Shown one piece after another: positions 1 through 64,000 of a stretch of 64,000 nucleotides of DNA. Below the pieces are notes generated by a model. That model was not told the DNA's origin and ran no database searches. It saw only the letters and a program-made list of their open reading frames with translations. Positions within the stretch are counted from its first letter, which is position 1, and the number at the start of each line of letters is the position of its first letter. This DNA comes from Escherichia phage PSD2001, in the sequence record OK254198.1. The stretch is one strand, 5' to 3'. A program made the position numbers and the translations under genes.

Positions 1-617
1 CGCTTGAAGTCATTTATGATACCTTTAGTGATATAGGAGCAACAGGCTATCCTGTGCGCATAACGGAAGACGAGAGCACGTATTCATCAACAGGTGATGG
101 AACATCAACCGCAATTAGAAGGTTCCCCACAGAGGACCTGGTGACTCCTATGAGCACCTATAACCTTTTACCTTTGGATGTGCTTTACCTGAAGTTTCAG
201 ATGTCATTTGACGCCGCACTGAAAGCTGCCGGGACTGTAAGGACTTCGGTTCGATTCTTTAAAAGTCCTAGCACTTCTCCGATATCAAATACAAACATCG
301 ATATTGCGGCAAACGTTCCAGCTGGTGCATGGGCAAGTTTCGAAAGATATGTCGAGATTCCAGCGGGAGCCGATGGCTTTACAGTAGTAACATCAAGGAC
401 TGTAGCTGTGGGAACTGGGTCAATACGTAATATTGTTATTGGCGAGATAACCAGAGGCGATTCGGCATTCAAACCAGCTGAATTTGGTGTCAACGGCATA
501 AGGATGTCATATGCAAACGATGCAACAAATACAGGCAATACAATTGTAACATTACCAGATGCACAAGCTCCGAGAGCCGGCAAGATATATGCAGCCGAAC
601 TACGGGAAAAACAATAG
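1..617 (+). CDS. 35: Long tail fibre hinge/connector protein (gp35-like), 3' portion; 5' end lies outside the window
   Basis: Frame is open from window start to the stop at 615-617; sits directly upstream of the 36-37-38 block; followed by a hairpin terminator and a late promoter. Identity is positional only. Confidence 0.45.
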   Translation, partial: LEVIYDTFSDIGATGYPVRITEDESTYSSTGDGTSTAIRRFPTEDLVTPMSTYNLLPLDVLYLKFQMSFDAALKAAGTVRTSVRFFKSPSTSPISNTNIDIAANVPAGAWASFERYVEIPAGADGFTVVTSRTVAVGTGSIRNIVIGEITRGDSAFKPAEFGVNGIRMSYANDATNTGNTIVTLPDAQAPRAGKIYAAELREKQ

Positions 618-637
618 GACTCTTCGGAGTCCTTTTT
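616..637 (+). terminator. Rho-independent terminator after the gp35-like gene
   Basis: GGACTC-ttcg-GAGTCC hairpin followed by TTTTTT, overlapping the stop codon. Confidence 0.55.
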
Positions 638-641
638 TCGT

Positions 642-649
642 TATAAATA
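642..649 (+). promoter_or_regulatory. T4-type late promoter (TATAAATA) for the 36-37-38 operon
   Basis: Exact TATAAATA about 35 nt upstream of the gene 36 start; GAGGA Shine-Dalgarno before the ATG. Confidence 0.6.
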
Positions 650-684
650 CAAAATATCATATGCCGGTTGAAGAGGACTTATAA

Positions 685-1332
685 ATGGCAGATTTAAAAC
701 TAGGCTCAACAGCCGGAGGTTCGGTCCTCTGGCACCAGGGTAATTTCCCATTAACACCAGTCAGTAATGACTTATATTTCAAAACTTATAAAATTTATTC
801 CGAATATAACAAGCCACAAGCCGTCGATAACGATTTCGTTTCTAAAGCTCTTGGCGGTAATTATAAAGCAAATGTATATTTCGAACAAGGCCTGACATTT
901 AACGATTCAAATGGTTACGGGATTAAGTTGGGAGCGAGAACGGGCGGTGTACCATTTACCGCATCTTTCCGTATTAAGGGGCCGTTTGGATTTGAGACTG
1001 AAACGGGAACACCATTCGTTATTTTTGACCCTGACACTACAACAAGAGCAAAACGTCTTACTGTTATGGGTGATACGTTAGCTCGACAAATTTATGATGA
1101 AACAGGTCGTGTATTTTCTCCAGGGAATACTCCGTCAAAAGCTCAAGTTGGTCTTGGTAATGTAACTAACCAGCAACAGGTGGAACTAAATAATAGTACA
1201 TTGCAAACAATGACAGGTAACTTGTCAGCACCTAATTTCTTCTCTAGGAACCCTGCATCAGACCCGGCCCATGTGCCTCGTTTTGACCAAATCGTTCTTA
1301 AAGACTCCGTACAAGATTTTGGATATTATTAA
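685..1332 (+). CDS. 36: Long tail fibre distal connector gp36
   Basis: 215 aa; N-terminus MADLKLGSTAGGSVLWHQGNFPL resembles T4 gp36; lies immediately upstream of gene 37. Confidence 0.75.
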   Translation: MADLKLGSTAGGSVLWHQGNFPLTPVSNDLYFKTYKIYSEYNKPQAVDNDFVSKALGGNYKANVYFEQGLTFNDSNGYGIKLGARTGGVPFTASFRIKGPFGFETETGTPFVIFDPDTTTRAKRLTVMGDTLARQIYDETGRVFSPGNTPSKAQVGLGNVTNQQQVELNNSTLQTMTGNLSAPNFFSRNPASDPAHVPRFDQIVLKDSVQDFGYY

Positions 1333-1340
1333 GAGGCATT

Positions 1341-4300
1341 ATGGCTACTTTAAAACAAATACAATTTAAAAGAAGTAAGGTTGCCGGCGTTCGCCCGGCG
1401 CCAACAGTTCTTGCTGAAGGTGAACTGGCTATCAACCTGAAAGACCGCTTACTTTTTACTAAAGATGACACCGGCGCCATCATCGACCTTGGCTTTGCCA
1501 AAGGTGGTAATATCGACGGAAACGTTATTCATAACGGTAACTACAATCAAACCGGTGATTATACCCTAAATGGTACCTTTACCCAAACAGGTGATTTTAA
1601 TTTAACCGGTATTGCTCGTGTAACTCGTGATATTATTGCTGCAGGTCAGATAATGACTGAAGGCGGAGAACTTATTTCTAAGAGTGCTTCAACTTCTCAT
1701 TTGAGATTCTTTGATGGTGCATCACGTGAACGTGGTATTATCTTTTCTCCTAATAATGCAGGTTTGACAACTCAGGTAGTTAATATCCGCGTTCAAGATT
1801 ATGCCGCTGATAGCGAAAGCATTTATGCGTTTTCAGGCAACGGTGTATTTTCTTCACCTGAAGTATCGGCACGGAAATCTATTTCATCCCCACAAATTCT
1901 GACCGATAAAGTTATTACAGATGGGAAGAAGACGGGCGATTATGATATATCTTCATTAGCAAATAATAATTCTGACACGGATAAAAACTATTTGCGCATT
2001 GTACGTACCGACCCAGCGTCTGCAATACTTCATGAAATTTGCGAAAATAACGGCATAAGTTGGTATTCAGGTTCGACTCCAACTGAGTATATGTTGTCAT
2101 TTTCTTATTCCGGTGGGGTGCAGGCAGGACATTCTATTGCAGTAGGTATGGAATCAGGCCCGATGGTTGGTTCTGCCTTAGGTAAAGGTTCAATTGCCCT
2201 CGGTGATAATGATACCGGATTTAAATGGCATCAAGATGGGTATTTTTTTAGCGTTAATAACGGCACAAAAACTTTCCTTTCTGGCCCGGCGGAAACCACC
2301 AGTCTTAGAAAAATGGTTATGGGTTATTCTGTAAACGGTACCGATTTAACCACTCCTCCGGTGGAAAATTATGCTTTGGCTACTGTTGTCACTTATCATG
2401 ATAATAACGCGTTTGGAGATGGTCAGACTCTTTTGGGTTATTATCAAGGTGGTAATTATCACCACTATTTCCGCGGTAAGGGTACTACAAACGTTAACAC
2501 TGCTGGCGGTTTGTTAGTTACTCCTGGCAATATTGATGTTGTTGGTGGTTCTGTTAATATTGATGGCCGAAATAACAACTCAGTTTTGCTTTTTAAAGGT
2601 TATACCACTGGTCAGAGCTCTGTTGATAATATGTCTATTGCCGTATGGGGTAACACCTTTAATACAGTAGATGGCATCCGTAAAAACGTGATGGAAATTT
2701 CTGATGCAACTAGTTGGATGCATTATATTCAACGAACAACTGCAGGTAAAGTCGAATCTGTTATAAATGGCACCCAGATTGTTAATGAAAACTTGACAGT
2801 AGTAAAAAATGCTACATTTGACGGTACAATCAGCGCAGCCGGTGAAATCGCGACAAATGCTGTAAATGGTCTTCGTATTTGGAACAATGATTACGGTGCC
2901 ATTTTTAGACGTTCAGAAGGAAGTCTTCATATTATTCCTACAGCATTTGGCGAAGGACAGAATGGTGATATCGGCCCACTTCGTCCATTTAGTATATCTT
3001 TAGATACAGGTAAGGTTGTTATTCCTGACTTGGATTTGAGTTATGCTTCTTTTGCAGCAAACGGCTATATTAAATTCGGTGGGCATGGCGCTGGTGCAGG
3101 CGGTTACGATATTCAATATGCACAAGCAGCTCCTGTTTTCCAAGAAATTGATGATGACGCGGTAAGTAAATATTATCCTATTGTTAAGCAGAAATTCTTA
3201 CAAGGAAAAGCTGTTTGGTCTTTAGGTACTGAAATTAATTCCGGGACTTTTGTTTTGCATCATTACAAAGAAGACGGGACCCAAGGTCATACATCAAGAT
3301 TTAATGCCGATGGTACAGTTAACTTCCCGGATAACGTCCAAGTTGGTGGTGGTGAAGCTACTATTGCTAAAAATGGCAATATTTTCTCTGATATTTGGAA
3401 AACATTTACTTCAGCTGGCGATGTAACTAATATTCGAGACGCTATTGCCACCCGTGTTGCTAAAGAAGGCGATACAATGACCGGCAAATTAATCGTTAAA
3501 AGAGACTCCGACGCTATTAATATTGCTGCTGGTGATGAAACTGATTCTGGCTATTTACTTGGAACAGCAGGTGGAGTAAATTCTTGGTACGTTGGTAAAG
3601 GTGGAGCAGATGACAGTGTTTCATTTTATAATTTCAAAACTACCGCAGGAATTACTCTTAATAGTGTAGGTGATATTGATTTTAATGTTAAAAATCAAGC
3701 TACTGCAGCTTCATTAAATTTTTATCGCTTATATTTAAATGGAAGACAGTGGGTTGCTACACAAGGTCACGGTTATGGAAACCAATGGCAAACAGAAGCT
3801 CCTTATTTCGTCGACTTCGGTGAATCTGTTCCTAAAGATAGTTATATGCCAATTATCAAAGGAAAAAGCACTCTAATTACCGATGGATATTCTACTAAAG
3901 CAGACTTCGGTATTATTCGATTGGGTGGAGCTGCTACTTGGGGTTCTGCTGTTATTCGTGTGGGTTCTGCTGAAAGTGGCGATGCAAGTCACCCTAATGC
4001 TATATTCGTTTTTGGGGCCGACGGCACCTTAACCGCTCCCAATGCTTTGAATGCCTCAGGTCGAATGGGCATTGGTACAGCATGTACATTACCAAATGCT
4101 TCTCTTGCCATAGGTGATAACGATACAGGCTTTGCCACTAGAGGCGACGGAAGCCTAGGAGCCTATGCCAACGGTCAGAGTGTGTTCTTCTGGGAATTTA
4201 ACGGTATTACGACCGAGCAAAATAAGTTTTTAAACGTTAATGCCGGTATGTATGTTCGTGATAATATTGACGTTAATGACGTTTATATTCGTTCTGATAT

Positions 4301-4610
4301 CCGTTGTAAGTCAGAAATTAAGCTTATTGATAACGCCCAAGAGAAATCCAAACTCTTAGGTGGTTACACTTATTTGCTTAAAAACTCCGTTACTGATGAA
4401 GTTAAACCCTCTGCTGGTTTGATTGCACAGGAAGTTCAAGAAGTATTGCCTGAACTTGTGACTGAAGATAAAGAGACTGGCTTACTTCGTTTGAATTATA
4501 ACGGTATTATCGGTTTAAATACTGCTACTATCAACGAGCATACTGACGAAATCAAGGAATTGAAATCTGAAATTGCTGAATTGAAAGCATTAATTAAATC
4601 ATTATTATAA
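1341..4610 (+). CDS. 37: Long tail fibre distal subunit gp37 with a C-terminal intramolecular chaperone-like domain
   Basis: 1089 aa; N-terminus [13 protein letters not shown]...[12 protein letters not shown] matches T-even gp37; C-terminal about 110 aa ([15 protein letters not shown]...[25 protein letters not shown]) looks like an S74-type self-cleaving chaperone with a coiled-coil tail. Confidence 0.88.
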
Positions 4611-4613
4611 GAA

Positions 4614-4629
4614 AGGGCCTTCGGGCCCT
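4614..4629 (+). other. GC-rich hairpin with UUCG tetraloop between genes 37 and 38
   Basis: AGGGCC-ttcg-GGCCCT, 4 nt after the gene 37 stop and just before the GGAGG Shine-Dalgarno of gene 38. Confidence 0.5.
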
Positions 4630-4639
4630 GGAGGTTTTT

Positions 4640-5425
4640 ATGGCAGTAGTAGGAATACCTGGTTGGATTGGAACATCAGCAGTGGCCGAAACAGGTCAAC
4701 GTTGGATGTCTGCAGCTTCTAGAGAATTGCGTCTAGGGAACCCATCTTGGATGTCGCAATTTGCTGGTCGGTCAAGAGAAATTATTCACACAGTAAGTGA
4801 AAACCATAACTTTAACGGTCAATGGTTCCGCGACCGTTGCTTTGAAGCTGGCGCTGCCCCTATTGTGTTTAATATCGTCGGGAATATTGTATCTTATACT
4901 CGTGATGTTCCGTTGTTCTTTATGTATGGCGATACACCTAATGAATACGTTACTTTGAATATCCACGGCGGTGTTCATATGTGGGGACGTGGTGGGAATG
5001 GCTGGGCAGCAGGGGCGATAAATGCCTCAAACGGCGGGGATGTTATACAAAATGATATTGGGGGTCGATTACGTATATGGAACTATGGTGTCATTGCTTC
5101 AGGTGGCGGCGGTGGCGGTGGATATTCAATGGCCAACAACTGGGCTGGTAAGTATGTGGCCGGTGGTGGTGGTGGTCGTCCATATGGTTTAGGCGGTACT
5201 AATGGTGCCGCTTGGCCCGGTGGTAATGCTTCTTATGAAAGTCCAGGAGCTGGTGGTAATACAGGGCAATATTGGGCCGGTGCAGGTGGCGATGCTGGTG
5301 CCCCTGGTCAGGCTGCAAATCCTGGTCATGGTTATTCTACCCCTCCTATGGCCGCCGGACGCGCGGTGTTCGGAAGTTCTCCTGCTTGGGGGGCAACGGG
5401 CACTATCTATGGCTCATGGTTATAG
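4640..5425 (+). CDS. 38: Tail fibre adhesin gp38 (T2/T6-type, glycine-rich motifs)
   Basis: 261 aa; conserved N-terminus [11 protein letters not shown]...[13 protein letters not shown]; C-terminal half has poly-Gly blocks (GGGGGGG, GGGGG) separating short variable segments. Confidence 0.8.
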
Positions 5426-5436
5426 TACATAAGCGC

Positions 5437-5444
5437 TATAAATA
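5437..5444 (+). promoter_or_regulatory. T4-type late promoter (TATAAATA) upstream of holin t
   Basis: Exact TATAAATA about 18 nt upstream of the t start, followed by AAAGGAG Shine-Dalgarno. Confidence 0.55.
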
Positions 5445-5462
5445 TCTTTAAAGGAGAAAAGT

Positions 5463-6116
5463 ATGGAACCAAAAGTAGGAATATCAATACCCGACCTACT
5501 TTTTGGACTTCTTGATAGAATTTTTAAAGATAATGCGACCGGGAAAGTTGTTTTTTCCAGGGTACTAGTTATTGTTCTATTATTTTTAATGGCGGTAATC
5601 TGGTATAAAGGTGATGCACTTTTAGATGCGTACAGGGATGCTTCATATGCCTCATACACTGAAATGATAAGGCAAGACCAGGATAACAGATTTAAAATTG
5701 CAGCTATCGAGCAAATCCAGATAGTCCACTCGTCAAGTGGGGCAGACTTTACAGCAATATATTCTTTTAGACCAACTAACCTTAACTACTTTGTGGATAT
5801 GGTGGGATACGAGGGGATATTGCCTGATACAGTCGACGAAAAAAATTTAGGTGGGTTTCCAATAGATAAAACTTCGGCGGAATATTTGGCGGGGGTTAAT
5901 GGTAATTATTTTGAATCCAGTACGGAATCTGTATTCTTACCAACAAAGAAAAAAAGCAGCTTCACATATATGTTCAGCTGCCCATTCTTTAATTTGGAAA
6001 ACGTTTATGCAGGTACAGTCTCACTGTACTGGTATAAGCAAAAACCTAACCTTGGTTTTGATAGGCTTTCTGCTATGTGTGGACAAGCAGGTCGTACGCT
6101 CGGGCGTACACGTTAG
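5463..6116 (+). CDS. t: Holin (T4 gene t family)
   Basis: 217 aa; FGLLDRIFKDNATGKV, one N-terminal transmembrane segment and a large C-terminal domain (FRPTNLNYFVD, MFSCPFFNLENVYAGT), as in T4 holin T. Confidence 0.85.
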   Translation: MEPKVGISIPDLLFGLLDRIFKDNATGKVVFSRVLVIVLLFLMAVIWYKGDALLDAYRDASYASYTEMIRQDQDNRFKIAAIEQIQIVHSSSGADFTAIYSFRPTNLNYFVDMVGYEGILPDTVDEKNLGGFPIDKTSAEYLAGVNGNYFESSTESVFLPTKKKSSFTYMFSCPFFNLENVYAGTVSLYWYKQKPNLGFDRLSAMCGQAGRTLGRTR

Positions 6117-6388
6117 AATCCGGAGGTATACATCATAAGATAACGGTGTATATCTTCGAATCCTTCGTTAAATTGTTCAATGATTTGTTCAATTTCATCT
6201 TCAGATAAACTTTTAAACAATTTGTTAAACGATACATTGTTTAACTCATTCCCATTCTCATTTCTCAATCCCAACTCATTCAAAAACGCGATAAACACAT
6301 CACGCTTCATCGTAATATCTTCCCGGTCGGTTTTAATCAAAATTGAAGTTACAGTAACAATTTCAGAAACGATTTCAAATTTAGTCAT
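6113..6388 (-). CDS. asiA: Anti-sigma70 factor AsiA
   Basis: 91 aa; IVTVTSILIK...FIAFLNE...FNEGFE...RYLMMYT matches T4 AsiA (90 aa); located right after t as in T4. Confidence 0.85.
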   Translation of the reverse strand: MTKFEIVSEIVTVTSILIKTDREDITMKRDVFIAFLNELGLRNENGNELNNVSFNKLFKSLSEDEIEQIIEQFNEGFEDIHRYLMMYTSGF

Positions 6389-6437
6389 TTTAATTTACTC
6401 AAGTATTCAATAAGACATTCAATTATTCAGTAAGGAT

Positions 6438-6467
6438 ATTGTACTATTATTCCTCTGGGTTGTACAC
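6438..6467 (-). promoter_or_regulatory. Candidate T4-type early promoter upstream of asiA
   Basis: Minus strand reads GTGTAC, 18-nt spacer, TACAAT; matches the GTTTAC/TATAAT early consensus loosely. Confidence 0.35.
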
Positions 6468-6611
6468 ATGATTTTCCATCTGTACAACATATTCCTGATA
6501 CATCTGTTCAACCGGTTCCTGGAACTTAAAATCAGTCCCAAGGAATTCATCAAAGCAAGTCTGTTCGCGTGTGCGTTGCCCAGTGATGGTGTTCTCTAAG
6601 TTATGACTCAT
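6447..6611 (-). CDS. Small hypothetical protein (54 aa)
   Basis: ATG with GGAG Shine-Dalgarno directly after the stop of the upstream gene; below the ORF-track size cut-off. Confidence 0.3.
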   Translation of the reverse strand: MSHNLENTITGQRTREQTCFDEFLGTDFKFQEPVEQMYQEYVVQMENHVYNPEE

Positions 6612-6621
6612 AGTTTACTCC

Positions 6622-6903
6622 TCAATCAATATAATCTTCTAAACCAAAATCATCAATTTCTTCTTGAATTTCTCTTAATACTTGTTCTTCATCTAGACCA
6701 GGACCAAAAATCACTTTAGCGTAGCCAGGTCGTTCACTAGAGAATCGAATTGTATATTCCGGTTGAATATAGCCAAAGCTGCTATCCAAATCACAAAGAA
6801 TTTCTGCATAGATTTCGGCTGGAACTGAAGCATGGATTTTAAAAAGCTCATCAATAAGAATAACCAATTCAGTTGCTTGATATGTATGGAGTTTAGTAAT
6901 CAT
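6622..6903 (-). CDS. Acidic small protein, possibly Arn-like anti-restriction protein
   Basis: 93 aa, strongly acidic C-terminus (EEQVLREIQEEIDDFGLEDYID); position between asiA and motA matches T4 arn (92 aa). Not verified. Confidence 0.4.
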   Translation of the reverse strand: MITKLHTYQATELVILIDELFKIHASVPAEIYAEILCDLDSSFGYIQPEYTIRFSSERPGYAKVIFGPGLDEEQVLREIQEEIDDFGLEDYID

Positions 6904-6992
6904 AGCCTTTACCCTTGTGCTTCTGCTTGCGTTTGGACTGCATTTCAGTTTTCTTCTTATCCTTATGGACAGACGCCTTATTGAAATCGTGT

Positions 6993-7271
6993 TTAGCTAC
7001 CAGGTTGTTCATGTAATTTCCTTAATTGGTATTCAAGAGAGCTAATAATTTCTTTATTAGTCGCAATATACATATCACGCAGGAAGGGCTTCAGGCCTTC
7101 CCTAACTCTATATGTGTTATCACTAATATCCTTTATATATTCATGGTCTAAAGCATCCCAACCTGGCTGGTTAACATAAGTTCCCCAGTTGTCTTCCATC
7201 ATAGTATTCAGATGTTTGATATGATTAATATGGTTTTCAATCGCATCAATTTGGAGTTGTTTAAGGTTCAT
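6993..7271 (-). CDS. Hypothetical protein (92 aa)
   Basis: Minus-strand ORF in the asiA-motA interval; stop abuts the next gene. Confidence 0.5.
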   Translation of the reverse strand: MNLKQLQIDAIENHINHIKHLNTMMEDNWGTYVNQPGWDALDHEYIKDISDNTYRVREGLKPFLRDMYIATNKEIISSLEYQLRKLHEQPGS

Positions 7272-7732
7272 TAGTAAAGGTCCTCTGAATAAAGTTCTTT
7301 CTCACTACCGCCACGTTCAATACGCACCTGATTTGCATAAGTCGCAATAATCATTGCTTCTTCGCGGGTCCAGTAATTGCTGTATTGGTCAATAAACCCT
7401 TGGTTATCACCGCAAACATGGTCTGACACAAGTTTATCACTTACCTGGTCAAGCACTTCTGCCATATCTTTTGAATAATGTCTGGCACCAGGAATAACCA
7501 GAGTCCCACCATCTTTTAACTTAAAGCGGTTGGCTGCGCACACAATCCTGCGCTGATATTTTTCATTGTTGTTCCAATGAGCAATCTGCCAACAGATTTC
7601 AGGAACTTCCTTTAGAATATCTTCTTCTGTGCATTTATAACCATGTGCTTTAAATTTTTCAGCAAGACTTTCTGGAGTCTCACGAGATAAAGGAACATTC
7701 AGCATTTTTAAACGATTAATAAATGGGTTCAT
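7271..7732 (-). CDS. Hypothetical protein (153 aa)
   Basis: Minus-strand ORF coupled by overlap to neighbours; no recognisable motif. Confidence 0.55.
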
Positions 7733-8061
7733 TTAAACCATCCTTTAACACGTTGCCACAGACTTTTCTGTTGAGCTTTATTAACACCAATTGAGCGAAT
7801 AACTGGTTGTGATTCCAGGTATTCTTTATAGTCAGCTTTATAGACTTCATATGCTGCTGGAACAAAGGCACCAATCGCCGCCATGAAGTTCTTGCGAGCA
7901 CCAAATGGAGCTACTGCATCATCCTGGCGATGGATAAGATACTGACCAGCTTTGACCTTGACAATAGTCCCAAGGTAAGCGCCATGATACCAAACATCCC
8001 AACCCTCTTGAGTAGGTTCTACGCAAGCACGCAATTCATTAACAATATTCAGCTTATTCAT
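7729..8061 (-). CDS. Hypothetical protein (110 aa), motA.1 position
   Basis: Minus-strand ORF immediately downstream of motA. Confidence 0.5.
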
Positions 8062-8068
8062 AATTTCC

Positions 8069-8677
8069 TCACTTTAAGATGTTAATAACATGTTGAATGT
8101 TTTCAGTTGACATATGATTGTCAATGTAGGTATTCAATCCACCTACTTTAACGCTAAATCCCACGTCTGTAAACTGTTTTACTATCTTTTGTTCAGTATT
8201 ATACGCATGCACGCGAATCTGACCATCACGACGTACATCAATCTGTTTTAATGTCTTGACACGCTTGAACTTCACAATCAGATTGCTGCGGTCTTCTGAA
8301 ATGCTCTTAAAGTCAATACCAATAGACAACAATTGCTCTTTGATATATTCTGCAGTCGCTTCCATTTCATCAGTCACACCGCGTTTTGTTCTTGTCTTCT
8401 TCACTTCCAGAAGGTCAGGATTATTTTCATTCGCCCAAAGTTCAGCTGCATCCAGAATAAGGTCAACGCCTTTTTCTGTAACCATCAAACCATCACCAGA
8501 AGCTTCAACATAGTTGTTATTCAACAATGTCTGCACACTATCAATTGATGTGTTCTGCTGGTCTAAAACAACCTCTGGACTCACGAAGTTGTTTTTGTAT
8601 ACAAACACCAGAGCATTGACATCAGTCTCATGCAGCGCGTTCTGGGAGCATTTAACGATATAATTTAACTTGTTCAC
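8069..8677 (-). CDS. motA: Middle-transcription activator MotA
   Basis: 202 aa; position between asiA and gene 52; SGDGL motif and overall size match T4 MotA (211 aa). Confidence 0.65.
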   Translation of the reverse strand: MNKLNYIVKCSQNALHETDVNALVFVYKNNFVSPEVVLDQQNTSIDSVQTLLNNNYVEASGDGLMVTEKGVDLILDAAELWANENNPDLLEVKKTRTKRGVTDEMEATAEYIKEQLLSIGIDFKSISEDRSNLIVKFKRVKTLKQIDVRRDGQIRVHAYNTEQKIVKQFTDVGFSVKVGGLNTYIDNHMSTENIQHVINILK

Positions 8678-8679
8678 AA

Positions 8680-8907
8680 TTATCCCTTAATAGATTTCAT
8701 GTAATTTGATGCATATGATTGTACCACAGTACGTTTCATATGGGAAGTAGAAACAATCACATCAATTGCTTGTTTACGTTCTTCTTTAGAGTTTGCCAGT
8801 TTGAACATGTCAAAGTAGTAGTAGCAAGCTTCTTTGTTAGATTTGAATTTGATGTTGATGTATTCTTGACCTTCATTCTGTTGTGCAGTAAACATTTTAT
8901 TCTCCAA
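8680..8907 (-). CDS. Hypothetical protein (75 aa)
   Basis: First ORF downstream of promoter cassette 8945-8974. Confidence 0.45.
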   Translation of the reverse strand: MENKMFTAQQNEGQEYINIKFKSNKEACYYYFDMFKLANSKEERKQAIDVIVSTSHMKRTVVQSYASNYMKSIKG

Positions 8908-8923
8908 AGTTTTTGTGATTCAG

Positions 8924-8976
8924 TGTGTAACTCAGTATGGAATCATTATGTCCTAAGACAAGGGGGTTGTACACTA
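8924..8976 (-). repeat. 53-bp early promoter cassette, copy A (identical to 35247-35299)
   Basis: TGTGTAACTCAGTATGGAATCATTATGTCCTAAGACAAGGGGGTTGTACACTA is present identically at both sites. Confidence 0.8.
8945..8974 (-). promoter_or_regulatory. T4-type early promoter
   Basis: Minus strand: GTGTAC, 18 nt, CATAAT. Confidence 0.45.
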
Positions 8977-8983
8977 CTTTTTT

Positions 8984-9011
8984 TAAAATAAAAAAGGACC
9001 CCGAAGGGTCC
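8984..9011 (-). terminator. Rho-independent terminator downstream of gene 52
   Basis: GGACCC-cgaa-GGGTCC hairpin followed by a T-run on the minus strand. Confidence 0.6.
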
Positions 9012-9105
9012 TAGTCTTTATCTATCTTATTACCAATAAACATACCAACAATCACACCTGCGATTGCCGCAAAAATACAAAGCAATGCAAACTCAACTCC
9101 AAAAC

Positions 9106-10485
9106 TCATAGAGCCTCCAAGTCATTAAGGTATTCAGTTTTAACATCAGTTGTCTTCCAGTATTCATGCTCAGCTTTCTTAGCCTTTGCTTCGTCTGCAA
9201 GCTTCTTGGCTTCATCAGAGGTCATATGGTAGATGTTCATCGCCACTAACTTCTCTGCATAATCGCCATATATTTCACTTGCCTGGAGTTCCTCAATCAA
9301 CTTCTTACGAGGTTTCCCCTGGATAACAACCTTACCGTCAATCACTTCTTTAATAAAGAAGACTTTTGCCCGGGCCAGTTTAAATGCTGCTTCAGTTTCT
9401 TTAATCTTACTGTCAATTCGCACTTGAACATAAGTCTTACGGACATCAACGAAATCGCGAATCAGGTCAAGCGTGTTGGTGTATTCGGCCAGCTTACCTT
9501 TGTGATTAAGCACCGTTAAGTTCTGGGAGAGCTTCTCAATCAGACCGAAGTCTTTCATGATTTTCTCATGATTCTCTTCTTCAGTACCATCCAACTTGTA
9601 TTCTTTGCGGAATTTAATCTTAAACCCAAAACCATGCTCGCCGCAGTTATCTTTCCAGGTGATAAAACCTTTCTCTTCCAGCGGGTCCAGGATTTTACTT
9701 GTATACTTTTCCAGGTTCCATTGGACCGGGATTTCAGTAATTTCCATTTGGGTCCTGGAGGTCATTTTGTATGTGCCATGAAGTTCATACTTACCAGGCT
9801 CTTCCAGCTCAACAACTTCACCGCGGAATTCTGGATATTTTACTTTCGGAGCAACCGGCTCACGACCTTCCACGATAGCTTTAACAGCTTCCTTGACGTC
9901 CTGGAACGAATGAGGAAGTATATCAGTAGCGAAGCCAACAGCAATCCCAGAAGTGGCGTTAAGTAATACAGTAGGAATAACAGGAAGATAAAAAGCAGGA
10001 GGCTTATGTTCTTCATCAGGATGGACCGGAGCATATTCTGTATCCTTAAACAAGTTATAAAAGTTCTTTGAAACCCTTGCGAATACATAACGAGCTGATG
10101 ATGCTTCTGGCACCATTCTGGAACCAAAGTTGCCTTGCCCATCAAACATGGGGTATTCATTTTTATATGTTGCGACCAGACCAGAAGTTGCTTCTTCCGC
10201 CGATGCTTCGCCATGGTGATAACCATAATCAGCTACGCCGCCGGCGATAGATGCAACTTTATGGAATTTATTCTTATCACCACGAGCCAGGTCTAATGCT
10301 CTCGCCATAACAAATCTGTGAACTGGTTTAAAACCATCAATCATGTTTGGGATGGCACGACCTTCCACAGTGTAGATAGCATATGATAATGCTTCCACAT
10401 CAATAATGTCTTTTAGACTGCGTGGGTTAAGGGTCCCCATGGAATCACTGAACTGTTTGGACATCATACTTAAAACGTCAGACAT
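9106..10485 (-). CDS. 52: DNA topoisomerase II medium subunit gp52
   Basis: 459 aa; AIPNMIDGFKPVHRFV...AGGVADYGYHHGE...ARYVFARVS matches T4 gp52 (GyrA-like cleavage domain). Confidence 0.9.
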   Translation of the reverse strand: MSDVLSMMSKQFSDSMGTLNPRSLKDIIDVEALSYAIYTVEGRAIPNMIDGFKPVHRFVMARALDLARGDKNKFHKVASIAGGVADYGYHHGEASAEEATSGLVATYKNEYPMFDGQGNFGSRMVPEASSARYVFARVSKNFYNLFKDTEYAPVHPDEEHKPPAFYLPVIPTVLLNATSGIAVGFATDILPHSFQDVKEAVKAIVEGREPVAPKVKYPEFRGEVVELEEPGKYELHGTYKMTSRTQMEITEIPVQWNLEKYTSKILDPLEEKGFITWKDNCGEHGFGFKIKFRKEYKLDGTEEENHEKIMKDFGLIEKLSQNLTVLNHKGKLAEYTNTLDLIRDFVDVRKTYVQVRIDSKIKETEAAFKLARAKVFFIKEVIDGKVVIQGKPRKKLIEELQASEIYGDYAEKLVAMNIYHMTSDEAKKLADEAKAKKAEHEYWKTTDVKTEYLNDLEAL

Positions 10486-10493
10486 ATATCACC

Positions 10494-10634
10494 TTACCAG
10501 ATTAACGAATGTACTGCCATTATAGCATCAGAAATAAAAAGCACAACCTGCACTAATGCAAACATAACTCCATAATACAACGCCACCAATAAGGTAGCAA
10601 GGGCTAACGAGTAGCCCAGGATTTTCTTAATCAT
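10494..10634 (-). CDS. Small hydrophobic membrane peptide (46 aa)
   Basis: [25 protein letters not shown]...; ATG overlaps the upstream stop (ATGA). Confidence 0.3.
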   Translation of the reverse strand: MIKKILGYSLALATLLVALYYGVMFALVQVVLFISDAIMAVHSLIW

Positions 10635-10816
10635 TTGTTAACCGCTGATTCCAGAAATTTGACTAAGGCATCCAGTACAAACCATGTGCAAATAAATCCT
10701 GCAAAAAGAGTACTTGGGACCCATACACCTGTAGCAAAAAGAGTCACAGCAACGATAACAGCTACGAGCCAGATAAAAGTAAAAACTGTTTGCATATTTT
10801 CCTCAAGGGCGTCCAA
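10631..10816 (-). CDS. Small membrane protein (61 aa), possibly ac-like
   Basis: Two predicted transmembrane helices; position between 52 and ndd matches the T4 ac/stp region. Confidence 0.4.
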
Positions 10817-10884
10817 AGACGCCAGTTAATTTCAGATTATGACGATGCCATTGCATCACGTGCTCATTATGGAAATTACTCATA

Positions 10885-11334
10885 TTAATAGCTCTGCAGA
10901 ATGAATTTAAAGTTATCAGCAAGCATGCGATTCATTTCTGAAAGGGTCTGACAATCAGAACTATGTGAGCGTGTGAACGCCATCGCAATTTGACCTTTAC
11001 CATAACCAGTTGTCAAAGGTTTCATTTTAGAAACTGGAACAAACAGGACTTCATAGATAACACCATTGTTCGCCATTGTGCGCGACAGTTGTGAACGCTG
11101 TTTGCGGATGTGACTTAATACAGTGTCAAACCCTTGTTGTGAACGTTGGTTACCAACGTAAAAACGTGCAGCAACAATACGTGATTCGCCTTCACCTTTA
11201 ACCACGAAATAAAAACCTGGTTGGGTGATAGCTTCTTTAGTTGGACGCCCTACAACATAATTGCCATTATGGATGTGAGCAACAGTGGTAGCGCCAGCAT
11301 TCAGTACGTCACGACGGGTCATGTAAGTAGTCAT
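10885..11334 (-). CDS. ndd: Nucleoid disruption protein Ndd
   Basis: 149 aa; NAGAT...PGFYF...[28 protein letters not shown]...PLTTG.GKGQ.A.AFTR.H.....[13 protein letters not shown] matches T4 Ndd. Confidence 0.85.
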
Positions 11335-11372
11335 ATTAATTTCCTCAGTAAGTTAAAGTTTTGTGCTCCAGT

Positions 11373-11394
11373 GGGGTCATTATACTCTGACCCC
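11373..11394 (-). promoter_or_regulatory. Inverted repeat GGGGTCA/TGACCCC enclosing the -10 box of an early promoter
   Basis: Perfect 7-bp arms flank TTATACTC; similar structures at 22026-22047 and 52553-52574. Confidence 0.4.
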
Positions 11395-11408
11395 AAGAGT
11401 TTGTACAC
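11379..11408 (-). promoter_or_regulatory. T4-type early promoter upstream of ndd
   Basis: Minus strand: GTGTAC, 18 nt, TATAAT. Confidence 0.5.
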
Positions 11409-11776
11409 TATTTTTGAAGTTGTTCTAAAATAAATCCGCTGGTGTAAAAGGGAGCATTATAAACCTTGTTCAGTGGGTTCAAAGCCTGTCCGTAAGTATC
11501 ACATAGTTCTTTGATAACATTTTCATAGCTTACATAATAACCACTATGATAATACGGGTCCATACTCATACGAAATTTAATGAACCGATAAAAGCCTGTT
11601 TCTGGGTCTTGAACGAAAACGAAATCAGCACTCGTCATAATTTTTGAATCTACGCCGGGAATCATACTTTGATTGAATGCCGCCGATGCATCCTGAAGGC
11701 TGAGTTGTTTAAAGAACATCACCTTAGCATTACCAAAAAAGATTTTAGACATGATAATTTCCTTATTCAGCGTCAA
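11408..11776 (-). CDS. Hypothetical protein (122 aa)
   Basis: Minus-strand ORF in the ndd-denB interval. Confidence 0.5.
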   Translation of the reverse strand: MTLNKEIIMSKIFFGNAKVMFFKQLSLQDASAAFNQSMIPGVDSKIMTSADFVFVQDPETGFYRFIKFRMSMDPYYHSGYYVSYENVIKELCDTYGQALNPLNKVYNAPFYTSGFILEQLQK

Positions 11777-11975
11777 CAGAAATAGCCATCAGTTCATCAA
11801 CAGTAAGACACTGTACACTAGGACCTACGCAAAAACGCTTAGTTGAATCATTGAGGTCTGTAGCATTAACAGGTTGTAATTCGGTCCCAACTTGCAAAGG
11901 AGAAATACGAATAAGTTGTTGGCCATTATGCAATACAAAGCTCTCACCGACTACCACATCTTTAAAAAGTTTCAT
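11763..11975 (-). CDS. Hypothetical protein (70 aa)
   Basis: Minus-strand ORF preceded by the CTGAGGAAAATAT leader. Confidence 0.4.
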   Translation of the reverse strand: MKLFKDVVVGESFVLHNGQQLIRISPLQVGTELQPVNATDLNDSTKRFCVGPSVQCLTVDELMAISVDAE

Positions 11976-11992
11976 AATATTTTCCTCAGTAA

Positions 11993-12181
11993 TTAAAGAA
12001 TTTCTTCAATTTGAATGTATTTGCTATAACCTTCCTCAATGAGGATATCACGAGCACAATCAGCACTGATATAAGCATTAAAGCTAAGGGTTTTAATCAC
12101 TTTACCATGCAGCTTTACTTTATAAATTCGATTACCCATAATATTTTCCTCAGAAGTTAAAGAATACGCGTACATGGTCAA
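11993..12181 (-). CDS. Hypothetical protein (62 aa)
   Basis: Minus-strand ORF preceded by the CTGAGGAAAATAT leader. Confidence 0.4.
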   Translation of the reverse strand: MTMYAYSLTSEENIMGNRIYKVKLHGKVIKTLSFNAYISADCARDILIEEGYSKYIQIEEIL

Positions 12182-12286
12182 TCATAAAAACAATTGGGAA
12201 AATGCTCAGGACAACAAACAGTACAAACATGTTCCAAATGGCTTTAAGTAACTTTTTCATAATCATCTCCAGTAGTTGATAGGTTC

Positions 12287-12315
12287 ATTATACTACAACC
12301 ACTGGAGATGTACAC
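12287..12315 (-). promoter_or_regulatory. T4-type early promoter
   Basis: Minus strand: GTGTAC, 17 nt, TATAAT. Confidence 0.4.
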
Positions 12316-12405
12316 TCTTTTATGCAAGTTTCAATAATAATAAACTAAAACAAACGCAAATTACTGGGATGCACAACATCCAGATAAAACACCAGGTTCT
12401 GCTGC

Positions 12406-12669
12406 TCACAATTCCACCTCAATGATTTCAAGTTGATTTTCAACAATTGCATGCTGAATACATTTATACACATCAATGGACCAGGAATTATTATATTGCC
12501 CATCAATCAAACGTTGAAGGTCTTCGCGAGTTGACAGATATGGTTGGTCTGATTCCCATTTTGATAAAAACATTGTGGTGTATGTATCGCCTTCGCCGGT
12601 GACAAAGGTCGCGGATGCAACAAATTCCCCAGTAACTTTATGCTTGACATAGTAAAATTTAAATTTCAT
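12406..12669 (-). CDS. Hypothetical protein (87 aa)
   Basis: Start moved to the internal ATG at 12669, which has a GGAGA Shine-Dalgarno; the longer frame would run through promoter 12709-12738. Confidence 0.45.
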   Translation of the reverse strand: MKFKFYYVKHKVTGEFVASATFVTGEGDTYTTMFLSKWESDQPYLSTREDLQRLIDGQYNNSWSIDVYKCIQHAIVENQLEIIEVEL

Positions 12670-12708
12670 TTTGTTTCTCCAGTCTGTTTGGTAACTCAGT
12701 ATGAAGCC

Positions 12709-12738
12709 ATTATGCACTGACTCCATACTGATGTACAC
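12709..12738 (-). promoter_or_regulatory. T4-type early promoter
   Basis: Minus strand: GTGTAC, 18 nt, CATAAT; shares the AACTCAGTATG block with other cassettes. Confidence 0.45.
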
Positions 12739-12742
12739 TATT

Positions 12743-13018
12743 TTAATTGTGCATTTGTTCTTTAACTTCTTTATATGCGCCAACTGCATTCACGACCCCA
12801 GTAAAATCTGCAGTACCGCGATAGAGATATAAAGCAATTTCAGTCAGGTGGTAGACTTCAAATTCTGAAAGATAAACGATAACGTCATAATATGCAACTT
12901 GACCCTGGACTTCGTTGAATACCACATCAAAAATTTCATGAGTTGGAAAATTGATGTTGTTGTTTTTGAGTGCTTGGATAAGAATTTGTTTGATGTTGTG
13001 AGTAGTAACGTGTTCCAT
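12743..13018 (-). CDS. Hypothetical protein (91 aa)
   Basis: Start assigned to the ATG at 13018 (MEHVTTHNIK...); upstream in-frame region is probably leader. Confidence 0.4.
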   Translation of the reverse strand: MEHVTTHNIKQILIQALKNNNINFPTHEIFDVVFNEVQGQVAYYDVIVYLSEFEVYHLTEIALYLYRGTADFTGVVNAVGAYKEVKEQMHN

Positions 13019-13065
13019 GATAATGTCCTCATTTGTTGGTATGAGGACATTATTACACAGTTGGT

Positions 13066-13659
13066 TCAGCTTGTAAACCGGTGATAGGGAAATTTTTCTT
13101 CTGAACAAGAACGGAGGTACCAGCCATCCCCTTGTGACTTTTGCACAAGACCAGACTCAGGAACGAAAGCACCAGGTCCAGCAAGGAATTTTGGCTTAAA
13201 ACGATAACCTTTGATAGTCTCTTTTACATTAAACATAATCATAAGGTCAGCAAGCTTGTGTTGCATAAAAGGACCAAGATTGACCCCGTAACCATGCGGA
13301 TAATCGCCCTGGTGACCAGTATGCACGGATATCCATTTGGAACCGGACTGATGAGTCTTGACTTCAATTCTTACGCCTTCTTTCGAAACTACATCAAATG
13401 CAAAGGAATAAGGATTATCGTAATCTTCATCACCGCCGCATAAAAAGCCGGAGGTCCATTTGGCAATAGCTTGTTCTGCCATTGTAGCCACCATACATCT
13501 TTGCATGACTTGCTCACGGTCCTGGCCAGGGTCTTTACGTAATGAATACCTGGCAGTGTCTACAATCTTTTGCAGTGATTCTGGGGTTAAGTCTTCTTTT
13601 GTATAAAGAAAGGAAGGCATCTTTTTCAGATGCTCCCATGTTTTACTCTTCTGAATCAT
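13066..13659 (-). CDS. denB: Putative endonuclease IV (DenB-like)
   Basis: 197 aa; position between ndd and rIIB as T4 denB; FDVVSKEGVRIEVKTHQSGSKWISVHTGH block. Not verified. Confidence 0.45.
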   Translation of the reverse strand: MIQKSKTWEHLKKMPSFLYTKEDLTPESLQKIVDTARYSLRKDPGQDREQVMQRCMVATMAEQAIAKWTSGFLCGGDEDYDNPYSFAFDVVSKEGVRIEVKTHQSGSKWISVHTGHQGDYPHGYGVNLGPFMQHKLADLMIMFNVKETIKGYRFKPKFLAGPGAFVPESGLVQKSQGDGWYLRSCSEEKFPYHRFTS

Positions 13660-13912
13660 CTTTTACCTCATCGATACCGACGATTCCCCGGATATGAAGC
13701 TCGCCATAGTACAAACGGTCATTAGCATCAAATGTATCAGAATCCGGGTCAGGAAATTCCCCAACAACTACTTCATCACATTCCAACCAGCCATAGTGAA
13801 CATCACCTTCATGCTTGATAAGCTTACCACAGTAAACTATTCCTGCATAATGATGACCCCGGAGATTTGAAACTTTGATGTCACGGTCTGACACATTGAA
13901 ATGCTTAATCAT
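13643..13912 (-). CDS. Hypothetical protein (89 aa)
   Basis: Minus-strand ORF overlapping the downstream gene start. Confidence 0.45.
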   Translation of the reverse strand: MIKHFNVSDRDIKVSNLRGHHYAGIVYCGKLIKHEGDVHYGWLECDEVVVGEFPDPDSDTFDANDRLYYGELHIRGIVGIDEVKDDSEE

Positions 13913-13915
13913 AAT

Positions 13916-14113
13916 TTATTCACCAAAATAAGAGATACGAGTTGCCAGTACATGAGCATATGCGCCCATCGCATCTAACTGGGCAATCAAAAGACCTTGT
14001 TGACGAGCATCGAGAGTTTCAAAAACTCCACCCTTAATAAACTCTTCAAGAGCATTAATTTTCAAAACCAGCTGGTCATATTCTTCAACTACACGTGCTT
14101 GGAAACCTAACAT
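13916..14113 (-). CDS. Hypothetical protein (65 aa)
   Basis: Minus-strand ORF with GAGG Shine-Dalgarno just downstream of hairpin 14126-14139. Confidence 0.4.
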   Translation of the reverse strand: MLGFQARVVEEYDQLVLKINALEEFIKGGVFETLDARQQGLLIAQLDAMGAYAHVLATRISYFGE

Positions 14114-14125
14114 AAAGCCTCATTA

Positions 14126-14139
14126 GGGGCCGAAGCCCC
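14126..14139 (-). other. GC-rich hairpin (GGGGC-cgaa-GCCCC) between rIIB and the next gene
   Basis: Perfect 5-bp GC stem with tetraloop, no U-run. Confidence 0.4.
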
Positions 14140-14146
14140 GATTAAT

Positions 14147-15121
14147 TTAGAATTGTTCAGTTACATCATCAAGGACCAGATAACCACATACCCTCATTTT
14201 GGAATCATTATAATCCACCGGGATGCTTACAACATCGCGCGGGTGAACTTTACAGGATACGATGCGCCCATCACCATGACCAAAGCCACTTCCGATATAA
14301 CCTTTAGAACAAACGTGCAGCCCAGTTGAACAGGTCTGTTCGTCATTGTCATTCACACGAGAGCGCGGCATTTTAACATATTGGCCAGGGCTGTTGTCGA
14401 ATGTGTTTGAGTGGCAATCTTTGTAGGTTGAACGAACCATTTTCCATGCGATGAAATGGCCGTCTTCGGTGATTTCGATATCGTTCGCAACCAGGAAGTC
14501 AAACAAACGCTGTACGGCTTTCTCACTCGGGTTCTCAAGGAGATTCTCAAGGAACGGCAGATAAAATTCAAAGTCTTCGCCATTTTGCATTGAATCAATG
14601 ATACGAGTAACCAGGCCAGAGCGCAGTTCAATTCCCTGATAGAACAGACTACCACCTTCAATACGCACATCGCCTTTTACATATTTTTGTACTGCAGCTT
14701 TGATTGAAATAAACTCGATAGCATCATCAAAACGAGATTCAATCAATGCCTGAATAATATCATTAAAGTGTTTATGGTCTTTTGTTGCGTTCCAGACTGT
14801 ACGACCTTCAGTGATGGAAACGAATTTGCTTGATGCGTTCCATACGATTTCTGGACGGCTACCGCCGATTGTATCTTCAACAACCGGAACTTCAACCGTT
14901 ACTGTCACTGGAGCATTAATCGCCACACCAACAGCTGCTTTCAGTGATGCAGAAATGGTTTTAGATAATTTTGATTCTTTATCATTTTTCAAAACACGGC
15001 GAATGGTGTCAACCGATACACCGAAATTATCTGCTAGTTCCTGTTGGGTATAATTACCAGTTTTATAAAGAGAAACTACCTGGTTTTGGTCAAATTTGGA
15101 TAAAGCTTTAATATTAAACAT
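14147..15121 (-). CDS. rIIB: rIIB protein
   Basis: 324 aa; GNYTQQELAD..GVSVDTIRRVLKN and the C-terminal two-thirds match T4 rIIB. Confidence 0.85.
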   Translation of the reverse strand: MFNIKALSKFDQNQVVSLYKTGNYTQQELADNFGVSVDTIRRVLKNDKESKLSKTISASLKAAVGVAINAPVTVTVEVPVVEDTIGGSRPEIVWNASSKFVSITEGRTVWNATKDHKHFNDIIQALIESRFDDAIEFISIKAAVQKYVKGDVRIEGGSLFYQGIELRSGLVTRIIDSMQNGEDFEFYLPFLENLLENPSEKAVQRLFDFLVANDIEITEDGHFIAWKMVRSTYKDCHSNTFDNSPGQYVKMPRSRVNDNDEQTCSTGLHVCSKGYIGSGFGHGDGRIVSCKVHPRDVVSIPVDYNDSKMRVCGYLVLDDVTEQF

Positions 15122-15122
15122 A

Positions 15123-17357
15123 TTATTCCTTATTGGCCGCTTCCACGGCTTTCATGATTTGAGCAACGTTCTGTACTTGTTCAGTTGACATGGCGTTACG
15201 GTTATATAAAAAGTGTGAAACAATCGGGTGATTCTTTTCAAATTCAAAAACCATTTTATCGCTTGTTACCGAAGCGTTTTTGGTCAGGTCGTCATAAATC
15301 TTATTACAAAGGACCAGTGTTTCCTGCATGGTCTTATCAACCGTTCCACTGTTATATGCGTTATAAGCAAAGAACTTATTGAACTGCATTAGTTCGGCAT
15401 AGTCAGTATTCACATCTTTCTGAACATCTTTTGCATAAAAATACTTGAACATAAAATTCAGTTCTGCATATTCAGACAGGATAGGAATATAATAACGCGA
15501 ACGGCTTGAAGCGGCAATGTACTGGTCAGCATCAACCGCATCAATCAATTCCACATAACGATTGACTGCAGCTTCAATCAGACAATCACACTGCGCCAGC
15601 TTGGTAACCTTTTTCTGAAGCTGTGGACGAATAACACAGAATTCATTGATTTCCAACAGGTTTGCCAGTTTACACAATGTCTGGGTCCCGAAGGTCGTGG
15701 TGCCATATTCTTGATTCAACGGGGAAATGCTACTGCGGTTAATGAATACAGCATAACCATCGATTTCCTCTGCATCAGCTGCACATGTAAATTCTTCAAC
15801 AGACTGCCATTTGCCATTAGTTTTAGTCCAACGAATCAATGATGGAGTCTTTGACTTAACGCGCGCTTTCGGGTCAGCAACCGGAATCCAGTCTTTTACA
15901 AGGGCGGTCAGTTCAGACGTACGATAGATATTAACTGTATCGCCTTTAAATCGTTCTTGAAGTTGAACCATCAGACGTGTTTGAATTTCGCTGGTTGGGT
16001 CAACGAACAATAGACTACTACCTTGTACAGTCGGGACTTTACCAGATGCTTTGAGCTTTTTGGCTTTCGCGCTGGTGTCATATAGCATTGAACTGATACC
16101 ACGAATCATCGCAATTCGCCCTTTAGCATCGTCAATAACAATGTTCAAGGTATTATTCTGAATACCAAACATGCTCGTCAGACTTGCAGTATTCGTGTTC
16201 GAGCTTGAGTTACGCAGACGTTTCAGACGGGTAGTGCTATAGATATCATAGACAACCCCGGCATTAATAAGGTCTTTGTCCAGCTCGAACATTTCATACA
16301 TCTGGTTAAAGGTCAATTGCGATTTCGTAAATTTCGTTTCAGCATTACGAGCTTTCAGAAAATTACGAGCTTCATAACTCAGACTCTGTAATTCGCGATA
16401 CGTGTGGCGGATACATTCTGATTCCTGCCATTTCTTACAATCATCTTCCATGACTTTCTTATCAAGGGATTCAATACGTTCAACGATATTTGCGACCGTA
16501 CGTTTATCCAGTGATAATGCTTCGCGAGAAGGTGCAATATCCAACGAACCCATCGGGAACTTAATAAAGACAACATCATTTTTGGCAGTCATCCAGGTTT
16601 TCTTTGTATAACCGTCGGCAATTGGATAAACAATTCCACCGTAAATTGCATAAAGACCATAACGTTCTGGGCTGCTATAATTAATACGCTCTGGAGCATA
16701 ATAATCATCAAATTCCGGGAAATAATTAATTTCGCCTACGCCTTGTACTTCAGCCAGTCCAGCAAATGGGCGCATGATATATGCAATCTCGTGGCGGAAC
16801 TTACCAAAATCATTACTATCAACCGGGACAACAACTTCAATCCCTGTGCGGTCGCCAGGTTTCATTGGTTCGCTAAAGGTTGGCTTAATCTGTGGACCAT
16901 CACCATCCATATAAGCGACATAACCATTAACTTGACCATCATGATACGAAATCAGGCTAAACGTCTCTGTATAACTGAACGGAGATTTAGAACCCAGACC
17001 AAAGCCACCAATAAAATCATTGGATTCAGCCTTGGATGATGCAAAGAAACTGTTATACAGACCTGGGGTATTTTCATCACCACGAATCTGGAAATCACTC
17101 ATACCCGGACCAAAGTCACGACACACAAAACGTGGGTCCAGTTCACCAGGAGCCTGGACAATGAATTTATCCTGACAACCATTGAGCATATGAGCATCAA
17201 TCATATTGGTAATCAGCTCACGAACAACCGCACGCACCTTGTTTGTATAAAGGTCGCTGGTCAGAATCTTAAACACCTTTGGAGATGCCTGGATTGTGAA
17301 TGCTGATGCCTTGGCACCATTACCAAGGATTGTTTCCTTTTCAGTTTCTAAAATCAT
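15123..17357 (-). CDS. rIIA: rIIA protein
   Basis: 744 aa; directly upstream of rIIB; N-terminal GHKL-type ATPase signatures (ELITNMIDAH, DFGPGM); size matches T4 rIIA. Confidence 0.85.
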   Translation of the reverse strand: MILETEKETILGNGAKASAFTIQASPKVFKILTSDLYTNKVRAVVRELITNMIDAHMLNGCQDKFIVQAPGELDPRFVCRDFGPGMSDFQIRGDENTPGLYNSFFASSKAESNDFIGGFGLGSKSPFSYTETFSLISYHDGQVNGYVAYMDGDGPQIKPTFSEPMKPGDRTGIEVVVPVDSNDFGKFRHEIAYIMRPFAGLAEVQGVGEINYFPEFDDYYAPERINYSSPERYGLYAIYGGIVYPIADGYTKKTWMTAKNDVVFIKFPMGSLDIAPSREALSLDKRTVANIVERIESLDKKVMEDDCKKWQESECIRHTYRELQSLSYEARNFLKARNAETKFTKSQLTFNQMYEMFELDKDLINAGVVYDIYSTTRLKRLRNSSSNTNTASLTSMFGIQNNTLNIVIDDAKGRIAMIRGISSMLYDTSAKAKKLKASGKVPTVQGSSLLFVDPTSEIQTRLMVQLQERFKGDTVNIYRTSELTALVKDWIPVADPKARVKSKTPSLIRWTKTNGKWQSVEEFTCAADAEEIDGYAVFINRSSISPLNQEYGTTTFGTQTLCKLANLLEINEFCVIRPQLQKKVTKLAQCDCLIEAAVNRYVELIDAVDADQYIAASSRSRYYIPILSEYAELNFMFKYFYAKDVQKDVNTDYAELMQFNKFFAYNAYNSGTVDKTMQETLVLCNKIYDDLTKNASVTSDKMVFEFEKNHPIVSHFLYNRNAMSTEQVQNVAQIMKAVEAANKE

Positions 17358-17364
17358 GTTTTTC

Positions 17365-17574
17365 TCACTTTATGTTACGTTTGATTAATTCTGCAACTTC
17401 AAGAAGTTCATCCTTTGTTGCGGTGTCTGAAGCTATTTTAATACGGATTTCTTTGAAGCGTTCTTTAAACTCTTCAGCTTCTCTTATATCAAAAAATCGT
17501 TGGATAACGCGGTATTCTTTATGGACAGCCTTATCAAACAGTTCCATATTAACTTTGAAGTTCGTCATTTCCAA
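17365..17574 (-). CDS. Hypothetical protein (69 aa)
   Basis: Minus-strand ORF upstream of rIIA. Confidence 0.45.
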   Translation of the reverse strand: MEMTNFKVNMELFDKAVHKEYRVIQRFFDIREAEEFKERFKEIRIKIASDTATKDELLEVAELIKRNIK

Positions 17575-17833
17575 TCTCCTGTAATATTTTTCTCATACTA
17601 CGCATGGTAGCTTTATGTTCTTGGTCATGGTATATCAATGCAAGGAGTGCTTCAATTCGCTCCTCAGGAACCTTCTGACCAGCTTTAATGCTCATGGCTG
17701 TTGTTCTTACAGCCAACAAGTAACTTCGCTTCCTGTCGCTATCTGGGAGCTCCTGCACCTTCCTCAGGCCTGCTTCCATAATACAACGAGCAACATTCTG
17801 TAGATTAACTAAACTTCCGTCAGACATAATCAT
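17549..17833 (-). CDS. Hypothetical protein (94 aa)
   Basis: Minus-strand ORF overlapping the next gene. Confidence 0.45.
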   Translation of the reverse strand: MIMSDGSLVNLQNVARCIMEAGLRKVQELPDSDRKRSYLLAVRTTAMSIKAGQKVPEERIEALLALIYHDQEHKATMRSMRKILQEIGNDELQS

Positions 17834-17881
17834 ATTTTCACCTCAAGGACATCTTAACGCAATTTTTATGGCTTGTACATA

Positions 17882-17902
17882 ATAAAAAAGGACCCGAAGG
17901 TC
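17882..17902 (-). terminator. Rho-independent terminator
   Basis: GGACC-cgaa-GGTCC hairpin followed by a T-run on the minus strand. Confidence 0.55.
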
Positions 17903-17909
17903 CTTTTGG

Positions 17910-18062
17910 CTACTCAACTTTATAGACTTGCCCATATGCGGTATAGTATTCACCATCCCAGGTCTCGCACATAATGGTGACAAAGGATGCAAACAGGGGT
18001 TTAGTATCGGCCCACAGATAACCGTATTCGCCATTTGACAACGTAACCCACCACTTTTTCAT
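17910..18062 (-). CDS. Small hypothetical protein (50 aa)
   Basis: MKKWWVTLSNGEYGYLWADTKPLF...; GGAGA Shine-Dalgarno 5 nt upstream; preferred over the track ORF 17843-18034. Confidence 0.3.
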   Translation of the reverse strand: MKKWWVTLSNGEYGYLWADTKPLFASFVTIMCETWDGEYYTAYGQVYKVE

Positions 18063-18104
18063 GGACTTCTCCTATAAGACGGGAGAATATTCTCCCACAT
18101 CTAT

Positions 18105-19937
18105 TTATAGCGTCGCATTCATCCAGTCTTTACGCTGCTGGGAATCTTTACCGAATAGCATTTCGAACAGTTCTTTCCAGTTGTCGGGCAATTGAACAAC
18201 TTCGAATACCGGTTCGAGCAATACACGTTTATACTCGGAATCTTCCAGAGAACCAAGTCCCTTGATATATCGGATGGTGTGCTTCGGAAGTTTATCCTTA
18301 GCTTCTTCATAGTCAGGAAGAGAATAGAACCATTCTTGTTTATCTTTGAGCTGTGCAATAATAACAGGAGTTTTCACAAAGCGAATTCGTCCTTCATGGA
18401 ACAGCTCCGGCCAGTTACTGAAAAACGCCAATAATGATGGATAGATACTACCGACACCATCCACATCCGCATCTGTCATGATAGCAATGTTTCGGTAATT
18501 CATATTCTCGGCCGGCTGACCAATCGTTAACCCAGTAATTGCACACACATCAAAGGCTTCGGCGTTCTTCATAACGTCAACGGCTTTCAGACCCCATGTG
18601 TTTTTAAACTTACCACGTAATGGATAAGCACCTTGCAATTCACGGTCGCGAACCTTGATAAATGGACCAGTTGCAGAATCACCCTCGGTCAGGAACAGAG
18701 TCGTTTCCAGCTTATCATTGCCCCATTCGTTGGCCTTGATATGCTTCTGTACCTTGGCCTTTGAAGCTTTCTTATTTGCCTTAGTCTCTGCTGCTTTCTC
18801 TGCAGCCAATTTACGGGCTAACGCAGCTTCAACAATCGGCATAATCAGCGGTTCATTTTTCAGAATAGCTTGCGCGATTTTCTTAGCATCAATCTTAATG
18901 TGATTTCGGATTTCACCAGCCGGAGAAGTCAATCGCTCCTTGGTCTGGGAATCAAATCGCATGTTGCTCATATCGCGGATGAACATAAGCATGGTGAGAC
19001 ATTCTTTAACTCGTGCCTTGGTCACCTCGATGCCTTTATATTTGCGCTTAATCGCCGGCTGAAGGTGTTCACAGATATCATCCATAACACATTCAACGTG
19101 GTGTCCGCCATTCTTTGTATGAATGTTGTTGACATAAGTCAGCTGACGGAAACCGTCCGGGCTGGTCGTAAAGGCCATCGATACTGTATCAGTTTCCTGG
19201 ATAACAACTTCAGTCCCGAATTGCTTGGAGAACTTCTTGAAATTACCATCAACCTTTTTACCATTAAAGGTGAACTGAATATCCGGATAAACAACCGCGA
19301 GAGTTTGCAGACGGTCCAATGTAATATCCAGATAAATCTGGGACAGACTATTTTCTTCAAAGTGACTAAAATCTGGAACAAATATAACAGTTGTACCTTT
19401 GCCCTTAGATTTCTTGGTGGACCAACCTTTGTTTTCCATACCGTTGGAGCAGTTAACGGTGATTTCATTTGCACCATCAGCGGTAATCCCGGTGAACAAT
19501 ACAGAGAAAATATTGGTCAGAGAAGACCCGACACCATTCATCCCGCCAGTTTTACGTTCAGCATCATCACCGAAGTTGCCACCGGCTTTTGGAATAGTCC
19601 ATGCTGCAACAGGGCCAGGGATTTGTTCACCGTTTTGGTCTGTAACCATTGCTTGTGGAATACCACGGCCATTATCAGAAACCGAAATCTGATTATCTTT
19701 AATTTGGACATCAATTTTATTGGCAAATTTAAAACTGGTGCGAATTGCTTCATCAACAGAGTTATCGATAATTTCATCAATCAGTTTTACAATACCAGGA
19801 ACATAGCTTACGGACTTATATTCACCAAACAAGAATCGCTCATGCGCTTCATTTGAACTGGAACCAATATACATCCCGGAACGTTTTTTGATATGTTCGA
19901 CGTCCGAGAGTACTTTAATTTCATTATTAATCATCAT
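18105..19937 (-). CDS. 39: DNA topoisomerase II large (ATPase) subunit, single uninterrupted gene equivalent to T4 genes 39 plus 60
   Basis: 610 aa; GyrB-type ATPase (RSGMYIGS, IIDNSVDEA, SDNGRGIP) and Toprim region in one frame; no 50-nt bypass element or split. Confidence 0.9.
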   Translation of the reverse strand: MMINNEIKVLSDVEHIKKRSGMYIGSSSNEAHERFLFGEYKSVSYVPGIVKLIDEIIDNSVDEAIRTSFKFANKIDVQIKDNQISVSDNGRGIPQAMVTDQNGEQIPGPVAAWTIPKAGGNFGDDAERKTGGMNGVGSSLTNIFSVLFTGITADGANEITVNCSNGMENKGWSTKKSKGKGTTVIFVPDFSHFEENSLSQIYLDITLDRLQTLAVVYPDIQFTFNGKKVDGNFKKFSKQFGTEVVIQETDTVSMAFTTSPDGFRQLTYVNNIHTKNGGHHVECVMDDICEHLQPAIKRKYKGIEVTKARVKECLTMLMFIRDMSNMRFDSQTKERLTSPAGEIRNHIKIDAKKIAQAILKNEPLIMPIVEAALARKLAAEKAAETKANKKASKAKVQKHIKANEWGNDKLETTLFLTEGDSATGPFIKVRDRELQGAYPLRGKFKNTWGLKAVDVMKNAEAFDVCAITGLTIGQPAENMNYRNIAIMTDADVDGVGSIYPSLLAFFSNWPELFHEGRIRFVKTPVIIAQLKDKQEWFYSLPDYEEAKDKLPKHTIRYIKGLGSLEDSEYKRVLLEPVFEVVQLPDNWKELFEMLFGKDSQQRKDWMNATL

Positions 19938-19983
19938 CTTTCCTCTTGTGTATGGAGGTATTATAAGTCACATATTTTAAAGC

Positions 19984-20006
19984 AAAAAGGCCCGAAGGCC
20001 TTTTAT
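19984..20006. terminator. Bidirectional rho-independent terminator
   Basis: GGCC-cgaa-GGCC hairpin flanked by an A-run upstream and a T-run downstream. Confidence 0.5.
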
Positions 20007-20407
20007 TTGAATCGAAGCTGCTCTAACATTTTAATAGCTTGTAGGCGCCCGGCTTCAGTTTTAACCGTAATAATAACATCGCCGCCGGTAACAACGATAT
20101 CCTCTTTTGATTCCTGTTCGGTTATTTCAGAATCATATTCCTTTATCGGGGTTTCTTCAAAATATTTAAATTCATCACCAAAAATAAGACCGGTTCCATT
20201 ACGGCTATGGAAAGAAAATTCAGTTCCATCGATAGTACTAAATTCCGTAACAACATTTGCTTCCATCTTAGTGACTGAAAACTCTTTGGTAGTAACCAAA
20301 TCAATGATAGAGGTTCCTTGTTGGTTCAAAATGCTACCAGGCATACCGACATGTTTAAGGAAGCCATCTAAATCTTTAATGTGATAACTCTTTCCAATTT
20401 TAAACAT
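20003..20407 (-). CDS. Hypothetical protein (about 135 aa)
   Basis: Start placed at the ATG at 20407 (GAGGA upstream), avoiding a 170-nt overlap with the lipoprotein gene; the track start is 20584. Confidence 0.4.
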   Translation of the reverse strand: MFKIGKSYHIKDLDGFLKHVGMPGSILNQQGTSIIDLVTTKEFSVTKMEANVVTEFSTIDGTEFSFHSRNGTGLIFGDEFKYFEETPIKEYDSEITEQESKEDIVVTGGDVIITVKTEAGRLQAIKMLEQLRFK

Positions 20408-20414
20408 AATATCC

Positions 20415-20675
20415 TCATTCGAATCGGATGGTTGAATTCTTAAACAGCAATCCAGAACAAACAGTTCCTTTAACTTTCTTACCAGTTGGCCCGACGGCCG
20501 TAAAGCCTGTATGTTGGAAATCATCTTCAGAGCAACCCATCCAGTTATATCCGGTGATTTGGATTTGCTCATAGCCGTTTGCATCTAATACACGAATGGC
20601 ATTATCTGCATCAGTACAACCAGCCAATGAAACCGCCAGTACCAGTGCTGCAATAGAACGATTAATGTATTTCAT
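20415..20675 (-). CDS. Small lipoprotein (86 aa)
   Basis: Signal peptide with lipobox LAGC (MKYINRSIAALVLAVSLAGC). Confidence 0.5.
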   Translation of the reverse strand: MKYINRSIAALVLAVSLAGCTDADNAIRVLDANGYEQIQITGYNWMGCSEDDFQHTGFTAVGPTGKKVKGTVCSGLLFKNSTIRFE

Positions 20676-20681
20676 AATTTC

Positions 20682-20858
20682 TCACTTAGTCAGCAGGTCG
20701 TAAAAACCGCCATTAACATGTTTAGGAGCCGAGACTAACCGAACAGCCAGCCGATGGCAATCAGGACAAACATCATTATCTCTTTCAGAGATTTTCTTGA
20801 TTTTTTCGTATTCTTTCGCGCAGTCATTGGATTGGCATTTGTAGTCATAAAGTGGCAT
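20682..20858 (-). CDS. Small zinc-ribbon protein (58 aa, FmdB-like)
   Basis: MPLYDYKCQSNDC...CPDC: two CxxC pairs in an FmdB-like arrangement. Confidence 0.4.
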   Translation of the reverse strand: MPLYDYKCQSNDCAKEYEKIKKISERDNDVCPDCHRLAVRLVSAPKHVNGGFYDLLTK

Positions 20859-20859
20859 G

Positions 20860-21234
20860 TTATTCCTTAAAATGTGCTTTCAACATCTGGTAAACGGTCC
20901 AGGCTTCAGAGTTATTAGAAATAGTGATTTTAGTCAAAGGGAATTCGCTTGGTTCAAATGCTTCATCAGCGTCTTCACATTCATCTTCAGTATCGTCATC
21001 TTTTTCTTCTTCAAAGAAACGACGTTCATCTTCCTTTATGAATATTCTCTCTATTCCACCGGTCGAAAATTCTATCCGATATACATCACCACCTTCAATT
21101 CCGACTGGTCTAAATCCTTCACCATTGATTATAGCATCAGCTATATTATCATTATCAGAGCATAACAAACGGAATCTGCTTTCAGCAACATTATCTTTAA
21201 AATAATACCATTTATCAGTTTCAAATTTCAACAT
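20860..21234 (-). CDS. Acidic hypothetical protein (124 aa)
   Basis: Start moved to the ATG at 21234 (AAGGAGA 7 nt upstream); Asp/Glu-rich stretch EEEKDDDTEDECEDADE. Confidence 0.45.
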   Translation of the reverse strand: MLKFETDKWYYFKDNVAESRFRLLCSDNDNIADAIINGEGFRPVGIEGGDVYRIEFSTGGIERIFIKEDERRFFEEEKDDDTEDECEDADEAFEPSEFPLTKITISNNSEAWTVYQMLKAHFKE

Positions 21235-21451
21235 GATAAGTCTCCTTCCAAAAATCTGTACCATCTTCTGATTCTTCGCGGAACAGCGCATAGCTGGGTA
21301 GTTCCGCACCTTCATACGCATACACATAAATGATGTCAGTGGTGCAAAGAAATTCATTGATATTTTTCTTAACAATCACTTTATCACTTTCAGCGGTTTC
21401 CCAGAACTCTTCAGCGGTCAGGGAAGTGGTCACGCAATCTTCATTAAACAT
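21221..21451 (-). CDS. Hypothetical protein (76 aa)
   Basis: Minus-strand ORF immediately upstream of the previous gene. Confidence 0.4.
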   Translation of the reverse strand: MFNEDCVTTSLTAEEFWETAESDKVIVKKNINEFLCTTDIIYVYAYEGAELPSYALFREESEDGTDFWKETYHVEI

Positions 21452-21497
21452 AATATTCTCCTCAATGATAGGGCAAAAACCCTATCATTTTTATAAT

Positions 21498-21989
21498 TTA
21501 GGCAAAATGAATATCAGCATACTCAACGATAAAGCTCTCAGGAACAACCTTAAAGGTTCCAAGGAATACGATATTATACAGTTTGACACCTTCTTCAACC
21601 CACTGGTCGGTGATGTAACCGGACATACTAGTGGTTTCATAAGTCGGACCGTACTTGCAATTGTATTCAAACGGTTTAGGTGAAACGAAAAAGACACCTT
21701 TACCTAATTTCCATTTAAAATCAACCCCAACATGAGACTGGTCGATGGTTTCAACTTCTTCAACCACAGGGGCGATATATCCAGTAAATTCAGTTGATTC
21801 CAGGAATTTAGGATGTACATAAGCCAATTGAGTTTCAGCATGACCATGTTTAGGAATAATACGCACTTTAACTTCTTTAATTCCACCCACTAAATTAGTG
21901 CGAAGACCTACAACCTCAACAAAACGACCAGCAGCTTTAGAACGAGATTCTTTAGAAACACGTACAATATCACCAGCTTCAACTTTCAT
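21498..21989 (-). CDS. Hypothetical protein (163 aa); C-terminal domain paralogous to the next gene
   Basis: C-terminus ITDQWVEEGVKLYNIVFLGTFKVVPESFIVE parallels the C-terminus of ORF 22069-22824; size is close to T4 MotB (162 aa) but unverified. Confidence 0.5.
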   Translation of the reverse strand: MKVEAGDIVRVSKESRSKAAGRFVEVVGLRTNLVGGIKEVKVRIIPKHGHAETQLAYVHPKFLESTEFTGYIAPVVEEVETIDQSHVGVDFKWKLGKGVFFVSPKPFEYNCKYGPTYETTSMSGYITDQWVEEGVKLYNIVFLGTFKVVPESFIVEYADIHFA

Positions 21990-22031
21990 AATTTTCTCTC
22001 TTGGTTAATAAGTTTATTCTCCAGTGGGACC

Positions 22032-22061
22032 ATTATACTCTGGCCCCAAGAGTTTGTACAC
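22032..22061 (-). promoter_or_regulatory. T4-type early promoter
   Basis: Minus strand: GTGTAC, 18 nt, TATAAT; -10 sits inside inverted repeat 22026-22047. Confidence 0.5.
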
Positions 22062-22068
22062 TTTAAAT

Positions 22069-22824
22069 TTAATTAAAAATTTCAACAACCATGGAACGTG
22101 GTACAACAGTAAATTCACCAGCATGGACAACGTTCAGGAGTTCAACACCATCCTCAATCCACTGGTCTGTTACCCAACCACAAATGGAACTGTTAAATGG
22201 GCGTTTGATTTGAACTGGTTTACACAACAAGTCAATAGGGTCACCCAGTTCGCTAACTTCTTTCAGCAGCACAGATTCACGCGGATAAAGGATAGCTTCA
22301 AGATTGTCACCTGATTCATTGACTGCAGTAAATTCAAAGATGCTTTGGTGATTGTGGTACTTAACTGTTTTAACGGTAAATGGAGTAAATCCAAAAATAC
22401 CTTTCAGTACGCGCCAACCAGCATGCATTGCAACAGTCTTTCCAAATTGACTATCATCTTCAATAAGCTGATAGGTTTTACCAACTTTGATAGGAGTTTC
22501 TTCAACTTCTTTGAAGAGTTCAATCTCAGCTTCATAAACCATAATTTTTTCTACTTCATTAGTATCAAGGCGACGTGCATGCAGAATATATGCTTTATCA
22601 AACCAGTTACTTTTTACAAAAGTTTCAACAATAAATTCGCCTTCACCTAAAGCATCAGTCAAAGTATTATATCCAGAAACCATAGCTGCGTTTTGAATAA
22701 TAGGTTCAATCAGTTGATAAGTTTTGTTAATTTCAATAGTCATATTTTGTTTCTCAAGTTTTAATGGTTTAATTGGGCGAACATACATACTTACAACATC
22801 AAAGTCAATAAATTCTGGTTTCAT
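22069..22824 (-). CDS. Hypothetical protein (251 aa) with internal repeat
   Basis: KTYQLIE occurs twice; C-terminus VTDQWIEDGVELLNVVHAGEFTVVPRSMVVE is paralogous to the previous gene. Confidence 0.5.
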   Translation of the reverse strand: MKPEFIDFDVVSMYVRPIKPLKLEKQNMTIEINKTYQLIEPIIQNAAMVSGYNTLTDALGEGEFIVETFVKSNWFDKAYILHARRLDTNEVEKIMVYEAEIELFKEVEETPIKVGKTYQLIEDDSQFGKTVAMHAGWRVLKGIFGFTPFTVKTVKYHNHQSIFEFTAVNESGDNLEAILYPRESVLLKEVSELGDPIDLLCKPVQIKRPFNSSICGWVTDQWIEDGVELLNVVHAGEFTVVPRSMVVEIFN

Positions 22825-23081
22825 TATGCAACCTTATTGAACATCGCCAGTTGATTAGGTTGTACAACCATAATTTCACGACGACCTTTTGCATTTGACA
22901 CGTTCAGGTAGATGCCTTTGTTCATGTCTGTTTCTTTATCATATACCGCAATTTTATTGACAGTAAAGATTTTACCACGAATATTTGTAAATGCACATTC
23001 AAACGCTTTAGTCAGACCTGCTTCAGCAGCTTGAAGAGCAGACATTTCATATTGTTGGCCAATTTCAAAAGAAGTAATCAT
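22824..23081 (-). CDS. Hypothetical protein (85 aa)
   Basis: Start at the ATG at 23081; the track N-terminus (ISSTTDEDNKM) is the translated shared 5' leader. Confidence 0.45.
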   Translation of the reverse strand: MITSFEIGQQYEMSALQAAEAGLTKAFECAFTNIRGKIFTVNKIAVYDKETDMNKGIYLNVSNAKGRREIMVVQPNQLAMFNKVA

Positions 23082-23090
23082 TTTGTTATC

Positions 23091-23109
23091 CTCATCAGTA
23101 GTTGATGAG
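23091..23109 (-). promoter_or_regulatory. Shared 5' leader hairpin partly sequestering the Shine-Dalgarno
   Basis: mRNA CUCAUCA-ACUAC-UGAUGAG-GA: perfect 7-bp stem whose 3' arm overlaps GAGGA; variants recur at 27206, 33923, 35553, 53526, 39569. Confidence 0.4.
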
Positions 23110-23113
23110 ATGA

Positions 23114-23142
23114 TTATGTCTCTTTCCATTGGCCTTGTACAC
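23114..23142 (-). promoter_or_regulatory. T4-type early promoter
   Basis: Minus strand: GTGTAC, 17 nt, CATAAT. Confidence 0.4.
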
Positions 23143-23148
23143 TACTTT

Positions 23149-23835
23149 TTATCGTTTTTTCGGCAAAGATAATGGGTCTGCATCTTCTTCGGAAGGAACT
23201 TCATCTAAACCAAGAGCATAGCGCTGGGCATACTTCAACATCAAAATATCTTTCGCGCAGTCATGTACCGAATCGTGCGCCACAAATCCATCTAAAGTCC
23301 CTTTTGGTAATGGGGTTTCACACATCTTACGGACGAGTGACAGGGCTTCGATTGCTGTCCTAATATCACGCTGGTTCCAGAATACAACCGGCTCCAGGTC
23401 ATAGGTATTCAATTCACGCTCAGGAATCCCCTCATTGCGCTGTAGGTCGCGGATAAGGTCAACAAACAACGGGAAGTCAAAAGACATTCCACGGCACCAC
23501 ATAAGGCTTTCGTATTTGTTAATTCCATTGCCATTCAGATAGTCAATCGCCTGTTGGATACCGGTCAGAGTATCAATATCATGCGCAGAAGGAGCCAGGT
23601 TAACACGAGCTTCTGGTGATTGTTTTTTCCACCAACCCATGGTTGTTGTGTCGAACAACCGCTTACCTTTTTGGTATTCGAGGCTGAACTTAATACGTTT
23701 GCCGCGATTAACCAGGGTTTCGAATGATTCCACAATAGCAGGGTCAGATTCGAATGTAATCAGAGCCAGGTCAATAACGGCCCCCTTCGAGCCGTTTCCC
23801 AGAGTTTCAAAGTCAATAATAGCATCAATCATCAC
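23149..23835 (-). CDS. dexA: Exonuclease A (DexA)
   Basis: 228 aa; DEDDh-type motifs (IIDFETLG near the N-terminus, HDSVHDCA near the C-terminus); size and position match T4 dexA. Confidence 0.75.
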   Translation of the reverse strand: MMIDAIIDFETLGNGSKGAVIDLALITFESDPAIVESFETLVNRGKRIKFSLEYQKGKRLFDTTTMGWWKKQSPEARVNLAPSAHDIDTLTGIQQAIDYLNGNGINKYESLMWCRGMSFDFPLFVDLIRDLQRNEGIPERELNTYDLEPVVFWNQRDIRTAIEALSLVRKMCETPLPKGTLDGFVAHDSVHDCAKDILMLKYAQRYALGLDEVPSEEDADPLSLPKKR

Positions 23836-24064
23836 ACATCTCTTTTAATTTCTGAATTTCGCCAGCAACATAATCAGAGATAAAAATCCCTGGCTCTTCA
23901 TTGTTAAAATATTCAATCGCGGCCATACGTTTCCGAATAAGATTCAGTTCCAGTAAAACGTAATTACCCTGTTGGACGATAGTCGGATTATCTTCGAAAA
24001 ATTCAACCGCGTCCTGAATACCATAGATAAGAGTATCTAAATCTTCTTTATGTACTTTATACAT
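23825..24064 (-). CDS. Hypothetical protein (79 aa)
   Basis: Minus-strand ORF between dda and dexA. Confidence 0.45.
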   Translation of the reverse strand: MYKVHKEDLDTLIYGIQDAVEFFEDNPTIVQQGNYVLLELNLIRKRMAAIEYFNNEEPGIFISDYVAGEIQKLKEMCDD

Positions 24065-25385
24065 AATATGCGTCGTACCTCGCTCGTGTGATTCCTACAT
24101 AAGCCAACTGGCTCGCTAATGAAGCTTCGGCCATATGGATGCATGGAGTATAGATGAATGCTTTGTCCACTGAAACGCCCTGGGCCTTGTGGATTGTACT
24201 GACCGGAAGAGCACGAACTTTCAAGAAGGTCCGGCGAGCTTTCCAGAAGTCTTTCCACTCTGGACGTTTACCAGCGGCTTTCATCTGTTTGTATGTGTCA
24301 GCAACTTTAGCCAGATATGCCTGGAATTTCGGTTGCTGGTCTTCTGGTAAAACTTTGATGCGGTCAACCTGATATTCTTCATCTTCATCAATTGACTCAA
24401 CTTCCAGGTCCCAGTAATTAATCACTAACTGGTGCGATTCACCTTTACAACGGAGAATTGTGGAAGTGTATTTGCAATCCTTGATGCGAACCAACTGACC
24501 ATTATTAAAAATGGTTTCGCTGAATTTCTTACCTTCAAATTCCAGCTCTTTCATGTGTGGCTCTTGCATAACCAGGACTTCATACGGTAAAAATGCTTTA
24601 TCCGTTTCATAGAGCTTACGGCGAATGATATTGTTCAGTTTTTCAACTGATTTATTCGTGTAAGCATACATCCGGTTTTCCATCAACATATCAGCATCTT
24701 TTACAATACTGAAATAGTTTATCATGAAATCCTTTAAAGCGGTTTGTGAGGTGAAACCTTGTACGCCATGACCTTCATACATACAATCACGGAACCAGCC
24801 ACCATTACGAATTTCTGTCGCCACTTCAATGATAGGAGCATTGCTTCGCATGACCTCAGTCAGATGAATCTGTTTGAACTTAGGATGCGTAAAGAATGGG
24901 CTTATCTTTTGTTGTGTGCTTCCTGGGTCAACTGGTTGCAGCTGGTGCATATCACCAATCCCAAGAATAGTACACCATTCAGGAACAGAGTTAAGAATAA
25001 TCTTAAACAGAGACCCGTCATACATACTTGCTTCATCACAAACCAGAACATTGCATTTTGACATGTCAGGCATTTCGCGCTGTTCAAAAACGTTTTGGTC
25101 TTCATATGTGGTCGGGTTAATCTTCAGAATACTATGGATTGTATTCGCCGTTTGACCAGACAATTTAGATAGAACCTTTTTTGCCTGGTGAGTTGGTGCA
25201 GCAAGCACAATTCCCATAACTCCATTACGCACTAAGTGGTCAATGACAAATTTTGTCAGAGTAGTTTTACCTGTGCCAGCTGGGCCATTCAGAGTGATAC
25301 ATTCCCCTGAACGTCGCTGAATAGCTTCAGTGATATAATCAAAAGCTTCTTTTTGTCCTGTGTTCAAGTCTTCAAATTTAATCAT
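24057..25385 (-). CDS. dda: DNA helicase Dda (SF1B)
   Basis: 442 aa; Walker A GPAGTGKTT plus AAPTHQAKK, VLVCDEASM, HKAQG, YVGITRAR align with T4 Dda. Confidence 0.9.
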   Translation of the reverse strand: MIKFEDLNTGQKEAFDYITEAIQRRSGECITLNGPAGTGKTTLTKFVIDHLVRNGVMGIVLAAPTHQAKKVLSKLSGQTANTIHSILKINPTTYEDQNVFEQREMPDMSKCNVLVCDEASMYDGSLFKIILNSVPEWCTILGIGDMHQLQPVDPGSTQQKISPFFTHPKFKQIHLTEVMRSNAPIIEVATEIRNGGWFRDCMYEGHGVQGFTSQTALKDFMINYFSIVKDADMLMENRMYAYTNKSVEKLNNIIRRKLYETDKAFLPYEVLVMQEPHMKELEFEGKKFSETIFNNGQLVRIKDCKYTSTILRCKGESHQLVINYWDLEVESIDEDEEYQVDRIKVLPEDQQPKFQAYLAKVADTYKQMKAAGKRPEWKDFWKARRTFLKVRALPVSTIHKAQGVSVDKAFIYTPCIHMAEASLASQLAYVGITRARYDAYYV

Positions 25386-25681
25386 GCCAATTTTACTCGC
25401 TTAACATATAAAGTATCTAAAACTAATTTCAATTCTCGTGCGTGTTCTTCAGTAGGAAAAACTGTTTTTGTTTCGCGCTTATCAAACCACCATTTTCTGG
25501 GAATATACCGTGTTTCAATACGTCCCATGCGTAAATAGCGGTTTGTAGTATATGAATAGTTGGCAAGTTCATATTCTGCGCCCGCTTTTGTGGTGTATAA
25601 GGTAACCTTTCCATCATACTCCAATGGGCGTTCAAAACCATCTTTATCTTTGTGAACCAGCACATATGCGTAGTACATCAC
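25382..25681 (-). CDS. Hypothetical protein (99 aa)
   Basis: Minus-strand ORF overlapping the dda start by 4 nt. Confidence 0.45.
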   Translation of the reverse strand: MMYYAYVLVHKDKDGFERPLEYDGKVTLYTTKAGAEYELANYSYTTNRYLRMGRIETRYIPRKWWFDKRETKTVFPTEEHARELKLVLDTLYVKRVKLA

Positions 25682-25682
25682 A

Positions 25683-26426
25683 TTAACCTCTAATCAGTTT
25701 AAAAATTGACGCGTTCAAAGGTAGACCACGTTTCAGTTTAAGGCGGTCAATGAATGACAACTTATCTAAACGCTCCAGACCTTGAATAATTTTATCATAC
25801 ATATCGTAACGCGTTTCAGCGTCAGATGATTTCATTTTCAGACGCCAGTCAGGACCACCCATAACCATTTTCAGCCCACGTTGACTAGTTCCGATGGAAG
25901 CCATTTGTCCATGGATACGAGCCTTGACTGCAATCACAGAAGGGGTGGTATCTTTAGCGCCACTTTTATAAAGCTCTTTTAAATGTTTTTGACGTTTCTT
26001 GATTCCACGTTCGGTATCTTTAATATTTTTAACAATTTTGCGAATTTTATAATAGTCAGCAGGAGTTACTTTAAAACTATTGGGCATCTTAGAACCGCCA
26101 TTAATACGCACCGCCAAACGAGTCTGCGCACGTTTAAGTTCATCAAGAGATAAATCAGCACGTAAACCGTTGTACTTAGTTTTGACAGGGATAACATTGC
26201 CTTCAATATAACCTATATCATTGTTAAAGCGTTCAAAGGAAACTTTATCTTGAGTTGAATTTTCATCAAAACGTTCACCAGAATACGCACAGAATTCTTG
26301 TTTCAAAAGATTGGCGATATACTTACTAGACAGATTGAAATCCTTGTTACGACGTTTTGCAGACGTTTTGGTATGCTCGCGACGTTTGTAAACTTTTAAT
26401 TCAAACTCTTCTTTTGACATATTCAT
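25683..26426 (-). CDS. Hypothetical basic protein (247 aa), Srd position; contains a degenerate HNH-like motif
   Basis: Lies where T4 srd lies (between dda.1 and modA/modB); CAYSGERFDEN...SFERFNNDIGYIEGNVIPV resembles an HNH_3 core with the catalytic His residues replaced. Confidence 0.5.
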   Translation of the reverse strand: MNMSKEEFELKVYKRREHTKTSAKRRNKDFNLSSKYIANLLKQEFCAYSGERFDENSTQDKVSFERFNNDIGYIEGNVIPVKTKYNGLRADLSLDELKRAQTRLAVRINGGSKMPNSFKVTPADYYKIRKIVKNIKDTERGIKKRQKHLKELYKSGAKDTTPSVIAVKARIHGQMASIGTSQRGLKMVMGGPDWRLKMKSSDAETRYDMYDKIIQGLERLDKLSFIDRLKLKRGLPLNASIFKLIRG

Positions 26427-26472
26427 GATATTTTTCTCATCTTACGGACGATTGAAAACTCAGTATGGATTC

Positions 26473-26501
26473 ATTATACACTATACATCTTTTATGTACA
26501 C
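26473..26501 (-). promoter_or_regulatory. T4-type early promoter
   Basis: Minus strand: GTGTAC, 17 nt, TATAAT. Confidence 0.45.
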
Positions 26502-26582
26502 TACTTTTTAGCCTTTAACGCTTTTATTTTTACTGTGTATAATGGTTCTAAGGTCTTTGGCCTTTTGTTAACCCAGAATACT

Positions 26583-27197
26583 TCAGTAAGAAAGAACGGA
26601 AAGATTCCATAATTTATAGTCTTCCCATCTATAAATGCTCTCAATAGAGTCCACGCGTAGCGTAGTTCCCGCAGGGAACATCATCTCATCTTCATCATTT
26701 ACTAATTGCAAGTTTGAAGAACGAGTTATTTCAGGATATAGTCCATTGAACTCTTCAGGAGGTGCCGCACAAATCATTTTAAAAATCGCTTCCTGATAAT
26801 CAAATGCGAATGGTGCATCATTAATACAGAAAATATTTTTGGTTCCATAGAAGCTAAAGGAAGCAAAGTTACGCGCAACACTGAAATCTTTGGAGAAACT
26901 CATTACACGGTCAAACTCAATCGTAGCACCAACACATCCTACGGTTTCAAGATATGCCAAAGTTTTCTTAGAAATCCCGCGATATAACTTACCAGGCACA
27001 ACAGAAGTCAAATTCTTACGAATAATTTTGTTCAAAGTTTCCTGGATAGTGTCTGGCTTATTTTCCATGCACTGCCAGAGTGTACTCTGTTCCAACTCAG
27101 AGTAAATTTCATCAATTTCAATCTGGGTATTTTCACGAAAATATTCACATTTAACTGCATTGATGTACTCTGCTAATTGGTGACTTGCGTACAGCAT
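26583..27197 (-). CDS. ADP-ribosyltransferase, ModA/ModB family (204 aa)
   Basis: R-S-E triad candidates: LYRG, SFSKDF, acidic DEDEMMF; start at the ATG after the shared leader; paralog of the adjacent gene. Confidence 0.5.
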   Translation of the reverse strand: MLYASHQLAEYINAVKCEYFRENTQIEIDEIYSELEQSTLWQCMENKPDTIQETLNKIIRKNLTSVVPGKLYRGISKKTLAYLETVGCVGATIEFDRVMSFSKDFSVARNFASFSFYGTKNIFCINDAPFAFDYQEAIFKMICAAPPEEFNGLYPEITRSSNLQLVNDEDEMMFPAGTTLRVDSIESIYRWEDYKLWNLSVLSY

Positions 27198-27241
27198 TTT
27201 ATTATCCTCATCAGTAGTTGATAGGAACATCTTAACGTGTC

Positions 27242-27802
27242 TTATTGCTCTTGTATACAGTCAAGAACATAATAATCACCAACAAATCCAGCATCAACTA
27301 TCACGAATTTCTGGTCAACTGGAACAAACCATTCAAGCTCAGAATCAATCATGTCCATGTATTCTTCACGTCTTAACGTTGCCGCCTGTTCGGAACCAGA
27401 AGCAGTATTGAAGAATTCCAGTGGAACGTCAAGCGCGATTTTGCGCATCGCATCATGGTAACAAAAAGCTTTGGTCTGATTCAATCTGATGATAGTCCTT
27501 GACACATATTCCATTGCAGCAAAATCCCTGGCAATACCATAGTCTTCTGTAAAGGAGGTTATCCTTCCAAATTCAAAAGGTTGCATTGATTCTTTTGCTT
27601 CATCTAACAAATCAATCTCTTGCTGGGTTACCCCACGATACAAGACTGTATCAGGTACAGATAACCTTGACTTGATGATTGAGTTAACGTTTGAATGCAA
27701 GGTCTTATCGACTTTTGATGTGCGGCATTCAAATAATGAAGCTATCTCCATTTCACTAAATTTTAACTGGTTGGGTTCGGTATCAGATTTGATGATGTTC
27801 AT
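27242..27802 (-). CDS. ADP-ribosyltransferase, ModA/ModB family (186 aa)
   Basis: LYRGV, ITSFTEDYGIARDF and acidic residues; tandem paralog as with T4 modA/modB. Confidence 0.5.
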   Translation of the reverse strand: MNIIKSDTEPNQLKFSEMEIASLFECRTSKVDKTLHSNVNSIIKSRLSVPDTVLYRGVTQQEIDLLDEAKESMQPFEFGRITSFTEDYGIARDFAAMEYVSRTIIRLNQTKAFCYHDAMRKIALDVPLEFFNTASGSEQAATLRREEYMDMIDSELEWFVPVDQKFVIVDAGFVGDYYVLDCIQEQ

Positions 27803-27858
27803 AATGGCCTCTCTGTTGTAAGAAAGACCATTATGTCATTAGGAGGGGAGTAAGTAAA

Positions 27859-28092
27859 CTACTTAAATACTCCAAGTGGGACGCCAAAGACTGCAATGTC
27901 TGCGGCCATGCCAATCGGAGATTGATATGATGAGTAAGAACTTTTCGATTCTGTCGGGCGTTTGACTTTAATTGTCTCGGATTCAGTCTTAATCCTTTGT
28001 AAGCGATTAATTTTTTGTTGCTCAATTTCCTTATGAGCGTGTTTACGGTCGATATCCAGCGCCGATGTGGGAATATTTGTTAACCAGTTCAT
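27859..28092 (-). CDS. Hypothetical protein (77 aa) with SSYSSY motif
   Basis: Start at the ATG overlapping the upstream stop (ATGA); begins MNWLTNIP; paralogous features with ORF 29094-29453. Confidence 0.4.
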   Translation of the reverse strand: MNWLTNIPTSALDIDRKHAHKEIEQQKINRLQRIKTESETIKVKRPTESKSSYSSYQSPIGMAADIAVFGVPLGVFK

Positions 28093-28268
28093 CGTTTCAC
28101 CCATGGTGCCCATGGAGGTGGGTCGTCGTAATATGAGGCCAGGTCGCGTAGAACTTCCATTGGGAGACTAAAACCATGCTTCTGTATAATCGCATCAAGT
28201 TCGTCAACTAGGTCCACACGGGCTTCCGTAGGAGCTTTAGGCTCTTCAAAAAGTTCAAATAAATCCAT
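28089..28268 (-). CDS. Small acidic hypothetical protein (59 aa)
   Basis: [33 protein letters not shown]...; start overlaps the upstream stop (TAATG), stop overlaps the next start (ATGA). Confidence 0.35.
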   Translation of the reverse strand: MDLFELFEEPKAPTEARVDLVDELDAIIQKHGFSLPMEVLRDLASYYDDPPPWAPWVKR

Positions 28269-28756
28269 TAGTAACCACCAATCGGACCGTAACCATACAT
28301 ACGAGCACGCATTTTAGTATCTTGAATAGCTTCTTCTGTTAAAGTAAAGCGTAGACCAATATCAAAGTGCTTCCAAATCTGACGTTCAACTTCAGCAAGG
28401 TCGTCGGTAGTGGAAATCAGATATGTGCGACCTTTAAGGCGTTCTTCTGAAATTCTATCGGTATCTTTATAGAAGATATCCGCAGTACCTTCTGCATAAG
28501 GGTCCGGGTGACGATAGCCTTTAATGTGTAGAGCTTCGGAAACAGTAAACGGACACCCTTCAGCCACATTAACGTTTTTGTTATGAAATACCTTCATCGT
28601 GATATTTTCTGGCATTGTCAGGTTCATTAATTTTGTTTCCAACTCAGTAACCGAATCCATGCCATTATATGCAAAGATAAGACAGGCTGTTGCATCGTAA
28701 GGTCGTGTTTGCCCAGCAGAATCACGGACATAGAATTCTAATTCATATACTTTCAT
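28268..28756 (-). CDS. Hypothetical protein (162 aa)
   Basis: Minus-strand ORF; size is near T4 Mrh but unverified. Confidence 0.5.
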
Positions 28757-28902
28757 AATGTTTTCCTCTTACCAACTAATGGACCATCAGGAACTTTATT
28801 TTCCTTGATGTACTTTTCATTTTCTTCCATCATTTTACTGCCAATTTTCAAAAGCAAATCCAGTGCTTCTTTTGCCTGACGTTCAGCTTCTTCTTGTGTC
28901 AT
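28753..28902 (-). CDS. Small hypothetical protein (49 aa)
   Basis: [49 protein letters not shown]; ATGA overlaps at both ends. Confidence 0.3.
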
Positions 28903-29093
28903 GATTTATCTCCGTAGATATCACGCATCAGTTTAAGCACAGCTCGTTCGGTCTTCTTTTCCTGCATATCTTTGACGCTTGCGGCGGCCCATTCTTCAGC
29001 TTCGCGCTGCATTTCTTCCTCGGCTCTGGCCACCCAGGAATCATCAATCCCCGGGGTAACCAACCAATCTTTAAGCCAACTTGTAATTCTCAT
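28899..29093 (-). CDS. Hypothetical protein (64 aa)
   Basis: Minus-strand ORF; acidic and basic helical segments. Confidence 0.45.
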
Positions 29094-29453
29094 TTAATCA
29101 CACGAGCTGGAAGATGAATCACAGCTTCCTGAATCATAGGAGGAATAAGACGAATCACCAGTCCACGAACTGACAGCGGCCGCAGTAACCACAATCGGAG
29201 TCATATCAATATGCGGTGTAGTATCGACATGGCTTGTAGAACGTCTTGAATCCAGATGCTCTTTTAACTTTTTCGAATTCAATGGCAATGCGCCTGGTCC
29301 GACATTACCGGCTTTTTCTGGGCGGCGACGAACTTCTTCCATCATACCATCGCCCATGTAAACATATTCTCTTAGTTTAACATCTGGCAGGCTAACAGGA
29401 ACCACCCCTTCACCAGGTTTAGTCTTGAATAAATTCTTGAGCCAACTAATCAT
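29094..29453 (-). CDS. Hypothetical protein (119 aa) with Ser/Cys-rich C-terminal tail
   Basis: Begins MISWLKNLF; ends SSWTGDSSYSSYDSGSCDSSSSSCD. Confidence 0.45.
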   Translation of the reverse strand: MISWLKNLFKTKPGEGVVPVSLPDVKLREYVYMGDGMMEEVRRRPEKAGNVGPGALPLNSKKLKEHLDSRRSTSHVDTTPHIDMTPIVVTAAAVSSWTGDSSYSSYDSGSCDSSSSSCD

Positions 29454-29647
29454 AGGAAACCTCGTTTAAATTCAACTTGACCATCATCATAACGGATTTC
29501 AATATTGAATTCTAAAGAATCATCATCGTGCATCATGAATGAATGTACGATAACCTCATCAAACACACCCAGACCATACTTAAAATGCACATCATGGGCA
29601 ATAACTTCATCTAAAGTTTTATTTGGTTTAATCCAACGGTTTAACAT
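29450..29647 (-). CDS. Hypothetical protein (65 aa)
   Basis: Minus-strand ORF overlapping the next gene. Confidence 0.4.
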   Translation of the reverse strand: MLNRWIKPNKTLDEVIAHDVHFKYGLGVFDEVIVHSFMMHDDDSLEFNIEIRYDDGQVEFKRGFL

Positions 29648-29692
29648 AGTATTCTCCTCTGTAGTTGAGATAATTATACCATCTCTATTAAA

Positions 29693-29719
29693 AGCAAAAA
29701 AGGGAACCCGAAGGTTCCC
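29693..29719 (-). terminator. Rho-independent terminator downstream of soc
   Basis: GGGAACC-cgaa-GGTTCCC hairpin followed by a T-run on the minus strand. Confidence 0.6.
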
Positions 29720-29724
29720 TATAA

Positions 29725-29958
29725 TTAAACTACTGGGGTAGGCGTAAACATCGCCGCGTTCTTAGTTCGCCAATCGGCTGCATCAGTCACTACAGTAGTA
29801 TAGGCTGCAACGGCCGAAGGGAAAGTCTGATAATGAGCATTGGCAATACGGTGCTCGTTTGAATAGATTTCAAACGGAACAGATACTTCAACACCTTTAA
29901 CTTCTTTACCTTCACCAGCTGGATGCGTAAAGGTTTTGATATTAACGAAACCACCCAT
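29725..29958 (-). CDS. soc: Small outer capsid protein Soc
   Basis: 77 aa; VNIKTF...AHYQTFPS..AAY.TV matches T4 Soc; has its own late promoter and terminator. Confidence 0.8.
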   Translation of the reverse strand: MGGFVNIKTFTHPAGEGKEVKGVEVSVPFEIYSNEHRIANAHYQTFPSAVAAYTTVVTDAADWRTKNAAMFTPTPVV

Positions 29959-29989
29959 AATAAACTCCTTTGTTGTTTAATTACAGGTG

Positions 29990-29997
29990 TATTTATA
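29990..29997 (-). promoter_or_regulatory. T4-type late promoter (TATAAATA) for soc
   Basis: Exact TATAAATA on the minus strand about 32 nt upstream of the soc ATG. Confidence 0.6.
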
Positions 29998-29999
29998 AC

Positions 30000-30281
30000 T
30001 TACAATTTGGCGGCTTGGACTGCTTTATTGGCTTCAGTCATTTTAGCTAGATTTTCAGCAGTAGGATTGACAATGTATTCGGCTGTAGCTTGAGCAAAAA
30101 CATTATGAGTTTCGATTACATTTTTAGCATTTTCAATATTCATATCAATTTCTTGTTTAGATAAATTTTTTAGTTGATTGGCTAAGAGTTCTACAAAGAT
30201 TTCAACATTAGCGTTTTCAATTATATCATTAATATGCTTCTTACGAGCTTTCTTAAGCTGACGTTTATTTAAACGAGGCAT
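30000..30281 (-). CDS. Hypothetical protein (93 aa)
   Basis: Minus-strand ORF between 56 and soc; basic N-terminus. Confidence 0.45.
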   Translation of the reverse strand: MPRLNKRQLKKARKKHINDIIENANVEIFVELLANQLKNLSKQEIDMNIENAKNVIETHNVFAQATAEYIVNPTAENLAKMTEANKAVQAAKL

Positions 30282-30799
30282 TAATAACCTCGGTCCTGAC
30301 GAGCAAAGTTCTCGGCATTTTTCAGGTAATACAGTTTAAAGATTTCTTCTGCAGTCAGTCCAAGACCATGGAACATATTTAGAACGAAATGTAGAATATC
30401 AATCATCTCGAATTTAATTTCTAGCTGGTCTTCAGGAGACAATTCATCAATACGACGATTACGGAATTCAGCATGTTGCGCTTTCCACGGCTTCCAGCAA
30501 CTGGATGCGGCTTTCTCACCATTAGACATGCCACCGAGCGAAGTCAGAAGTTCACGGAATTCGTCGTCAACATAATCTTTCTGGTTGCGAAGCCATGCAA
30601 CAACATCGCCTGCGGTTGCCAATTCATCTGGATGTGCGTTATATTCTGGTTTTTCTGTAGCCAGACGAACCTGCAAAGATTTCTGCATATCAAGCATAAT
30701 CTGCAGAGGGTCATCATTGCCTTTTAGGACATCATTATACGCATCTTGCGCTTTATCAACACCAGCAATCAGTTGAGAACACTCGTTAAAATGAGCCAT
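30281..30799 (-). CDS. 56: dCTP pyrophosphatase (dCTPase/dUTPase) gp56
   Basis: Start at the ATG giving MAHFNEC...; GVDKAQ, DPLQ.MLDMQ, ETAGDVV.W, DDEFRELLTSLG, SPEDQLEIKFE, EEIFKLYYLKN.ENFARQDRGY match T4 gp56. Confidence 0.85.
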   Translation of the reverse strand: MAHFNECSQLIAGVDKAQDAYNDVLKGNDDPLQIMLDMQKSLQVRLATEKPEYNAHPDELATAGDVVAWLRNQKDYVDDEFRELLTSLGGMSNGEKAASSCWKPWKAQHAEFRNRRIDELSPEDQLEIKFEMIDILHFVLNMFHGLGLTAEEIFKLYYLKNAENFARQDRGY

Positions 30800-30859
30800 T
30801 ATATTTTTCCTTATCAATTCATATTGTTTGTATGTTAATTATATCATATTGGTTTAAAG

Positions 30860-30867
30860 CATAAATA
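30860..30867 (+). promoter_or_regulatory. Candidate late-promoter-like box (CATAAATA) on the plus strand
   Basis: 7 of 8 match to TATAAATA, 17 nt upstream of a strong Shine-Dalgarno and ATG. Confidence 0.3.
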
Positions 30868-30883
30868 CAAGAAAGGAGGATGT

Positions 30884-31081
30884 ATGCTCAAACTATCTAG
30901 TCTAATTCAAGCCATCAAAGGCAGTCGTAAGCGAACGATTCTGGTCCTTTCGATACTCTGTTTTGTTCTACTCTGGAATTTCATTGTTGCCCCTATTGCA
31001 TTGACACATGGTGTTATATTACCAGTCGTCGCGCTCGAATCAGTTGTAGATGTTTCACTAGCATTAATCGGCCTTATATAG
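30884..31081 (+). CDS. Small hydrophobic membrane protein (65 aa) encoded antisense to the early gene array
   Basis: AAAGGAGGA Shine-Dalgarno 4 nt before the ATG; two predicted transmembrane helices; only the S/T-rich frame 30907-31116 opposes it. Confidence 0.35.
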   Translation: MLKLSSLIQAIKGSRKRTILVLSILCFVLLWNFIVAPIALTHGVILPVVALESVVDVSLALIGLI

Positions 31082-31189
31082 GTGGAACTTACTGGTTGTG
31101 CCCATCGCTGCAACACAAGGGGTGCACTTACCCCAGGTCACAATGGAACATATCCATTCCATCATCGGTTACTTTACCGGAATCCCTTC

Positions 31190-32218
31190 CTAAACTTTTG
31201 CGTACTTCGAAAGTCGCATTCTCGCCATCAATCCTTGAGCAACGTTATCGGCCATATATGATTCGATTTGTTCAGGGGTTGCCCCTTCTGATTTAACCAT
31301 CTCATTTATGTCTTTTGTATGCCATGGCGCATTGTCCCAGAACATAACAGCTTCGCCAGCTTCAACGAGCTTCTTCATACGTTTAATCGTATCCGGATGT
31401 CTTGGCTCGTTGTCCATCACCCACACTCTGGTTTCTGGATAAGGAACAGCTTCTAATGCTAATGTTCCACCGGTTATCGCAATGCTGTTAGGGATAAACA
31501 AACTATCAATCGGACCTTCCATTACCCATACACGTTTACGCTCATCAATCTTGTCTACGCCATAGACTTTGGAAGCTTCTGGGTGAGCTTTGATTGTGAT
31601 ATATTTTTGTGGTGCATCTTTGCGAAGAGCTCGTCCTTGGAAAGATTCGATTTCTTTTTTGCCGTTGAAGATAGGAATAACCAAGCGTGGTTCATTCGTT
31701 TCATTCTTATACGTCCCAGGATTAACGGAGTTAACTAATGCAGGCCATTGGTTTGTAAACCATAGTCGGTTCCAAACATTGCTTGGAATACATCGACTTT
31801 TTACATACTTAACTATCGGATGTGCTTCTGGTAAAGTATCGAGTCTTTCACAAAAAGCAAGCTGCTCGATAACCGGAGTTTTTTCTGGTTCTTTCGGAGT
31901 TTCAATGACTTCATTGCGTTGTCGCCCGAAGGCGTTCTCCTTGTACTTCTCAACCATATATTCCCGGTGTAAATCAGGCTCAAACTCTTTTATGTATTTG
32001 CTTATATGCGTGGAGTAGTCACAGTTAAAACATTTCACATAAACCGCACCATCAGACGGATTGGTATACGCCCAGAATCGAGCCTTGTGTGAATCTTTCT
32101 GGGAGTCCCCGCAAACCTTACAACGACAGTTTGCTTTAAATGTGCTCCCGGTGACTTCTCTATAACGTGGTTGATACGATAAAGCTCTGACTGCAAATTC
32201 TTTATCAATATATGACAT
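31190..32218 (-). CDS. 61: DNA primase gp61
   Basis: 342 aa (same as T4 gp61); N-terminal zinc ribbon CRCKVCGD...CFNCDY followed by a Toprim region. Confidence 0.9.
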   Translation of the reverse strand: MSYIDKEFAVRALSYQPRYREVTGSTFKANCRCKVCGDSQKDSHKARFWAYTNPSDGAVYVKCFNCDYSTHISKYIKEFEPDLHREYMVEKYKENAFGRQRNEVIETPKEPEKTPVIEQLAFCERLDTLPEAHPIVKYVKSRCIPSNVWNRLWFTNQWPALVNSVNPGTYKNETNEPRLVIPIFNGKKEIESFQGRALRKDAPQKYITIKAHPEASKVYGVDKIDERKRVWVMEGPIDSLFIPNSIAITGGTLALEAVPYPETRVWVMDNEPRHPDTIKRMKKLVEAGEAVMFWDNAPWHTKDINEMVKSEGATPEQIESYMADNVAQGLMARMRLSKYAKV

Positions 32219-32249
32219 AGTTTCCTCATTTCAATGGCCCCGAGGACCA

Positions 32250-32417
32250 TTATACTGTAGGTTTATCGTCTTTGTTCTTACGCTTTTTTGATGGGATTTG
32301 TTCAGGGCCTTTATTGACAACTGCCCCGGAAGTGGTACCTGTTGCGATATTAGTTGGGTTTCCACCTGCATCGCCAGCAACCATATCTTCGTTGATAAAA
32401 TCTTTGAATGTTTTCAT
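32250..32417 (-). CDS. Small hypothetical protein (55 aa)
   Basis: MKTFKDFINEDMVAGDAGGNPTNIATGTTSGAVVNKGPEQIPSKKRKNKDDKPTV; G-rich Shine-Dalgarno; below the track cut-off. Confidence 0.3.
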   Translation of the reverse strand: MKTFKDFINEDMVAGDAGGNPTNIATGTTSGAVVNKGPEQIPSKKRKNKDDKPTV

Positions 32418-32436
32418 AACACCCCCTTTCCGCTAT

Positions 32437-32628
32437 TTATACAACGAAGATAGCTTTATCACCATTTGCATCAGTCACTTCATAAGTGTCTTCATGATAC
32501 AACGGAATAATCCAGGTAACACCATCATCAGCGATAACATGGATTGCTTCTTGGTCTTGCGACACGATTTCATATTCTTCAAAAATCTGGAAGACCGAAA
32601 TCTTAGAGCCCGTACACATTGCACTCAT
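32437..32628 (-). CDS. Hypothetical protein (63 aa)
   Basis: Minus-strand ORF in the 61-41 interval. Confidence 0.35.
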   Translation of the reverse strand: MSAMCTGSKISVFQIFEEYEIVSQDQEAIHVIADDGVTWIIPLYHEDTYEVTDANGDKAIFVV

Positions 32629-32824
32629 ATTGTTCCCTTCTTTTAATTAGTTGACGATGCGCCTTTTTAAGTTTACGAATCTGGCGTTTAGTTGGTCGAG
32701 CAACGTAAGCTTGAGTAGTTACTCGTCCAAAAACTCCATACTTGGGAGACGGCGTATCAATAAAGACTTCCCATTGGCAAGAGTAACTATATATTGCTTT
32801 AGAGAATTGGGTCAAAACAAACAT
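32603..32824 (-). CDS. Hypothetical protein (73 aa)
   Basis: Minus-strand ORF, basic. Confidence 0.4.
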   Translation of the reverse strand: MFVLTQFSKAIYSYSCQWEVFIDTPSPKYGVFGRVTTQAYVARPTKRQIRKLKKAHRQLIKRREQYECNVYGL

Positions 32825-32825
32825 A

Positions 32826-33179
32826 TTAACCTCGCTTCATGAAGGCATTAAAAATCTGGTCGTCGACAGACTGTTCTTGAGCTTTGACCCAAGCCCCTTC
32901 CAAAATGTCATTTGCTTCAGTAGATAGCATGACCCCAATTTCAGGGTTTCCGGTTATCCATGCTGCACAATCACGTACATTCTTTTTATCAAATGGATAG
33001 CCGCGAGTATCTTCATAAGGTCCATTCATTACCATAAATGAGCGAGCCTTTATGATAACACCATCTTTAACGATAATATAACCAATCGCCTGATTAAACC
33101 GAGGCTCACGAAATTCATAATGAGCATTACCATCATTATTGCTCGTCAGTTCAAAATTCAGAAAATTATAATAACTCAT
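32826..33179 (-). CDS. Hypothetical protein (117 aa) ending SVDDQIFNAFMKRG
   Basis: C-terminal 13 aa and about 40 nt of 3' sequence are near-identical to the 3' end of the adjacent gene. Confidence 0.5.
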   Translation of the reverse strand: MSYYNFLNFELTSNNDGNAHYEFREPRFNQAIGYIIVKDGVIIKARSFMVMNGPYEDTRGYPFDKKNVRDCAAWITGNPEIGVMLSTEANDILEGAWVKAQEQSVDDQIFNAFMKRG

Positions 33180-33180
33180 A

Positions 33181-33621
33181 TTAATCTCGCTTCATGAAAG
33201 CATTAAAAATCTGGTCGTCAACTGAATAAACAGGGGTTTCCAGAAGTTTCAAAAGACTGTTTTTGATGTACTTACCAGGGATACCCATATTAACAATACT
33301 GTCATTCAATTCATTATCTGGGATGATGTCTTTAAATTCAAACCCGTCAAACTCAACCTTGTCAGGAATACCGTCAGCGAAAAAATAAACCAATTGGTGC
33401 ATTGTATTGCGCGAAAATAATTTAGACTTGACCGCAATAAGTTCTTGCCAATGGTTTAATTCTTTGTTAAGAAGTTTATGAGCAAACGTAATTCTATTGT
33501 CACTATCGACAAGAAAATAACCCAGGTATTGAATGGGTTCGTCGCTCCAAAACATCCTGTATGCTTGTGCATTTTGATTTTTACAACGAAGTTTTTTGAT
33601 AACTAAATTTCTGTTAATCAT
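33181..33621 (-). CDS. Hypothetical protein (146 aa) ending SVDDQIFNAFMKRD
   Basis: Start at the ATG at 33621 (AGGTGA Shine-Dalgarno), 1 nt after the upstream stop; shares its C-terminal tail with the previous gene. Confidence 0.5.
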   Translation of the reverse strand: MINRNLVIKKLRCKNQNAQAYRMFWSDEPIQYLGYFLVDSDNRITFAHKLLNKELNHWQELIAVKSKLFSRNTMHQLVYFFADGIPDKVEFDGFEFKDIIPDNELNDSIVNMGIPGKYIKNSLLKLLETPVYSVDDQIFNAFMKRD

Positions 33622-33622
33622 T

Positions 33623-33916
33623 TTATTCACCTGTAACCCATTGAACAATCTTGCTGTTGTCAAATGAAGCATCGCAATACAGAACATAGTTATACTGCAT
33701 AACGTCACCAGAAGCCAGTTGGTCAGATACTTCTTTAACCATATCAGGGTGGTCACGTTTAGTAATGTTCATGATATCAGCATAAATCTGATGTTCAACA
33801 TCGGTCTGGTCAGCAGTCATGGACCACTCACAAAGGTCTTTATCAAGTCCAGCAGTAACTGGAGCTGTACCACATGATGCTACGGTAAGAATTGCTGCGA
33901 TTAATAACTTTTTCAT
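33623..33916 (-). CDS. Secreted/lipoprotein-like small protein (97 aa), possibly Spackle (Sp)-like
   Basis: Signal peptide MKKLLIAAILTVASCG; four Cys; size and position in the 61-41 interval match T4 sp. Unverified. Confidence 0.4.
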   Translation of the reverse strand: MKKLLIAAILTVASCGTAPVTAGLDKDLCEWSMTADQTDVEHQIYADIMNITKRDHPDMVKEVSDQLASGDVMQYNYVLYCDASFDNSKIVQWVTGE

Positions 33917-33974
33917 TTCAATCTCCTCAGTAGTTGATAGGGATAATATACTGCATTATCCCTTTGATGTACAC

Positions 33975-34316
33975 TTATTTTTCACCTTCAACTGAAAAAC
34001 CGGTCAATTTGTAATATTCGGCACGTGCAATATGAAGAGCTGCTTCAATATCAGTAAGGCAGATTTCTTCATTTAACAGTTGCGCTTCAACGGTCAAAAT
34101 CAGATTACGCAATGCGGTACCCTTACGCATGTCTACTTTATGAATTAGCTTGTCATCAACAAAAGCTTCAACCAGCGCATTATAGTTATCAGCAGTCTTC
34201 TGGACATACCAGTGAATACCTGCGGGGTGGAACATGCTAGAACGTTCAAAAGATGGTACACCAACAGCACTCACTTTGATTGTTACTTTTACGCGGTCTT
34301 CTGGATTAAAAGCCAT
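33975..34316 (-). CDS. Hypothetical protein (113 aa), paralog of the following small gene
   Basis: YNALVEAFVDDKLIHKVDMRKG parallels NNALVKAFVNDNKVFECDYR in ORF 34317-34529. Confidence 0.45.
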   Translation of the reverse strand: MAFNPEDRVKVTIKVSAVGVPSFERSSMFHPAGIHWYVQKTADNYNALVEAFVDDKLIHKVDMRKGTALRNLILTVEAQLLNEEICLTDIEAALHIARAEYYKLTGFSVEGEK

Positions 34317-34529
34317 TTAGATTTCCTCAGATAAGTGGATACGATAATCACATTCAAAAACTTTATTGTCATTAACAAAGGCTTTCACCAGCGCATTATT
34401 CACTTCTGCATACTGCACTGTAACCCATTCAATCATATTTTGGTCACTAACATCCAGCGCAGTTTCTTTGGTAAACATATTACCATTTTCAAACCAACCA
34501 ATAAACACTACGTTCTCTAATTTATACAT
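34317..34529 (-). CDS. Small protein (70 aa), possible Dmd-like antitoxin
   Basis: Size and position adjacent to the 61.x/sp block fit T4 dmd; assignment is positional and low confidence. Confidence 0.3.
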   Translation of the reverse strand: MYKLENVVFIGWFENGNMFTKETALDVSDQNMIEWVTVQYAEVNNALVKAFVNDNKVFECDYRIHLSEEI

Positions 34530-34847
34530 TTAGATTTCCTCACAAAACGCCCAGTCTGCATGATAAACTGTTGCGCCTTTAGTATCATTTAAACAAACCA
34601 CGTCAACAGGTGCAATCACACGATAAAGACGGGGTTCTCCTCCATACGAGCGAGCTGCTCTTCCTGCATAGATACGCGCCAAACCAATATCTTCAGTAAA
34701 AAACACACGCCCTAAATTTTTCTTACGCCCAACTTCTGACAGAACACCAGTTACATCAGGAGGACAAAGCATATTTTGGATTCCAGCATTAGAGCTTGAC
34801 CCATGATAATAAACTTTGTATTCTGCCTTGCAATCAATGGTTTTCAT
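34530..34847 (-). CDS. Hypothetical protein (105 aa)
   Basis: Minus-strand ORF preceded by the shared leader. Confidence 0.45.
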   Translation of the reverse strand: MKTIDCKAEYKVYYHGSSSNAGIQNMLCPPDVTGVLSEVGRKKNLGRVFFTEDIGLARIYAGRAARSYGGEPRLYRVIAPVDVVCLNDTKGATVYHADWAFCEEI

Positions 34848-34885
34848 TTTATTCTCCAGTAGTTGATAGAGTCATTATAACATAA

Positions 34886-34906
34886 GAAAAAGGGGCTGTA
34901 AGCCCC
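34886..34906 (-). terminator. Rho-independent terminator
   Basis: GGGGC-ttaca-GCCCC hairpin followed by TTTTTT on the minus strand. Confidence 0.55.
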
Positions 34907-34915
34907 TTTATTCAC

Positions 34916-35218
34916 TTACGCCAACTCATAGTTGTGCATAGTCAGACAACGAATTTTCCCAGTAGTTGGGTGCATAACAGTCACACTAATTGTGTAATCA
35001 TCGCACACGTTAACAAAAGGTTCAGCGATAACATATACTTCACCGCCTGCAAGCAGATACTCACGAAGAGAGCTGCGAACAGATGAAGGTTGAACATCGC
35101 TTTTGAGCTTTATTAATTTACCAGTTTGAATGCCTGATGCGATAAGAGCAGCACAGTTTTCATCACGGCGAGCGAATTGTCCAAAATAGTAACGATTCAT
35201 GTCGGTTTGATTAAACAT
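34916..35218 (-). CDS. Hypothetical protein (100 aa)
   Basis: First ORF downstream of promoter cassette copy B. Confidence 0.45.
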   Translation of the reverse strand: MFNQTDMNRYYFGQFARRDENCAALIASGIQTGKLIKLKSDVQPSSVRSSLREYLLAGGEVYVIAEPFVNVCDDYTISVTVMHPTTGKIRCLTMHNYELA

Positions 35219-35246
35219 ATGGTTTTCCTTTTAACAGTTGGTTTAT

Positions 35247-35299
35247 TGTGTAACTCAGTATGGAATCATTATGTCCTAAGACAAGGGGGTTGTACACTA
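35247..35299 (-). repeat. 53-bp early promoter cassette, copy B (identical to 8924-8976)
   Basis: Exact 53-nt identity with copy A. Confidence 0.8.
35268..35297 (-). promoter_or_regulatory. T4-type early promoter
   Basis: Minus strand: GTGTAC, 18 nt, CATAAT. Confidence 0.45.
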
Positions 35300-35545
35300 T
35301 TTTAATTCATTAATTAAATGAAAATCTTGTGCATTGAAAGTAATGAAAAAATAATCATTCCCTTCAACTGAAGCATGACAAGCAACACTACACCAGCGCC
35401 TTGCTCTGTTCAATGAGCAATCCAAAATTTTAAAAGGCTTCAGACCAACAATGTCAGCTGTTCTTTTATTATGCTCACAAATATCAGCATACTTTTGGAG
35501 AGCTTCTTCAGATTTGAACTGGTAATGCACATTAACTAATAACAT
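35297..35545 (-). CDS. Hypothetical protein (82 aa)
   Basis: Minus-strand ORF preceded by the shared leader hairpin and a GTTTACA/TACTAT promoter. Confidence 0.45.
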   Translation of the reverse strand: MLLVNVHYQFKSEEALQKYADICEHNKRTADIVGLKPFKILDCSLNRARRWCSVACHASVEGNDYFFITFNAQDFHLINELK

Positions 35546-35613
35546 TTTATTATCCTCATCAGTAGTTGATGGGATAATAGTACACTCTTTTTATGGTGAT
35601 GTAAACCCCTAAA

Positions 35614-35632
35614 TGAAAAAGACCCGAAGGTC
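35614..35632 (-). terminator. Rho-independent terminator downstream of gene 41
   Basis: GACC-cgaa-GGTC hairpin followed by TTTTT on the minus strand. Confidence 0.5.
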
Positions 35633-35633
35633 T

Positions 35634-37073
35634 TTAGAATTTCATTTGAGCAGCAAGGTCGTCCAGGTCGCTCCTGTTGACCCTGGTTTGTCTATTCATT
35701 TCAGCCTGGCGATTCATCTCACCGGTGGCTTCTTTAACCGTAGGGCCTTGTTTAGGAGCTGAATCATCATCAATCTCGTACCAGCGCTGATTGCCTTTCT
35801 TAACACCCATCTTGAATTTATTATAGTAGTTCTTATCGCCATAACGAGACTTAAGCTGTTTGATTAACTGTAGTCCCATTTGAGCGAATTCTTCGGTCTC
35901 AACAACACCCAACATAAAGTCGGCCGTGTGAGCAATACCAAAGGATTCTGCGATGTCAGCCATATCAATCTCAGCTGCAACGTTTGCGCCCCTTGTTGTC
36001 TGCGCTGCAGTCCACAGGACTACATTTTTCTCGACCGCCAGACCACGAAGTTCTTCTGCAACCATCTTAATCAGACCGTAACTGTTTTCGGTAAACGTTT
36101 TCAGTCTTGAGCTTGCACAGATTGCCAGGTAGTCAACAATAATCACATCCGGCACAAACCCTTGCTTCAGTTTGTATTCATTCAATAATGCACGGAAGGT
36201 ATCCGCATGAGCACCGCCAGTTGGATATTGTTTTATCTTCAGAGTCCCAAGAGTCCCGGCTGCACGCCATTTTTCCATCTTAGCTTTATATTCCGCCCAT
36301 GACACATGACCTTCATCAATATCATCCAGAGATACATCCAGCAAGTTGGCATCAATACGTTTGGCACATACTTCTTCAGCCATTTCCATGCTTATATAAA
36401 GCACGTTATGACCAGTCTGAAGATAGTCGGCCGCTAACGAACAAAGTCCCAGAGATTTCCCGACGTTGGTCCCGGCCAGTAAAACGTTCTCTGTGCCGTA
36501 CTCAACTCCACCCTTCGTGATTTTATTCAGGATGTTAATGCGGAACGGAACCTTTTTCGATTTGTTCAGATAAGTCTGGAATCGAGCTTCGTAATCGTTT
36601 AACCAATCATGGCCCAGAGCAGAGTCAAAACAGATAGACAATGCATCGCGCATGATGTCGGGGATAGCACCAATATCCGGGATTCGTTTATCACGTTTAT
36701 CTTTCGGAAGTTCGGCATTACTCTGGATTTCGATAATCCTGGATGTGGCATTGAACATCGCAGATTTCTGCACATACTTCTCGGTTTCTCTAACCAACCA
36801 TTCTTGGTCTTCTGGAGTATCGGCCAGGACTCCTAAGAGTTTCTTTGTGCCTTCATATTCGACTTCAGAAAGGTCAGAACTGTCGAGCGCGATATCAAGT
36901 GCAGTCTTAGTTGGTACCGCTTGATATTCTTTTACGTGTTCGTTAATCGTATTAAAAAGGGTCTTCGCGGGACCCTTTTCAAAATATGTGTTATTCAGAT
37001 ACGGCCAGACTTTAACAAAATATTCCTTGTTAAAGAGTAGCTGGGATAAAATAGTTTCTACCACTTCCACCAC
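35634..37073 (-). CDS. 41: Replicative DNA helicase gp41 (DnaB family)
   Basis: 479 aa; Walker A GTNVGKS; LYISMEMAEEVCAKRIDAN, VDYL, KQYPTGGA match T4 gp41. Confidence 0.9.
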   Translation of the reverse strand: MVEVVETILSQLLFNKEYFVKVWPYLNNTYFEKGPAKTLFNTINEHVKEYQAVPTKTALDIALDSSDLSEVEYEGTKKLLGVLADTPEDQEWLVRETEKYVQKSAMFNATSRIIEIQSNAELPKDKRDKRIPDIGAIPDIMRDALSICFDSALGHDWLNDYEARFQTYLNKSKKVPFRINILNKITKGGVEYGTENVLLAGTNVGKSLGLCSLAADYLQTGHNVLYISMEMAEEVCAKRIDANLLDVSLDDIDEGHVSWAEYKAKMEKWRAAGTLGTLKIKQYPTGGAHADTFRALLNEYKLKQGFVPDVIIVDYLAICASSRLKTFTENSYGLIKMVAEELRGLAVEKNVVLWTAAQTTRGANVAAEIDMADIAESFGIAHTADFMLGVVETEEFAQMGLQLIKQLKSRYGDKNYYNKFKMGVKKGNQRWYEIDDDSAPKQGPTVKEATGEMNRQAEMNRQTRVNRSDLDDLAAQMKF

Positions 37074-37402
37074 CTCTTTTTCATTTTAATCTTATCAATT
37101 TCATCTTGTATTTGCATTGTAACACACTTTTCTACATGCACTGCAAGCTCCGCTTTGCGGTCTTCAGAAGGGGTGCCGAAATCAACTGAAACTTTTCCAG
37201 ATGGTTCAATTTTAATTCCGGTTACGTACACAATGTGACTGGACCCATCAGGGAGTGATAACAGAATTTCCTGCCGTACAGTTCCCATGGATTGCCGGAT
37301 AATCTCCAAACTTTTTTCGTAGTAAGGTACAGAAGGAGCCTTAGCTCCCTCCGCATCTTTCTCGAAATTATCTAAATCAGATAAATCGATATCATTCATC
37401 AA
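37058..37402 (-). CDS. 40: Head vertex assembly chaperone gp40
   Basis: 114 aa (same as T4 gp40); lies between uvsX and 41, overlapping the gene 41 start. Confidence 0.6.
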   Translation of the reverse strand: MMNDIDLSDLDNFEKDAEGAKAPSVPYYEKSLEIIRQSMGTVRQEILLSLPDGSSHIVYVTGIKIEPSGKVSVDFGTPSEDRKAELAVHVEKCVTMQIQDEIDKIKMKKRWWKW

Positions 37403-38570
37403 GGTCTTCCATCATATCTAAATCGTTTTCGATATCTGCCGCAGATGGTTTTGCCTTACCTTCAGGAGCAGTGTATTTTTCAACCTTGGAGGCAATAAGC
37501 GCATCAACTTCGGCATCAACAACAGCATTGCTATCGATTGCACCCAGTTGGTAATGGCGTTTGATTGCATCACGGAAAGGTTCGTGTTTGAACAGTGGGC
37601 CCCAGAATTCGGTGCAGTTAGTATCTTTTGCGCGCCATGATTTTTCTTCGCGGACCATTTCACCGGTCTCAACATCAAGATATTCACGGTTATACCAACC
37701 AACTTTTGGTTTCACCACAAATCCGATTTCCATTGCCATATCAAGCAGGCCAGAATACGGGTCAATACCGCCATCGAATTTTACATCAATGAAGAATTTA
37801 CTTTTCTCTTTGACCATACGAGATTTTTCGGCGTTCAGAACAAATTGGAAGCCTTCAAGTTCTTTACCAGTTTCTTTAATCTGGCGTTTGCCGATAATGA
37901 ATACGGTGTCCGCGGAATACATAACACCTGTACCGCCGGTCATAACGGTTTTGCTATACATCTCAATCGTCTCGATTGTATGGTTAACCGCGACACAAGG
38001 AATATCCTTGATGCTAAAATACGGGGTAACAATACGGAACAGAGATTTCAGGGATTTGGCACGAGTCATATCACCAACGACTTTTTCGTTCATTGCATCT
38101 TCTGTTTCTTTTTTCGACGCCATGTTACCGATTGAGTCAATAAAGATAATGACTTTTTCACCACGCTCAATTGCTTCAAGCTGATTAACCATATCAACTT
38201 TCAATTGTTCAACCGACTGGATTGGTGTATGGATAACACGTTCCGGGTCAACTTTCATTGCACGAAGATATGCTTCTGTGATACCAAATTCTGAATCATA
38301 GAACAAACAGATTGCATCGGGGTATTTGTTCATATATGCAGAGACCATCGTTAAACCCATATTGGATTTAAAGTGTTTTGACGGACCAGCAAAAATAGTC
38401 AAACCTGACTGCATACCACCATCTAGTGCACCGCTGATTGCAATGTTCAGCATCGGGATTTTTGTACGAACTACATCTTTATCATTAAAGAACTTGGACT
38501 TGGTAAGAGTCGCGGTCATTTTGGATGTAGAAGCTTTAATCAAACGGGATTTCAAATCTGCAATAGACAT
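37392..38570 (-). CDS. uvsX: Recombinase UvsX (RecA/Rad51 family)
   Basis: 392 aa; near-identical blocks to T4 UvsX (MSIADLKSRLIKASTSK, FAGPSKHFKSN, FIDSIGNMASKKETEDA, KFDGGIDPYSGLLDMA). Confidence 0.92.
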   Translation of the reverse strand: MSIADLKSRLIKASTSKMTATLTKSKFFNDKDVVRTKIPMLNIAISGALDGGMQSGLTIFAGPSKHFKSNMGLTMVSAYMNKYPDAICLFYDSEFGITEAYLRAMKVDPERVIHTPIQSVEQLKVDMVNQLEAIERGEKVIIFIDSIGNMASKKETEDAMNEKVVGDMTRAKSLKSLFRIVTPYFSIKDIPCVAVNHTIETIEMYSKTVMTGGTGVMYSADTVFIIGKRQIKETGKELEGFQFVLNAEKSRMVKEKSKFFIDVKFDGGIDPYSGLLDMAMEIGFVVKPKVGWYNREYLDVETGEMVREEKSWRAKDTNCTEFWGPLFKHEPFRDAIKRHYQLGAIDSNAVVDAEVDALIASKVEKYTAPEGKAKPSAADIENDLDMMEDLDE

Positions 38571-38655
38571 TCATTTTTTCCATAGGCACCATTATATTTT
38601 TCTCACAGGTTTAAGATAGGATAATTATATCACTGTATTTTCAGAGCAATTAATG

Positions 38656-39159
38656 TTAGTTAATACCTTGGCGTGCTTTCTCTTTAGCTACACATTTATT
38701 AATATAGCTCAGACGGTTTTGAGCAGAACGCTGATACATATCGCGATACTCATTGGCTTTTGGAGAACCCGTCTCCGCTGCCTGATAAGCTTCAGCGCGC
38801 ATGATGTTTATCTGCATATTGATATATGACATGCAGACCTGTGAAATCTGGTTAACAGTATCCAGGTCATTTTGTCGCTTGGTTTTTGCTTCCAGCTTGG
38901 CAATGATTTCGTCATGCTTCGCCGCTTGCTCGCGTTTGTACTCAATTTCACGTTGAGCATATTTCGCGCAGTTGTTTCCGCATTGATTGTTGTCGCGTTT
39001 GTAGATAAGTCCAGTACCACCTTTGAAATCAAAGGAACCATTATGCACCTGACGGTCCGCAGCAATTCGCGCTTTACCAATCTCGTTGGCATTAACAACA
39101 TCACCCTGGTAAGCACAACCAGATAGCAGCATAACAGCTGCGATAGCTAACTTTTTCAT
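38656..39159 (-). CDS. Lipoprotein (167 aa) of unknown function
   Basis: Signal peptide with lipobox LLSGC; charged helical mature part with six Cys; AGGAAG Shine-Dalgarno overlaps the stop of the upstream peptide. Confidence 0.55.
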   Translation of the reverse strand: MKKLAIAAVMLLSGCAYQGDVVNANEIGKARIAADRQVHNGSFDFKGGTGLIYKRDNNQCGNNCAKYAQREIEYKREQAAKHDEIIAKLEAKTKRQNDLDTVNQISQVCMSYINMQINIMRAEAYQAAETGSPKANEYRDMYQRSAQNRLSYINKCVAKEKARQGIN

Positions 39160-39167
39160 TTTGCTTC

Positions 39168-39311
39168 CTAATTAAAACATTCATAGCGGGCTTGGAGCCC
39201 CAAAAATACCCAACCCAAAATTAAAGTTGGAATCATATGTGGAGTCATTATTGCCCAGTAGATTGACATACTAAAAAATGCAATCAGTACAATAATTGTA
39301 ATTATCTTCAT
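39168..39311 (-). CDS. Small membrane peptide (47 aa)
   Basis: MKIITIIVLIAFFSMSIYWAIMTPHMIPTLILGWVFLGLQARYECFN; ATG overlaps the imm-like stop (ATGA). Confidence 0.35.
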   Translation of the reverse strand: MKIITIIVLIAFFSMSIYWAIMTPHMIPTLILGWVFLGLQARYECFN

Positions 39312-39550
39312 TTTGCTTCCTTGATGATAATTACTTGTGCGTTTGATTTACGTTCAGCAACGAGTGCCCAGATAAATGCAATAAACCATCCGACCATTGT
39401 CCAACCTAACAGGAGGTTAACAAAGAAGATTCCGCAATTACTTTTGGTTCCACGCAGTAGCGCGATAATCCACGGCAGAAAATATGCTAGTGCAGCCAGG
39501 AAGAAAGAACCTGCACCAAGAACAACAGTACCCGCAATTAATGTTTCCAT
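39308..39550 (-). CDS. imm: Superinfection immunity protein (Imm-like)
   Basis: 80 aa with two transmembrane helices and a GWxxxWFIAFIWA-type motif; immediately downstream of gene 43 as T4 imm. Confidence 0.55.
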   Translation of the reverse strand: METLIAGTVVLGAGSFFLAALAYFLPWIIALLRGTKSNCGIFFVNLLLGWTMVGWFIAFIWALVAERKSNAQVIIIKEAK

Positions 39551-39619
39551 TTTAATATCCTTAAGTTATTCATCAGTTGATGAGGTAATCATACGGCAAT
39601 CCATTGCCGTTGTAAACAC

Positions 39620-42334
39620 TTAAAAGTCAAACATGTCAAAAAGAGTTGCTTTCTTTTCGTAATCAACCTTTGCAGCTTCAGAGAAACCTGTTAATGGCTT
39701 AACAAAAGTCTTCTGGAACAGTGTGTTGTAGTCCATCCACTGCAGAACCTGGTCACGGATTTCAATCGGGAGTTCAATCCCAGATGGCCATGCAATCACG
39801 GTTTCACCAAACGGGTTACCAACTTTAAGAGGAAGTACATACACCTTTTCCCCTTCCATGATTTGCGGAACAGTCTTCAGACCTTTAGTTGCACGCATAT
39901 ATGCAAGCACACCTTTGATATGAGCAGGACACTTAAATCCAGGGAAACCGCCTTCATTATATTTCTGGATGTTGTTAACCGATGATACACCAGCGATGGT
40001 CATGTAGTTAAGCTCATTAAATTCCTTATTGAATTCCTTGAAGTATGTCTGCAGAGATTCTTCGCCTTCTTGCAGCATACGGCGGATACATTCTTTCAGA
40101 GCTTTCTGACATGCCTTTGGAGTACTCGACTTTTGAGTTTCCAGACCCATGATTTTCAGTTTCGGAACAGCATATCGCGTGCCTTCCATATCGTACACGT
40201 TCAACGCATAACGCTTCTTCGCCGTCCAGAATCCACCCACACCTTTAGAACCCAGCGGAGGACATGCAATCGCCTCACGGTCCATAAACATAAGGTGCTG
40301 TTTGTTGTTCATGTATTCAGCCAGCTCACGGAAAGCTTTATCGATTGCCGGTTCCAGACGGTCTTTCGCAAACTTGTCCATGAAGTCAACCAGGTGGTTT
40401 GTATCACGGAATTTAGATTCGCCACCAACCTTTTTAATCAGGTTATCGCATTGGATATAAATGGAGTCAGTATCGCCATAGAACACATAAGTTTCGCCGC
40501 TTGTCCCACAAACACTATCGAAGTATTCGTTAACTTTACGCTCAATCCACTGCAATGCAAGTTGTCCGAAAGATGTAATCGCGGTTGCATTTCGCAGGTC
40601 AAAGTAACGGAACCAGATATTGCCCAGAGCGCCATAACAACTGTTGATAAGCAGTTTACGGTTAATCTGTGCGGTCATGCCTGCAACTTCTTCCATCTGT
40701 GCTTTGTACAACATACCATTCAGGACTGTTTGATTCAGACCATGCAAGGTTGTTTTCATATTGTCATCAAAGTCATGACGATAATCAACTTCAGGCTCGG
40801 TTGTACCAGTTCCTGGATTACGCAGAGCTTCCTTAATCAGTTCACCATTACGTTGAGCCGCAAGCATATAGCCTTTGTGTTCTTTACGCTGATTAAACAC
40901 CTTGGTGACTTCTGTCGGAATAATACCCGCAACATCTTTAAAATACATCATACCATTTGGAGCACAACTAAATGTATCAGACGGACGGTCAGCAGTTCCT
41001 GCGATGTATTCATACATCTGGGCTGGTGCAAATGAACCGGCAATCGTTTCTGGACTGATGTTAATCTGTCGGATAATGCTTGGATACAGAGATGTTAAGT
41101 CACAGCTCATTACATATTTGTATGCGTTCGGAATCGGTTCCTTAACAAATGCACCAGGGAATGATTGACGAACATGTGATTTGGTTTCCGGAATGACTTT
41201 GTTTTGAGTCTTCAGGCTGTTAAAGATAATCGCATCCCAAGTTTTGATTGGGCTGAATACAGACTGAATCTGCATTTTTGCATAATAACCCATTGACTGG
41301 CTCAGATTAATAAACTGTCGCTTACGGTCAATCTGCACAACACGATAAACGTCGATGATGTTATAAGAAATATACCGCTGGTGATTTGATTCGCGCAGTT
41401 TAGAAATCGGGCCATCATACGGGAGTTTACCAACACCCAGTTCAGATTCCGCAACATAATCCAACGAATAAGACGGTTGGTTTGTGAAGCTGAACTTTTT
41501 ATACAGGTCCAGATAATCCAGAACAGAGATACCCAGAATCTGAATGATTTCTTGTTCTTCACCAAAGCCATTGTTAATGACCTTAACTTTTGTACGACGA
41601 TGTGGACTCAGACGTTTTGCCGTAGCTTCACCAAATACATTTTTAAGGCGGTTGTAGATATATGGAATATCAAATTTCTCGATGTTCCAACCAGTTAACA
41701 TAACCGGAGTTTTCTCGTTCCAGAATACCAAATACTGCTGGAGCATTTCTTCTTCTGAATCGAAAGCCATATAAACAATTTTTTCCAGGATTTCTTCAGG
41801 GACTTCATCGCCACCGTCTTCCTGCAGCTTAGCAGCAATATCAATAGACCATTGCTCCACAGTGGCGTATGGTGAGCTCAAAAGGTCAAAGACATAGAAT
41901 TTATCGTCTACCGAATCATAGTGCGTCAGGGCATCAATAGGGTGACGTGCTTCAGACGGCTCAGGAAACCCATCGGGAGATGTCACCTCGATATCGAAGT
42001 TAGCAACACGGATTTTACTTGAATCATATTTGATTTCGTGCGGGTAACGGTCGGACAAGTATGCGAGTTTAAAGTCGTCCATACCCATAGCTTCGAGACC
42101 CATGTCATTCATTCGCTTCATCCACTGGGATGCATCACGCATGGAATCGAATTCTTTTTTCACACAACCTTTATTATAGATGTCTGTATACTTTGCAGCT
42201 TGGTCTTCACGGGCGTGCATAAACAAGCATGGAGCATAAGGGATTTCACGAACACGTTCATGACCATTCTTGTCAATATATCGTTCGTGTAGGTTGTCAC
42301 CGATTTGTTCGATAGTTAAATAAAATTCTTGCAT
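39620..42334 (-). CDS. 43: DNA polymerase gp43 (family B)
   Basis: 904 aa; exonuclease and polymerase motifs (FDIEV, NIIDVYRV, DLTSLYPSII, YGDTDS, KKRYALNV); long blocks match RB69 gp43 more closely than T4. Confidence 0.95.
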   Translation of the reverse strand: MQEFYLTIEQIGDNLHERYIDKNGHERVREIPYAPCLFMHAREDQAAKYTDIYNKGCVKKEFDSMRDASQWMKRMNDMGLEAMGMDDFKLAYLSDRYPHEIKYDSSKIRVANFDIEVTSPDGFPEPSEARHPIDALTHYDSVDDKFYVFDLLSSPYATVEQWSIDIAAKLQEDGGDEVPEEILEKIVYMAFDSEEEMLQQYLVFWNEKTPVMLTGWNIEKFDIPYIYNRLKNVFGEATAKRLSPHRRTKVKVINNGFGEEQEIIQILGISVLDYLDLYKKFSFTNQPSYSLDYVAESELGVGKLPYDGPISKLRESNHQRYISYNIIDVYRVVQIDRKRQFINLSQSMGYYAKMQIQSVFSPIKTWDAIIFNSLKTQNKVIPETKSHVRQSFPGAFVKEPIPNAYKYVMSCDLTSLYPSIIRQINISPETIAGSFAPAQMYEYIAGTADRPSDTFSCAPNGMMYFKDVAGIIPTEVTKVFNQRKEHKGYMLAAQRNGELIKEALRNPGTGTTEPEVDYRHDFDDNMKTTLHGLNQTVLNGMLYKAQMEEVAGMTAQINRKLLINSCYGALGNIWFRYFDLRNATAITSFGQLALQWIERKVNEYFDSVCGTSGETYVFYGDTDSIYIQCDNLIKKVGGESKFRDTNHLVDFMDKFAKDRLEPAIDKAFRELAEYMNNKQHLMFMDREAIACPPLGSKGVGGFWTAKKRYALNVYDMEGTRYAVPKLKIMGLETQKSSTPKACQKALKECIRRMLQEGEESLQTYFKEFNKEFNELNYMTIAGVSSVNNIQKYNEGGFPGFKCPAHIKGVLAYMRATKGLKTVPQIMEGEKVYVLPLKVGNPFGETVIAWPSGIELPIEIRDQVLQWMDYNTLFQKTFVKPLTGFSEAAKVDYEKKATLFDMFDF

Positions 42335-42393
42335 TTGGTTTCCTTTATAGTCGAGTGATTGACTTTTGTTTTATGACTTGACGCTATTATACT

Positions 42394-42414
42394 ACAAAAG
42401 GGACCGAAGTCCCT
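42394..42414 (-). terminator. Rho-independent terminator downstream of regA
   Basis: GGGAC-cgaa-GTCCC hairpin followed by a T-run on the minus strand. Confidence 0.5.
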
Positions 42415-42424
42415 TTGCTTTAAA

Positions 42425-42793
42425 TCAATTACCAATTGTATATTTGGCTACGAGCTTCCAGTCGTCTTTTTGTTTGAATGAAATAACACGGAAGTTATTT
42501 GTTACTGCGAACAATTCATTATGCTCTTCTTCTTTGATAGCAATTAAGCCCCAGTCTTCAAGCAGTTGGGCGATGGAATCACGGCGCTGATAGTCTTCGC
42601 CGTCAATATCAACCTGACGACCATCCATGCGCAGCATTTCTTTGAAGTGAACAATATAATAACGACCTTGCTTTTGGAGGATGTGGCAGCTCTGGTACAG
42701 TACACGGTCTTTATTATTTGCGATGCCCATACGGGTCAGAGTTTCTTTAACTTTCAGGAAGTCTTCAGGTTGCTTTAATGTAATTTCAATCAT
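42425..42793 (-). CDS. regA: Translational repressor RegA
   Basis: 122 aa (same as T4 RegA); MIEITLKQPEDFLKVKETLTRMGIAN...YIVHFKEM match T4 RegA. Confidence 0.85.
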   Translation of the reverse strand: MIEITLKQPEDFLKVKETLTRMGIANNKDRVLYQSCHILQKQGRYYIVHFKEMLRMDGRQVDIDGEDYQRRDSIAQLLEDWGLIAIKEEEHNELFAVTNNFRVISFKQKDDWKLVAKYTIGN

Positions 42794-42794
42794 T

Positions 42795-43373
42795 TTACCA
42801 TTCCAATATTTGTTTTTTAATTTCTTTTTGTTCTTTCACATTACTGGTAACGGTCTTTAAGAATTCATCCGTTACCAGACCTTTTGTCTTTTTCAAAACA
42901 TCTTTAAGACTACCTTTGACTTTCAATGTTTCCATATACATCAAAGCATCATCTGCATTAATTGTATAATATTTCATCAAAAGCTTAAGCACAAGCTGGA
43001 CGTTGACTACATCCGGTTCAGCCTTGGCCCATTTGCCATAACGCTTGCCTTGTGGAACTGCATGCAGCAAATAATTATAATGCTGCTGGTCTGTTAACCC
43101 GGAACCGATTAAGTTCATCACGTTCACCTGCATGATGCAATCAACATGTTGACTCAATGCGTTATCCAGCCAGAATTTATTGTAGTTTTCCGATTGAATC
43201 AGGTTCCGTGGTTTTTTGCTAACGGTTATGTCGTTAAGAATCGCGAACAATTCATTTTCTGCTTTCTCTTTGTATGAATCGGACAATTCCTGAATTTTGT
43301 TAAAGTCGCGTGATTTCCACGCAACTTCATGTTCGTTTAATTGAACGTCATCATCAAAGAGACTTACAGCCAT
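42795..43373 (-). CDS. 62: Clamp loader small subunit gp62
   Basis: 192 aa; DDVQLNEHEVAW, NLIGSGL, VPQGKRYGKWAK, GLVTDEFLK.VT.NVKEQK match T4 gp62. Confidence 0.85.
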   Translation of the reverse strand: MAVSLFDDDVQLNEHEVAWKSRDFNKIQELSDSYKEKAENELFAILNDITVSKKPRNLIQSENYNKFWLDNALSQHVDCIMQVNVMNLIGSGLTDQQHYNYLLHAVPQGKRYGKWAKAEPDVVNVQLVLKLLMKYYTINADDALMYMETLKVKGSLKDVLKKTKGLVTDEFLKTVTSNVKEQKEIKKQILEW

Positions 43374-44323
43374 TTCATTTCCCCAGCCAGTTGAGCAAAC
43401 AGATAAGTCAAGTGAACTTCGGTATTGGCCGCAATGCCATGATACTGATTATTCTCACCCACAATCTCATACATGCGGATGATACTTGCACCAGTCAGTT
43501 TGCCATACATTTCATCAGCCAGCTTTGCAATGAAGCTTGAATAATCATTTGCATGCTTAGGAGCCAGCCCACGGAGAACTTTAAAGTTACGGTCCTTAAG
43601 GGCATCAATCACATCATCAATTGGCGTGCGATTGTTTGTCACGATACTCAGAATACCAGAATCGATAACACCCTTTGCAGAGTAACGGTCAAGCTCGTTA
43701 ATTGTCTTACGCAGGTCCGGGAAGTTATGCTTAACCAGAGCAGCAACAACTTTCAGGTCTTCGATTTCAACACCTTCATTTTTACATACCGCAACTGCAC
43801 GATGAATCATCTCTTTCATCATGGTAGTCTGGTCAGCCGGAGTTGCTTCACCAAACTTAATTACGCGACAACGAGACTGCAACGGAGTAATGATGCCATC
43901 GATATTGTTTGCAGTCATAATGATTGAACAGTTGCTCGAATAAGCTTCCATAAAGCTACGGAGGTGACGTTGTGATTCAGCCAGCCCCGCGCGGTCGAAC
44001 TCATCGATAACGATTACCTTGCGGCGACCTTCGATTGATTTAGATGATGCAAAGCGAGTCAATTCATTACGCACAAAGTCAATTCGGCAATCGGAGCCGT
44101 TAACAAACAGCATATCAGAATTCGTATCTGCACACATAGCTTTTGCAACTGTTGTCTTACCAGTACCAGGGGAACTACTGACCAGAATCAAGTTAGGAAT
44201 CAAACCTTTTTTAACAATCGCCTCTAATGTTTCTTTATCATGAGCCGGGAGAATACACTCTGATAATGTACCTGGGCGGTATTTTTGTTCCCACATGAAT
44301 TCTTTGTCATTAACCGTTAACAT
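43364..44323 (-). CDS. 44: Clamp loader large subunit gp44 (AAA+)
   Basis: 319 aa (same as T4 gp44); Walker A SSPGTGKTT, Walker B VIVIDEFD, sensor and arginine-finger regions. Confidence 0.9.
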   Translation of the reverse strand: MLTVNDKEFMWEQKYRPGTLSECILPAHDKETLEAIVKKGLIPNLILVSSSPGTGKTTVAKAMCADTNSDMLFVNGSDCRIDFVRNELTRFASSKSIEGRRKVIVIDEFDRAGLAESQRHLRSFMEAYSSNCSIIMTANNIDGIITPLQSRCRVIKFGEATPADQTTMMKEMIHRAVAVCKNEGVEIEDLKVVAALVKHNFPDLRKTINELDRYSAKGVIDSGILSIVTNNRTPIDDVIDALKDRNFKVLRGLAPKHANDYSSFIAKLADEMYGKLTGASIIRMYEIVGENNQYHGIAANTEVHLTYLFAQLAGEMKWL

Positions 44324-44360
44324 ATATTTTCCTCATATTAGTTTCTACTTTGTACTCCAT

Positions 44361-44374
44361 GGGGCCGGAGCCCC
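44361..44374 (-). other. GC-rich hairpin (GGGGC-cgga-GCCCC) between genes 45 and 44
   Basis: Perfect 5-bp GC stem between the 45 stop and the 44 Shine-Dalgarno; no U-run. Confidence 0.35.
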
Positions 44375-44379
44375 ATTTA

Positions 44380-45075
44380 TTAATCTTGGAATTCGTGGCT
44401 AGAGCCTTGTTCCATTGCAATCACATAGCTTGCTTGTGTACCTTCAAACTTCGTAGCAAATTTATCATCTTTCGCCCAAAGCATAACACGGTAATCAGCC
44501 GGAATCATTTTCATGTTCAGTTTGTTAATGATAAATTTGAACGCTGCATCGCCTTCGTAATCGCCACACACCAGGGAATACAATGGACGTGCTAATTCTT
44601 TATCTTCGAGCTGGTTATAACCATGGATAACAATCTTACCGTCTTTGTTGGTGATTGCAAAGGTGTCTAGAGACAAACCACCAGCCACACGCAGAAGCTG
44701 CTGCAGGTCACTGCCTTTCAGGTCGAAGATAACCTTAGCTACCGGGAAAGGAATCTTCTTAGCAGGAAACACGATAGTGCTCGGGTCTGCTGCAGGCCAG
44801 TGAATCGTTGAACGTTGGTCTTTGATAATGATATTCGATGCATCTTCAGCCAGGGATACTTCAGCTTGGTCAGTTACCAGACCCAGGATACTTAAGAAGC
44901 CATTCAGGTCATAAATTGCAGCTTCAAAGTCGATTGTATCATTGATTTCAGATTCACCATATGACGCTCCAGTTACGGAACGAGTCAGGATGGTATTACC
45001 TGGCTTAAGCATAATGCCAGAGTAGATAGAAGTGAAGTTTTTCAGAACTGCGATAGTGTCTTTAGAGAATTTCAT
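44380..45075 (-). CDS. 45: Sliding clamp gp45
   Basis: 231 aa; LKNF..I.SGIMLK, IDF..AIYDLNGFL.IL.LV, WPAADPST.V, DLQQLLRV, MKM.P..Y.L.LWAK match T4 gp45. Confidence 0.9.
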   Translation of the reverse strand: MKFSKDTIAVLKNFTSIYSGIMLKPGNTILTRSVTGASYGESEINDTIDFEAAIYDLNGFLSILGLVTDQAEVSLAEDASNIIIKDQRSTIHWPAADPSTIVFPAKKIPFPVAKVIFDLKGSDLQQLLRVAGGLSLDTFAITNKDGKIVIHGYNQLEDKELARPLYSLVCGDYEGDAAFKFIINKLNMKMIPADYRVMLWAKDDKFATKFEGTQASYVIAMEQGSSHEFQD

Positions 45076-45105
45076 TTAATTACCTTTTATTCAAATCAAA
45101 ATTAA

Positions 45106-45537
45106 TTAAGCAACAACTGCCATTTGTTTGCGGATAGCTTCTGGAAGAGATTCAATATACTCTGGAAGTTGCGCAGCAATAATAGAACCAGCTTGCGCCA
45201 GATGGTCATCAGAGTTAACACAATAATCATCTTCAAGACGTTCGGAACCGTCACGGTCGATAACCAGTTTAGCACCAGCAGCCAGTGAATCGTTGTAATG
45301 ACGTTGCATCAGTTCAATCCACTTATCAGATACATCAGTATCAATCACACCGTACAGCATGAATTTAACTTCTTGAGGAAGTGATTTCAAACGGGTGGCA
45401 GATACTTCATCACATGCCAGGACCCAGGATTTGCGGATGCGGTTTTGGTTATGTGGGTTAGCGTCGGTGCGGATGGTTTTAACTTGGATATCTTTAGCAG
45501 TTACGTTGTTCATAATATTCTCTCTATTCATTATCAA
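45106..45537 (-). CDS. Hypothetical protein (143 aa), RpbA position
   Basis: Position between 45 and 46 and size fit T4 rpbA (129 aa); unverified. Confidence 0.45.
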   Translation of the reverse strand: MIMNRENIMNNVTAKDIQVKTIRTDANPHNQNRIRKSWVLACDEVSATRLKSLPQEVKFMLYGVIDTDVSDKWIELMQRHYNDSLAAGAKLVIDRDGSERLEDDYCVNSDDHLAQAGSIIAAQLPEYIESLPEAIRKQMAVVA

Positions 45538-45756
45538 TTAATCAAAGTATTCATATGCAAACCAGGCATTGTGTCTGTTCGCGATTATTTTAACATATTC
45601 TTCACCGAAAGCGTTTTGTAAGTCACGTTCAGTAACAAGGTGTTCATCTTTCGAAAAGGTATTAACTAACACATACCGTTTAATTTCAGGGACAGCCAGT
45701 AAATGCTGCCCGGTTAAAAAATTGCTCATAAATAATATTATCCGTTGCAGTATCAA
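45538..45756 (-). CDS. Hypothetical protein (72 aa)
   Basis: Minus-strand ORF divergent from the HNH gene. Confidence 0.4.
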   Translation of the reverse strand: MILQRIILFMSNFLTGQHLLAVPEIKRYVLVNTFSKDEHLVTERDLQNAFGEEYVKIIANRHNAWFAYEYFD

Positions 45757-45769
45757 ACAAGGGTCTGAT

Positions 45770-46486
45770 ATGAATTATAACATCATTTACCAAAAGCTTA
45801 TTAGCAGAGCATTGAATCGCAAATTAACCACATACTCTGAAAGTCATCACATTATACCCCGTTGTATGGGTGGGGCAGACGATGCTTCAAATCTTGTTGA
45901 TTTAACTCCCGAGGAACATTTCGTTTGTCATCAACTGTTGGTCAAAATGCATCCAAATAATGCTTCTTTGGTCTATGCCGCGCGCATGATGACAGTTTCC
46001 TCACCAAACGCCGACAGAAGCAAAAACAAATTATTTGGATGGCTTCGTCGTAAAAACTTGGAAGCTCAACAAAATAAAATTTTCTCCGATGAAACCAGAA
46101 AGAAAATGTCAGAATCCGCCAAATTAAAACCGAGAGTTGAATGTCCACACTGTGGAAAAACCGGTCTCGTTGGCAATATGAATCGTTGGCATTTTGATAA
46201 CTGTTCCAAAGGTCCAAACAAGGTTGTTCATACTATTCCAGAAAAACAAAAGCAAAAAATTTCAGTAGGATTAAAACAAGCTAAACATGAAATTTTAACT
46301 TGTGAATTTTGTGGTCTTGAAGGTAAAAAGTGTGTTATATCCACTCACCAACAATTCTGCAAATCCAATCCAAACCGGAAGAAAAAGGTGGACCCCAAAA
46401 TTCAGTGTCCACATTGTAATGTAGTCGGTACGCCAGCCAATATGAAACGTTGGCATTTTGATAACTGCAAAATGAAGCCTCAATAA
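45770..46486 (+). CDS. HNH homing endonuclease with three C-terminal zinc-finger-like repeats
   Basis: Start at the ATG at 45770 (MNYNIIYQK...); HNH core SESHHIIPRCMGGADDASNLVDLTPEEHFVCH; repeats ECPHCGKTGLVGNMNRWHFDNC, TCEFCGLEGKKC...QQFCKSN, QCPHCNVVGTPANMKRWHFDNC; opposite strand to all neighbours. Confidence 0.7.
   Translation: MNYNIIYQKLISRALNRKLTTYSESHHIIPRCMGGADDASNLVDLTPEEHFVCHQLLVKMHPNNASLVYAARMMTVSSPNADRSKNKLFGWLRRKNLEAQQNKIFSDETRKKMSESAKLKPRVECPHCGKTGLVGNMNRWHFDNCSKGPNKVVHTIPEKQKQKISVGLKQAKHEILTCEFCGLEGKKCVISTHQQFCKSNPNRKKKVDPKIQCPHCNVVGTPANMKRWHFDNCKMKPQ
45770..46486 (+). mobile_element. Free-standing homing endonuclease gene inserted between 45.2 and 46
   Basis: Single opposite-strand gene wedged between conserved replication/recombination genes, the usual arrangement for T-even mob/seg elements. 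Confidence 0.55.
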
Positions 46487-46491
46487 GAGGC

Positions 46492-48174
46492 TCATTCCAG
46501 AACAGTAAATCGACCGACTTTTTTCATTTGAAGATGCTGCCCATATGCTTCTGGGTCGTGTTCACGATGGCTAATGATAAACACGTTTTGACCTTCCAAT
46601 TTATTAATAATTGCCTGGATAGCTTTGATGCCTTCGGCGTCAGTGGCTGAATCCATGACCTCATCCAGAATCAACGTACTAATTTGCACACCAGATACTT
46701 TCGCAGCAATATCACGCCATGTAAACAGCAATGCAATATCGATACGAGCTTTTTCGCCCTGGCTAAATGATGCATAGCTGAAGTCTTCACGTCCACGAGA
46801 TTTAATCGTTTCGTTGAACTCTTCATCTAACGTAAAACTATAATCAGCTTCCATAACTTTAAGGTAAGCGTTTATCTGCTTATTAAAGATAGGAATATAT
46901 TTCTTAATAATCGCACCTTTGATACCAGAATCTTTCAACATATCCGTTAGGATGCCACGTTGATATTTTTCCATCACAAGGTCAGATTTCTGTTTGACTA
47001 TTTTATCAAGCTGGTCTTGAAGCATTTTAATGTCTGCTGCATGGTCAATAAATTCTGACTTAGCTTGCTCGATTAATGCTTTAACCTTTTTAGCCTTTTC
47101 AACAGTCTGGACTAAGGTTTGTTTCTTAGTTTGAATGTCTTGGGCTATTGTACGCTGGTTTTGTCTTGCAGCAGAATACGTATCAAATTGCTCCTGAACA
47201 GCATTCTGACGAGCTTTATGCTTATCAGCTGATGCATTACATTCTTCAATCTTTGACTCAATCCTGGCGACAATGGGGTCTCCTGGATGCAACTGACTGG
47301 CACAAGTCTGACAGCAACCACCTTTCTCGTACAGACCAACAACCTTTCGGTAATCGTCAATCTTCGATTTAATCAGGAATGATTCCTGCTTTAACTTCGT
47401 GAGTTCATGCTCAGGGTCTTCTCCCAAGATTATCTCGGTCAGTCTTGTCGTTGCTTCTTCGATAGTCGTTTTGATTCCACGTGCTTCCGTGGCAAGTTCA
47501 TCATACATCGTTTGCAGCCGCAACAGATTATCACCTGATAATTTTCTTTGACGGTCTTCGTTGTCCTGATAGATTTTAATCTGTTGAACAATACCATCAT
47601 GCTGCACATCCATCACCTGGATTTGACTATTGACTTCGCGGATAAGAGATTTGTTCAGCTTATCCATATCGGCCAGTACAGAAACCTCTAAAAGGTCTTC
47701 GACAAGTTTTCTTCTTGCAGGAGTGGATAGGCCCATAAAAGGGGTATATCCAGCTGTGCCGAGTACGACAATCTGTTTGAAGCTTGCATAGGACATTCCG
47801 ATAAGCTGTTCAAATTCTGCTTGGAAGTCTTTACTGCTGGCAGATTCATCAAGACGTTTACCGCCACAAGAGATTTCAAAAACATTGGGTTTTTGCCCGC
47901 GTTTGATATAGTATTCTTTTCCATCATATTCCATCCACAATTCAACGAGCATATCTTTTTTGTTGCTCGAGTTAATCAACTGGCCTTTCTTTACATCACG
48001 GAAAGGCTTACCGAACATAGCAAAGGTAACCGCTTCAAGGAACGTAGATTTACCCGCACCATTCTTACCGGTGACCAGAGTTTTTTGGACTTTATCCAGT
48101 TCAACAGTAATCGGTTGAGCACCAACCGACATAATATTTTTATAGATAACTTTCTTAAGCTTAAAAGTCTTCAC
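46492..48174 (-). CDS. 46: Recombination endonuclease subunit gp46 (Rad50/SbcC-like)
   Basis: 560 aa (same as T4 gp46); Walker A GKNGAGKST, long coiled coil, signature and D-loop region near the C-terminus. Confidence 0.9.
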   Translation of the reverse strand: MKTFKLKKVIYKNIMSVGAQPITVELDKVQKTLVTGKNGAGKSTFLEAVTFAMFGKPFRDVKKGQLINSSNKKDMLVELWMEYDGKEYYIKRGQKPNVFEISCGGKRLDESASSKDFQAEFEQLIGMSYASFKQIVVLGTAGYTPFMGLSTPARRKLVEDLLEVSVLADMDKLNKSLIREVNSQIQVMDVQHDGIVQQIKIYQDNEDRQRKLSGDNLLRLQTMYDELATEARGIKTTIEEATTRLTEIILGEDPEHELTKLKQESFLIKSKIDDYRKVVGLYEKGGCCQTCASQLHPGDPIVARIESKIEECNASADKHKARQNAVQEQFDTYSAARQNQRTIAQDIQTKKQTLVQTVEKAKKVKALIEQAKSEFIDHAADIKMLQDQLDKIVKQKSDLVMEKYQRGILTDMLKDSGIKGAIIKKYIPIFNKQINAYLKVMEADYSFTLDEEFNETIKSRGREDFSYASFSQGEKARIDIALLFTWRDIAAKVSGVQISTLILDEVMDSATDAEGIKAIQAIINKLEGQNVFIISHREHDPEAYGQHLQMKKVGRFTVLE

Positions 48175-48389
48175 AAAAGATTCCTTTTAATGTATCTTTT
48201 AGACCATTCTATCATATCATCATAATCTAAAAAGCATTCATCAAATTCAGCCATGCAAACCACTCCCTGCGCCGTTTTTGATGTGATATAAATTATTCCG
48301 ACATATCTCGAATCTTCTTCGGTATAATCAATATTTGCTACAAATTCATCATCAAGATTAAATTCAAAAGTCTTCATCATAATAAGCAT
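48171..48389 (-). CDS. Hypothetical protein (72 aa)
   Basis: Minus-strand ORF between 47 and 46, overlapping the 46 start. Confidence 0.45.
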   Translation of the reverse strand: MLIMMKTFEFNLDDEFVANIDYTEEDSRYVGIIYITSKTAQGVVCMAEFDECFLDYDDMIEWSKRYIKRNLL

Positions 48390-48627
48390 CCTTGATGCAT
48401 GATTCAGCCATATGAATTAATGTCTCTGGGGTATCATCTTCCATTACATTAAAGCTAAATTCTACGGCCCAATCGGTGACTACATAGACTTTGATAAGTT
48501 GACCGGTTTCCCGGTCAGTGATAGCTTCAAACCAATACTTAATAGTATTCGGTTGATTATCGTCGTCAACCACATCACATTCGCGGATATGTTCAAGACC
48601 CGCTTCATTAAAATCATAAAGTCTCAC
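48364..48627 (-). CDS. Hypothetical protein (87 aa)
   Basis: Minus-strand ORF between 47 and 46; acidic. Confidence 0.45.
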   Translation of the reverse strand: MRLYDFNEAGLEHIRECDVVDDDNQPNTIKYWFEAITDRETGQLIKVYVVTDWAVEFSFNVMEDDTPETLIHMAESCIKDAYYDEDF

Positions 48628-49643
48628 GGTTGCACCTCAAGGTATAATTTGTTGGCCAATGCTTTGAGAGCTTTTGACTCTTTCTCATTGGCGTCAGGTA
48701 ATGCATCGATATATTCTGCCATCATATCTGTTAAGCGTTTTATGTCTAACTCTTCATCAGAGTCTGATGTGTCAACACTGTTATCAACCTTATTGACAAC
48801 ACGCAATTCATGCACACGCTTTTCTAATTCAGATTCAAACTTGGTCAGGTCTTTATCGACTTTTTCTACAATAACACGGACTGATAAGTCTTTGAAGTCG
48901 TCGTAATTAATAGTTTCGTTTGGATAGAAAATCTTCCGATGCCAGGTGGTTTCATTCGGAATAAATTTCATCTCTTCGGTTTCTGTATCAAATTCCCAGA
49001 ATCCGCGCGGGTCATTCTCATCACCTGCTGTTAATGTCCATGGTGTCCCGATGTACTTAACGTTTGCAGCTTCTGAAATTGTGTGGAAGTGACCAGACCA
49101 AACTTGCTTGTACTTCTTAAGGAAATCAGGCTCAAGTCCGTGAGATTTCAATCCTTTATAGAAATAAAACCCAGTTAATTCCCAGTGACCGATGCAATAT
49201 TCAGCCCCAGAAGTTTTGATGTGTTGATGAATGTCAGTTGCGTTCTCGTCGCACATCCATGGAATCATATCAATCTGGCAACCGTCAAAATCAACAGTCG
49301 TTGGCTTATCATAGATTTTAACATGGTCATACTTATTCAGGAGTTCGGTGATAGCATTAGGATGAATCTTATTCTTCAGATTCATGTCATGATTCCCGAC
49401 TATCGTGTGCATAGTAATTCCTGCTTCACGAAGGAGTTCCATAATCTCACGGCTGAATTCCATCGTCTTATGCGTTACGGCCTTACGGACGTCAAAAATA
49501 TCCCCATATTGAATCCAGACTTTAATCCCATTCGCTTTGGAATATGCAATCGCTTGTAAAATACCATCGCGTTGAATGTTTTGAGCCCATGGGTCGTCAG
49601 CTTTGACACCTAAGTGCCAATCACCTAAATTTAAAATTTTCAT
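48624..49643 (-). CDS. 47: Recombination endonuclease subunit gp47 (Mre11/SbcD-like)
   Basis: Start at the ATG at 49643 (MKILNLGDWHLG), giving 339 aa as in T4 gp47; phosphoesterase motifs GDWH, GDIFD, GNHD. Confidence 0.9.
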   Translation of the reverse strand: MKILNLGDWHLGVKADDPWAQNIQRDGILQAIAYSKANGIKVWIQYGDIFDVRKAVTHKTMEFSREIMELLREAGITMHTIVGNHDMNLKNKIHPNAITELLNKYDHVKIYDKPTTVDFDGCQIDMIPWMCDENATDIHQHIKTSGAEYCIGHWELTGFYFYKGLKSHGLEPDFLKKYKQVWSGHFHTISEAANVKYIGTPWTLTAGDENDPRGFWEFDTETEEMKFIPNETTWHRKIFYPNETINYDDFKDLSVRVIVEKVDKDLTKFESELEKRVHELRVVNKVDNSVDTSDSDEELDIKRLTDMMAEYIDALPDANEKESKALKALANKLYLEVQP

Positions 49644-49783
49644 AAGCCAAGCACCGTTATCGCAATGCAAAATAAAATTACTGAAATGAACCCGTCAGGA
49701 GTAGAAAAGAATCCTATCCAACAAGCTCTTGTGAATGTGTAGAATGCCATGAATAACACGACATATCCTAAAAATAATTCCAT
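49640..49783 (-). CDS. Small hydrophobic peptide (47 aa) translationally coupled to gene 47
   Basis: MELFLGYVVLFMAFYTFTRACWIGFFSTPDGFISVILFCIAITVLGL; GAGGAG Shine-Dalgarno 5 nt upstream; stop overlaps the 47 ATG (ATGA). Confidence 0.35.
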   Translation of the reverse strand: MELFLGYVVLFMAFYTFTRACWIGFFSTPDGFISVILFCIAITVLGL

Positions 49784-49825
49784 ATACTCTCCTCAGTTGG
49801 TTCATTTTATCATCCCGAATATAAA

Positions 49826-49850
49826 GCAAAAAAGGAAGCGCTAGGCTTCC
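49826..49850 (-). terminator. Rho-independent terminator
   Basis: GGAAGC-gcta-GCTTCC hairpin followed by TTTTTT on the minus strand. Confidence 0.55.
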
Positions 49851-50072
49851 TTTCCAATTAATACACCGTACAGAGGTTCGTGAGAAGACCTGAACTTGAT
49901 AGGCTTATAGGTAATAGTACCTTCATTTTCTGCTTTAATGCGAGCGGCTTCAAATTGAAGAATCATCTCGTTTTTGTCAGATTTAATCTTATCAAAATCC
50001 ATCGAATTCATCATTCATATAACCTCTTAAACTTTTTCGTATTCGTCGTTCATTAGCCTGCTGTCCATGTTA

Positions 50073-50279
50073 TCATCGTTGCCACCATTTCTTAAGTTGA
50101 TGTGAGTCTACCCAAACTTTGGATGTCGGCTCAATTTTAACAATACCTTTTGGAACACCATAAGGGCCAAGGAGCTTACATTCGGTTTCGGTCTGCTTGA
50201 TACAGATATCACCATATGAGCGAAATCTGAAAGCGGCCCCTACACGAAGCCGCTTAAACGGTTTATTTACTAATGCCAT
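50073..50279 (-). CDS. Hypothetical protein (68 aa)
   Basis: Minus-strand ORF in the 47-55 interval. Confidence 0.4.
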   Translation of the reverse strand: MALVNKPFKRLRVGAAFRFRSYGDICIKQTETECKLLGPYGVPKGIVKIEPTSKVWVDSHQLKKWWQR

Positions 50280-50574
50280 TTACGATTTCCCAAATTTGTT
50301 TGCGAGTAGTTTCCCACATCAACTTAATCAGGTCTTCCGTAACTGGTTGGCGGTAAATTCCACGCAGTTTAACTAAAGCATATTTGTATGCTTCAAAATT
50401 GTTTTCCAGCACTGCCCCTTGAGCATGCTTATTCAGTCGTGCAATTTCACGAGCATTCTTTTTCAGAATCTTTGCTGCTTGACTCTGTGCTTCGAGTGCG
50501 TTCGCTTCTTCGAGACGTTCCTGTGCTTCTTCAATCTGCTTATCGGTCAGTTGAGAAATATCTGGAGCTTGCAT
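50263..50574 (-). CDS. Hypothetical protein (103 aa)
   Basis: Minus-strand ORF in the 47-55 interval; predicted helical. Confidence 0.45.
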   Translation of the reverse strand: MQAPDISQLTDKQIEEAQERLEEANALEAQSQAAKILKKNAREIARLNKHAQGAVLENNFEAYKYALVKLRGIYRQPVTEDLIKLMWETTRKQIWEIVNGISK

Positions 50575-50575
50575 A

Positions 50576-50827
50576 TTAATCCTTGGGAGTTAACTCAATT
50601 GTAAAATATAGATTAGCATTATCCACATGATAACGGTAATCAACGTTATTATCCGGTGAAGTAAATTCCAGATTCCGGACGTTTAAAGGGTCGATATCAA
50701 TTGGAAGACCTTTTATGTCTCGTAGATAAAGTTTAATGAAATATGGGAGAGCCGTAAAGTCTTCCTCGATTTTATCTAAAAAATCGGTAATATCAAATTG
50801 ATGTTCCATATAAAAAATCCAAATCAC
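50576..50827 (-). CDS. Hypothetical protein (83 aa)
   Basis: Minus-strand ORF overlapping the 3' end of gene 55. Confidence 0.4.
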
Positions 50828-51350
50828 CCTCTTTATCTTTGGCGCTCTTATCAGACCCTGGCGCTTTAACTAAAGAGGATTCGTACTGTGTCATTTTGTC
50901 ATAGATGTCCTGGATAAATGTTTCATCAGCCAGAGCCACCATATCGTCGTCACGTGAATCATATACGTTATGGACGAAGTAGCTATATTTCTTTGCCATT
51001 TCTTTACGTTCTTTTTTGATACGCTGAACGAAAGCATTGAAGCAAGCCATTGTTATGTAAGCATGTGGATTATCGTATTTTGTTTCGTCGAAGTTGTGAA
51101 GACCTTTTATTGCGGCCTCAATTCCGTCTGCTATCATTTCTTGCTTCCAGGATTGGGTATATCCGGAGAAGTTGAAACGTTTGCTAAGACCTTCGGCTAT
51201 AAGCATAATCGCCAGACCGATAACATCGTTCTGGCGAATAATTTTGTTCGGGTCGGTGTTCGCATTCAGCTTCTGTTTCCACTCCGAAATAGCTTTCAAA
51301 AGCTCTTTATTATTTACATAGTTATTCTTGGTTAATTTAATTTCGTTCAT
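50793..51350 (-). CDS. 55: Late-transcription sigma factor gp55
   Basis: 185 aa (same as T4 gp55); long blocks [115 protein letters not shown] match T4 gp55. Confidence 0.92.
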
Positions 51351-51398
51351 ATCGCCTCACTTAGTATATGAATATTATATCATCCTTAATACAAAGCA

Positions 51399-51665
51399 TT
51401 AGCGAAGTAAACAGTAAGCCTGGAAGACCTTCTCCATAATTGCCTTAAATTCATGGATGTCAATATAAGGGATAACCTCGGCATCACTAATGAATTCCAT
51501 CAGACGGTCATGCTCGTTGCGGTATTGTCCTTCATTCAACATACTGATATGGGACTCCCAAGAGCCATACCCTTCTGCGTGTGGGAAGAATGTTATTTTC
51601 ATGAATTCATCCACCCAAAACGTTCCCAGGTCCTGGATGGATATCATTGTATGATTGATGTGCAT
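51399..51665 (-). CDS. Hypothetical protein (88 aa)
   Basis: Minus-strand ORF in the 55-nrdG interval. Confidence 0.45.
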   Translation of the reverse strand: MHINHTMISIQDLGTFWVDEFMKITFFPHAEGYGSWESHISMLNEGQYRNEHDRLMEFISDAEVIPYIDIHEFKAIMEKVFQAYCLLR

Positions 51666-51931
51666 CAGTACACCATCTGGGCAGCTTCTAAAACATCGTC
51701 AAGCTTATCAAACTGGTCAACATAATCAATCCCACCTACTTCATCTTTAGCATACAACCAATACTGGTGGAATTCATATTCAATAATAAAGTGGTCACCT
51801 TCAATCTGGAGAACCCCATCACCATTAAATTGAACTGCATAACCCGTAAAGCGGACATCATTCAGGAGTTCTTCTTTCATAGTAATCATTTCCAAGTTTT
51901 TATCGTAATTAGAGAGTTTTATTTTAATCAT
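51665..51931 (-). CDS. Hypothetical protein (88 aa)
   Basis: Minus-strand ORF abutting neighbours. Confidence 0.45.
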   Translation of the reverse strand: MIKIKLSNYDKNLEMITMKEELLNDVRFTGYAVQFNGDGVLQIEGDHFIIEYEFHQYWLYAKDEVGGIDYVDQFDKLDDVLEAAQMVY

Positions 51932-52187
51932 TTAAGTAGTCCAGGAATTCGTCTAATGTCATGCCTTCCGCCCAAGCTTCCCAAGCATCGATTTTAGTGT
52001 ACTTGGTTTTAGTACACATAGGATAGATTTTGAATTCATACCCCATTGAAATGAAATAATTTAAAGTCCTTTGTAAATAGTAACCTTGACTAATTTTATG
52101 AGCTCGGCGAATTCCATTAGCATACGTATGTTTGTATGATACTATTACCGCAACACCTTCAGGTAATTCAATAGCGGGACACATCAT
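51924..52187 (-). CDS. Hypothetical protein (87 aa)
   Basis: Minus-strand ORF abutting neighbours. Confidence 0.45.
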   Translation of the reverse strand: MMCPAIELPEGVAVIVSYKHTYANGIRRAHKISQGYYLQRTLNYFISMGYEFKIYPMCTKTKYTKIDAWEAWAEGMTLDEFLDYLND

Positions 52188-52534
52188 TTCGCACCCTTAA
52201 TAATTTTCAGGTCAACAAAACCTTTCTTGCGCTGGGAGTTCATACGCTTGATGGCTTTATCGGAAACTTCTTTGTTTTCACGTGGGAGCGGTAGACCAAA
52301 CGCTACTACATCAAATTCATTCAGGATATACTGGACAAGGCTTTCACGAATACGCGCTTTACCCATTGTCTGACCTTCTGCAATAATTAGCTTCTGTACA
52401 TCGCCTTCCCACTGGTCCAGAATTTCAGGGGTAACGAAACCAGATTTCATGAGAGTGTTGACTTTAGCAAACGCGAAATTAGCGATGGTGTTAGTGATAG
52501 ATGCAGTCATGATATATTCCTCAGTCTCATTCAA
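52184..52534 (-). CDS. Hypothetical protein (116 aa)
   Basis: Minus-strand ORF downstream of inverted repeat 52553-52574. Confidence 0.45.
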   Translation of the reverse strand: MNETEEYIMTASITNTIANFAFAKVNTLMKSGFVTPEILDQWEGDVQKLIIAEGQTMGKARIRESLVQYILNEFDVVAFGLPLPRENKEVSDKAIKRMNSQRKKGFVDLKIIKGAK

Positions 52535-52582
52535 TTAAAATTTTATTATCCTGGGGTCATTATACCATGACCCCGTTGGTTT

Positions 52583-52780
52583 TTATTGCGCTTTAGCGGC
52601 TTTCCAGCCTTCATACATCATTGCGGCGGAAATTAACAAAGCACCCGAGCAACTTGAATATTTGTGATTCCAAAACCAGTTTAGAAAAACTTCGTCATCA
52701 ATACCTTGAGCTATCATATTTTCAAAGAACCGACGACGAGATTCAGCAATTCGCTGTGATAATTTAGATTCAGGATTCAT
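52583..52780 (-). CDS. Hypothetical protein (65 aa)
   Basis: Start at the ATG at 52780 (AGGA upstream), 7 nt after the upstream stop; the longer track frame overlaps the neighbour. Confidence 0.4.
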   Translation of the reverse strand: MNPESKLSQRIAESRRRFFENMIAQGIDDEVFLNWFWNHKYSSCSGALLISAAMMYEGWKAAKAQ

Positions 52781-52787
52781 GTTTTCC

Positions 52788-53081
52788 TCAGCTATAACGA
52801 TAGCACTCGTTTGATTTACGTTTTGCAACACGGTGAGAAGTATTATAATCAAAATCATCCTCAACGTATACATCTTTTTTCAACTGACGAACTTCTTTAC
52901 GCAGTTGACGATTCATCTCATTCTTGACTTCTGAATCAACACCACGCATACGCTTCCATTTGTCTGAACGGAAGATATTTTCTTCAACTTGTTCCTGACT
53001 TACACCATCAGGCGCCTGACGACGCCCTGAATAATAAAAATCTTTTACAGACAATTCTTTGCGACGAATAGTTTTACCCAT
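52788..53081 (-). CDS. Hypothetical basic protein (97 aa)
   Basis: Minus-strand ORF. Confidence 0.45.
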   Translation of the reverse strand: MGKTIRRKELSVKDFYYSGRRQAPDGVSQEQVEENIFRSDKWKRMRGVDSEVKNEMNRQLRKEVRQLKKDVYVEDDFDYNTSHRVAKRKSNECYRYS

Positions 53082-53083
53082 AG

Positions 53084-53338
53084 TTACCTCAGCAGTTTGT
53101 ATCCAATAAGATTTTTAATGTACTGGATATCTTTGACATCCAAATCCAACTTAAGGTCTTTCAGACGGTCGCCCAGGGTCAAAAAGGTTACATGTTTCCA
53201 ATTCTTCACTGGGCAACAATAAGTCTTAGGACCATTTGCAATTTCAATATTCTTATCAGTGACGGTGATAAAAATCAAACGTTCATCATCCAGATTAAGG
53301 GTGGCGACATTTTTAATTGAATGTAATTTCAGGCTCAT
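53084..53338 (-). CDS. Hypothetical protein (84 aa)
   Basis: Minus-strand ORF. Confidence 0.45.
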   Translation of the reverse strand: MSLKLHSIKNVATLNLDDERLIFITVTDKNIEIANGPKTYCCPVKNWKHVTFLTLGDRLKDLKLDLDVKDIQYIKNLIGYKLLR

Positions 53339-53517
53339 AATTTAGGTCCTTTTGCAACTGTATTGAACAAGCTACGGTCACACACCATCAACGGAGCATC
53401 AGGCCATTTCAAAGGACGATACCATACATCTTGGTCAGTCACTTTGGTTACTTGTACAGGATAACCATTTACAGAATAATACTGGTCGGCTTTAATTTCT
53501 TTATCTTCAATAGCCAT
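53335..53517 (-). CDS. Hypothetical protein (60 aa)
   Basis: Start at the ATG after the shared leader; the track N-terminus (IPSTTDEENKM) is translated leader. Confidence 0.4.
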   Translation of the reverse strand: MAIEDKEIKADQYYSVNGYPVQVTKVTDQDVWYRPLKWPDAPLMVCDRSLFNTVAKGPKL

Positions 53518-53584
53518 TTTGTTTTCCTCATCAGTAGTTGATGGGATAATGATACACCGTTCAAAGGGGCTTGTACACCCCTTT

Positions 53585-53950
53585 TTAATCTTCAATTAAG
53601 TCCTGGTCATACCCCAGGGATATCAGTTTTGTTTTAAAGGCAGGAATATTTGTCATTTTTTCATCATTGACAAAAATCACTGGGTAACGAATGTTAAGGG
53701 TAGGATATCCAGCACGCTTAGCCAAAGACACGATTAATGGCCTGTCATAAGCGATTTCAGAGCCTTGTTTGTTAAGGACTGAATAGAATGTATAAGGAAG
53801 GTTTAAGGAGCCCAGAAGGCTCCTGACGTGCATACAACCAGGGCATCGACCGACTTCTTCGGGGATACCATAGATTTCAATTTTAGTTAACTTTTGGTCC
53901 ACAGGAAATAACTCCTTGGTAGTCCCAAGTTGTGATATCTTCTTCGTCAT
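53585..53950 (-). CDS. Thioredoxin-fold protein with CPGC motif (possible NrdH-like redoxin); start uncertain
   Basis: IEIYGIPEEVGRCPGCMHV resembles a redoxin active site; the track frame extends to 54082 and overlaps the upstream ORF. Confidence 0.4.
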   Translation of the reverse strand: MTKKISQLGTTKELFPVDQKLTKIEIYGIPEEVGRCPGCMHVRSLLGSLNLPYTFYSVLNKQGSEIAYDRPLIVSLAKRAGYPTLNIRYPVIFVNDEKMTNIPAFKTKLISLGYDQDLIED

Positions 53951-54182
53951 CACCAGTTTTATATGGGATGTAAATCTGGATAAGGAATCCAGTGTCATCG
54001 AAAGAGAAATAAACCGTCGGTTTGATTCCGTGAATCTCTGATAGAGCATAGATGTCTTTAAGGTCTTCTTCCTTATCGACAAAGAATTCCGGGTTCAGGT
54101 CACAGTCATGGAAGTACCATTCATCACCGAACTTGTCCCATGCGGTCCAATTAGTAGTTACATATTCTTCAAAACGTTTCAT
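53883..54182 (-). CDS. Hypothetical acidic protein (99 aa)
   Basis: Minus-strand ORF. Confidence 0.45.
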   Translation of the reverse strand: MKRFEEYVTTNWTAWDKFGDEWYFHDCDLNPEFFVDKEEDLKDIYALSEIHGIKPTVYFSFDDTGFLIQIYIPYKTGDDEEDITTWDYQGVISCGPKVN

Positions 54183-54418
54183 TCTTTCACCTTCATCATT
54201 TTTGCAATGGTACTATGGACAGCCTGGATTCGTTTGTCGAACTCAGACCCTTCAAGGTCAGGATTGGTGCTTAACCAACCGATGATAACAAACAGCAAAC
54301 CAAACGGAATAGCCAGAATAAGCAGACAAACGATGAACAAAACAAGCGTTATGTTTGCCAGAATATCTGCTGCAGCATTTCTAAATTTATCCATATTTAC
54401 CCTTAATTGATTAACCAA
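54179..54418 (-). CDS. Small membrane protein (79 aa)
   Basis: One strongly hydrophobic helix (ITLVLFIVCLLILAIPFGLLFVIIGWL). Confidence 0.45.
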   Translation of the reverse strand: MVNQLRVNMDKFRNAAADILANITLVLFIVCLLILAIPFGLLFVIIGWLSTNPDLEGSEFDKRIQAVHSTIAKMMKVKE

Positions 54419-54508
54419 GCATTGATAAGCACTAAACTATACTGCGAATAAAATTCTGGACCAAAATGAAAAATCATATCATTTATAGTATCCATAATAT
54501 AATTAAAT

Positions 54509-54979
54509 TTAATCATGTTTCCACACCCCATCGGTATTTGACCAAAGTCGCTGATTATCTGACCCTCGCCACAGTTTTTTGGTCGGAAGATTTTTCTCAT
54601 ACTTCCCATCAATAATAACATCAACATATTTAAGCATTTCTAGTTGTTTAATATCTTCAAACTTATATCCTGTCCACAGCCAAATGCTTTTATTGGGATA
54701 AAGATTTTTAATAGTTTGAACCACAGAGTGAATAACATCTCGGTTATCAGGATAGAGAGGGTCTCCTCCAGTTATAGTTAATCCTTCTATATAATCATTA
54801 TTCAAACATTCAATTAATTGTTCTAGTGTTTCACCAGTGAATGGAACACCATTTCTAGCATTCCATGTTGATTTATTATAACACCCTTCGCATTTATGCA
54901 AACAACCTGTAACGAAAAGAACGACCCTACAACCAGGGCCATTCACAAAATCGCAAGGATAAAATCTATCATAATTCAT
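54509..54979 (-). CDS. nrdG: Anaerobic ribonucleotide reductase activating protein NrdG (radical SAM)
   Basis: 156 aa (same as T4 NrdG); Cys cluster CLHKCEGC. Confidence 0.9.
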   Translation of the reverse strand: MNYDRFYPCDFVNGPGCRVVLFVTGCLHKCEGCYNKSTWNARNGVPFTGETLEQLIECLNNDYIEGLTITGGDPLYPDNRDVIHSVVQTIKNLYPNKSIWLWTGYKFEDIKQLEMLKYVDVIIDGKYEKNLPTKKLWRGSDNQRLWSNTDGVWKHD

Positions 54980-56793
54980 TGGTGTTTAACCCTATGCATG
55001 ATTTCTTTATTTTTGCCGAGATTAAATCCACGTTCGTTCGGATTCCCCAAATAGCCGCATGTTCTTCTTATTGTGTTCATCTTTTTAGGGTCAGTTTCTC
55101 CACAAACAGAACAAACAAATCCGTTCTCGGTTGGAGTCATTTCATGGGTACTTCCACATGTAAAACATTTATCTACTGGCATATTAACACCAAAATAATC
55201 TAAATGTTGTGCAGCATAATCCCACACAGCCTCAAGACCTTTTAGGTTATTTTTCATATCAGGAAGTTCAACATAAGAAATGTGACCACCTGTTGCAATG
55301 AAATGATATGGGGCTTCGCGAGAAATCTTTTCAAACGGAGTAATATTTTCTTCTACTGAAACGTGGAAACTGTTAGTGTACCAGCCTTTATCAGTAACAT
55401 CTTTTACACTTCCATATTTTTCGGTATCGAGTTTACAGAAGCGATAACACAGGTTTTCAGCAGGAGTAGAATACAAACTAAAAGCAAATCCGGTTCTTTC
55501 AGTCCACTGCTTAAGACGAGCATTCATTTTAGTTAAAATTTCTTGCCCAATATCACGACCGACAAGAATATCCAATTCGTGAATACCAATGTATCCTAGG
55601 GACACTGAACTTCTACCGTTTTTAAATAACTCAATTATATCATCATCAGGTTTAAGACGAACCCCGAATGCACCTTCTTGATAAAGAATAGGAGCAACAG
55701 TCGCTTTAACTCCTTTTAAGGAACTAATTCTACACATCAAAGCTTCAAAACATAAATCCATTCGTTCATTGAACAATTCGGCAAATTTCTGTTCATTGAA
55801 CTGTGTTCCAATATAAGAATCTAACGCAATACGAGGAAGATTCAGTGTTACAACACCAAGATTATTACGTCCATCAAGAATTTCATTACCAGTCGAATCT
55901 TTCCATACGCCCAAGAAACTACGGCAACCCATTGGAGAAACAGGAATAGATGAACCTGTGATAGCTTTGTTATTCTTAGCTGAAATGATATCAGGATACA
56001 TTCTTTTGCTTGCACACTCTAAAGCAAGCTGCTTAATATCATAGTTCGGGTCGTCTTTATAAAGATTAACACCTTCTTCAACGAACATAACAAGTTTAGG
56101 GAAAATAGGAGTTATCCCATCACGACCAAGACCTTTAATACGATTTTTCAGAATTGCTTTCTGAATCATTCGTTCAGTCCAATCAGTTCCCGTACCAAAT
56201 GTAATGGTTACAAAAGGCGTTTGTCCATTTGAACTAAAGAGAGTATTTACTTCATATTCATAAGCTTGGAATGCATCGTATACGTCTTTTTCTGTTTTAG
56301 ATTGGGCATAATTCAATGCATCAGTGATTTGCCATTTTTCTGCGTCTTCAATATGTTTTGCGTATGTACGTTTAACATAAGGAGAAAATACTTTGTCTAC
56401 ATTAGCAAAAGTCGTTCCGCCATATTGGTGAGAAGCAACTTGTGCAGTAATTTGTGCCATAATTGCAGTAGCAACACCAATTGATTTAGGAGTTTCAATC
56501 TGTGCATTACCGAGTTTAAATCCGTTCTCAAGCATTCCTTTTAAATCTACTAAACAGCAATTAGTAAATGGAAGAGCAGGGGAATAATCAATATCATGGA
56601 AATGAATAATTCCGCTTTCATGTGCTTTCATAATAAAAGACGCGACCATATTTTTGGCAATGTGTTTAGATACAATACCAGCCATAAGGTCACGTTGAGT
56701 TGGAAAAACACGAGAATCTTTATTAGCATTCTCGTTTAAAAGGTCTTTATTAGTTTTATGAATCAATCCTTCAATTTCGTTTTCAATTGTCAT
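54976..56793 (-). CDS. nrdD: Anaerobic ribonucleoside-triphosphate reductase NrdD, intron-less
   Basis: 605 aa (same as T4 NrdD); C-terminal glycyl-radical motif RRTCGYLG and Cys-rich zinc site CFTCGSTHEM...CSVCG; single uninterrupted frame. Confidence 0.9.
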   Translation of the reverse strand: MTIENEIEGLIHKTNKDLLNENANKDSRVFPTQRDLMAGIVSKHIAKNMVASFIMKAHESGIIHFHDIDYSPALPFTNCCLVDLKGMLENGFKLGNAQIETPKSIGVATAIMAQITAQVASHQYGGTTFANVDKVFSPYVKRTYAKHIEDAEKWQITDALNYAQSKTEKDVYDAFQAYEYEVNTLFSSNGQTPFVTITFGTGTDWTERMIQKAILKNRIKGLGRDGITPIFPKLVMFVEEGVNLYKDDPNYDIKQLALECASKRMYPDIISAKNNKAITGSSIPVSPMGCRSFLGVWKDSTGNEILDGRNNLGVVTLNLPRIALDSYIGTQFNEQKFAELFNERMDLCFEALMCRISSLKGVKATVAPILYQEGAFGVRLKPDDDIIELFKNGRSSVSLGYIGIHELDILVGRDIGQEILTKMNARLKQWTERTGFAFSLYSTPAENLCYRFCKLDTEKYGSVKDVTDKGWYTNSFHVSVEENITPFEKISREAPYHFIATGGHISYVELPDMKNNLKGLEAVWDYAAQHLDYFGVNMPVDKCFTCGSTHEMTPTENGFVCSVCGETDPKKMNTIRRTCGYLGNPNERGFNLGKNKEIMHRVKHQ

Positions 56794-56930
56794 TTTAAAC
56801 TCTTTCTAAGCTGCTTCTTAAATGAAGCCATTAATTGTGTTTTGGTGTCAGATTCATTATAAGTCATACCATTCAAAAGCATTTCCCGAATCATTTCTTC
56901 TTTCCCCAGGCGACGGATAATATCATTCAT
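56790..56930 (-). pseudogene. 49: Remnant of endonuclease VII (gene 49) C-terminal domain
   Basis: 46-codon frame MNDIIRRLGKEEMIREMLLNGMTYNESDTKTQLMASFKKQLRKSLK matches my recollection of the T4 gp49 C-terminus; no credible Shine-Dalgarno; upstream continuation has an in-frame TAA and a frameshift; no N-terminal catalytic domain in any frame. Confidence 0.4.
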
Positions 56931-56988
56931 AGATTCGACTAAAGCATAAAATGTTTAGCCGTAAAAATTAATCATTTGAGCGATTTCC

Positions 56989-58065
56989 TCAGTTGTTTTT
57001 TAAATACTGTATATAGCTTTCTAGCCATACTGTTAAGTTATCTCTTTCAGTTTGAGATAACGGATTAACCATATCTTTGAAAAAGTTTAATTCCATTTGT
57101 GAAACTTTTTCATGTCGAACTGTTTTGACTAAATTCATGGTTGCAAGTTTTGCTTTATGAGATTTTTTGTCTTCCATAACTAACTTTTTAATTTTTCCAT
57201 CTTTTAATATTTTTGCACAACCACCGCGCCCGACACCAAAATGTTGTTCAACATCAGCGTTCGATATAAATTTTACACTATCATCAACCAAAGCAAATTT
57301 GTATCTTTGTCGTGCAATGGTCGGGGGTAAGCCCCAACGTTCCTGGATTAGGTCCAAATCACCCTGTAACAGTCTGGTTAAATGACTTGCAGAGATTTTG
57401 TTTTCTTGTGCGAACTTGGTTTGGTTAACGACTTCAACTTCCGTATTAGTCTGGTAATCCCAAATTTTATACGAAGAGCAATTGGTAATTATTCCGTGTT
57501 TTTCGGAACGAGACCGCCCAAACTGCCAACCCTTTGTCAAATAATTTTCAACTTCTTCAGGTTTAACATATTTGGTTTTCTGGCCCATTTTATACATCAC
57601 GGGCCAATTAACATGTTCATTGCCTTTATCAAATTCAATCCATCGGGCAATATCGTCTTGAGTCAAATCATCAAAGCAGTTGGGGTTGAAATGTCCACCA
57701 ATCTGTTTATTGAGCCACATTGGGTCACGCAAAACATCATTAGCTAGTTGCATTTCCATTTCAGCCATAAGAGTTTTACCCCAAGTTGGATACCAACCCA
57801 CGATAATCATTTCTTTTGGCTTTATACCATTTTCTAGAATTGAGTTTAACTCATTTGATGATGATGTGTAGGTTTTCCAATCAGATTCTTCAAAACCTTT
57901 TTTGGGACCGCGCTTGAATGTACATGGAGCTGCTTTGATTCGTTTCCAAATCTTTTTAGCGCCAACATATTTGTGACCATCTTCAAATGTAATTACATAT
58001 ACAAATCCCAAATATTGATTGATGTCAGCTTCTTCAAATACTGACCAATGACCATAATCAGACAT
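56989..58065 (-). CDS. GIY-YIG homing-endonuclease-like protein (358 aa) in the gene 49 slot
   Basis: N-terminus GFVYVITFEDGHKYVGAKKIWKRIK resembles the GIY-(10)-YIG core and following basic residues of I-TevI/Seg enzymes; last about 18 aa (DNLTVWLESYIQYLKNN) resemble a mid-region of T4 gp49. Confidence 0.55.
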   Translation of the reverse strand: MSDYGHWSVFEEADINQYLGFVYVITFEDGHKYVGAKKIWKRIKAAPCTFKRGPKKGFEESDWKTYTSSSNELNSILENGIKPKEMIIVGWYPTWGKTLMAEMEMQLANDVLRDPMWLNKQIGGHFNPNCFDDLTQDDIARWIEFDKGNEHVNWPVMYKMGQKTKYVKPEEVENYLTKGWQFGRSRSEKHGIITNCSSYKIWDYQTNTEVEVVNQTKFAQENKISASHLTRLLQGDLDLIQERWGLPPTIARQRYKFALVDDSVKFISNADVEQHFGVGRGGCAKILKDGKIKKLVMEDKKSHKAKLATMNLVKTVRHEKVSQMELNFFKDMVNPLSQTERDNLTVWLESYIQYLKNN

Positions 58066-58103
58066 ACCAAATACCTTTAATGTTAATTAGATATAGGTAT
58101 TTA

Positions 58104-58301
58104 TTATTTTTCAAATGTGCTATAGAACGAACGATGCAACCGTTTAAATTGACGAATCATCTTTTTGGTAGGACGAGTATACAATCCCACACAGGTGGCC
58201 ATAAACTGGTCAGTAGGACTTCCTTTGATAAGGAGTTTCCAGACCTTACTGCCATCCAACTTTTCGGTATAAATCAGTTCAGTTTTCATAGTAAAACCCA
58301 T
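58104..58301 (-). CDS. Hypothetical protein (65 aa)
   Basis: Minus-strand ORF. Confidence 0.35.
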   Translation of the reverse strand: MGFTMKTELIYTEKLDGSKVWKLLIKGSPTDQFMATCVGLYTRPTKKMIRQFKRLHRSFYSTFEK

Positions 58302-58554
58302 ATTCTATATCGATTAAATCGTTGTTTGAAGGTTCATTATACTCTATTTCGGAATCGTTGTAAACCGGTTCCTCTGGCTCGGTAGTTTTCCACCGAGCGA
58401 CATACCATGGCTTAACGGTCACTCCAATAGCTTGATACTTCAAAATCAGGCTCGCCGTTTTCCCAGTACCAAGGACCAACCGGATGCCAATCGCCATGCT
58501 TATCTTCTTCATATTCTTCAGATTCAAGCCCAACGTATTGCCATTGGACTTCAT
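58279..58554 (-). CDS. Hypothetical acidic protein; start uncertain
   Basis: C-terminal half (TTEPEEPVYNDSEIEYNEPSNNDLIDIEYGFYYEN) looks coding; N-terminal half overlaps ORF 58412-58720 in another frame. Confidence 0.25.
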   Translation of the reverse strand: MKSNGNTLGLNLKNMKKISMAIGIRLVLGTGKTASLILKYQAIGVTVKPWYVARWKTTEPEEPVYNDSEIEYNEPSNNDLIDIEYGFYYEN

Positions 58555-58720
58555 AAGCAGTGCCGCCGATTACAACAGTGTTCTCACCATACGGGTGAGC
58601 CACAGCAAAGTCAATACCTTCTGCTTTAGCCAACCAAACCATATATTCGTATAGTTTATATTCCAGGTCATCTTCGGTACCATCACCTAGAAAAATGGTT
58701 TGTTCGTTTAATTCAATCAT
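58412..58720 (-). CDS. Hypothetical acidic protein (102 aa)
   Basis: Minus-strand ORF, Trp/Tyr/Glu-rich. Confidence 0.45.
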   Translation of the reverse strand: MIELNEQTIFLGDGTEDDLEYKLYEYMVWLAKAEGIDFAVAHPYGENTVVIGGTAYEVQWQYVGLESEEYEEDKHGDWHPVGPWYWENGEPDFEVSSYWSDR

Positions 58721-58905
58721 AATTCCACCATAAATTCAAATAGCTGGTCACGTACACAAGTATCAGTCCAACCCCATTCGTTGGCTTCTTCTTTTAACCA
58801 ATCCGGGAGATTTGCCAATACGGTTTCTTTACTAGGCGCGGGAGTATCAAACTCTCTCGTCAACTCTCTTGCGCAGGTTTTATAGGCCATATCAAATTCA
58901 GTCAT
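58717..58905 (-). CDS. Hypothetical protein (62 aa)
   Basis: Minus-strand ORF overlapping the downstream start. Confidence 0.4.
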   Translation of the reverse strand: MTEFDMAYKTCARELTREFDTPAPSKETVLANLPDWLKEEANEWGWTDTCVRDQLFEFMVEL

Positions 58906-59059
58906 TTAAAGTTCCAGAATGAAGCACCAACCAGAAATAAAGGCCAACAAATCATAGACGTCAGCCACCAACAAAAGTCACCTGAATCATCTAATTTAGC
59001 TAGGGTCTTAGCATAACCAATACCGATGATAAGATACAAAACAACCAACATTAATTCAA

Positions 59060-59323
59060 TCATTTGAAATACGCTCGCAGTTGGTCAAAGCCACCAATAT
59101 GACTTCCATCAGGGGCAAATACCTGTGGCAAGGTCAAACCAATTTGAGATTCACGACCAAGTGCCGCCAGGAGTTGAGCAATCTTCTCATCATCAAACAC
59201 ACCTTTTTCTGGCATAACGTTGATGAACTCGTAAGGTTGTTTTTTAACATCCAAAAAACGTTTTGCATTATCGCAGAATACACAGCGATGAATAGATGAA
59301 TCATAACCATATACTTTAAACAT
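59060..59323 (-). CDS. nrdC: Thioredoxin/glutaredoxin NrdC
   Basis: 87 aa; MFKVYGYDS.IH.CV.CDNAKR.L.VKKQP.EFIN.MPEKGVFDDEKIA.LL..LGR..QIGLT.PQVFAPDGSHIGGFDQLR.YFK is near-identical to T4 NrdC. Confidence 0.88.
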   Translation of the reverse strand: MFKVYGYDSSIHRCVFCDNAKRFLDVKKQPYEFINVMPEKGVFDDEKIAQLLAALGRESQIGLTLPQVFAPDGSHIGGFDQLRAYFK

Positions 59324-59324
59324 A

Positions 59325-59582
59325 TTATTCCTTAATTCCTAATACTTGTTTGAAGGTCTCAGTATAATCGGGGTATTGACCGGTTTGTTCTTTATGTTTG
59401 ACCATAATACCATAAACTTCTGAACGCATATTATTATATGAACGAGTTAAAGCAGATTTCAATACTGAATAACTATCCGGAAGTTTACCGTGTTCTTTAT
59501 AATAGGCCAGAGTTAATTCACGGACCGCCTTATCAGCAGTCTCAAGATATTCTTTACGCTTTGCCATTTTCTTCTCGCTCAA
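59325..59582 (-). CDS. Hypothetical protein (85 aa)
   Basis: Minus-strand ORF immediately upstream of nrdC. Confidence 0.45.
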
Positions 59583-59847
59583 ATTTGTGTTTGCAATGTC
59601 TGCATTTATAACGAAGATTACTAGTCTGCCAATGGACTAACTGGACCTGTTCAGTTCCACATTCTGGACAGTTTGGAACGCTCTTAGAAGCACGTTCCCG
59701 GCGGCGAACCATAGCCATTACCATATCCCAATCAGGAACCTGACTATAATCATCAGTCCAGTTTATAAGACCTTTATTAACCCCCGCTGCGGGGGTCCAT
59801 TCTGGAAATGCAGTTTCTGCAATATCTTCAGCTAAACGTTGTTTCAT
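59554..59847 (-). CDS. Zinc-ribbon hypothetical protein (97 aa)
   Basis: Two CxxC pairs: CPECG...CRHC. Confidence 0.45.
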
Positions 59848-60833
59848 TTCAGCAGCTCCAGAGCTTGTTCCAGTTTATCCAGACGATTGGTTGATTCTTC
59901 CCAAAGTCGCTTGGCTTTAGTATAGTCTTCAGTTGCCTTTTTATTAACAGCAAGAGCTTTATTATACGCCATTTCCAGAGCAATAATTTCAGGCGCTTTT
60001 TGTTTCACTGGCTCATTGTTCAGATTATCAATCAGGTCTTCAAGGGTGGTTTCTTGTGGTGCATTCATAATTTCCTCACTTTTCTTTTTATGGATTTCTG
60101 TAACAGTTGGTTGCTTTGCACATTTAACTTCGCGTAATGTCACCACAATTTTCCAACCTTTCCAACCATGAGTACTGGTGATAGGGTCTACTTTAATTTT
60201 TTCAACAGTGCGCATATAGTTAAGGGCACACACCAGCTGATGAGTAAGCGTACAGGCAACATCAAGATACTTTTTGACATTTTCTGGAGTAGCCACCGGC
60301 GTAAAGAACTCATGCTTAACTGTAATAATTACCTGGTTTTCACCAGACTCTTTAACCTTTATCATGTGCTCAGCCAAATGGGAGATAGTGCGAAAATCAC
60401 CGCCCATCAATTTTGTCGCTGATTTTATGATAGACATTTTGTTATCTCTGAATTCACGAGCCCAGCAATGTGCGAATTCAGAAACAGTATAGCCTTGTTT
60501 ATCAAGGTAGTATTTTTCAACATCGCCAAACCAATGATACCCAATTGTACCTTTACCGCGGTTGGATTCAACACCAAACTTATGAAGAAGGTCTTTATTA
60601 ACCAGGTACGCCAGGACTCTGGAACCTTTAAAAGTTTTCTTGATATCATCATTACCGGCACGACTCGCAATAGTTGCAATGTCTTTCTTGAAGCGACCAG
60701 ATGCAACAATCGTCGAATCAATCTGATTTAACCAGAAATTGATAATCGAAAGGATAACCAATTCACCTGTTAATGGTTTTACTTTTGCATCGATAGTGGT
60801 GTTAAAGGCCTGGATATATTCGTTACGTGTCAT
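59844..60833 (-). CDS. Hypothetical protein (329 aa)
   Basis: Long minus-strand ORF; C-terminal coiled-coil-like region. Confidence 0.5.
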   Translation of the reverse strand: MTRNEYIQAFNTTIDAKVKPLTGELVILSIINFWLNQIDSTIVASGRFKKDIATIASRAGNDDIKKTFKGSRVLAYLVNKDLLHKFGVESNRGKGTIGYHWFGDVEKYYLDKQGYTVSEFAHCWAREFRDNKMSIIKSATKLMGGDFRTISHLAEHMIKVKESGENQVIITVKHEFFTPVATPENVKKYLDVACTLTHQLVCALNYMRTVEKIKVDPITSTHGWKGWKIVVTLREVKCAKQPTVTEIHKKKSEEIMNAPQETTLEDLIDNLNNEPVKQKAPEIIALEMAYNKALAVNKKATEDYTKAKRLWEESTNRLDKLEQALELLK

Positions 60834-60891
60834 AGTGTTCTCCTCATAAAGTAGGAATTCATTATACTCCCTCCATCCTTGGAAGTAAACA

Positions 60892-61797
60892 TTATTTTAA
60901 TGCTAAAATCGCCGCCTGCAATTTATTGCGTTGTGTTTCCATGTTCTTGATGCGATTCAGAACATCCTGGATACCCTTTTTCTCATCTTCAATCAGACCA
61001 TTTAAGCGGTTGACTGATTCCTGGATAGCATCAGCATGATGTTTCTCAATAGGCTTCATTGATGGGTTAAAGATTCCAAGAGAGCTAGCCGGTTTGACTT
61101 TCCATTGGTACATATTTTTAACGTCCAGCGGTGAAATAGGCTGTGTTTTATATTGACCTGCAAATGCTGGACCATATGATGCGGATGATGCGATAGGGGT
61201 ACGTTCTGTCATTTCTGGTTCCTTTTTCTCCTGATAAGGAGCGTAAGACAAAAGATATTCTTTAGTCAATTTAATATCAATGGTTATAGTTTTAAGGAAT
61301 TTTTCCGTTTGGTGGATATAATTTGTATCTTCTTCAAACGTGTATGCTTCAACAGCATGGCGCATATAAAACAGCGCAATACCCATAACCTCTTTAAAGG
61401 TATCACAAAGAGCAACATCACCCTTGGTGGTTGGCTTGAACTTAATCTGCACACCATCATTCTTGATATTGATAATCAAGTTACTGGAGGTAAAATTATA
61501 GTTCTTGATGTTAACTGGAGCTTTACGAATACGAAGTCCAGCTGCCAGGATTTCCTTGATACTCTTACGAACTGTGACACCAAACAAAAACGCAGGGCGG
61601 CGGCAGTAATCATTCAGAGAGTTAATTCTTACAATACGTTGACCATACCCCTGGGTGGCAGAACCAGATTTGATTTTGCCAAAGTTAACCAGAGAATTCA
61701 TCGCAATAAGACGGGTTGCACGTCCTTCACGCTGTTCAAATCGAGAATATTCTTTACGTGTTTTAATGTTCATATCAGAGTCCAAATAATTTTTCAT
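60892..61797 (-). CDS. Hypothetical protein (301 aa)
   Basis: Long minus-strand ORF; C-terminal coiled-coil-like region. Confidence 0.5.
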   Translation of the reverse strand: MKNYLDSDMNIKTRKEYSRFEQREGRATRLIAMNSLVNFGKIKSGSATQGYGQRIVRINSLNDYCRRPAFLFGVTVRKSIKEILAAGLRIRKAPVNIKNYNFTSSNLIINIKNDGVQIKFKPTTKGDVALCDTFKEVMGIALFYMRHAVEAYTFEEDTNYIHQTEKFLKTITIDIKLTKEYLLSYAPYQEKKEPEMTERTPIASSASYGPAFAGQYKTQPISPLDVKNMYQWKVKPASSLGIFNPSMKPIEKHHADAIQESVNRLNGLIEDEKKGIQDVLNRIKNMETQRNKLQAAILALK

Positions 61798-61990
61798 AGA
61801 GTTTAGCGATAGGCCACAGAATTAGCATACATAACCAGGCAAAGCAAAATACTGGCCATACAAATGTAATGAATACCGCATCATAGCTTGATTCAATTTT
61901 AACCGGGTTCCATGCGCCTGTTTTATGCGCAATCAAAGCAGTAATAAATCCTATCACAAGATAAGCAAGAATAAAACCAATAATTTCCAT
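61775..61990 (-). CDS. Small membrane protein (71 aa)
   Basis: Two predicted transmembrane helices. Confidence 0.45.
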   Translation of the reverse strand: MEIIGFILAYLVIGFITALIAHKTGAWNPVKIESSYDAVFITFVWPVFCFAWLCMLILWPIAKLYEKLFGL

Positions 61991-61992
61991 AA

Positions 61993-62835
61993 TTAATCCT
62001 TAAGAAGATTTAGGATATCGATATATTTCTGACGTTCAGCCTTGGCTTTAGCATTCAGACCGGAGAGTCGGAAAATCTCATCATCTTGTTGTTGAATTGT
62101 AACATTCAAGCAAGTAAGCAAATTGCTAAAATACTCAATCTGGGCTTGATGCTTCTCATTGCTTCGCACTGGAACAGGTTCCATTTTAGGAGCTTGTTCT
62201 GAAGAGTCTTCAGCCAGGTCTTTAATTTTATAAAGTTTAATACGCTGACCTGCTCCAGTTTCGGCATCACCAAAACTAAGAACACCGTGCTGTTCTAATT
62301 CAGACAAGGCCAATCGGAGATGGAACTTCCAGTTTTCGTATTGACATCCACTAAAAGAAGAAATACTGTATTCGCCTTCATTTTGACCTTTAATAACATT
62401 GAATACTTTATAATCTAAAGAATTATTGGTTTTAAAGGTCATTTGTTTATCTTGACCTTTTGCAAGGCGAGCACCTAGTGCTAGTAAACGTCGTTGGTTG
62501 GCATGAAGGTCTTTAACCACTTCATCAAACGTCATGGTGTTAATCGCACGACCATAAAGGTCGTAGCCTTTGTTATATTTTTTAAGAATAATTTTGGCAT
62601 TAGCACGAGACAACATACCTGTTTTACGAAGAGTTTTCATGACTCGGTCTTCTAACGTAAACGAACCGTTAGTCTTGTCAAAGATTTTAGTGAAGTCATT
62701 TTTAACAGTACAAACATTGAACTTGTCCCACATCATATATAGAACCTTTTCAACCACTTCTTTAGAACTCGGAATACGACCAAATTTAATAACTTTTTTA
62801 ACTTCAGAACGAATTTCATTAATTGCTTGCGACAT
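61993..62835 (-). CDS. Hypothetical protein (280 aa)
   Basis: Long minus-strand ORF; C-terminal coiled-coil-like tail. Confidence 0.5.
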   Translation of the reverse strand: MSQAINEIRSEVKKVIKFGRIPSSKEVVEKVLYMMWDKFNVCTVKNDFTKIFDKTNGSFTLEDRVMKTLRKTGMLSRANAKIILKKYNKGYDLYGRAINTMTFDEVVKDLHANQRRLLALGARLAKGQDKQMTFKTNNSLDYKVFNVIKGQNEGEYSISSFSGCQYENWKFHLRLALSELEQHGVLSFGDAETGAGQRIKLYKIKDLAEDSSEQAPKMEPVPVRSNEKHQAQIEYFSNLLTCLNVTIQQQDDEIFRLSGLNAKAKAERQKYIDILNLLKD

Positions 62836-62898
62836 AATAATTTCCTCAATAGATTAATCAAAGGTCAGAACCATTATACCATCCTTGGTATAAAGCGT

Positions 62899-63423
62899 TT
62901 ATGCGAGAACCGTCTTTAAACGCTCTTCAAACTTCTGAAGGAGTACCTGGCGCTCTGCTCTTTGTTTGGTATAGGTTTCAATACGCTCTGAAGTGAGATT
63001 GTATTGTTCATTAACTGATTCCCTCATGAATTCAGGAATCTCTTTACACGCCTTGATTTCATTGAACTTATCAAGCACCGCTTGTTGTTCAGCAATCAGA
63101 CCATCATAATATTGGATATCTGATTTGATGTTTTGTACATCAGATTCAGTAGGCATATTTTTCTTTGCTCTTGTCGCTTGATATTCTGCATTAGTCTCTC
63201 TTGACCAGAACAAAGAACGGTTTTTGTTGGTGTTTTTATACACATCAACAATACCAACTGAATCAACAGTCACAATCCAGTTCCAGGCGTTTTTATAAGT
63301 CTGACCACCTGATACTGTAATCTCACCTGCACAAGCAACATCATTAAAGAACTTACTTTGTGCTTCTGATTTAAAATTACCATTATTGTAATTAATCAGA
63401 TTAAAGATTGATTTGGCTTCCAT
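62899..63423 (-). CDS. Hypothetical protein (174 aa)
   Basis: First ORF downstream of promoter 63460-63489. Confidence 0.5.
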   Translation of the reverse strand: MEAKSIFNLINYNNGNFKSEAQSKFFNDVACAGEITVSGGQTYKNAWNWIVTVDSVGIVDVYKNTNKNRSLFWSRETNAEYQATRAKKNMPTESDVQNIKSDIQYYDGLIAEQQAVLDKFNEIKACKEIPEFMRESVNEQYNLTSERIETYTKQRAERQVLLQKFEERLKTVLA

Positions 63424-63459
63424 TTTATTCTCCAGTATTTGGTAACTCAGTATGGGAAC

Positions 63460-63489
63460 ATTATACGTCTATCCCCATACTATGTACAC
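63460..63489 (-). promoter_or_regulatory. T4-type early promoter
   Basis: Minus strand: GTGTAC, 18 nt, TATAAT; shares the AACTCAGTATGG block with other cassettes. Confidence 0.45.
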
Positions 63490-63491
63490 AT

Positions 63492-63794
63492 TTAATTAAA
63501 AGTTCTTTCAGTATTTTCACCACTGAACCAGACGCTCTTAACGGCTTGCTGGGTGCGATGGAGCTGCTCTGCCATATAAACACCAAGGGCCTCAGCTTTA
63601 CGCGTCCTGTGGGCTTCTGCGGCGACCATTTGCAGCTTATCCATCATGATAAGAGCTTTACATTTCTCCTTCAGAGCATATCGCTTCTTCTCTTCTGGAG
63701 TTTTGACCATTCCTCTTAACTTGTGCATTTTCAGCTTAAAATGGTCAGCAGATTTCAGACATGCATCAATCATGTCAAGTTCATACTTCTTCAT
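63492..63794 (-). CDS. Hypothetical protein (100 aa)
   Basis: Minus-strand ORF. Confidence 0.45.
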   Translation of the reverse strand: MKKYELDMIDACLKSADHFKLKMHKLRGMVKTPEEKKRYALKEKCKALIMMDKLQMVAAEAHRTRKAEALGVYMAEQLHRTQQAVKSVWFSGENTERTFN

Positions 63795-63800
63795 AATTCC

Positions 63801-63995
63801 TCACTTGCGACGACGTTTTGGTAATGGCATTGCTTTACCTGCAGGGGTCAAAGTCACACGCAAAGCATTACCAATACCAAGGGATGCTTTAACCAGACCT
63901 TTGGCTTTTAACTCACCAAATGCTTGGCGTTGTTCAGGGTCACGAGTGTTAACCATCAGACCTTTTTCACCAGCAGCTTTGATTAATTCTAACAT
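63801..63995 (-). CDS. Hypothetical basic protein (64 aa)
   Basis: Minus-strand ORF near the window edge; ends with KRRRK. Confidence 0.4.
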   Translation of the reverse strand: MLELIKAAGEKGLMVNTRDPEQRQAFGELKAKGLVKASLGIGNALRVTLTPAGKAMPLPKRRRK

Positions 63996-64000
63996 TTTAT

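What the first reader, a model, noticed from the sequence alone, without database searches (positions are those of the whole stretch)
30860..31081. Antisense small membrane-protein gene with strong Shine-Dalgarno and late-promoter-like box between 56 and 61
In the 370-bp gap between gene 61 and gene 56 the plus strand encodes a 65-aa two-helix membrane protein preceded by AAAGGAGGA and, 17 nt further upstream, CATAAATA (one mismatch from TATAAATA). The only minus-strand frame here is S/T-rich and unconvincing. A late-expressed membrane protein embedded antisense in the early region is not part of the canonical T4 map.
Basis: seen in the sequence. Interest (0 to 1): 0.45.

Follow-up and report, generated by a model that had tools for sequence, protein, structure and literature searches.

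The report
Conserved late membrane-protein gene beside primase
The small plus-strand ORF between the dCTPase and primase genes is a real, conserved gene of T4-type phages, present but never annotated in T4 itself; it has a late-promoter box and encodes a 65-residue membrane protein that is distantly holin-like and of untested function.

Summary

It is a real gene. It matches phrog_2024 over its full length. Intact syntenic copies, always convergent with primase gene 61, occur in about 800 T4-type phage genomes from at least six genera. dN/dS is 0.07-0.6. T4 carries an unannotated 66-aa copy at NC_000866 17738-17938.

The late-promoter reading is well supported by sequence. NATAAATA sits 23-30 nt upstream of the ATG in every lineage except Moonvirus (ATTAAATA), while the rest of the upstream DNA diverges. 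In the window ATAAATA is depleted (8 found, 21 expected), and all 8 copies precede an ORF start (P = 3e-9), including soc and holin t. The C at the first position is shared with a MotA-box middle promoter for gene 56 on the other strand.

The protein has a basic N-terminus, one clear transmembrane helix and a conserved GxxLPxVx(E/D) tail. A chain of profile matches links it weakly to GTA-type holins (PF11351). Function is untested.

The gene is not new as an ORF: VR7ORF033w and RB32ORF030w are annotated as hypothetical. A decayed tandem paralogue lies at 31082-31193.

The parts
30860..30867 (+). Late-promoter-like box CATAAATA (7 of 8 matches to T4 TATAAATA). With the T4 geometry, box at -13 to -6, the predicted transcript start is about 30873.
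   Evidence: Sequence. NATAAATA is conserved 23-30 nt upstream of the ATG in every lineage but Moonvirus, and is a perfect TATAAATA in four. All 8 ATAAATA copies in the window precede ORF starts, P = 2.6e-9. Position -13 is variable in T4-like late promoters (PMC1524935).
30872..30880 (+). Shine-Dalgarno AAAGGAGGA, with GGAGG 4 nt before the ATG
   Evidence: Sequence. GGAGG or GGAGGA is conserved in all homologous loci.
30884..31081 (+). 65-aa ORF, copy A of the family: basic N-terminal helix, one transmembrane helix (residues 15-41), a conserved HG-x-x-LP-x-V-x-x-E linker and a short C-terminal helix
   Evidence: phrog_2024, E = 2.7e-26, full length; dN/dS 0.18-0.63 within Gaprivervirus, apart from one pair with no nonsynonymous difference; AlphaFold2, pLDDT 76.7.
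31082..31193 (+). Remnant of a second, tandem paralogue (copy B). The frame WNLLVVPIAATQGVHLPQVTMEHIHSIIGYFTGIPS* lacks its N-terminal half after a 97-bp deletion between GTGGAAC direct repeats. Its stop overlaps the stop of gene 61.
   Evidence: alignment with VR7, VR20, VR25, VR26, EAWsc9; intact A+B tandem on Logan contig L031. tblastn with a type-B protein covers only 55% of the query in close relatives 212 and SP18.
30838..30861 (-). MotA-box middle-promoter-like site for gene 56 (TGCTTTA-N11-TATAAT). It lies back to back with the late box and shares its first two bases.
   Evidence: 8 such sites in the window against 2.0 expected. Assignment to gene 56 rests on position alone, upstream of ATG 30799.
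30281..30799 (-). Gene 56 (dCTPase), left flank
   Evidence: (phrog_173).
31190..32218 (-). Gene 61 (primase), right flank, convergent with the ORF
   Evidence: (phrog_47).

Best explanation
This is a genuine, conserved gene of T-even-type phages. My estimates for each step are given in brackets.

It is transcribed on the strand opposite to the surrounding early genes, from a gp55-type late promoter (CATAAATA), starting near 30873 [inferred from sequence, about 0.8]. The leader is about 11 nt and consists almost wholly of a strong Shine-Dalgarno, the same layout as the holin gene t in this window.

The product is a 65-residue inner-membrane protein [about 0.9]. Its basic N-terminal helix (net +5) should lie in the cytoplasm and one transmembrane helix (residues 15-41) crosses the membrane. 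The conserved, acidic C-terminal 24 residues (GxxLPxVx[E/D]) are either periplasmic or interfacial, or fold back into the bilayer.

The family appears to be a shortened, remote branch of the GTA-type holin superfamily (PF11351-like) [about 0.5].

My best guess for its action is that it oligomerises in the inner membrane late in infection and alters membrane permeability or the timing of lysis, acting as an accessory to the canonical holin T rather than replacing it [about 0.3].

One copy suffices. Gapriverviruses had two tandem paralogues, A and B. Copy B is decaying in several independent ways, while copy A is intact in every genome examined.
For: Real gene:
- Full-length match to phrog_2024.
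- 718 phage records match type A and 113 match type B, nearly all at full length.
- Conserved position convergent with gene 61, usually with overlapping stop codons, in Tequatro-, Gapriver-, Dhaka-, Moon-, Kanagawa- and Marfavirus-like phages.
- dN/dS is 0.10-0.22 in all but one Tequatrovirus pair (0.61), 0.07-0.19 in type B with synonymous sites saturated, and 0.18-0.63 in Gaprivervirus.

Late promoter:
- The box is conserved while the surrounding upstream DNA differs.
- ATAAATA is depleted in the window, and 8 of 8 copies sit upstream of ORF starts, including the known late genes soc and t.
- Variability at -13 is documented (PMC1524935).

Membrane protein:
- AlphaFold2 models a 27-residue helix.
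- Hydropathy and charge distribution fit.

Holin-like ancestry:
- hhalign of the T4-like family against the 96-aa prophage family gives 97.5% probability, E = 6e-12.
- 26 of 27 prophage members hit PF11351 just below threshold.
- The prophage family against the phage Pan1 'GTA-like holin' gives 95.3%.
- PF11351-type proteins include the functionally characterised putative holin TeaA of ICP1 (PMC7182436).

Redundancy of paralogues.
Against: No transcript, ribosome or proteome evidence was found.

The window protein has no Pfam hit even at E = 10. Its direct comparison with the Pan1 holin is weak (34.6%). ICP1 TeaA shows no similarity. Profile matches between short hydrophobic proteins can be inflated by composition.

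The protein lacks the charged hydrophilic C-terminus typical of holins and is not next to an endolysin in T4-type phages. Its prophage relatives sit in a four-gene module of unknown function, not in a lysis cassette. By established knowledge, T4 t mutants do not lyse, so this protein cannot be a self-sufficient holin.

The promoter box has one mismatch in this phage and two in Moonvirus.
Confidence: 0.55

Rival explanations
1. It is a real late membrane protein whose role has nothing to do with lysis. For example, it could bind and inhibit a host membrane protein or a membrane-bound defence effector, act in late superinfection exclusion, or help virion assembly at the membrane.
For: Gene, promoter and membrane evidence are as in the main explanation. 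The holin link is only sub-threshold. The distant 96-aa relatives lie in a GIY-YIG/189-aa/103-aa/96-aa module next to a KAP-NTPase defence-like gene (PDC-S20/PifA-like), once also beside an EcoRII restriction system. That is a defence-island-like setting rather than a lysis cassette.
Against: No PADLOC hit for the protein or its module partners. No partner is identified. The conserved core motif matches the GTA-holin-like core in the same register.
Confidence: 0.3
2. The important product is the late RNA, not the protein. Transcription from the box runs antisense into primase gene 61, with no terminator because the stop codons overlap. It also fires back to back with the gene 56 middle promoter, and so shuts off early and middle expression of 61 and 56 late in infection.
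For: The convergent arrangement with overlapping stops leaves no room for a terminator in T4 and most lineages. Only weak terminator-like hairpins follow in the window. The late box overlaps the MotA-box promoter of gene 56.
Against: Purifying selection acts on the amino-acid sequence. A strong Shine-Dalgarno is conserved in all lineages. At least one intact paralogue is always retained while the other decays. Homologous proteins occur in unrelated genomic contexts without a primase gene. An antisense effect could still exist as a by-product.
Confidence: 0.07
3. It is a chance ORF in an intergenic spacer with a fortuitous AT-rich box, and is not expressed.
For: The ORF is short and several GenBank records leave it unannotated (T4, SP18, DCP80). 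The box has one mismatch.
Against: It is conserved intact across at least six genera down to about 25-30% identity, with dN/dS below 1. The box and Shine-Dalgarno are conserved. The composite motif is 30-fold enriched and otherwise marks t and soc.
Confidence: 0.02

Closest known systems
phrog_2024 / RB32ORF030w / VR7ORF033w family of hypothetical proteins in Tevenvirinae
   Same: Full-length HMM match (E = 2.7e-26). Same size, same position between genes 56/dam and 61, and same strand. The window protein is identical to Escherichia phage PSD2001 UIS66077.1.
   Different: Nothing; this is the family. It has no assigned function and no literature. T4's own copy is not annotated.
GTA-type holins, Pfam PF11351 GTA_holin_3TM (the family name refers to gene-transfer-agent release; ICP1 TeaA assigned by remote homology, PMC7182436)
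   Same: The core pattern W-[NR]-[FY]-x3-P-[VI]-A ... G-x2-LP-x-[VP]-x-[LI]-[DE] ... G is shared in the same register. It links through an intermediate 96-aa enterobacterial prophage family. Like these holins, the protein is small, membrane-embedded and phage-encoded, and is probably made late.
   Different: The window protein does not reach any Pfam score. It is about half the length and lacks the polar linker and the WRxxxGW segment. It is not next to an endolysin. T4-type phages already have holin T. Holin activity is untested.
T4 holin gene t, in this window at 5463-6116
   Same: Same expression architecture: TATAAATA, then 5 nt, AAAGGAG, then 6 nt, ATG, compared with CATAAATA, then 4 nt, AAAGGAGGA, then 3 nt, ATG. 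Both are membrane proteins with a cytoplasmic N-terminus and one transmembrane helix.
   Different: No sequence similarity. T is 217 aa with a large periplasmic domain, while this protein has only about 24 residues after the transmembrane helix.
Late genes embedded in the T4 early region (soc; seg and mob homing-endonuclease genes)
   Same: A late-promoter box directly upstream of an ORF inside an otherwise early and middle transcription region (soc at 29958, putative endonuclease genes at 45770 and 58065).
   Different: soc and the GIY-YIG endonuclease ORF (start 58065) lie on the same strand as their early neighbours. This gene is antisense to them and convergent with gene 61.

Membership tests
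phrog_2024 (RB32ORF030w / VR7ORF033w family) | Significant full-length match to the family profile | tested here: met
   E = 2.7e-26, residues 1-65 on profile positions 1-65 of 65.
phrog_2024 (RB32ORF030w / VR7ORF033w family) | Syntenic position: plus strand, convergent with primase gene 61 | tested here: met
   In this window the decayed copy B lies between the ORF and gene 61.
T4 late genes (gp55/gp33-dependent) | TATAAATA box at -13 to -6, immediately upstream of the gene | tested here: met
   7 of 8 matches (CATAAATA). The ATAAATA core is conserved across lineages and is a perfect TATAAATA in four. Position -13 is known to vary.
T4 late genes (gp55/gp33-dependent) | Transcript appears only after DNA replication starts and depends on gp55, gp33 and gp45 | not testable with these tools
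   No expression data found.
Pfam PF11351 GTA_holin_3TM | Score at or above the gathering threshold (24.8 bits) | tested here: not met
   The window protein has no hit even at E = 10. Two of 12 distant family members hit, at best E = 0.03.
Pfam PF11351 GTA_holin_3TM | Remote homology by profile-profile comparison or through an intermediate family | tested here: inconclusive
   A3 against A7: 97.5%. 26 of 27 A7 members hit PF11351 at 7e-4 or weaker, about 20 bits. A7 against Pan1 'GTA-like holin': 95.3%. A3 against Pan1: only 34.6%. TeaA: no match.
Holins (functional class) | Small phage protein with at least one transmembrane domain | tested here: met
   65 aa; helix 15-41; best 19-residue hydropathy window 2.58.
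Holins (functional class) | Hydrophilic, highly charged C-terminal domain | tested here: not met
   The C-terminal 24 residues contain no K or R and only E52 and D56; the rest is hydrophobic. The charged region is N-terminal.
Holins (functional class) | Encoded next to an endolysin or within a lysis cassette | tested here: not met
   The neighbours are dCTPase and primase. The 'holin' labels in EAWsc9 and UniProt OE5505 are unsupported automatic names.
Holins (functional class) | Forms a lethal membrane lesion that releases or activates endolysin at a programmed time | not testable with these tools
   Needs expression and complementation assays.

The most novel reading that the evidence does not exclude
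T4 and its relatives carry a second holin-superfamily protein, unannotated in T4 itself. It is made late from an antisense promoter at the end of the primase gene and tunes membrane permeabilisation, lysis timing or lysis inhibition alongside holin T. This would add an overlooked component to one of the best-studied lysis systems.
Probability: 0.2. Interest if true: 0.65.

Novelty: new member of a known kind. Interest (0 to 1): 0.4.

Why it matters
T4 is the reference genome for this whole group of phages, yet its RefSeq annotation leaves a roughly 310-bp 'empty' gap between dam and gene 61. That gap in fact holds a conserved gene under purifying selection, with a late-promoter box. Recognising it corrects the canonical map and adds a small late membrane protein to the list of candidates for lysis control, exclusion or anti-defence. 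It also shows a compact arrangement: a late promoter back to back with the MotA-dependent promoter of gene 56, and stop-to-stop overlap with the primase gene. The gene is easy to test in T4. As a sequence finding it is modest, because the ORF is already annotated as hypothetical in many relatives.

Tried and rejected
- **Direct family searches.** Pfam, NCBIfam and PADLOC scans of the window protein gave nothing.
- **RNA families.** An Rfam scan of 30600-31400 gave no hit, so there is no known RNA element here.
- **Minus-strand ORF.** The 69-aa minus-strand ORF was rejected: it has no family and is broken in VR7.
- **Structure search.** A fold search against viral structure predictions returned only members of the same family.
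- **Exhaustive profile search.** A search of 1.84 billion representative proteins found only 20 small proteins and no characterised relative.
- **ICP1 TeaA.** This functionally characterised putative holin, assigned to PF11351 by others, was compared directly and showed no similarity. It does not itself hit PF11351 by hmmscan.
- **Prophage context.** I looked for a lysis cassette around the distant prophage relatives. A lysozyme and a weak holin-like gene lie nearby on some prophages, but the module also occurs without them. Its 189-aa and 103-aa partners look like soluble proteins from their sequences and have no known family, so no functional inference was drawn.
- **'Holin family protein', 'DNA packaging ATPase' and 'dCTP pyrophosphatase' labels.** These appear on some database entries and were judged to be automatic mislabels.
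- **Literature.** Searches for the ORF names, for T4 ribosome profiling and for T4 antisense late transcripts found nothing relevant. The 2003 T4 genome review is not held.
- **Locus searches with distant members.** One related-loci run with the distant-member alignment failed for lack of a conserved stretch, and one with P0169 found nothing.

Full report
**1. What is there**

The window comes from a T4-type phage of the Gaprivervirus group. The 601 bases around the finding are 98.5-99.2% identical to Escherichia phages 212, DCP80 and P896 and to Shigella phage SP18. The window starts in the tail-fibre genes and holin gene t, and runs through the early region.

The finding lies between gene 56 (dCTPase; 30281-30799, or 30817 from the TTG start; minus strand) and gene 61 (primase; 31190-32218; minus strand). 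On the plus strand there is an ATG at 30884 and a TAG ending at 31081, giving 65 codons. AAAGGAGGA lies at 30872-30880 and CATAAATA at 30860-30867.

The only sizeable minus-strand ORF (30907-31116, 69 aa, S/T-rich) has no family match. It is broken into 25- and 23-aa pieces in VR7.

**2. It is a real gene**

- The protein matches phrog_2024, a 65-position profile of unknown function, over its whole length (E = 2.7e-26).
- In VR7 it is annotated VR7ORF033w, 'similar to RB32 ORF030w'. In a Tequatrovirus record the homologue carries the gene name RB32ORF030w.
- tblastn finds it in 718 phage records, 698 of them covering at least 80% of the query. A search with the second subtype adds 113 records.
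- In every genus examined the gene is on the strand opposite to its neighbours and convergent with gene 61, usually with the two stop codons overlapping. The genera are Tequatrovirus including T4, Gaprivervirus, Dhakavirus, Moonvirus, Kanagawavirus and Marfavirus-like Klebsiella phages.
- Nei-Gojobori dN/dS is 0.10-0.22 in all but one Tequatrovirus pair (0.61) and 0.07-0.19 in type B, where synonymous sites are saturated but the protein is kept. Within Gaprivervirus it is 0.18-0.63, apart from one pair with no nonsynonymous difference.

T4 itself has a 66-aa copy (MVQKLMALVNAIKGNKKR...) at NC_000866 17738-17938, in the 'empty' gap between dam and gene 61. It has its own AAAGGAGGA, and nothing is annotated there. 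That exact T4 sequence occurs in the 15-billion-protein collection only from raw-read assemblies, never from an NCBI annotation. So 'not part of the canonical T4 map' is true of the annotation but not of the genome.

**3. The late-promoter reading**

I extracted the 100 nt upstream of the start codon from all distinct loci. The DNA differs completely between lineages, because the upstream neighbour is variously dam, gene 56 or other small genes. An NATAAATA box nevertheless sits 23-30 nt before the ATG in all of them except Moonvirus:

| Lineage | Box |
|---|---|
| Gaprivervirus | CATAAATA |
| T4-like | GATAAATA or AATAAATA |
| Klebsiella, Marfa, Kanagawa and one other lineage | TATAAATA (perfect) |
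| Dhakavirus | AATAAATA |
| Moonvirus | ATTAAATA (two mismatches) |

GGAGG always follows. The published analysis of T4-like genomes states that the T at -13 is poorly conserved, while the box occupies -13 to -6 (PMC1524935). The variable first base is therefore expected.

Within the window the heptamer ATAAATA is strongly depleted: 8 copies against 21.4 +/- 4.1 expected. Every one of the 8 lies 16-39 nt upstream of the first ATG of an ORF on the same strand:

| Downstream ORF | ATG |
|---|---|
| tail-fibre gene | 685 |
| holin t | 5463 |
| this ORF | 30884 |
| HNH-type endonuclease ORF | 45770 |
| GIY-YIG-type endonuclease ORF | 58065 |
| 61.1 homologue | 32417 |
| soc | 29958 |
| 50-aa ORF | 18062 |

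The background rate for that criterion is 0.084, so 8 of 8 has binomial P = 2.6e-9. The composite box-SD-ATG pattern occurs three times against 0.10 expected, and the other two copies are t and soc.

With the T4 geometry the transcript would start near 30873. That gives an 11-nt leader made up almost entirely of the Shine-Dalgarno, close to the layout of gene t.

The single mismatch has a local explanation. On the minus strand, TGCTTTA-N11-TATAAT (30861 down to 30838) is a MotA-box middle-promoter-like site placed for gene 56. Its TG is the complement of the CA that opens CATAAATA. A T at 30860 would destroy the G of the MotA box. This is an inference from sequence.

Late timing itself is not shown. 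I found no transcript, ribosome or proteome data for this ORF.

**4. The protein**

AlphaFold2, run with a 25-sequence family alignment, gives mean pLDDT 76.7. It models helices at residues 2-12, 15-41 and 51-62, with an extended stretch at 42-50.

- The N-terminal 17 residues carry five K/R and no acidic residue.
- The 24 residues after the transmembrane helix carry no K/R and two acidic residues.
- By the positive-inside rule the N-terminus is cytoplasmic.
- The first hydrophobic segment is an unambiguous transmembrane helix (19-residue hydropathy 1.9-2.6 in all subtypes).
- The second segment reaches 2.25 here, but only 1.1-1.2 in two other subtypes, and it contains the conserved LP(P) motif. 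A second span is therefore doubtful.

The invariant or near-invariant positions across the family are W31, N32, P37, A39, G43, P47 and G63, plus an acidic residue at position 52 in nearly all members.

**5. Relatives outside T4-type phages and the holin question**

An exhaustive profile search of 1.84 billion representative proteins found only 20 hits at E <= 0.001; 19 are small (33-82 aa) and the other is a weak five-stretch match in a 1,083-aa protein.

One distant branch turned out, when its reading frame was extended, to be a 92-97-aa protein common in enterobacterial prophages. It consists of an N-terminal amphipathic helix, a polar linker, a WRQGLGW motif and then the same transmembrane-plus-tail core.

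| Comparison | Result |
|---|---|
| T4-like family vs 96-aa prophage family (hhalign) | 97.5% probability, E = 6e-12 over 44 columns |
| 96-aa family vs Pfam PF11351 GTA_holin_3TM | 26 of 27 members hit just below threshold (best E = 7e-4, about 20 bits against a 24.8 cut-off) |
| 96-aa family vs Pseudanabaena phage Pan1 'GTA-like holin' | 95.3% |
| T4-like family vs Pan1 protein | 34.6% |
| Window protein vs Pfam | no hit |
| 96-aa prophage family vs ICP1 TeaA | no similarity |

TeaA is the functionally characterised putative holin assigned to PF11351 by remote homology (PMC7182436).

I therefore regard a remote, shortened relationship to GTA-type holins as plausible (about 0.5) but not established. 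The 'holin' labels found on two database entries are not independent evidence.

As a functional class, holin membership fails two tested criteria: there is no charged C-terminus and no endolysin neighbour. T4 lysis is known to depend on holin T. The prophage relatives sit in a four-gene module (GIY-YIG protein, 189-aa, 103-aa and 96-aa proteins), often beside a KAP-NTPase defence-like gene, and not in a lysis cassette.

**6. A decayed tandem paralogue**

Directly after the ORF, window 31082-31193 encodes the C-terminal half of a second family member of the Klebsiella/Dhakavirus subtype (...WNLLVVPIAATQGVHLPQVTMEHIHSIIGYFTGIPS*). Its stop overlaps the stop of gene 61.

An intact A+B tandem exists on a metagenomic contig (L031) and apparently in VR25 and VR26. 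Copy B has been damaged in several independent ways:

- The window and phage 212 lost 97 bp between GTGGAAC direct repeats.
- VR7 has a +1 frameshift.
- VR20 has a stop at codon 2 and a 2-bp deletion.
- EAWsc9 has several deletions.

Copy A is intact in every genome examined. This pattern fits two redundant protein-coding paralogues of which one is enough. It argues against a purely RNA-level role.

**7. Interpretation and verdict**

Best explanation: a conserved late gene for a small inner-membrane protein, possibly of holin-superfamily ancestry. It probably acts in the membrane late in infection, and my preferred but weakly supported guess is that it is an accessory modulator of permeability or lysis timing.

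Rivals:
- A membrane protein with a non-lysis role, such as exclusion, anti-defence or inhibition of a host membrane protein (about 0.3).
- An antisense or transcription-interference function against genes 61 and 56 (about 0.07). This is possible as a side effect because no terminator separates the convergent genes.
- A chance ORF (about 0.02).

Novelty: the ORF family is already catalogued as hypothetical, so this is a new, uncharacterised member of a known kind (a small late phage membrane protein), not a new kind of system. The useful additions here are:
- the unannotated T4 copy;
- the cross-genus promoter conservation, with statistics;
- the back-to-back late and middle promoter overlap;
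- the paralogue decay;
- the tentative link to GTA-type holins.

Interest is 0.4.

Noticed in passing
window 31082-31193 (+): This is a pseudogene remnant of a second, tandem family member (subtype B). A 97-bp deletion between GTGGAAC direct repeats removed its N-terminal half. Relatives show other, independent lesions, and an intact A+B tandem exists on contig L031.
   Followed up: yes
T4 NC_000866 17738-17938 (+); locus L004 3239-3439: T4 itself has an unannotated 66-aa homologue between dam and gene 61, with AAAGGAGGA and GATAAATA upstream. Its stop codon overlaps the gene 61 stop in a TTAA tetranucleotide.
   Followed up: yes
window 30838-30861 (-): A MotA-box middle-promoter-like site (TGCTTTA-N11-TATAAT) is placed for gene 56, in the region that corresponds to oriA in T4. 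It shares two bases with the plus-strand late box.
   Followed up: partly
window, all 8 ATAAATA sites: 643, 5438, 30861, 45728 (+); 58104, 32440, 29996, 18108 (-): The late-promoter core heptamer is 2.7-fold depleted in the window and occurs only upstream of ORF starts. One perfect TATAAATA lies 16 nt before the 61.1 homologue (ATG 32417) and another lies before an unidentified 50-aa ORF (ATG 18062).
   Followed up: partly
window 45770 (+) and 58065 (-): Two homing-endonuclease-like ORFs each have an ATAAATA box 32-35 nt upstream, which suggests late expression. One carries an HNH-like motif and is 238 aa from its ATG. The other is GIY-YIG-like and 358 aa.
   Followed up: no
loci L039-L042 (enterobacterial chromosomes), about 4670-6291: Distant 96-aa relatives end a conserved four-gene module: a GIY-YIG protein of 149 aa, then proteins of 189, 103 and 96 aa. 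The module usually sits beside a KAP-NTPase (PADLOC PDC-S20/PifA-like), and once beside an EcoRII restriction-modification system. Its function is unknown.
   Followed up: partly
database entries for family members: Family members carry mislabels: 'holin family protein' (EAWsc9), 'Holin' (UniProt, OE5505), 'DNA packaging ATPase' (Klebsiella phages VAC36, SAKp28, EI) and 'dCTP pyrophosphatase' (IME341, SEA1). The same EAWsc9 record also labels a neighbouring gene 'ovule protein'.
   Followed up: partly
relatives RZ, DK-13 and Yersinia phage P8 (hits H22-H24, H33): Similarity to the window stops about 20 nt (RZ, DK-13) or about 1 nt (P8) into the 3' end of gene 61, and a homing endonuclease is annotated there. 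This suggests an insertion or replacement at that junction.
   Followed up: no

Follow-up and report, generated by a model that had tools for sequence, protein, structure and literature searches.

Between genes 41 and 61, phage T4 carries an anti-TA island in which dmd acts against RnlA, tifA (61.4) against ToxN and adfA (61.2) against DarT (Srikant et al. 2022, PMC9391042). The gene content of this island shifts via recombination at short repeats, and recombination in T4 works at homologies of only 6–10 bp (PMC9391042). Few phage inhibitors of a DNA ADP-ribosylating toxin are known, and AdfA is one of them. AdfA(R164H) binds DarT1, and His164 variants let RB69 grow on DarTG1 cells (PMC11257639). 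Deletion of adfA in T4 itself gave no DarTG1 phenotype (PMC11257639), so any function given to the family is provisional. The protein (T4 gp61.2; Pfam PF23813; PHROG 3781) has 208–216 aa and looks like two tandem domains followed by a single tail.

The internal-protein locus of T4 is hypervariable. The T4 internal proteins, whose bodies differ, carry one short capsid targeting sequence (CTS, MKTYQEFIAE) at a terminus, and foreign proteins fused to the CTS are also packaged. PeSL cassettes, which Arbiol, Comeau and Krisch reportedly described in 2010, are said to be intergenic units of an early promoter and a stem-loop in the hyperplastic regions of T4-type genomes. Their short repeats at gene boundaries were reportedly proposed to aid modular shuffling.

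The locus described here lies in the same region as the T4 island. The window, which is the whole stretch of 64,000 nt that was analysed, has there dmd, a weakly Dmd-like gene, sp, two genes that we call B and A, and a gene of the TifA family, and its gene content likewise shifts via recombination at short repeats. A and B have the same C-terminal peptide, whereas the published description of the T4 island (PMC9391042) mentions no peptide common to different island genes. The peptide is that of AdfA, and A and B are also alike to AdfA in the slot immediately after sp and ahead of 61.1 and the primase gene, in the stop/start junction and probably in fold, with a hairpin motif that is common to A, B and AdfA and occurs twice in the last. 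They differ in architecture: AdfA appears to have two tandem domains and has one tail, whereas A and B each have one domain and a tail of their own. Against the Pfam AdfA profile, A scores 20.6 bits (gathering threshold 27) through its tail only, and B has no match at E ≤ 1. A and B are best filed as single-domain AdfA-like paralogues with the AdfA C-terminal peptide, outside Pfam AdfA proper by score and by architecture.

The likeness to the CTS lies in the logic alone. As an N-terminal leader the CTS directs proteins to the prohead and is removed by cleavage once the prohead has assembled, whereas the tail of A and B is C-terminal; no CTS-like leader is present in A (N-terminus MSYYNF) or B (MINRNL). 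The A/B repeat also falls outside the PeSL definition, being coding and without a stem-loop, and neither copy has a promoter-like or terminator-like site inside it.

Gene order and the variable slot

The window is from a T4-like phage of the genus Gaprivervirus. VR20 is its nearest relative (96.9% identity over 32400–34400), and SP18 and VR7 are also close. Along the minus strand the order is the gp41 helicase gene, three small ORFs, dmd, a 113-aa ORF, sp, B, A, a DUF7279/TifA-family gene, a 63-aa ORF, 61.1 and the gp61 primase gene. The upstream edge of the variable slot is sp (spackle; 33623–33916, minus; Pfam T4_Spackle, E 2.5e-43). A promoter-like site lies just upstream of sp, at 33973–33945, and early promoters are annotated at the matching place in fPS-90 and fPS-65.

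Gene B (33181–33621, minus) encodes a single-domain AdfA-like protein of 146 aa, counted from an ATG, that ends SVDDQIFNAFMKRD and is of the JS98 ORF030c type (PHROG 8539; E 7e-91 against phrog_8539). The ATG taken is the annotated start in VR20, SP18 and VR7 as well; the mechanical ORF list runs B to a GTG at 33756. Gene A (32826–33179, minus) encodes a second such single-domain protein, of 117 aa, that ends SVDDQIFNAFMKRG and belongs to PHROG 4122 (E 1.6e-52 against phrog_4122). The downstream edge of the slot is the gene at 32603–32824 (minus), which matches Pfam DUF7279 (T4 gp61.4/TifA family; E 3.3e-20); the T4-type 61.4 genes belong to DUF7279 too. This gene and the 63-aa ORF downstream of it (32437–32628) overlap by 26 nt (32603–32628), and they are annotated likewise in VR20, SP18 and VR7.

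A 49-nt repeat at the 3′ ends of A and B

The first-pass annotation, made from the letters of the DNA, had pointed to near-identical 3′ ends and a common tail in these two genes. Alignment, shuffled sequences and BLASTP all bear this out. The annotation placed the similarity in about 40 nt before each stop. The repeat is real and its length was understated: it covers 49 nt and takes in the stop codon as well as the ATG that follows. Its two copies, 355 nt apart, are identical at 45 of 49 positions (4 mismatches) and read TC[T/A] GT[C/T] GAC GAC CAG ATT TTT AAT GC[C/T] TTC ATG AAG CGA G[G/A]T TAA T ATG, which encodes SVDDQIFNAFMKR(G/D), a stop codon and the ATG of the next gene. Copy 1 (32822–32870, minus) consists of the last 14 codons of A, TAA, T and the ATG of the TifA-like gene, whose start thus falls within the repeat. 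Copy 2 (33177–33225, minus) has the same composition, with the last 14 codons of B and the ATG of A. Similarity between the two 3′ ends is confined to the repeat and breaks off abruptly at both of its edges. In BLASTP of A against B the 13-residue tail alone aligns, with 13/13 identities. No third copy of the tail turned up in a six-frame fuzzy peptide search of the window.

That the repeat arose by chance, through faulty assembly or by a very recent local duplication in this genome alone has nothing in its favour except its small size, and we give this practically no credence. With up to 3 mismatches allowed, the 34-nt core pattern occurs at 2 places in the window and had 0 matches in 100 shuffles. 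The arrangement with two tails is found in the independently sequenced VR20, VR7, VR25 and SP18, and the tail is present in T4, RB69-type and JS98-type phages. These observations refute such an origin.

The tail is the C-terminus of AdfA

The annotation had missed the link to a named family, AdfA, whose C-terminus the tail is, as the Pfam match and the end of T4 gp61.2 demonstrate. Residues 102–117 of A fall on positions 196–211 of the 211 positions of the AdfA profile, and T4 gp61.2 itself ends SIDDQIFNAFMNRG. The AdfA-type C-terminal motif S-[IV]-DDQIFNAFM-N-R-G is present in A, B and T4 gp61.2, and the consensus of the tail over the family is S-[IV]-D-D-Q-I-F-N-A-F-M-[KN]-R-[GD]. PHROG cross-matches join the A, B and AdfA families via their C-termini only. 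A primer for adfA of RB69 encodes QIFNAFMNRG in differing codons (PMC11257639). A literature search found the peptide string in no paper of the collection searched.

The tail is present in homologues of related phages, contrary to what the annotation had named as grounds for refutation. Over viral, metagenomic and bacterial collections it occurs at a protein C-terminus only in the sp–61.1 slot of T4-like phages, on at least 5 or 6 body types. A tail-region HMM run against 1.84 billion representative proteins gave 8 true clusters, all of the A, B or AdfA type. The matches listed in a search with a 42-residue tail alignment included 7 short fragments. In IMG/VR, 20 contigs match the degenerate DNA pattern for D-D-x-I-F-x-A-[FW]-M, all of them T4-like, and in the metagenome DNA scan true C-terminal matches likewise occurred in T4-like contigs only. 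Among bacteria and archaea (one genome per species, 185,579 species) there were 7 matches, all of them internal chance matches. A survey independent of the tail, of 77 loci anchored on primase, placed the tail-bearing genes between sp and 61.1 without exception; many other T4-like loci in the survey have no tail-bearing gene.

The carriers are diverse in length. Besides AdfA itself, they include the A proteins of 116–119 aa together with A-like (A2) proteins of about 40% identity in Tequatrovirus, an intermediate of 125 aa (P0051), and the B proteins of about 146 aa together with a relative of 34% identity (P0049). The A family is found in 332 GenBank phage records, 299 of which hold the divergent Tequatrovirus type, and the B family in 85. 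Three further carriers are a Cys-rich protein of 111 aa (F111) that ends GSDD[DE]IFNAWMKR, a protein of 143 aa (L067, 3033–3464) in which SVDDQIFEAFMERD is followed by 14 more residues, and a protein of 138 aa (L038, 2527–2943) that ends ...SVDDQIFNFWIGHV, its tail being broken after the Asn.

Disrupted carriers were also encountered. Three 33-aa ORFs (P0011–P0013) were considered as remnants of the tail and rejected, as they are gene-caller fragments of disrupted A-like genes. In two Tequatrovirus loci (L138 and L140, about 2230–2602) the A-like gene carries a frameshift close to its 5′ end, and a 33-aa tail ORF is called; in a third (L139) the A-like gene is interrupted by a scaffold gap. 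In the Yersinia phage fPS-65 (LR215724; L142, 4036–4509) AdfA is N-terminally truncated to 157 aa with the tail kept. It starts at the residue that matches T4 position 52, and the roughly 150 nt up to sp hold no annotated gene.

Stop/start junction and cassette exchange

After every A, A2, B and AdfA tail there is a stop codon, one base and an ATG (TAATATG, TGATATG or TAAAATG); F111 has an overlapping ATGA in place of the one-base junction. The Arg-Gly codons at the end of the tail, CGA GGT or AGA GGT, give GAGG 5 nt before the next ATG. In the window, CGAGGT of copy 1 gives GAGG at this distance from the ATG of the TifA-like gene (CGAGGTTAATATG), and copy 2 has a weaker GAGA before A. The sequence itself shows that the last two codons, the stop and the T serve the following gene as Shine-Dalgarno site and stop/start junction (CGA GGT TAA T ATG). 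Translation coupling accounts for the last 10 nt or so of the repeat, not for the remainder. RNA structure was tried as the cause of the repeat and rejected, the junctions folding no better than shuffled sequences (z −0.23 and +0.99).

The repeat also bears on the gain and loss of genes. VR26 (locus L027) is without gene A, and both breakpoints lie within the repeat: its sequence is that of the 3′ end of B as far as the repeat, beyond which it passes into the beginning of the TifA-like gene exactly as the window does after A. Loci of Tequatrovirus have AdfA only, as in T4, AdfA together with A-like (A2), or A-like only. Since T4 recombines at homologies of 6–10 bp, a direct repeat of 49 bp is a strong substrate for recombination.

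On these grounds the tail could be mainly a DNA-level element, a portable block of homology and a coupling junction kept by cassette swaps, whose peptide has no function of its own. The repeat flanks A exactly, VR26 has lost A with breakpoints inside it, several combinations of cassettes occupy one slot, the repeat holds Shine-Dalgarno, stop and next start codon, and T4 recombines efficiently at short homologies (PMC9391042). The 111-, 138- and 143-aa carriers, whose bodies have no detectable similarity to the others, fit as well. Even so, this reading is quite improbable in our judgement. Coupling needs only the last 8–12 nt or so, the folding of the junction RNA is that of shuffled sequences, and a block of homology would stay alike as DNA, whereas here the synonymous sites vary freely and the core residues do not. 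The variants DDDIFNAWMKR and DDQIFEAFMERD have the same residue pattern in other codons. In the B family, moreover, the 15 residues preceding the tail are also among the most conserved part of the protein.

Selection on the peptide and sharing of codons

The unique tail sequences of the A, A2, B and AdfA genes differ synonymously at the two Asp codons and at the Gln, Ile, Asn, Ala, second Phe and Arg codons, and the core DDQIFNAFM is unchanged. This set came from DNA scans whose pattern fixes most of the core, and homologues found via their bodies were therefore checked as well. Exactly DDQIFNAFM is present in 40 of these 43 homologues; in the other three, D is replaced by E (twice) or M by L (once). 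Identity of the bodies is 13–19% between families and falls to 30–41% within them, whereas 11–14 of 14 tail residues are identical and the core stays 9/9 even where the bodies of one family have diverged to 30–41%. In the B family the last 30 residues, which include the 15 before the tail, are the best conserved. Because the core amino acids are fixed while synonymous sites drift between phages, purifying selection on the peptide is indicated; by this comparison of codons and residues, selection is shown to act on the tail peptide.

Within a lineage the codons are more alike. At identical residues A and B use the same codon in 10 of 13 cases where 6.3 are expected from the codon usage of the window (P = 0.027), a modest test on 13 codons. 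Both VR-group genes have Lys-Arg in their tails, and the AdfA/A-like pairs of Tequatrovirus have Asn-Arg or Asn-Lys. The B tail has the codons CAA/TTT in VR26 and VR7, and CAG/TTC, as in A, in VR20 and the window. Few as the sites are, they suggest gene conversion between the tails of A and B that keeps their codons alike within a lineage.

The first-pass annotation had offered two meanings for the tail. The recombination junction that moves gene bodies is upheld as a secondary consequence by VR26, the Tequatrovirus combinations and the co-variation of codons, and does not stand as the primary role; the evidence supports a gene-moving junction that is a by-product of a peptide kept for another reason. 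The shared C-terminal interaction or targeting peptide is the best-fitting reading, given the core kept 9/9 and the synonymous drift, and the partner in it is hypothetical.

Relationship of the bodies

The bodies of A and B had been described as otherwise unrelated, which is probably wrong in the light of secondary-structure order, Foldseek and tail-free profile comparisons. The AF2 models of A and B have the same order of elements, namely four beta strands, a helix, a strand and a C-terminal helix. Both were built on shallow alignments, with a pLDDT of 78 in 1 of 5 models of A (about 45 in the others) and a mean pLDDT of 64 for B. When model A was run against BFVD with Foldseek, it matched the model of a B-family protein of VR25 (E 3.9e-4, TMq 0.58) and a 212-aa protein. 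The 157-aa truncated AdfA of fPS-65 matched model A (E 2.9e-4, TMq 0.54) and model B (E 7e-6, TMq 0.45). These are 3Di+AA scores that include the identical tail, and the models are of modest confidence.

Profile comparisons with the tail removed agree with the models. The alignments used for hhalign included P0049, P0050 and P0051; earlier ones, which were very shallow, were uninformative. A and B align collinearly over nearly their full length (P 8e-4). A matches the N-terminal half of AdfA at P 2.3e-4 and the C-terminal half at 2.7e-3, B matches the C-terminal half at 7.7e-3 and the N-terminal half at 0.035, and the two halves match each other at 9.6e-3. All six real scores lie above all of the 7 reversed-template controls (P 0.085–0.83), with hhalign probabilities of only 1–45%. 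A hairpin motif, G-[YF]-[IF]-[ILM]-V-[KDQ]-[DNS]-[NDG]-x-I, is found in A, B and P0049 and twice in AdfA. Thus A, B and both halves of AdfA are probably distantly homologous. The bodies of the 111-, 138- and 143-aa carriers showed no detectable similarity to A, B or AdfA, so that the carriers of the tail need not all be homologous.

In another explanation, the tail is the most conserved secondary-structure element of one ancient domain and serves self-packing or homo-oligomerisation, and so folding or stability, with no external partner or modular role. A, B and AdfA do appear to have a common fold; the tail is predicted to be helical and, in A, continuous with the preceding helix, and it is the best-conserved segment of every family. 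Against this, the tail is a C-terminal helix of low confidence in the models of both A and B (pLDDT below 50, where the bodies reach 80–90), and the linker that precedes it varies in length and sequence. The two-domain AdfA has just one tail, and the tail is also found on bodies that have no detectable similarity. We hold this explanation to be rather unlikely.

Proposed origin and role of A and B

The explanation that we prefer is one of a peptide selected for its own sake, and in its entirety it seems to us reasonably probable: A and B would be AdfA relatives with a selected tail, a coupling junction, occasional gene conversion, cassette exchange as a by-product and a presumed role as inhibitors. 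They would be tandem, fast-diverging, single-domain members of an early-transcribed series sp – B – A – tifA-like – 61.1 – primase. In each, a variable beta-meander/alpha body would be the specificity module, and the near-invariant C-terminal peptide would follow it. On this view three layers account for the near-identity of the copies. Purifying selection on the tail peptide and the use of its end codons as Shine-Dalgarno site and stop/start junction for the gene that follows are shown above; the third layer, occasional gene conversion between the copies, would keep codons alike within a lineage. As a by-product, the direct repeat of about 49 bp on either side of A allows entire cassettes to be lost or gained by homologous recombination.

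At the C-terminus, the tail would form a flexible helix with one function common to all members. It might bind one shared partner, bind the target toxins at a conserved site, or associate with itself. Its hydrophobic core, I-F-x-A-F-M, would be framed by acidic residues on one side and basic ones on the other. A description of the tail as an amphipathic helix was rejected, its helical hydrophobic moment being no higher than that of shuffled sequences. Which target is bound would depend on the body, much as it depends on residue 164 in AdfA. By analogy with AdfA, we infer that A and B inhibit toxins or defence proteins of the host.

A more far-reaching proposal makes the tail the constant effector or adaptor of a modular anti-defence family. 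Its recognition domains (A, B, the two halves of AdfA and the 111-, 138- and 143-aa bodies) would evolve fast, be interchangeable and each catch a different host toxin or defence protein. The invariant tail would bring all of them to one hub, be it a factor of host or phage or a pocket conserved among the targets. The repeat would shuffle the cassettes, and A and B might pair via their tails into a two-domain, AdfA-like inhibitor. In this full form the proposal strikes us as unlikely.

The last 14 residues of AdfA emerge here as the one invariant element of a set of otherwise hyper-divergent proteins, all encoded in a single slot of the T-even anti-TA island. The tail offers a concrete, testable way into a motif of this anti-defence family. 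A, B, the A-like proteins (in about 300 records of Tequatrovirus) and another three small families become candidate anti-defence genes. The locus is also a natural example of a coding repeat that is kept by selection at the protein level and doubles as a substrate for the precise gain and loss of genes.

Other features of the island

Upstream of sp, the 113-aa ORF (33975–34316, minus) adjoins dmd (34317–34529). It has a sub-threshold match to Pfam Dmd (E 0.0017, residues 34–64), and it may form with dmd a second pair of tandem paralogues in the island. The ORF has no counterpart in SP18 and some relatives, which accounts for the 82% query coverage of these phages. The gene at 34530–34847 (minus) encodes a 105-aa protein (MKTIDCK...YHGSSSNAG...FFTEDIGLA..IYAGRAA...YHADWAF) that has no Pfam match and is conserved in distant T4-like genera; relatives are found at L039 2695–3015, L055 2149–2472 and L057 1363–1677. 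At the other end of the island, gene 61.1 (32250–32417, minus) encodes a protein with the N-terminus MKTFKDFINEDMVAGD in the window and MKTYKEFIKEDMVAGD in T4-type loci, which resembles the CTS. In other T4-like genera 61.1 is a protein of 123–177 aa, and the matching part lies close to its C-terminus.

Follow-up and report, generated by a model that had tools for sequence, protein, structure and literature searches.

A diverged homologue of the antitoxin Dmd, joined to a C-terminal two-helix module, is encoded next to dmd in a T4-like coliphage

Dmd and the small anti-toxin proteins of T4-like phages

The T4 protein Dmd is an antitoxin against the toxins RnlA and LsoA, the first phage-encoded protein antitoxin to be described and one of few for which the complex with a toxin has been solved. 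It is a small acidic alpha/beta protein that sits in the groove formed by TBP2/NRD-HEPN/DBD of E. coli RnlA and LsoA, where the RNase is blocked. Two of its residues, W31 and N40, are reportedly needed for the binding of LsoA, and the protein is said to act by mimicking the substrate. As far as our searches reach, Dmd has previously been a single-copy, single-domain protein, and neither a Dmd paralogue nor a Dmd-like protein in these phages is described in the literature searched.

The region of the T4 genome that contains dmd has been termed an 'anti-TA island', and under selection its dmd-tifA locus was found by Laub and colleagues to be amplified in tandem via microhomologies (PMC9391042). 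Other proteins encoded in this region, among them the ToxN inhibitor TifA (T4 gp61.4) and the anti-DarT protein AdfA (T4 gp61.2), are variable among relatives and are direct toxin inhibitors, proposed or shown (PMC9391042). The 113-aa protein described here is, like TifA and AdfA, a small early accessory protein encoded between genes 41 and 61, but it has no sequence relationship to either of them; the Dmd profile gives only 3 bits on TifA, and the RPTKRQIR motif was not found in the 113-aa protein. An equivalence of its gene to T4 61.4 (tifA) was considered and rejected, as phage VR7 has both genes side by side and the phage studied here has a TifA homologue elsewhere in the region (Table 1).

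The closest described relatives are the Dmd proteins of T4 (gp61.5, 5hy3 chain B) and RB69 (5i8j), with which residues 1-65 of the 113-aa protein share the fold and the core residues of the helix and of strands 3 and 4. In contrast to these proteins, it remains below the cut-off of the Pfam family PF17587, lacks the hairpin motif and the invariant Asn of Dmd, has a basic rather than an acidic Dmd-like domain and carries an additional helical module of 48 residues. Its gene adjoins dmd and is apparently co-transcribed with it. What is new at this locus is a protein, not described before, in which a much diverged version of the Dmd fold is joined to a further module, a finding that is not surprising in kind.

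The dmd locus and its gene order

The window is a stretch of 64,000 nucleotides from Escherichia phage PSD2001 (OK254198.1), a T4-like coliphage in the genus Gaprivervirus. Its region 33100-35700 is 97.8% identical to that of Escherichia phage 212 and 96-97% identical to those of UPEC01, VR20 and SP18. All genes of the region lie on the (-) strand (Table 1), the order of transcription being 41, 82-aa, 100-aa, 105-aa, dmd, 113-aa, spackle, 146-aa, 117-aa, 73-aa and, later, 61. With dmd and the 113-aa gene placed between the genes for helicase and primase, and with spackle, a TifA homologue and proteins carrying the AdfA tail close by, the locus is the counterpart of the T4 anti-TA island.

Table 1. 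Features of the locus between genes 61 and 41; positions are those of the window.
Feature	Position	Strand	Remark
Primase gene 61	31190-32218	(-)	farther downstream of the 73-aa gene
73-aa ORF, TifA homologue	32603-32824	(-)	by sequence similarity
117-aa gene	32826-33179	(-)	
146-aa gene	33181-33621	(-)	
spackle	33623-33916	(-)	
Stem-loop GGGATAAT...ATTATCCC	33940-33962	(-)	after the 113-aa stop codon, before spackle; kept in SP18
113-aa gene (Dmd paralogue)	33975-34316	(-)	
113-aa gene, residues 66-113 and stop codon: two-helix module ending SVEGEK	33975-34121	(-)	model helices 66-80 and 87-105
113-aa gene, residues 45-66: shared segment YNALVEAFVDDKLIHKVDMRKG	34119-34184	(-)	BLASTP, shuffles
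113-aa gene, residues 1-65: Dmd-fold domain	34122-34316	(-)	strand, strand, helix, strand, strand
Junction TGAGGAAATCTAAATG before the 113-aa gene	34314-34329	(-)	16 nt, identical to the junction before dmd
70-aa gene dmd	34317-34529	(-)	
dmd, residues 44-63: shared segment NNALVKAFVNDNKVFECDYR	34341-34400	(-)	BLASTP, shuffles
Junction TGAGGAAATCTAAATG before dmd	34527-34542	(-)	ribosome-binding site, stop, start
105-aa gene, phrog_2110	34530-34847	(-)	first in the apparent three-gene transcription unit
Terminator-like hairpin, then promoter-like site	34874-34909	(-)	upstream of the 105-aa gene; consensus match
100-aa gene	34916-35218	(-)	
82-aa goF-like gene	35297-35545	(-)	just downstream of gene 41
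Helicase gene 41	35634-37073	(-)	

Several of the neighbouring genes deserve a remark of their own. The 73-aa ORF is 39% identical to T4 TifA (E 1e-13) and has the RPTKRQIR motif, and in the window it is displaced from the site beside dmd that TifA occupies in T4. The 146-aa and 117-aa proteins have only their last 13-14 residues in common, the tail SVDDQIFNAFMKR(D/G), while their bodies are unrelated; the same tail is found at the C-terminus of T4 AdfA, and the pair is a second example in this island of variable bodies with a conserved C-terminal tail. The 82-aa gene matches the PHROG of the goF mRNA metabolism modulator (E 2e-20), in addition to a weak, sub-threshold match to a CGNR zinc finger.

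The preliminary description of this stretch had assigned the 70-aa protein to Dmd with reservations, from its size and position. The assignment is correct, as its sequence establishes, while the positional argument was loose, since three other genes lie between gene 41 and dmd in the window and dmd directly follows gene 41 in T4. The 70-aa protein scores 72.8 bits with the Pfam Dmd family PF17587 (cut-off 27) and matches phrog_2102 with an E of 1.9e-33. The alignment against the PDB entries that had been proposed as a check matched it to RB69 Dmd 5i8j (E 1.4e-22, covering residues 1-63) and to T4 Dmd 5hy3_B in complex with LsoA (E 1.3e-16), and it is about 60-75% identical to the Dmd homologues that have been solved or listed. 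All 24 columns that are invariant in a family alignment of 19 Dmd sequences (A1), from which the Dmd invariants referred to below are taken, are present in it, including W35 and N44. Judged from these matches, the 70-aa protein is a Dmd orthologue and a known member of its family; the gene itself is ordinary and is already annotated as dmd in relatives.

Upstream of dmd, and conserved directly ahead of it in these phages, lies an uncharacterised gene for a 105-aa protein, which gave no match in Pfam, the PDB sequences, NCBIfam or PADLOC; homologues are noted in JS98 for the copy of SP18 and in RB69 for that of VR7. TAAATG junctions join the 105-aa gene to dmd and dmd to the 113-aa gene, so that the dmd and 113-aa ORFs abut, the upstream gene of each pair carrying a GAGGA ribosome-binding site in its tail. 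Among the sigma-70-like sites of the region, the best one (CTTACA, 17 nt, TG, TATAAT) follows the terminator-like hairpin upstream of the 105-aa gene and would be the promoter of one early transcription unit running through all three genes, whose end is marked by the stem-loop before spackle. Within this putative unit the three genes would be co-transcribed and may be translationally coupled.

A diverged Dmd-fold domain joined to a two-helix module

The preliminary description had pointed to a segment shared by the adjacent 70-aa and 113-aa proteins, and this similarity is present. BLASTP aligns residues 6-63 of the former with residues 16-64 of the latter at an E of 1e-6 (18 of 58 positions identical), and the Smith-Waterman score of 62, compared with a shuffle mean of 24.7 (sd 4.4), was reached in none of 5000 shuffles (Gumbel p about 1e-5). 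When the Dmd-family HMM was run on the 1071 six-frame ORF segments of the window, only these two ORFs were matched, with 139.8 and 23.8 bits, the next-best segment reaching 3.6 bits. Inside YNALVEAFVDDKLIHKVDMRKG, a stretch of 34 nt has 88% DNA identity to dmd, in frame. The similarity is wider than the 20-residue patch and spans the whole Dmd fold.

Profile searches place the 113-aa protein near Dmd and outside the family as it is currently drawn. The profile comparison with Dmd, which had been suggested as a check, gave an hhalign probability of 89.9% with an E of 1.7e-6 (columns 31-65 against 30-64), and the Dmd PHROG matches the protein with an E of 9.4e-6. Among PDB sequences, only the two Dmd entries have an E below 10. 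PF17587 scores 19.1 bits, below its cut-off of 27, with only profile positions 29-59 matched, and in both hhalign and HMMER the N-terminal half stays unaligned to Dmd. The orthologue of VR7/VR25, which is 62% identical, has a Dmd profile match of its own, in the same register, with 14.6 bits. A PADLOC match of the 113-aa protein to AbiEii (E 0.004, 14.9 bits) was dismissed as chance.

The AlphaFold2 model of the 113-aa protein, computed from an input alignment without any Dmd sequence, has a mean pLDDT of 82.8, rising to about 90 over residues 11-60, and consists of strands 9-17 and 23-29, a helix 31-45, strands 47-53 and 56-62 and the two helices of the module (Table 1). The family alignment is shallow, with two full-length clusters among 1.84 billion cluster representatives. 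A Foldseek search of the PDB with this model returned three Dmd chains as the only matches below an E of 0.001 (target TM 0.86-0.92; the fourth match has an E of 0.34), a result that is partly dependent on sequence recognition since AlphaFold2 was probably trained on 5hy3 and 5i8j, released in 2016-2017. The structural match takes in all 57 residues of T4 Dmd, and in the BFVD structure search the VR25 orthologue came first, followed by the Dmd of phage AR1. The suggestion that the second protein is a duplicated, diverged copy of the first is therefore borne out as regards true homology and divergence, with the whole Dmd fold present in the 113-aa protein, and has to be amended in that this protein is no plain duplicate, being fused to a two-helix module of 48 residues. 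We hold the homology and the two-part architecture with high confidence.

What the paralogue has kept of Dmd lies in the helix and in strands 3 and 4: W36, A42, A47, L48, V49, A51, F52, D62 and R64, with V53 also belonging to the retained core (A51-F52-V53). About nine of the 23 Dmd invariants (excluding the initiator Met) survive, all of them in the C-terminal half, and for this reason the binding mode of Dmd may not be conserved at all. The N-terminal hairpin motif of Dmd, F-x-G-W-F-x-N..M-F-T-K-E, is without a single one of its eight invariants in the paralogue (F9, G11, W12, N15, M18, F19, K21, E22). As to the two residues named for LsoA binding, the Trp equivalent to T4 W31 is kept as W36, while the invariant Asn (N44 in Dmd of the window, N40 in T4) is replaced by Tyr45 in the window paralogue and by His in that of VR7. 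Charge reversal affects two invariant positions (K49 to E and E59 to K). Dmd proteins have net charges of -1 to -7, as against +1 to +3 for the Dmd-like domain of the paralogue and -4 to -6 for its module. The paralogue, with 113 residues and the two-helix module, also differs in architecture from the single-domain Dmd of 60-70 residues. Because it falls short of the Pfam cut-off and lacks the hairpin motif, the Asn and the single-domain architecture, we place it outside the Dmd family as now defined.

The module, residues 66-113, matches phrog_27940 and occurs in other phages without a Dmd-like domain. In the Dhakavirus ESCO10 (OM386655.1), a free-standing 50-aa gene (UPW37748) located between dmd and spackle encodes a protein that is 67% identical to the module, and further free-standing versions of 54-55 aa are found on phage contigs of 135-142 kb, where in every case the gene overlaps the stop codon of the gene ahead of it, a variable one to which it would be translationally coupled. 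About 69 Phapecoctavirus genomes have the module at the C-terminus of proteins of 99-179 aa whose N-terminal regions are unrelated to Dmd; in the model of one of these proteins (P0027), the first module helix extends a helix of about 60 residues, and the pLDDT is below 50 over the N-terminal 80 residues. A possible Dmd-like nature of these N-terminal regions, hinted at by a PA..W.V.K match in a MAFFT alignment, was rejected at an hhalign probability of 0.1%, and a match through W..AKS.DNYNW to a 620-aa repeat protein (P0025) was spurious. The ESCO10 protein and the phrog_27940/Phapecoctavirus proteins of 120-179 aa share with the window protein the module at 45-67% identity, always at the extreme C-terminus and ending in (S/I)(V/I)EGEK, and unlike the window protein they lack the Dmd-like domain. 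The module may be a hairpin for oligomerisation or docking, and in view of its varied partners it could be the module rather than the Dmd-like head that carries the function.

The slot between dmd and spackle in ESCO10 also holds a gene for a 46-aa peptide of the pattern C-x2-C...C-x2-C, which overlaps the 50-aa module gene. Such acidic Cys-pattern peptide genes, of 46 and 42 aa, lie ahead of and overlap free modules in two unrelated phage contexts (ESCO10 locus 2349-2489; L007 2380-2508), and the two zinc-ribbon-like peptides show no significant similarity to each other (E 0.47), having only the Cys pattern in common. The annotation of OM386655.1 looks scrambled in this part, with the gene 41 helicase named 'DNA topoisomerase II large subunit', spackle 'modifier of transcription', Dmd 'zinc ribbon domain-containing protein' and the 50-aa module protein 'modifier of suppressor tRNAs', so that these names are untrustworthy.

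Distribution, origin and possible function

Of 50,697 phage records, 14 contain a full-length homologue of the paralogue, and it is confined to part of the genus Gaprivervirus. Ten of the records are 96.5-100% identical and four (VR7 and VR25, each twice) 62.6% identical, and the ORF is intact in all 14. An exhaustive protein search found the two clusters already mentioned, while a single-sequence word-index search found only one, the exhaustive search and an alignment query being needed for the rest. The gene is under purifying selection, with a dN/dS against VR7 of about 0.12 (0.127 for dmd) and with six synonymous and two non-synonymous differences from the copy of phage 212.

In SP18, which is nearly identical on either side, the paralogue gene is missing through one clean indel of about 351 nt, which has its ends at dmd codon 64 and at the final three codons of the paralogue gene and which we read as a deletion scar. 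Because the indel joins dmd to the last codons of the paralogue, the Dmd of SP18, like other Dmd proteins of the SP18 type, ends in ...RSNEK, apparently with the paralogue's final GAAAAATAA, and not in ...RIHLSEEI (SP18 locus 1376-1579 against window 33975-34340); two metagenomic Dmd variants (P0003 and P0014) have the NEK tail as well. CJ20, P479, RZ, DCP80 and P896, in which 86% of the region is covered in two pieces and tblastn gave no match to the paralogue, are evidently also without the gene. That close relatives have lost the gene naturally shows it to be dispensable on their hosts.

The two copies of the junction TGAGGAAATCTAAATG form direct repeats that flank dmd, similar repeats surround the VR7 copy, and the junction core GAGGAAATCTAAATG is also found after dmd in ESCO10 (locus ~2333-2351). 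Since the ribosome-binding site of TGAGGAAATCTAAATG lies in the ...EEI* tail, the 105-aa protein and Dmd both end in EEI. The junctions are possible recombination handles for gene shuffling, and the paralogue probably arose by unequal crossing-over at the 16-nt repeats, followed by a fusion of the extra dmd copy to a neighbouring hairpin gene. Such a route of duplication and fusion is plausible in the light of the repeats and of the tandem amplification of dmd-tifA via microhomology in T4 (PMC9391042).

With a probability of roughly 0.55, we consider the 113-aa protein to be a stoichiometric inhibitor of a host toxin or nuclease outside the targets of Dmd, with a re-surfaced Dmd fold and with the hairpin serving for oligomerisation or as a second contact. 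Its target, to be plugged by the Dmd-fold head, would be a toxin or defence nuclease of the host that Dmd does not cover, and the most economical guess is a Dmd-insensitive member of the RnlA/LsoA family. The specificity is read as changed, and the copy as non-redundant, because only one of the two residues W31 and N40 is kept and the acidic character is lost. An anti-toxin role is plausible from context, and, as a diverged and fused copy of the Dmd fold, the protein is a good candidate for one more inhibitor that phages direct at bacterial toxins. A broadened anti-toxin repertoire, which the preliminary description had raised in case of a diverged copy, would fit the setting in an anti-toxin island (PMC9391042) together with the changed surface.

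A more far-reaching version, which we put forward only tentatively, takes the 113-aa protein for a new antitoxin of the phage that is directed at a target of its own, for example a Dmd-resistant RNase of the RnlA/LsoA family or an unrelated toxin, and that originated as a dmd copy welded to a mobile hairpin module. If this were true, the module would be a tail shared by coliphages of two virus families, on which inhibitor heads of different kinds (Dmd-like, zinc-ribbon-like and others) could be exchanged, and thereby a modular way to build counter-defence proteins.

There are several alternatives to an inhibitor with targets beyond those of Dmd. The hairpin might instead be the functional core, with a role in host takeover or anti-defence, and the Dmd-like domain just one of several interchangeable heads, which would make a link to toxin-antitoxin systems unnecessary. 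We regard this as a minor possibility, since the head is constrained too, as seen for example in the invariant stretch HPAGIHWY...KTAD, and since it derives from a known toxin inhibitor and its gene lies within an island of anti-toxin genes.

That the paralogue is a redundant or dosage copy of Dmd, directed against the same RnlA and LsoA and gaining only stability or avidity from the hairpin, appears improbable. Such a copy would be in line with the shared fold, the conserved Trp, the transcription unit apparently common with dmd and the tandem amplification by which T4 met a dosage problem at the same locus in experimental evolution; however, every invariant of the N-terminal hairpin is replaced (8 of 8), the invariant Asn is changed to Tyr or His, two of the invariant charges are reversed, the charge of the domain is inverted and the score lies below the Pfam cut-off. 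An identity to Dmd of about 30%, maintained under purifying selection, is also unlike a dosage copy.

A decaying, non-functional duplicate of dmd, as might be suspected from the very narrow distribution of the gene and its absence from several near-identical phages, is very improbable in view of an ORF that is intact in 14 of 14 records and in two lineages only 62% identical in protein, a dN/dS of about 0.12 and the good ribosome-binding site kept at the start. Least credible of all is a resemblance by chance, convergence or a short gene-conversion patch without common ancestry of the whole domain, for although the strongest identity is the 34-nt stretch, the patch is closer to Dmd in the window lineage than in VR7 and hhalign covers only columns 31-65, the structure match extends over the entire T4 Dmd, the use of the same codon at six of the eight shared patch residues is unremarkable, and gene conversion is neither needed nor sufficient given that the more diverged VR7 copy still fits the Dmd profile in register.

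A diverged and fused second copy kept under selection would show how phages diversify an inhibitor scaffold through tandem duplication, a process that has been watched as it happened at the T4 counterpart of this locus (PMC9391042). The gene is a candidate for a new specificity against toxins that can readily be put to the test, and natural 'knock-outs' of it exist in the SP18-type phages, which lack the gene between nearly identical flanks.
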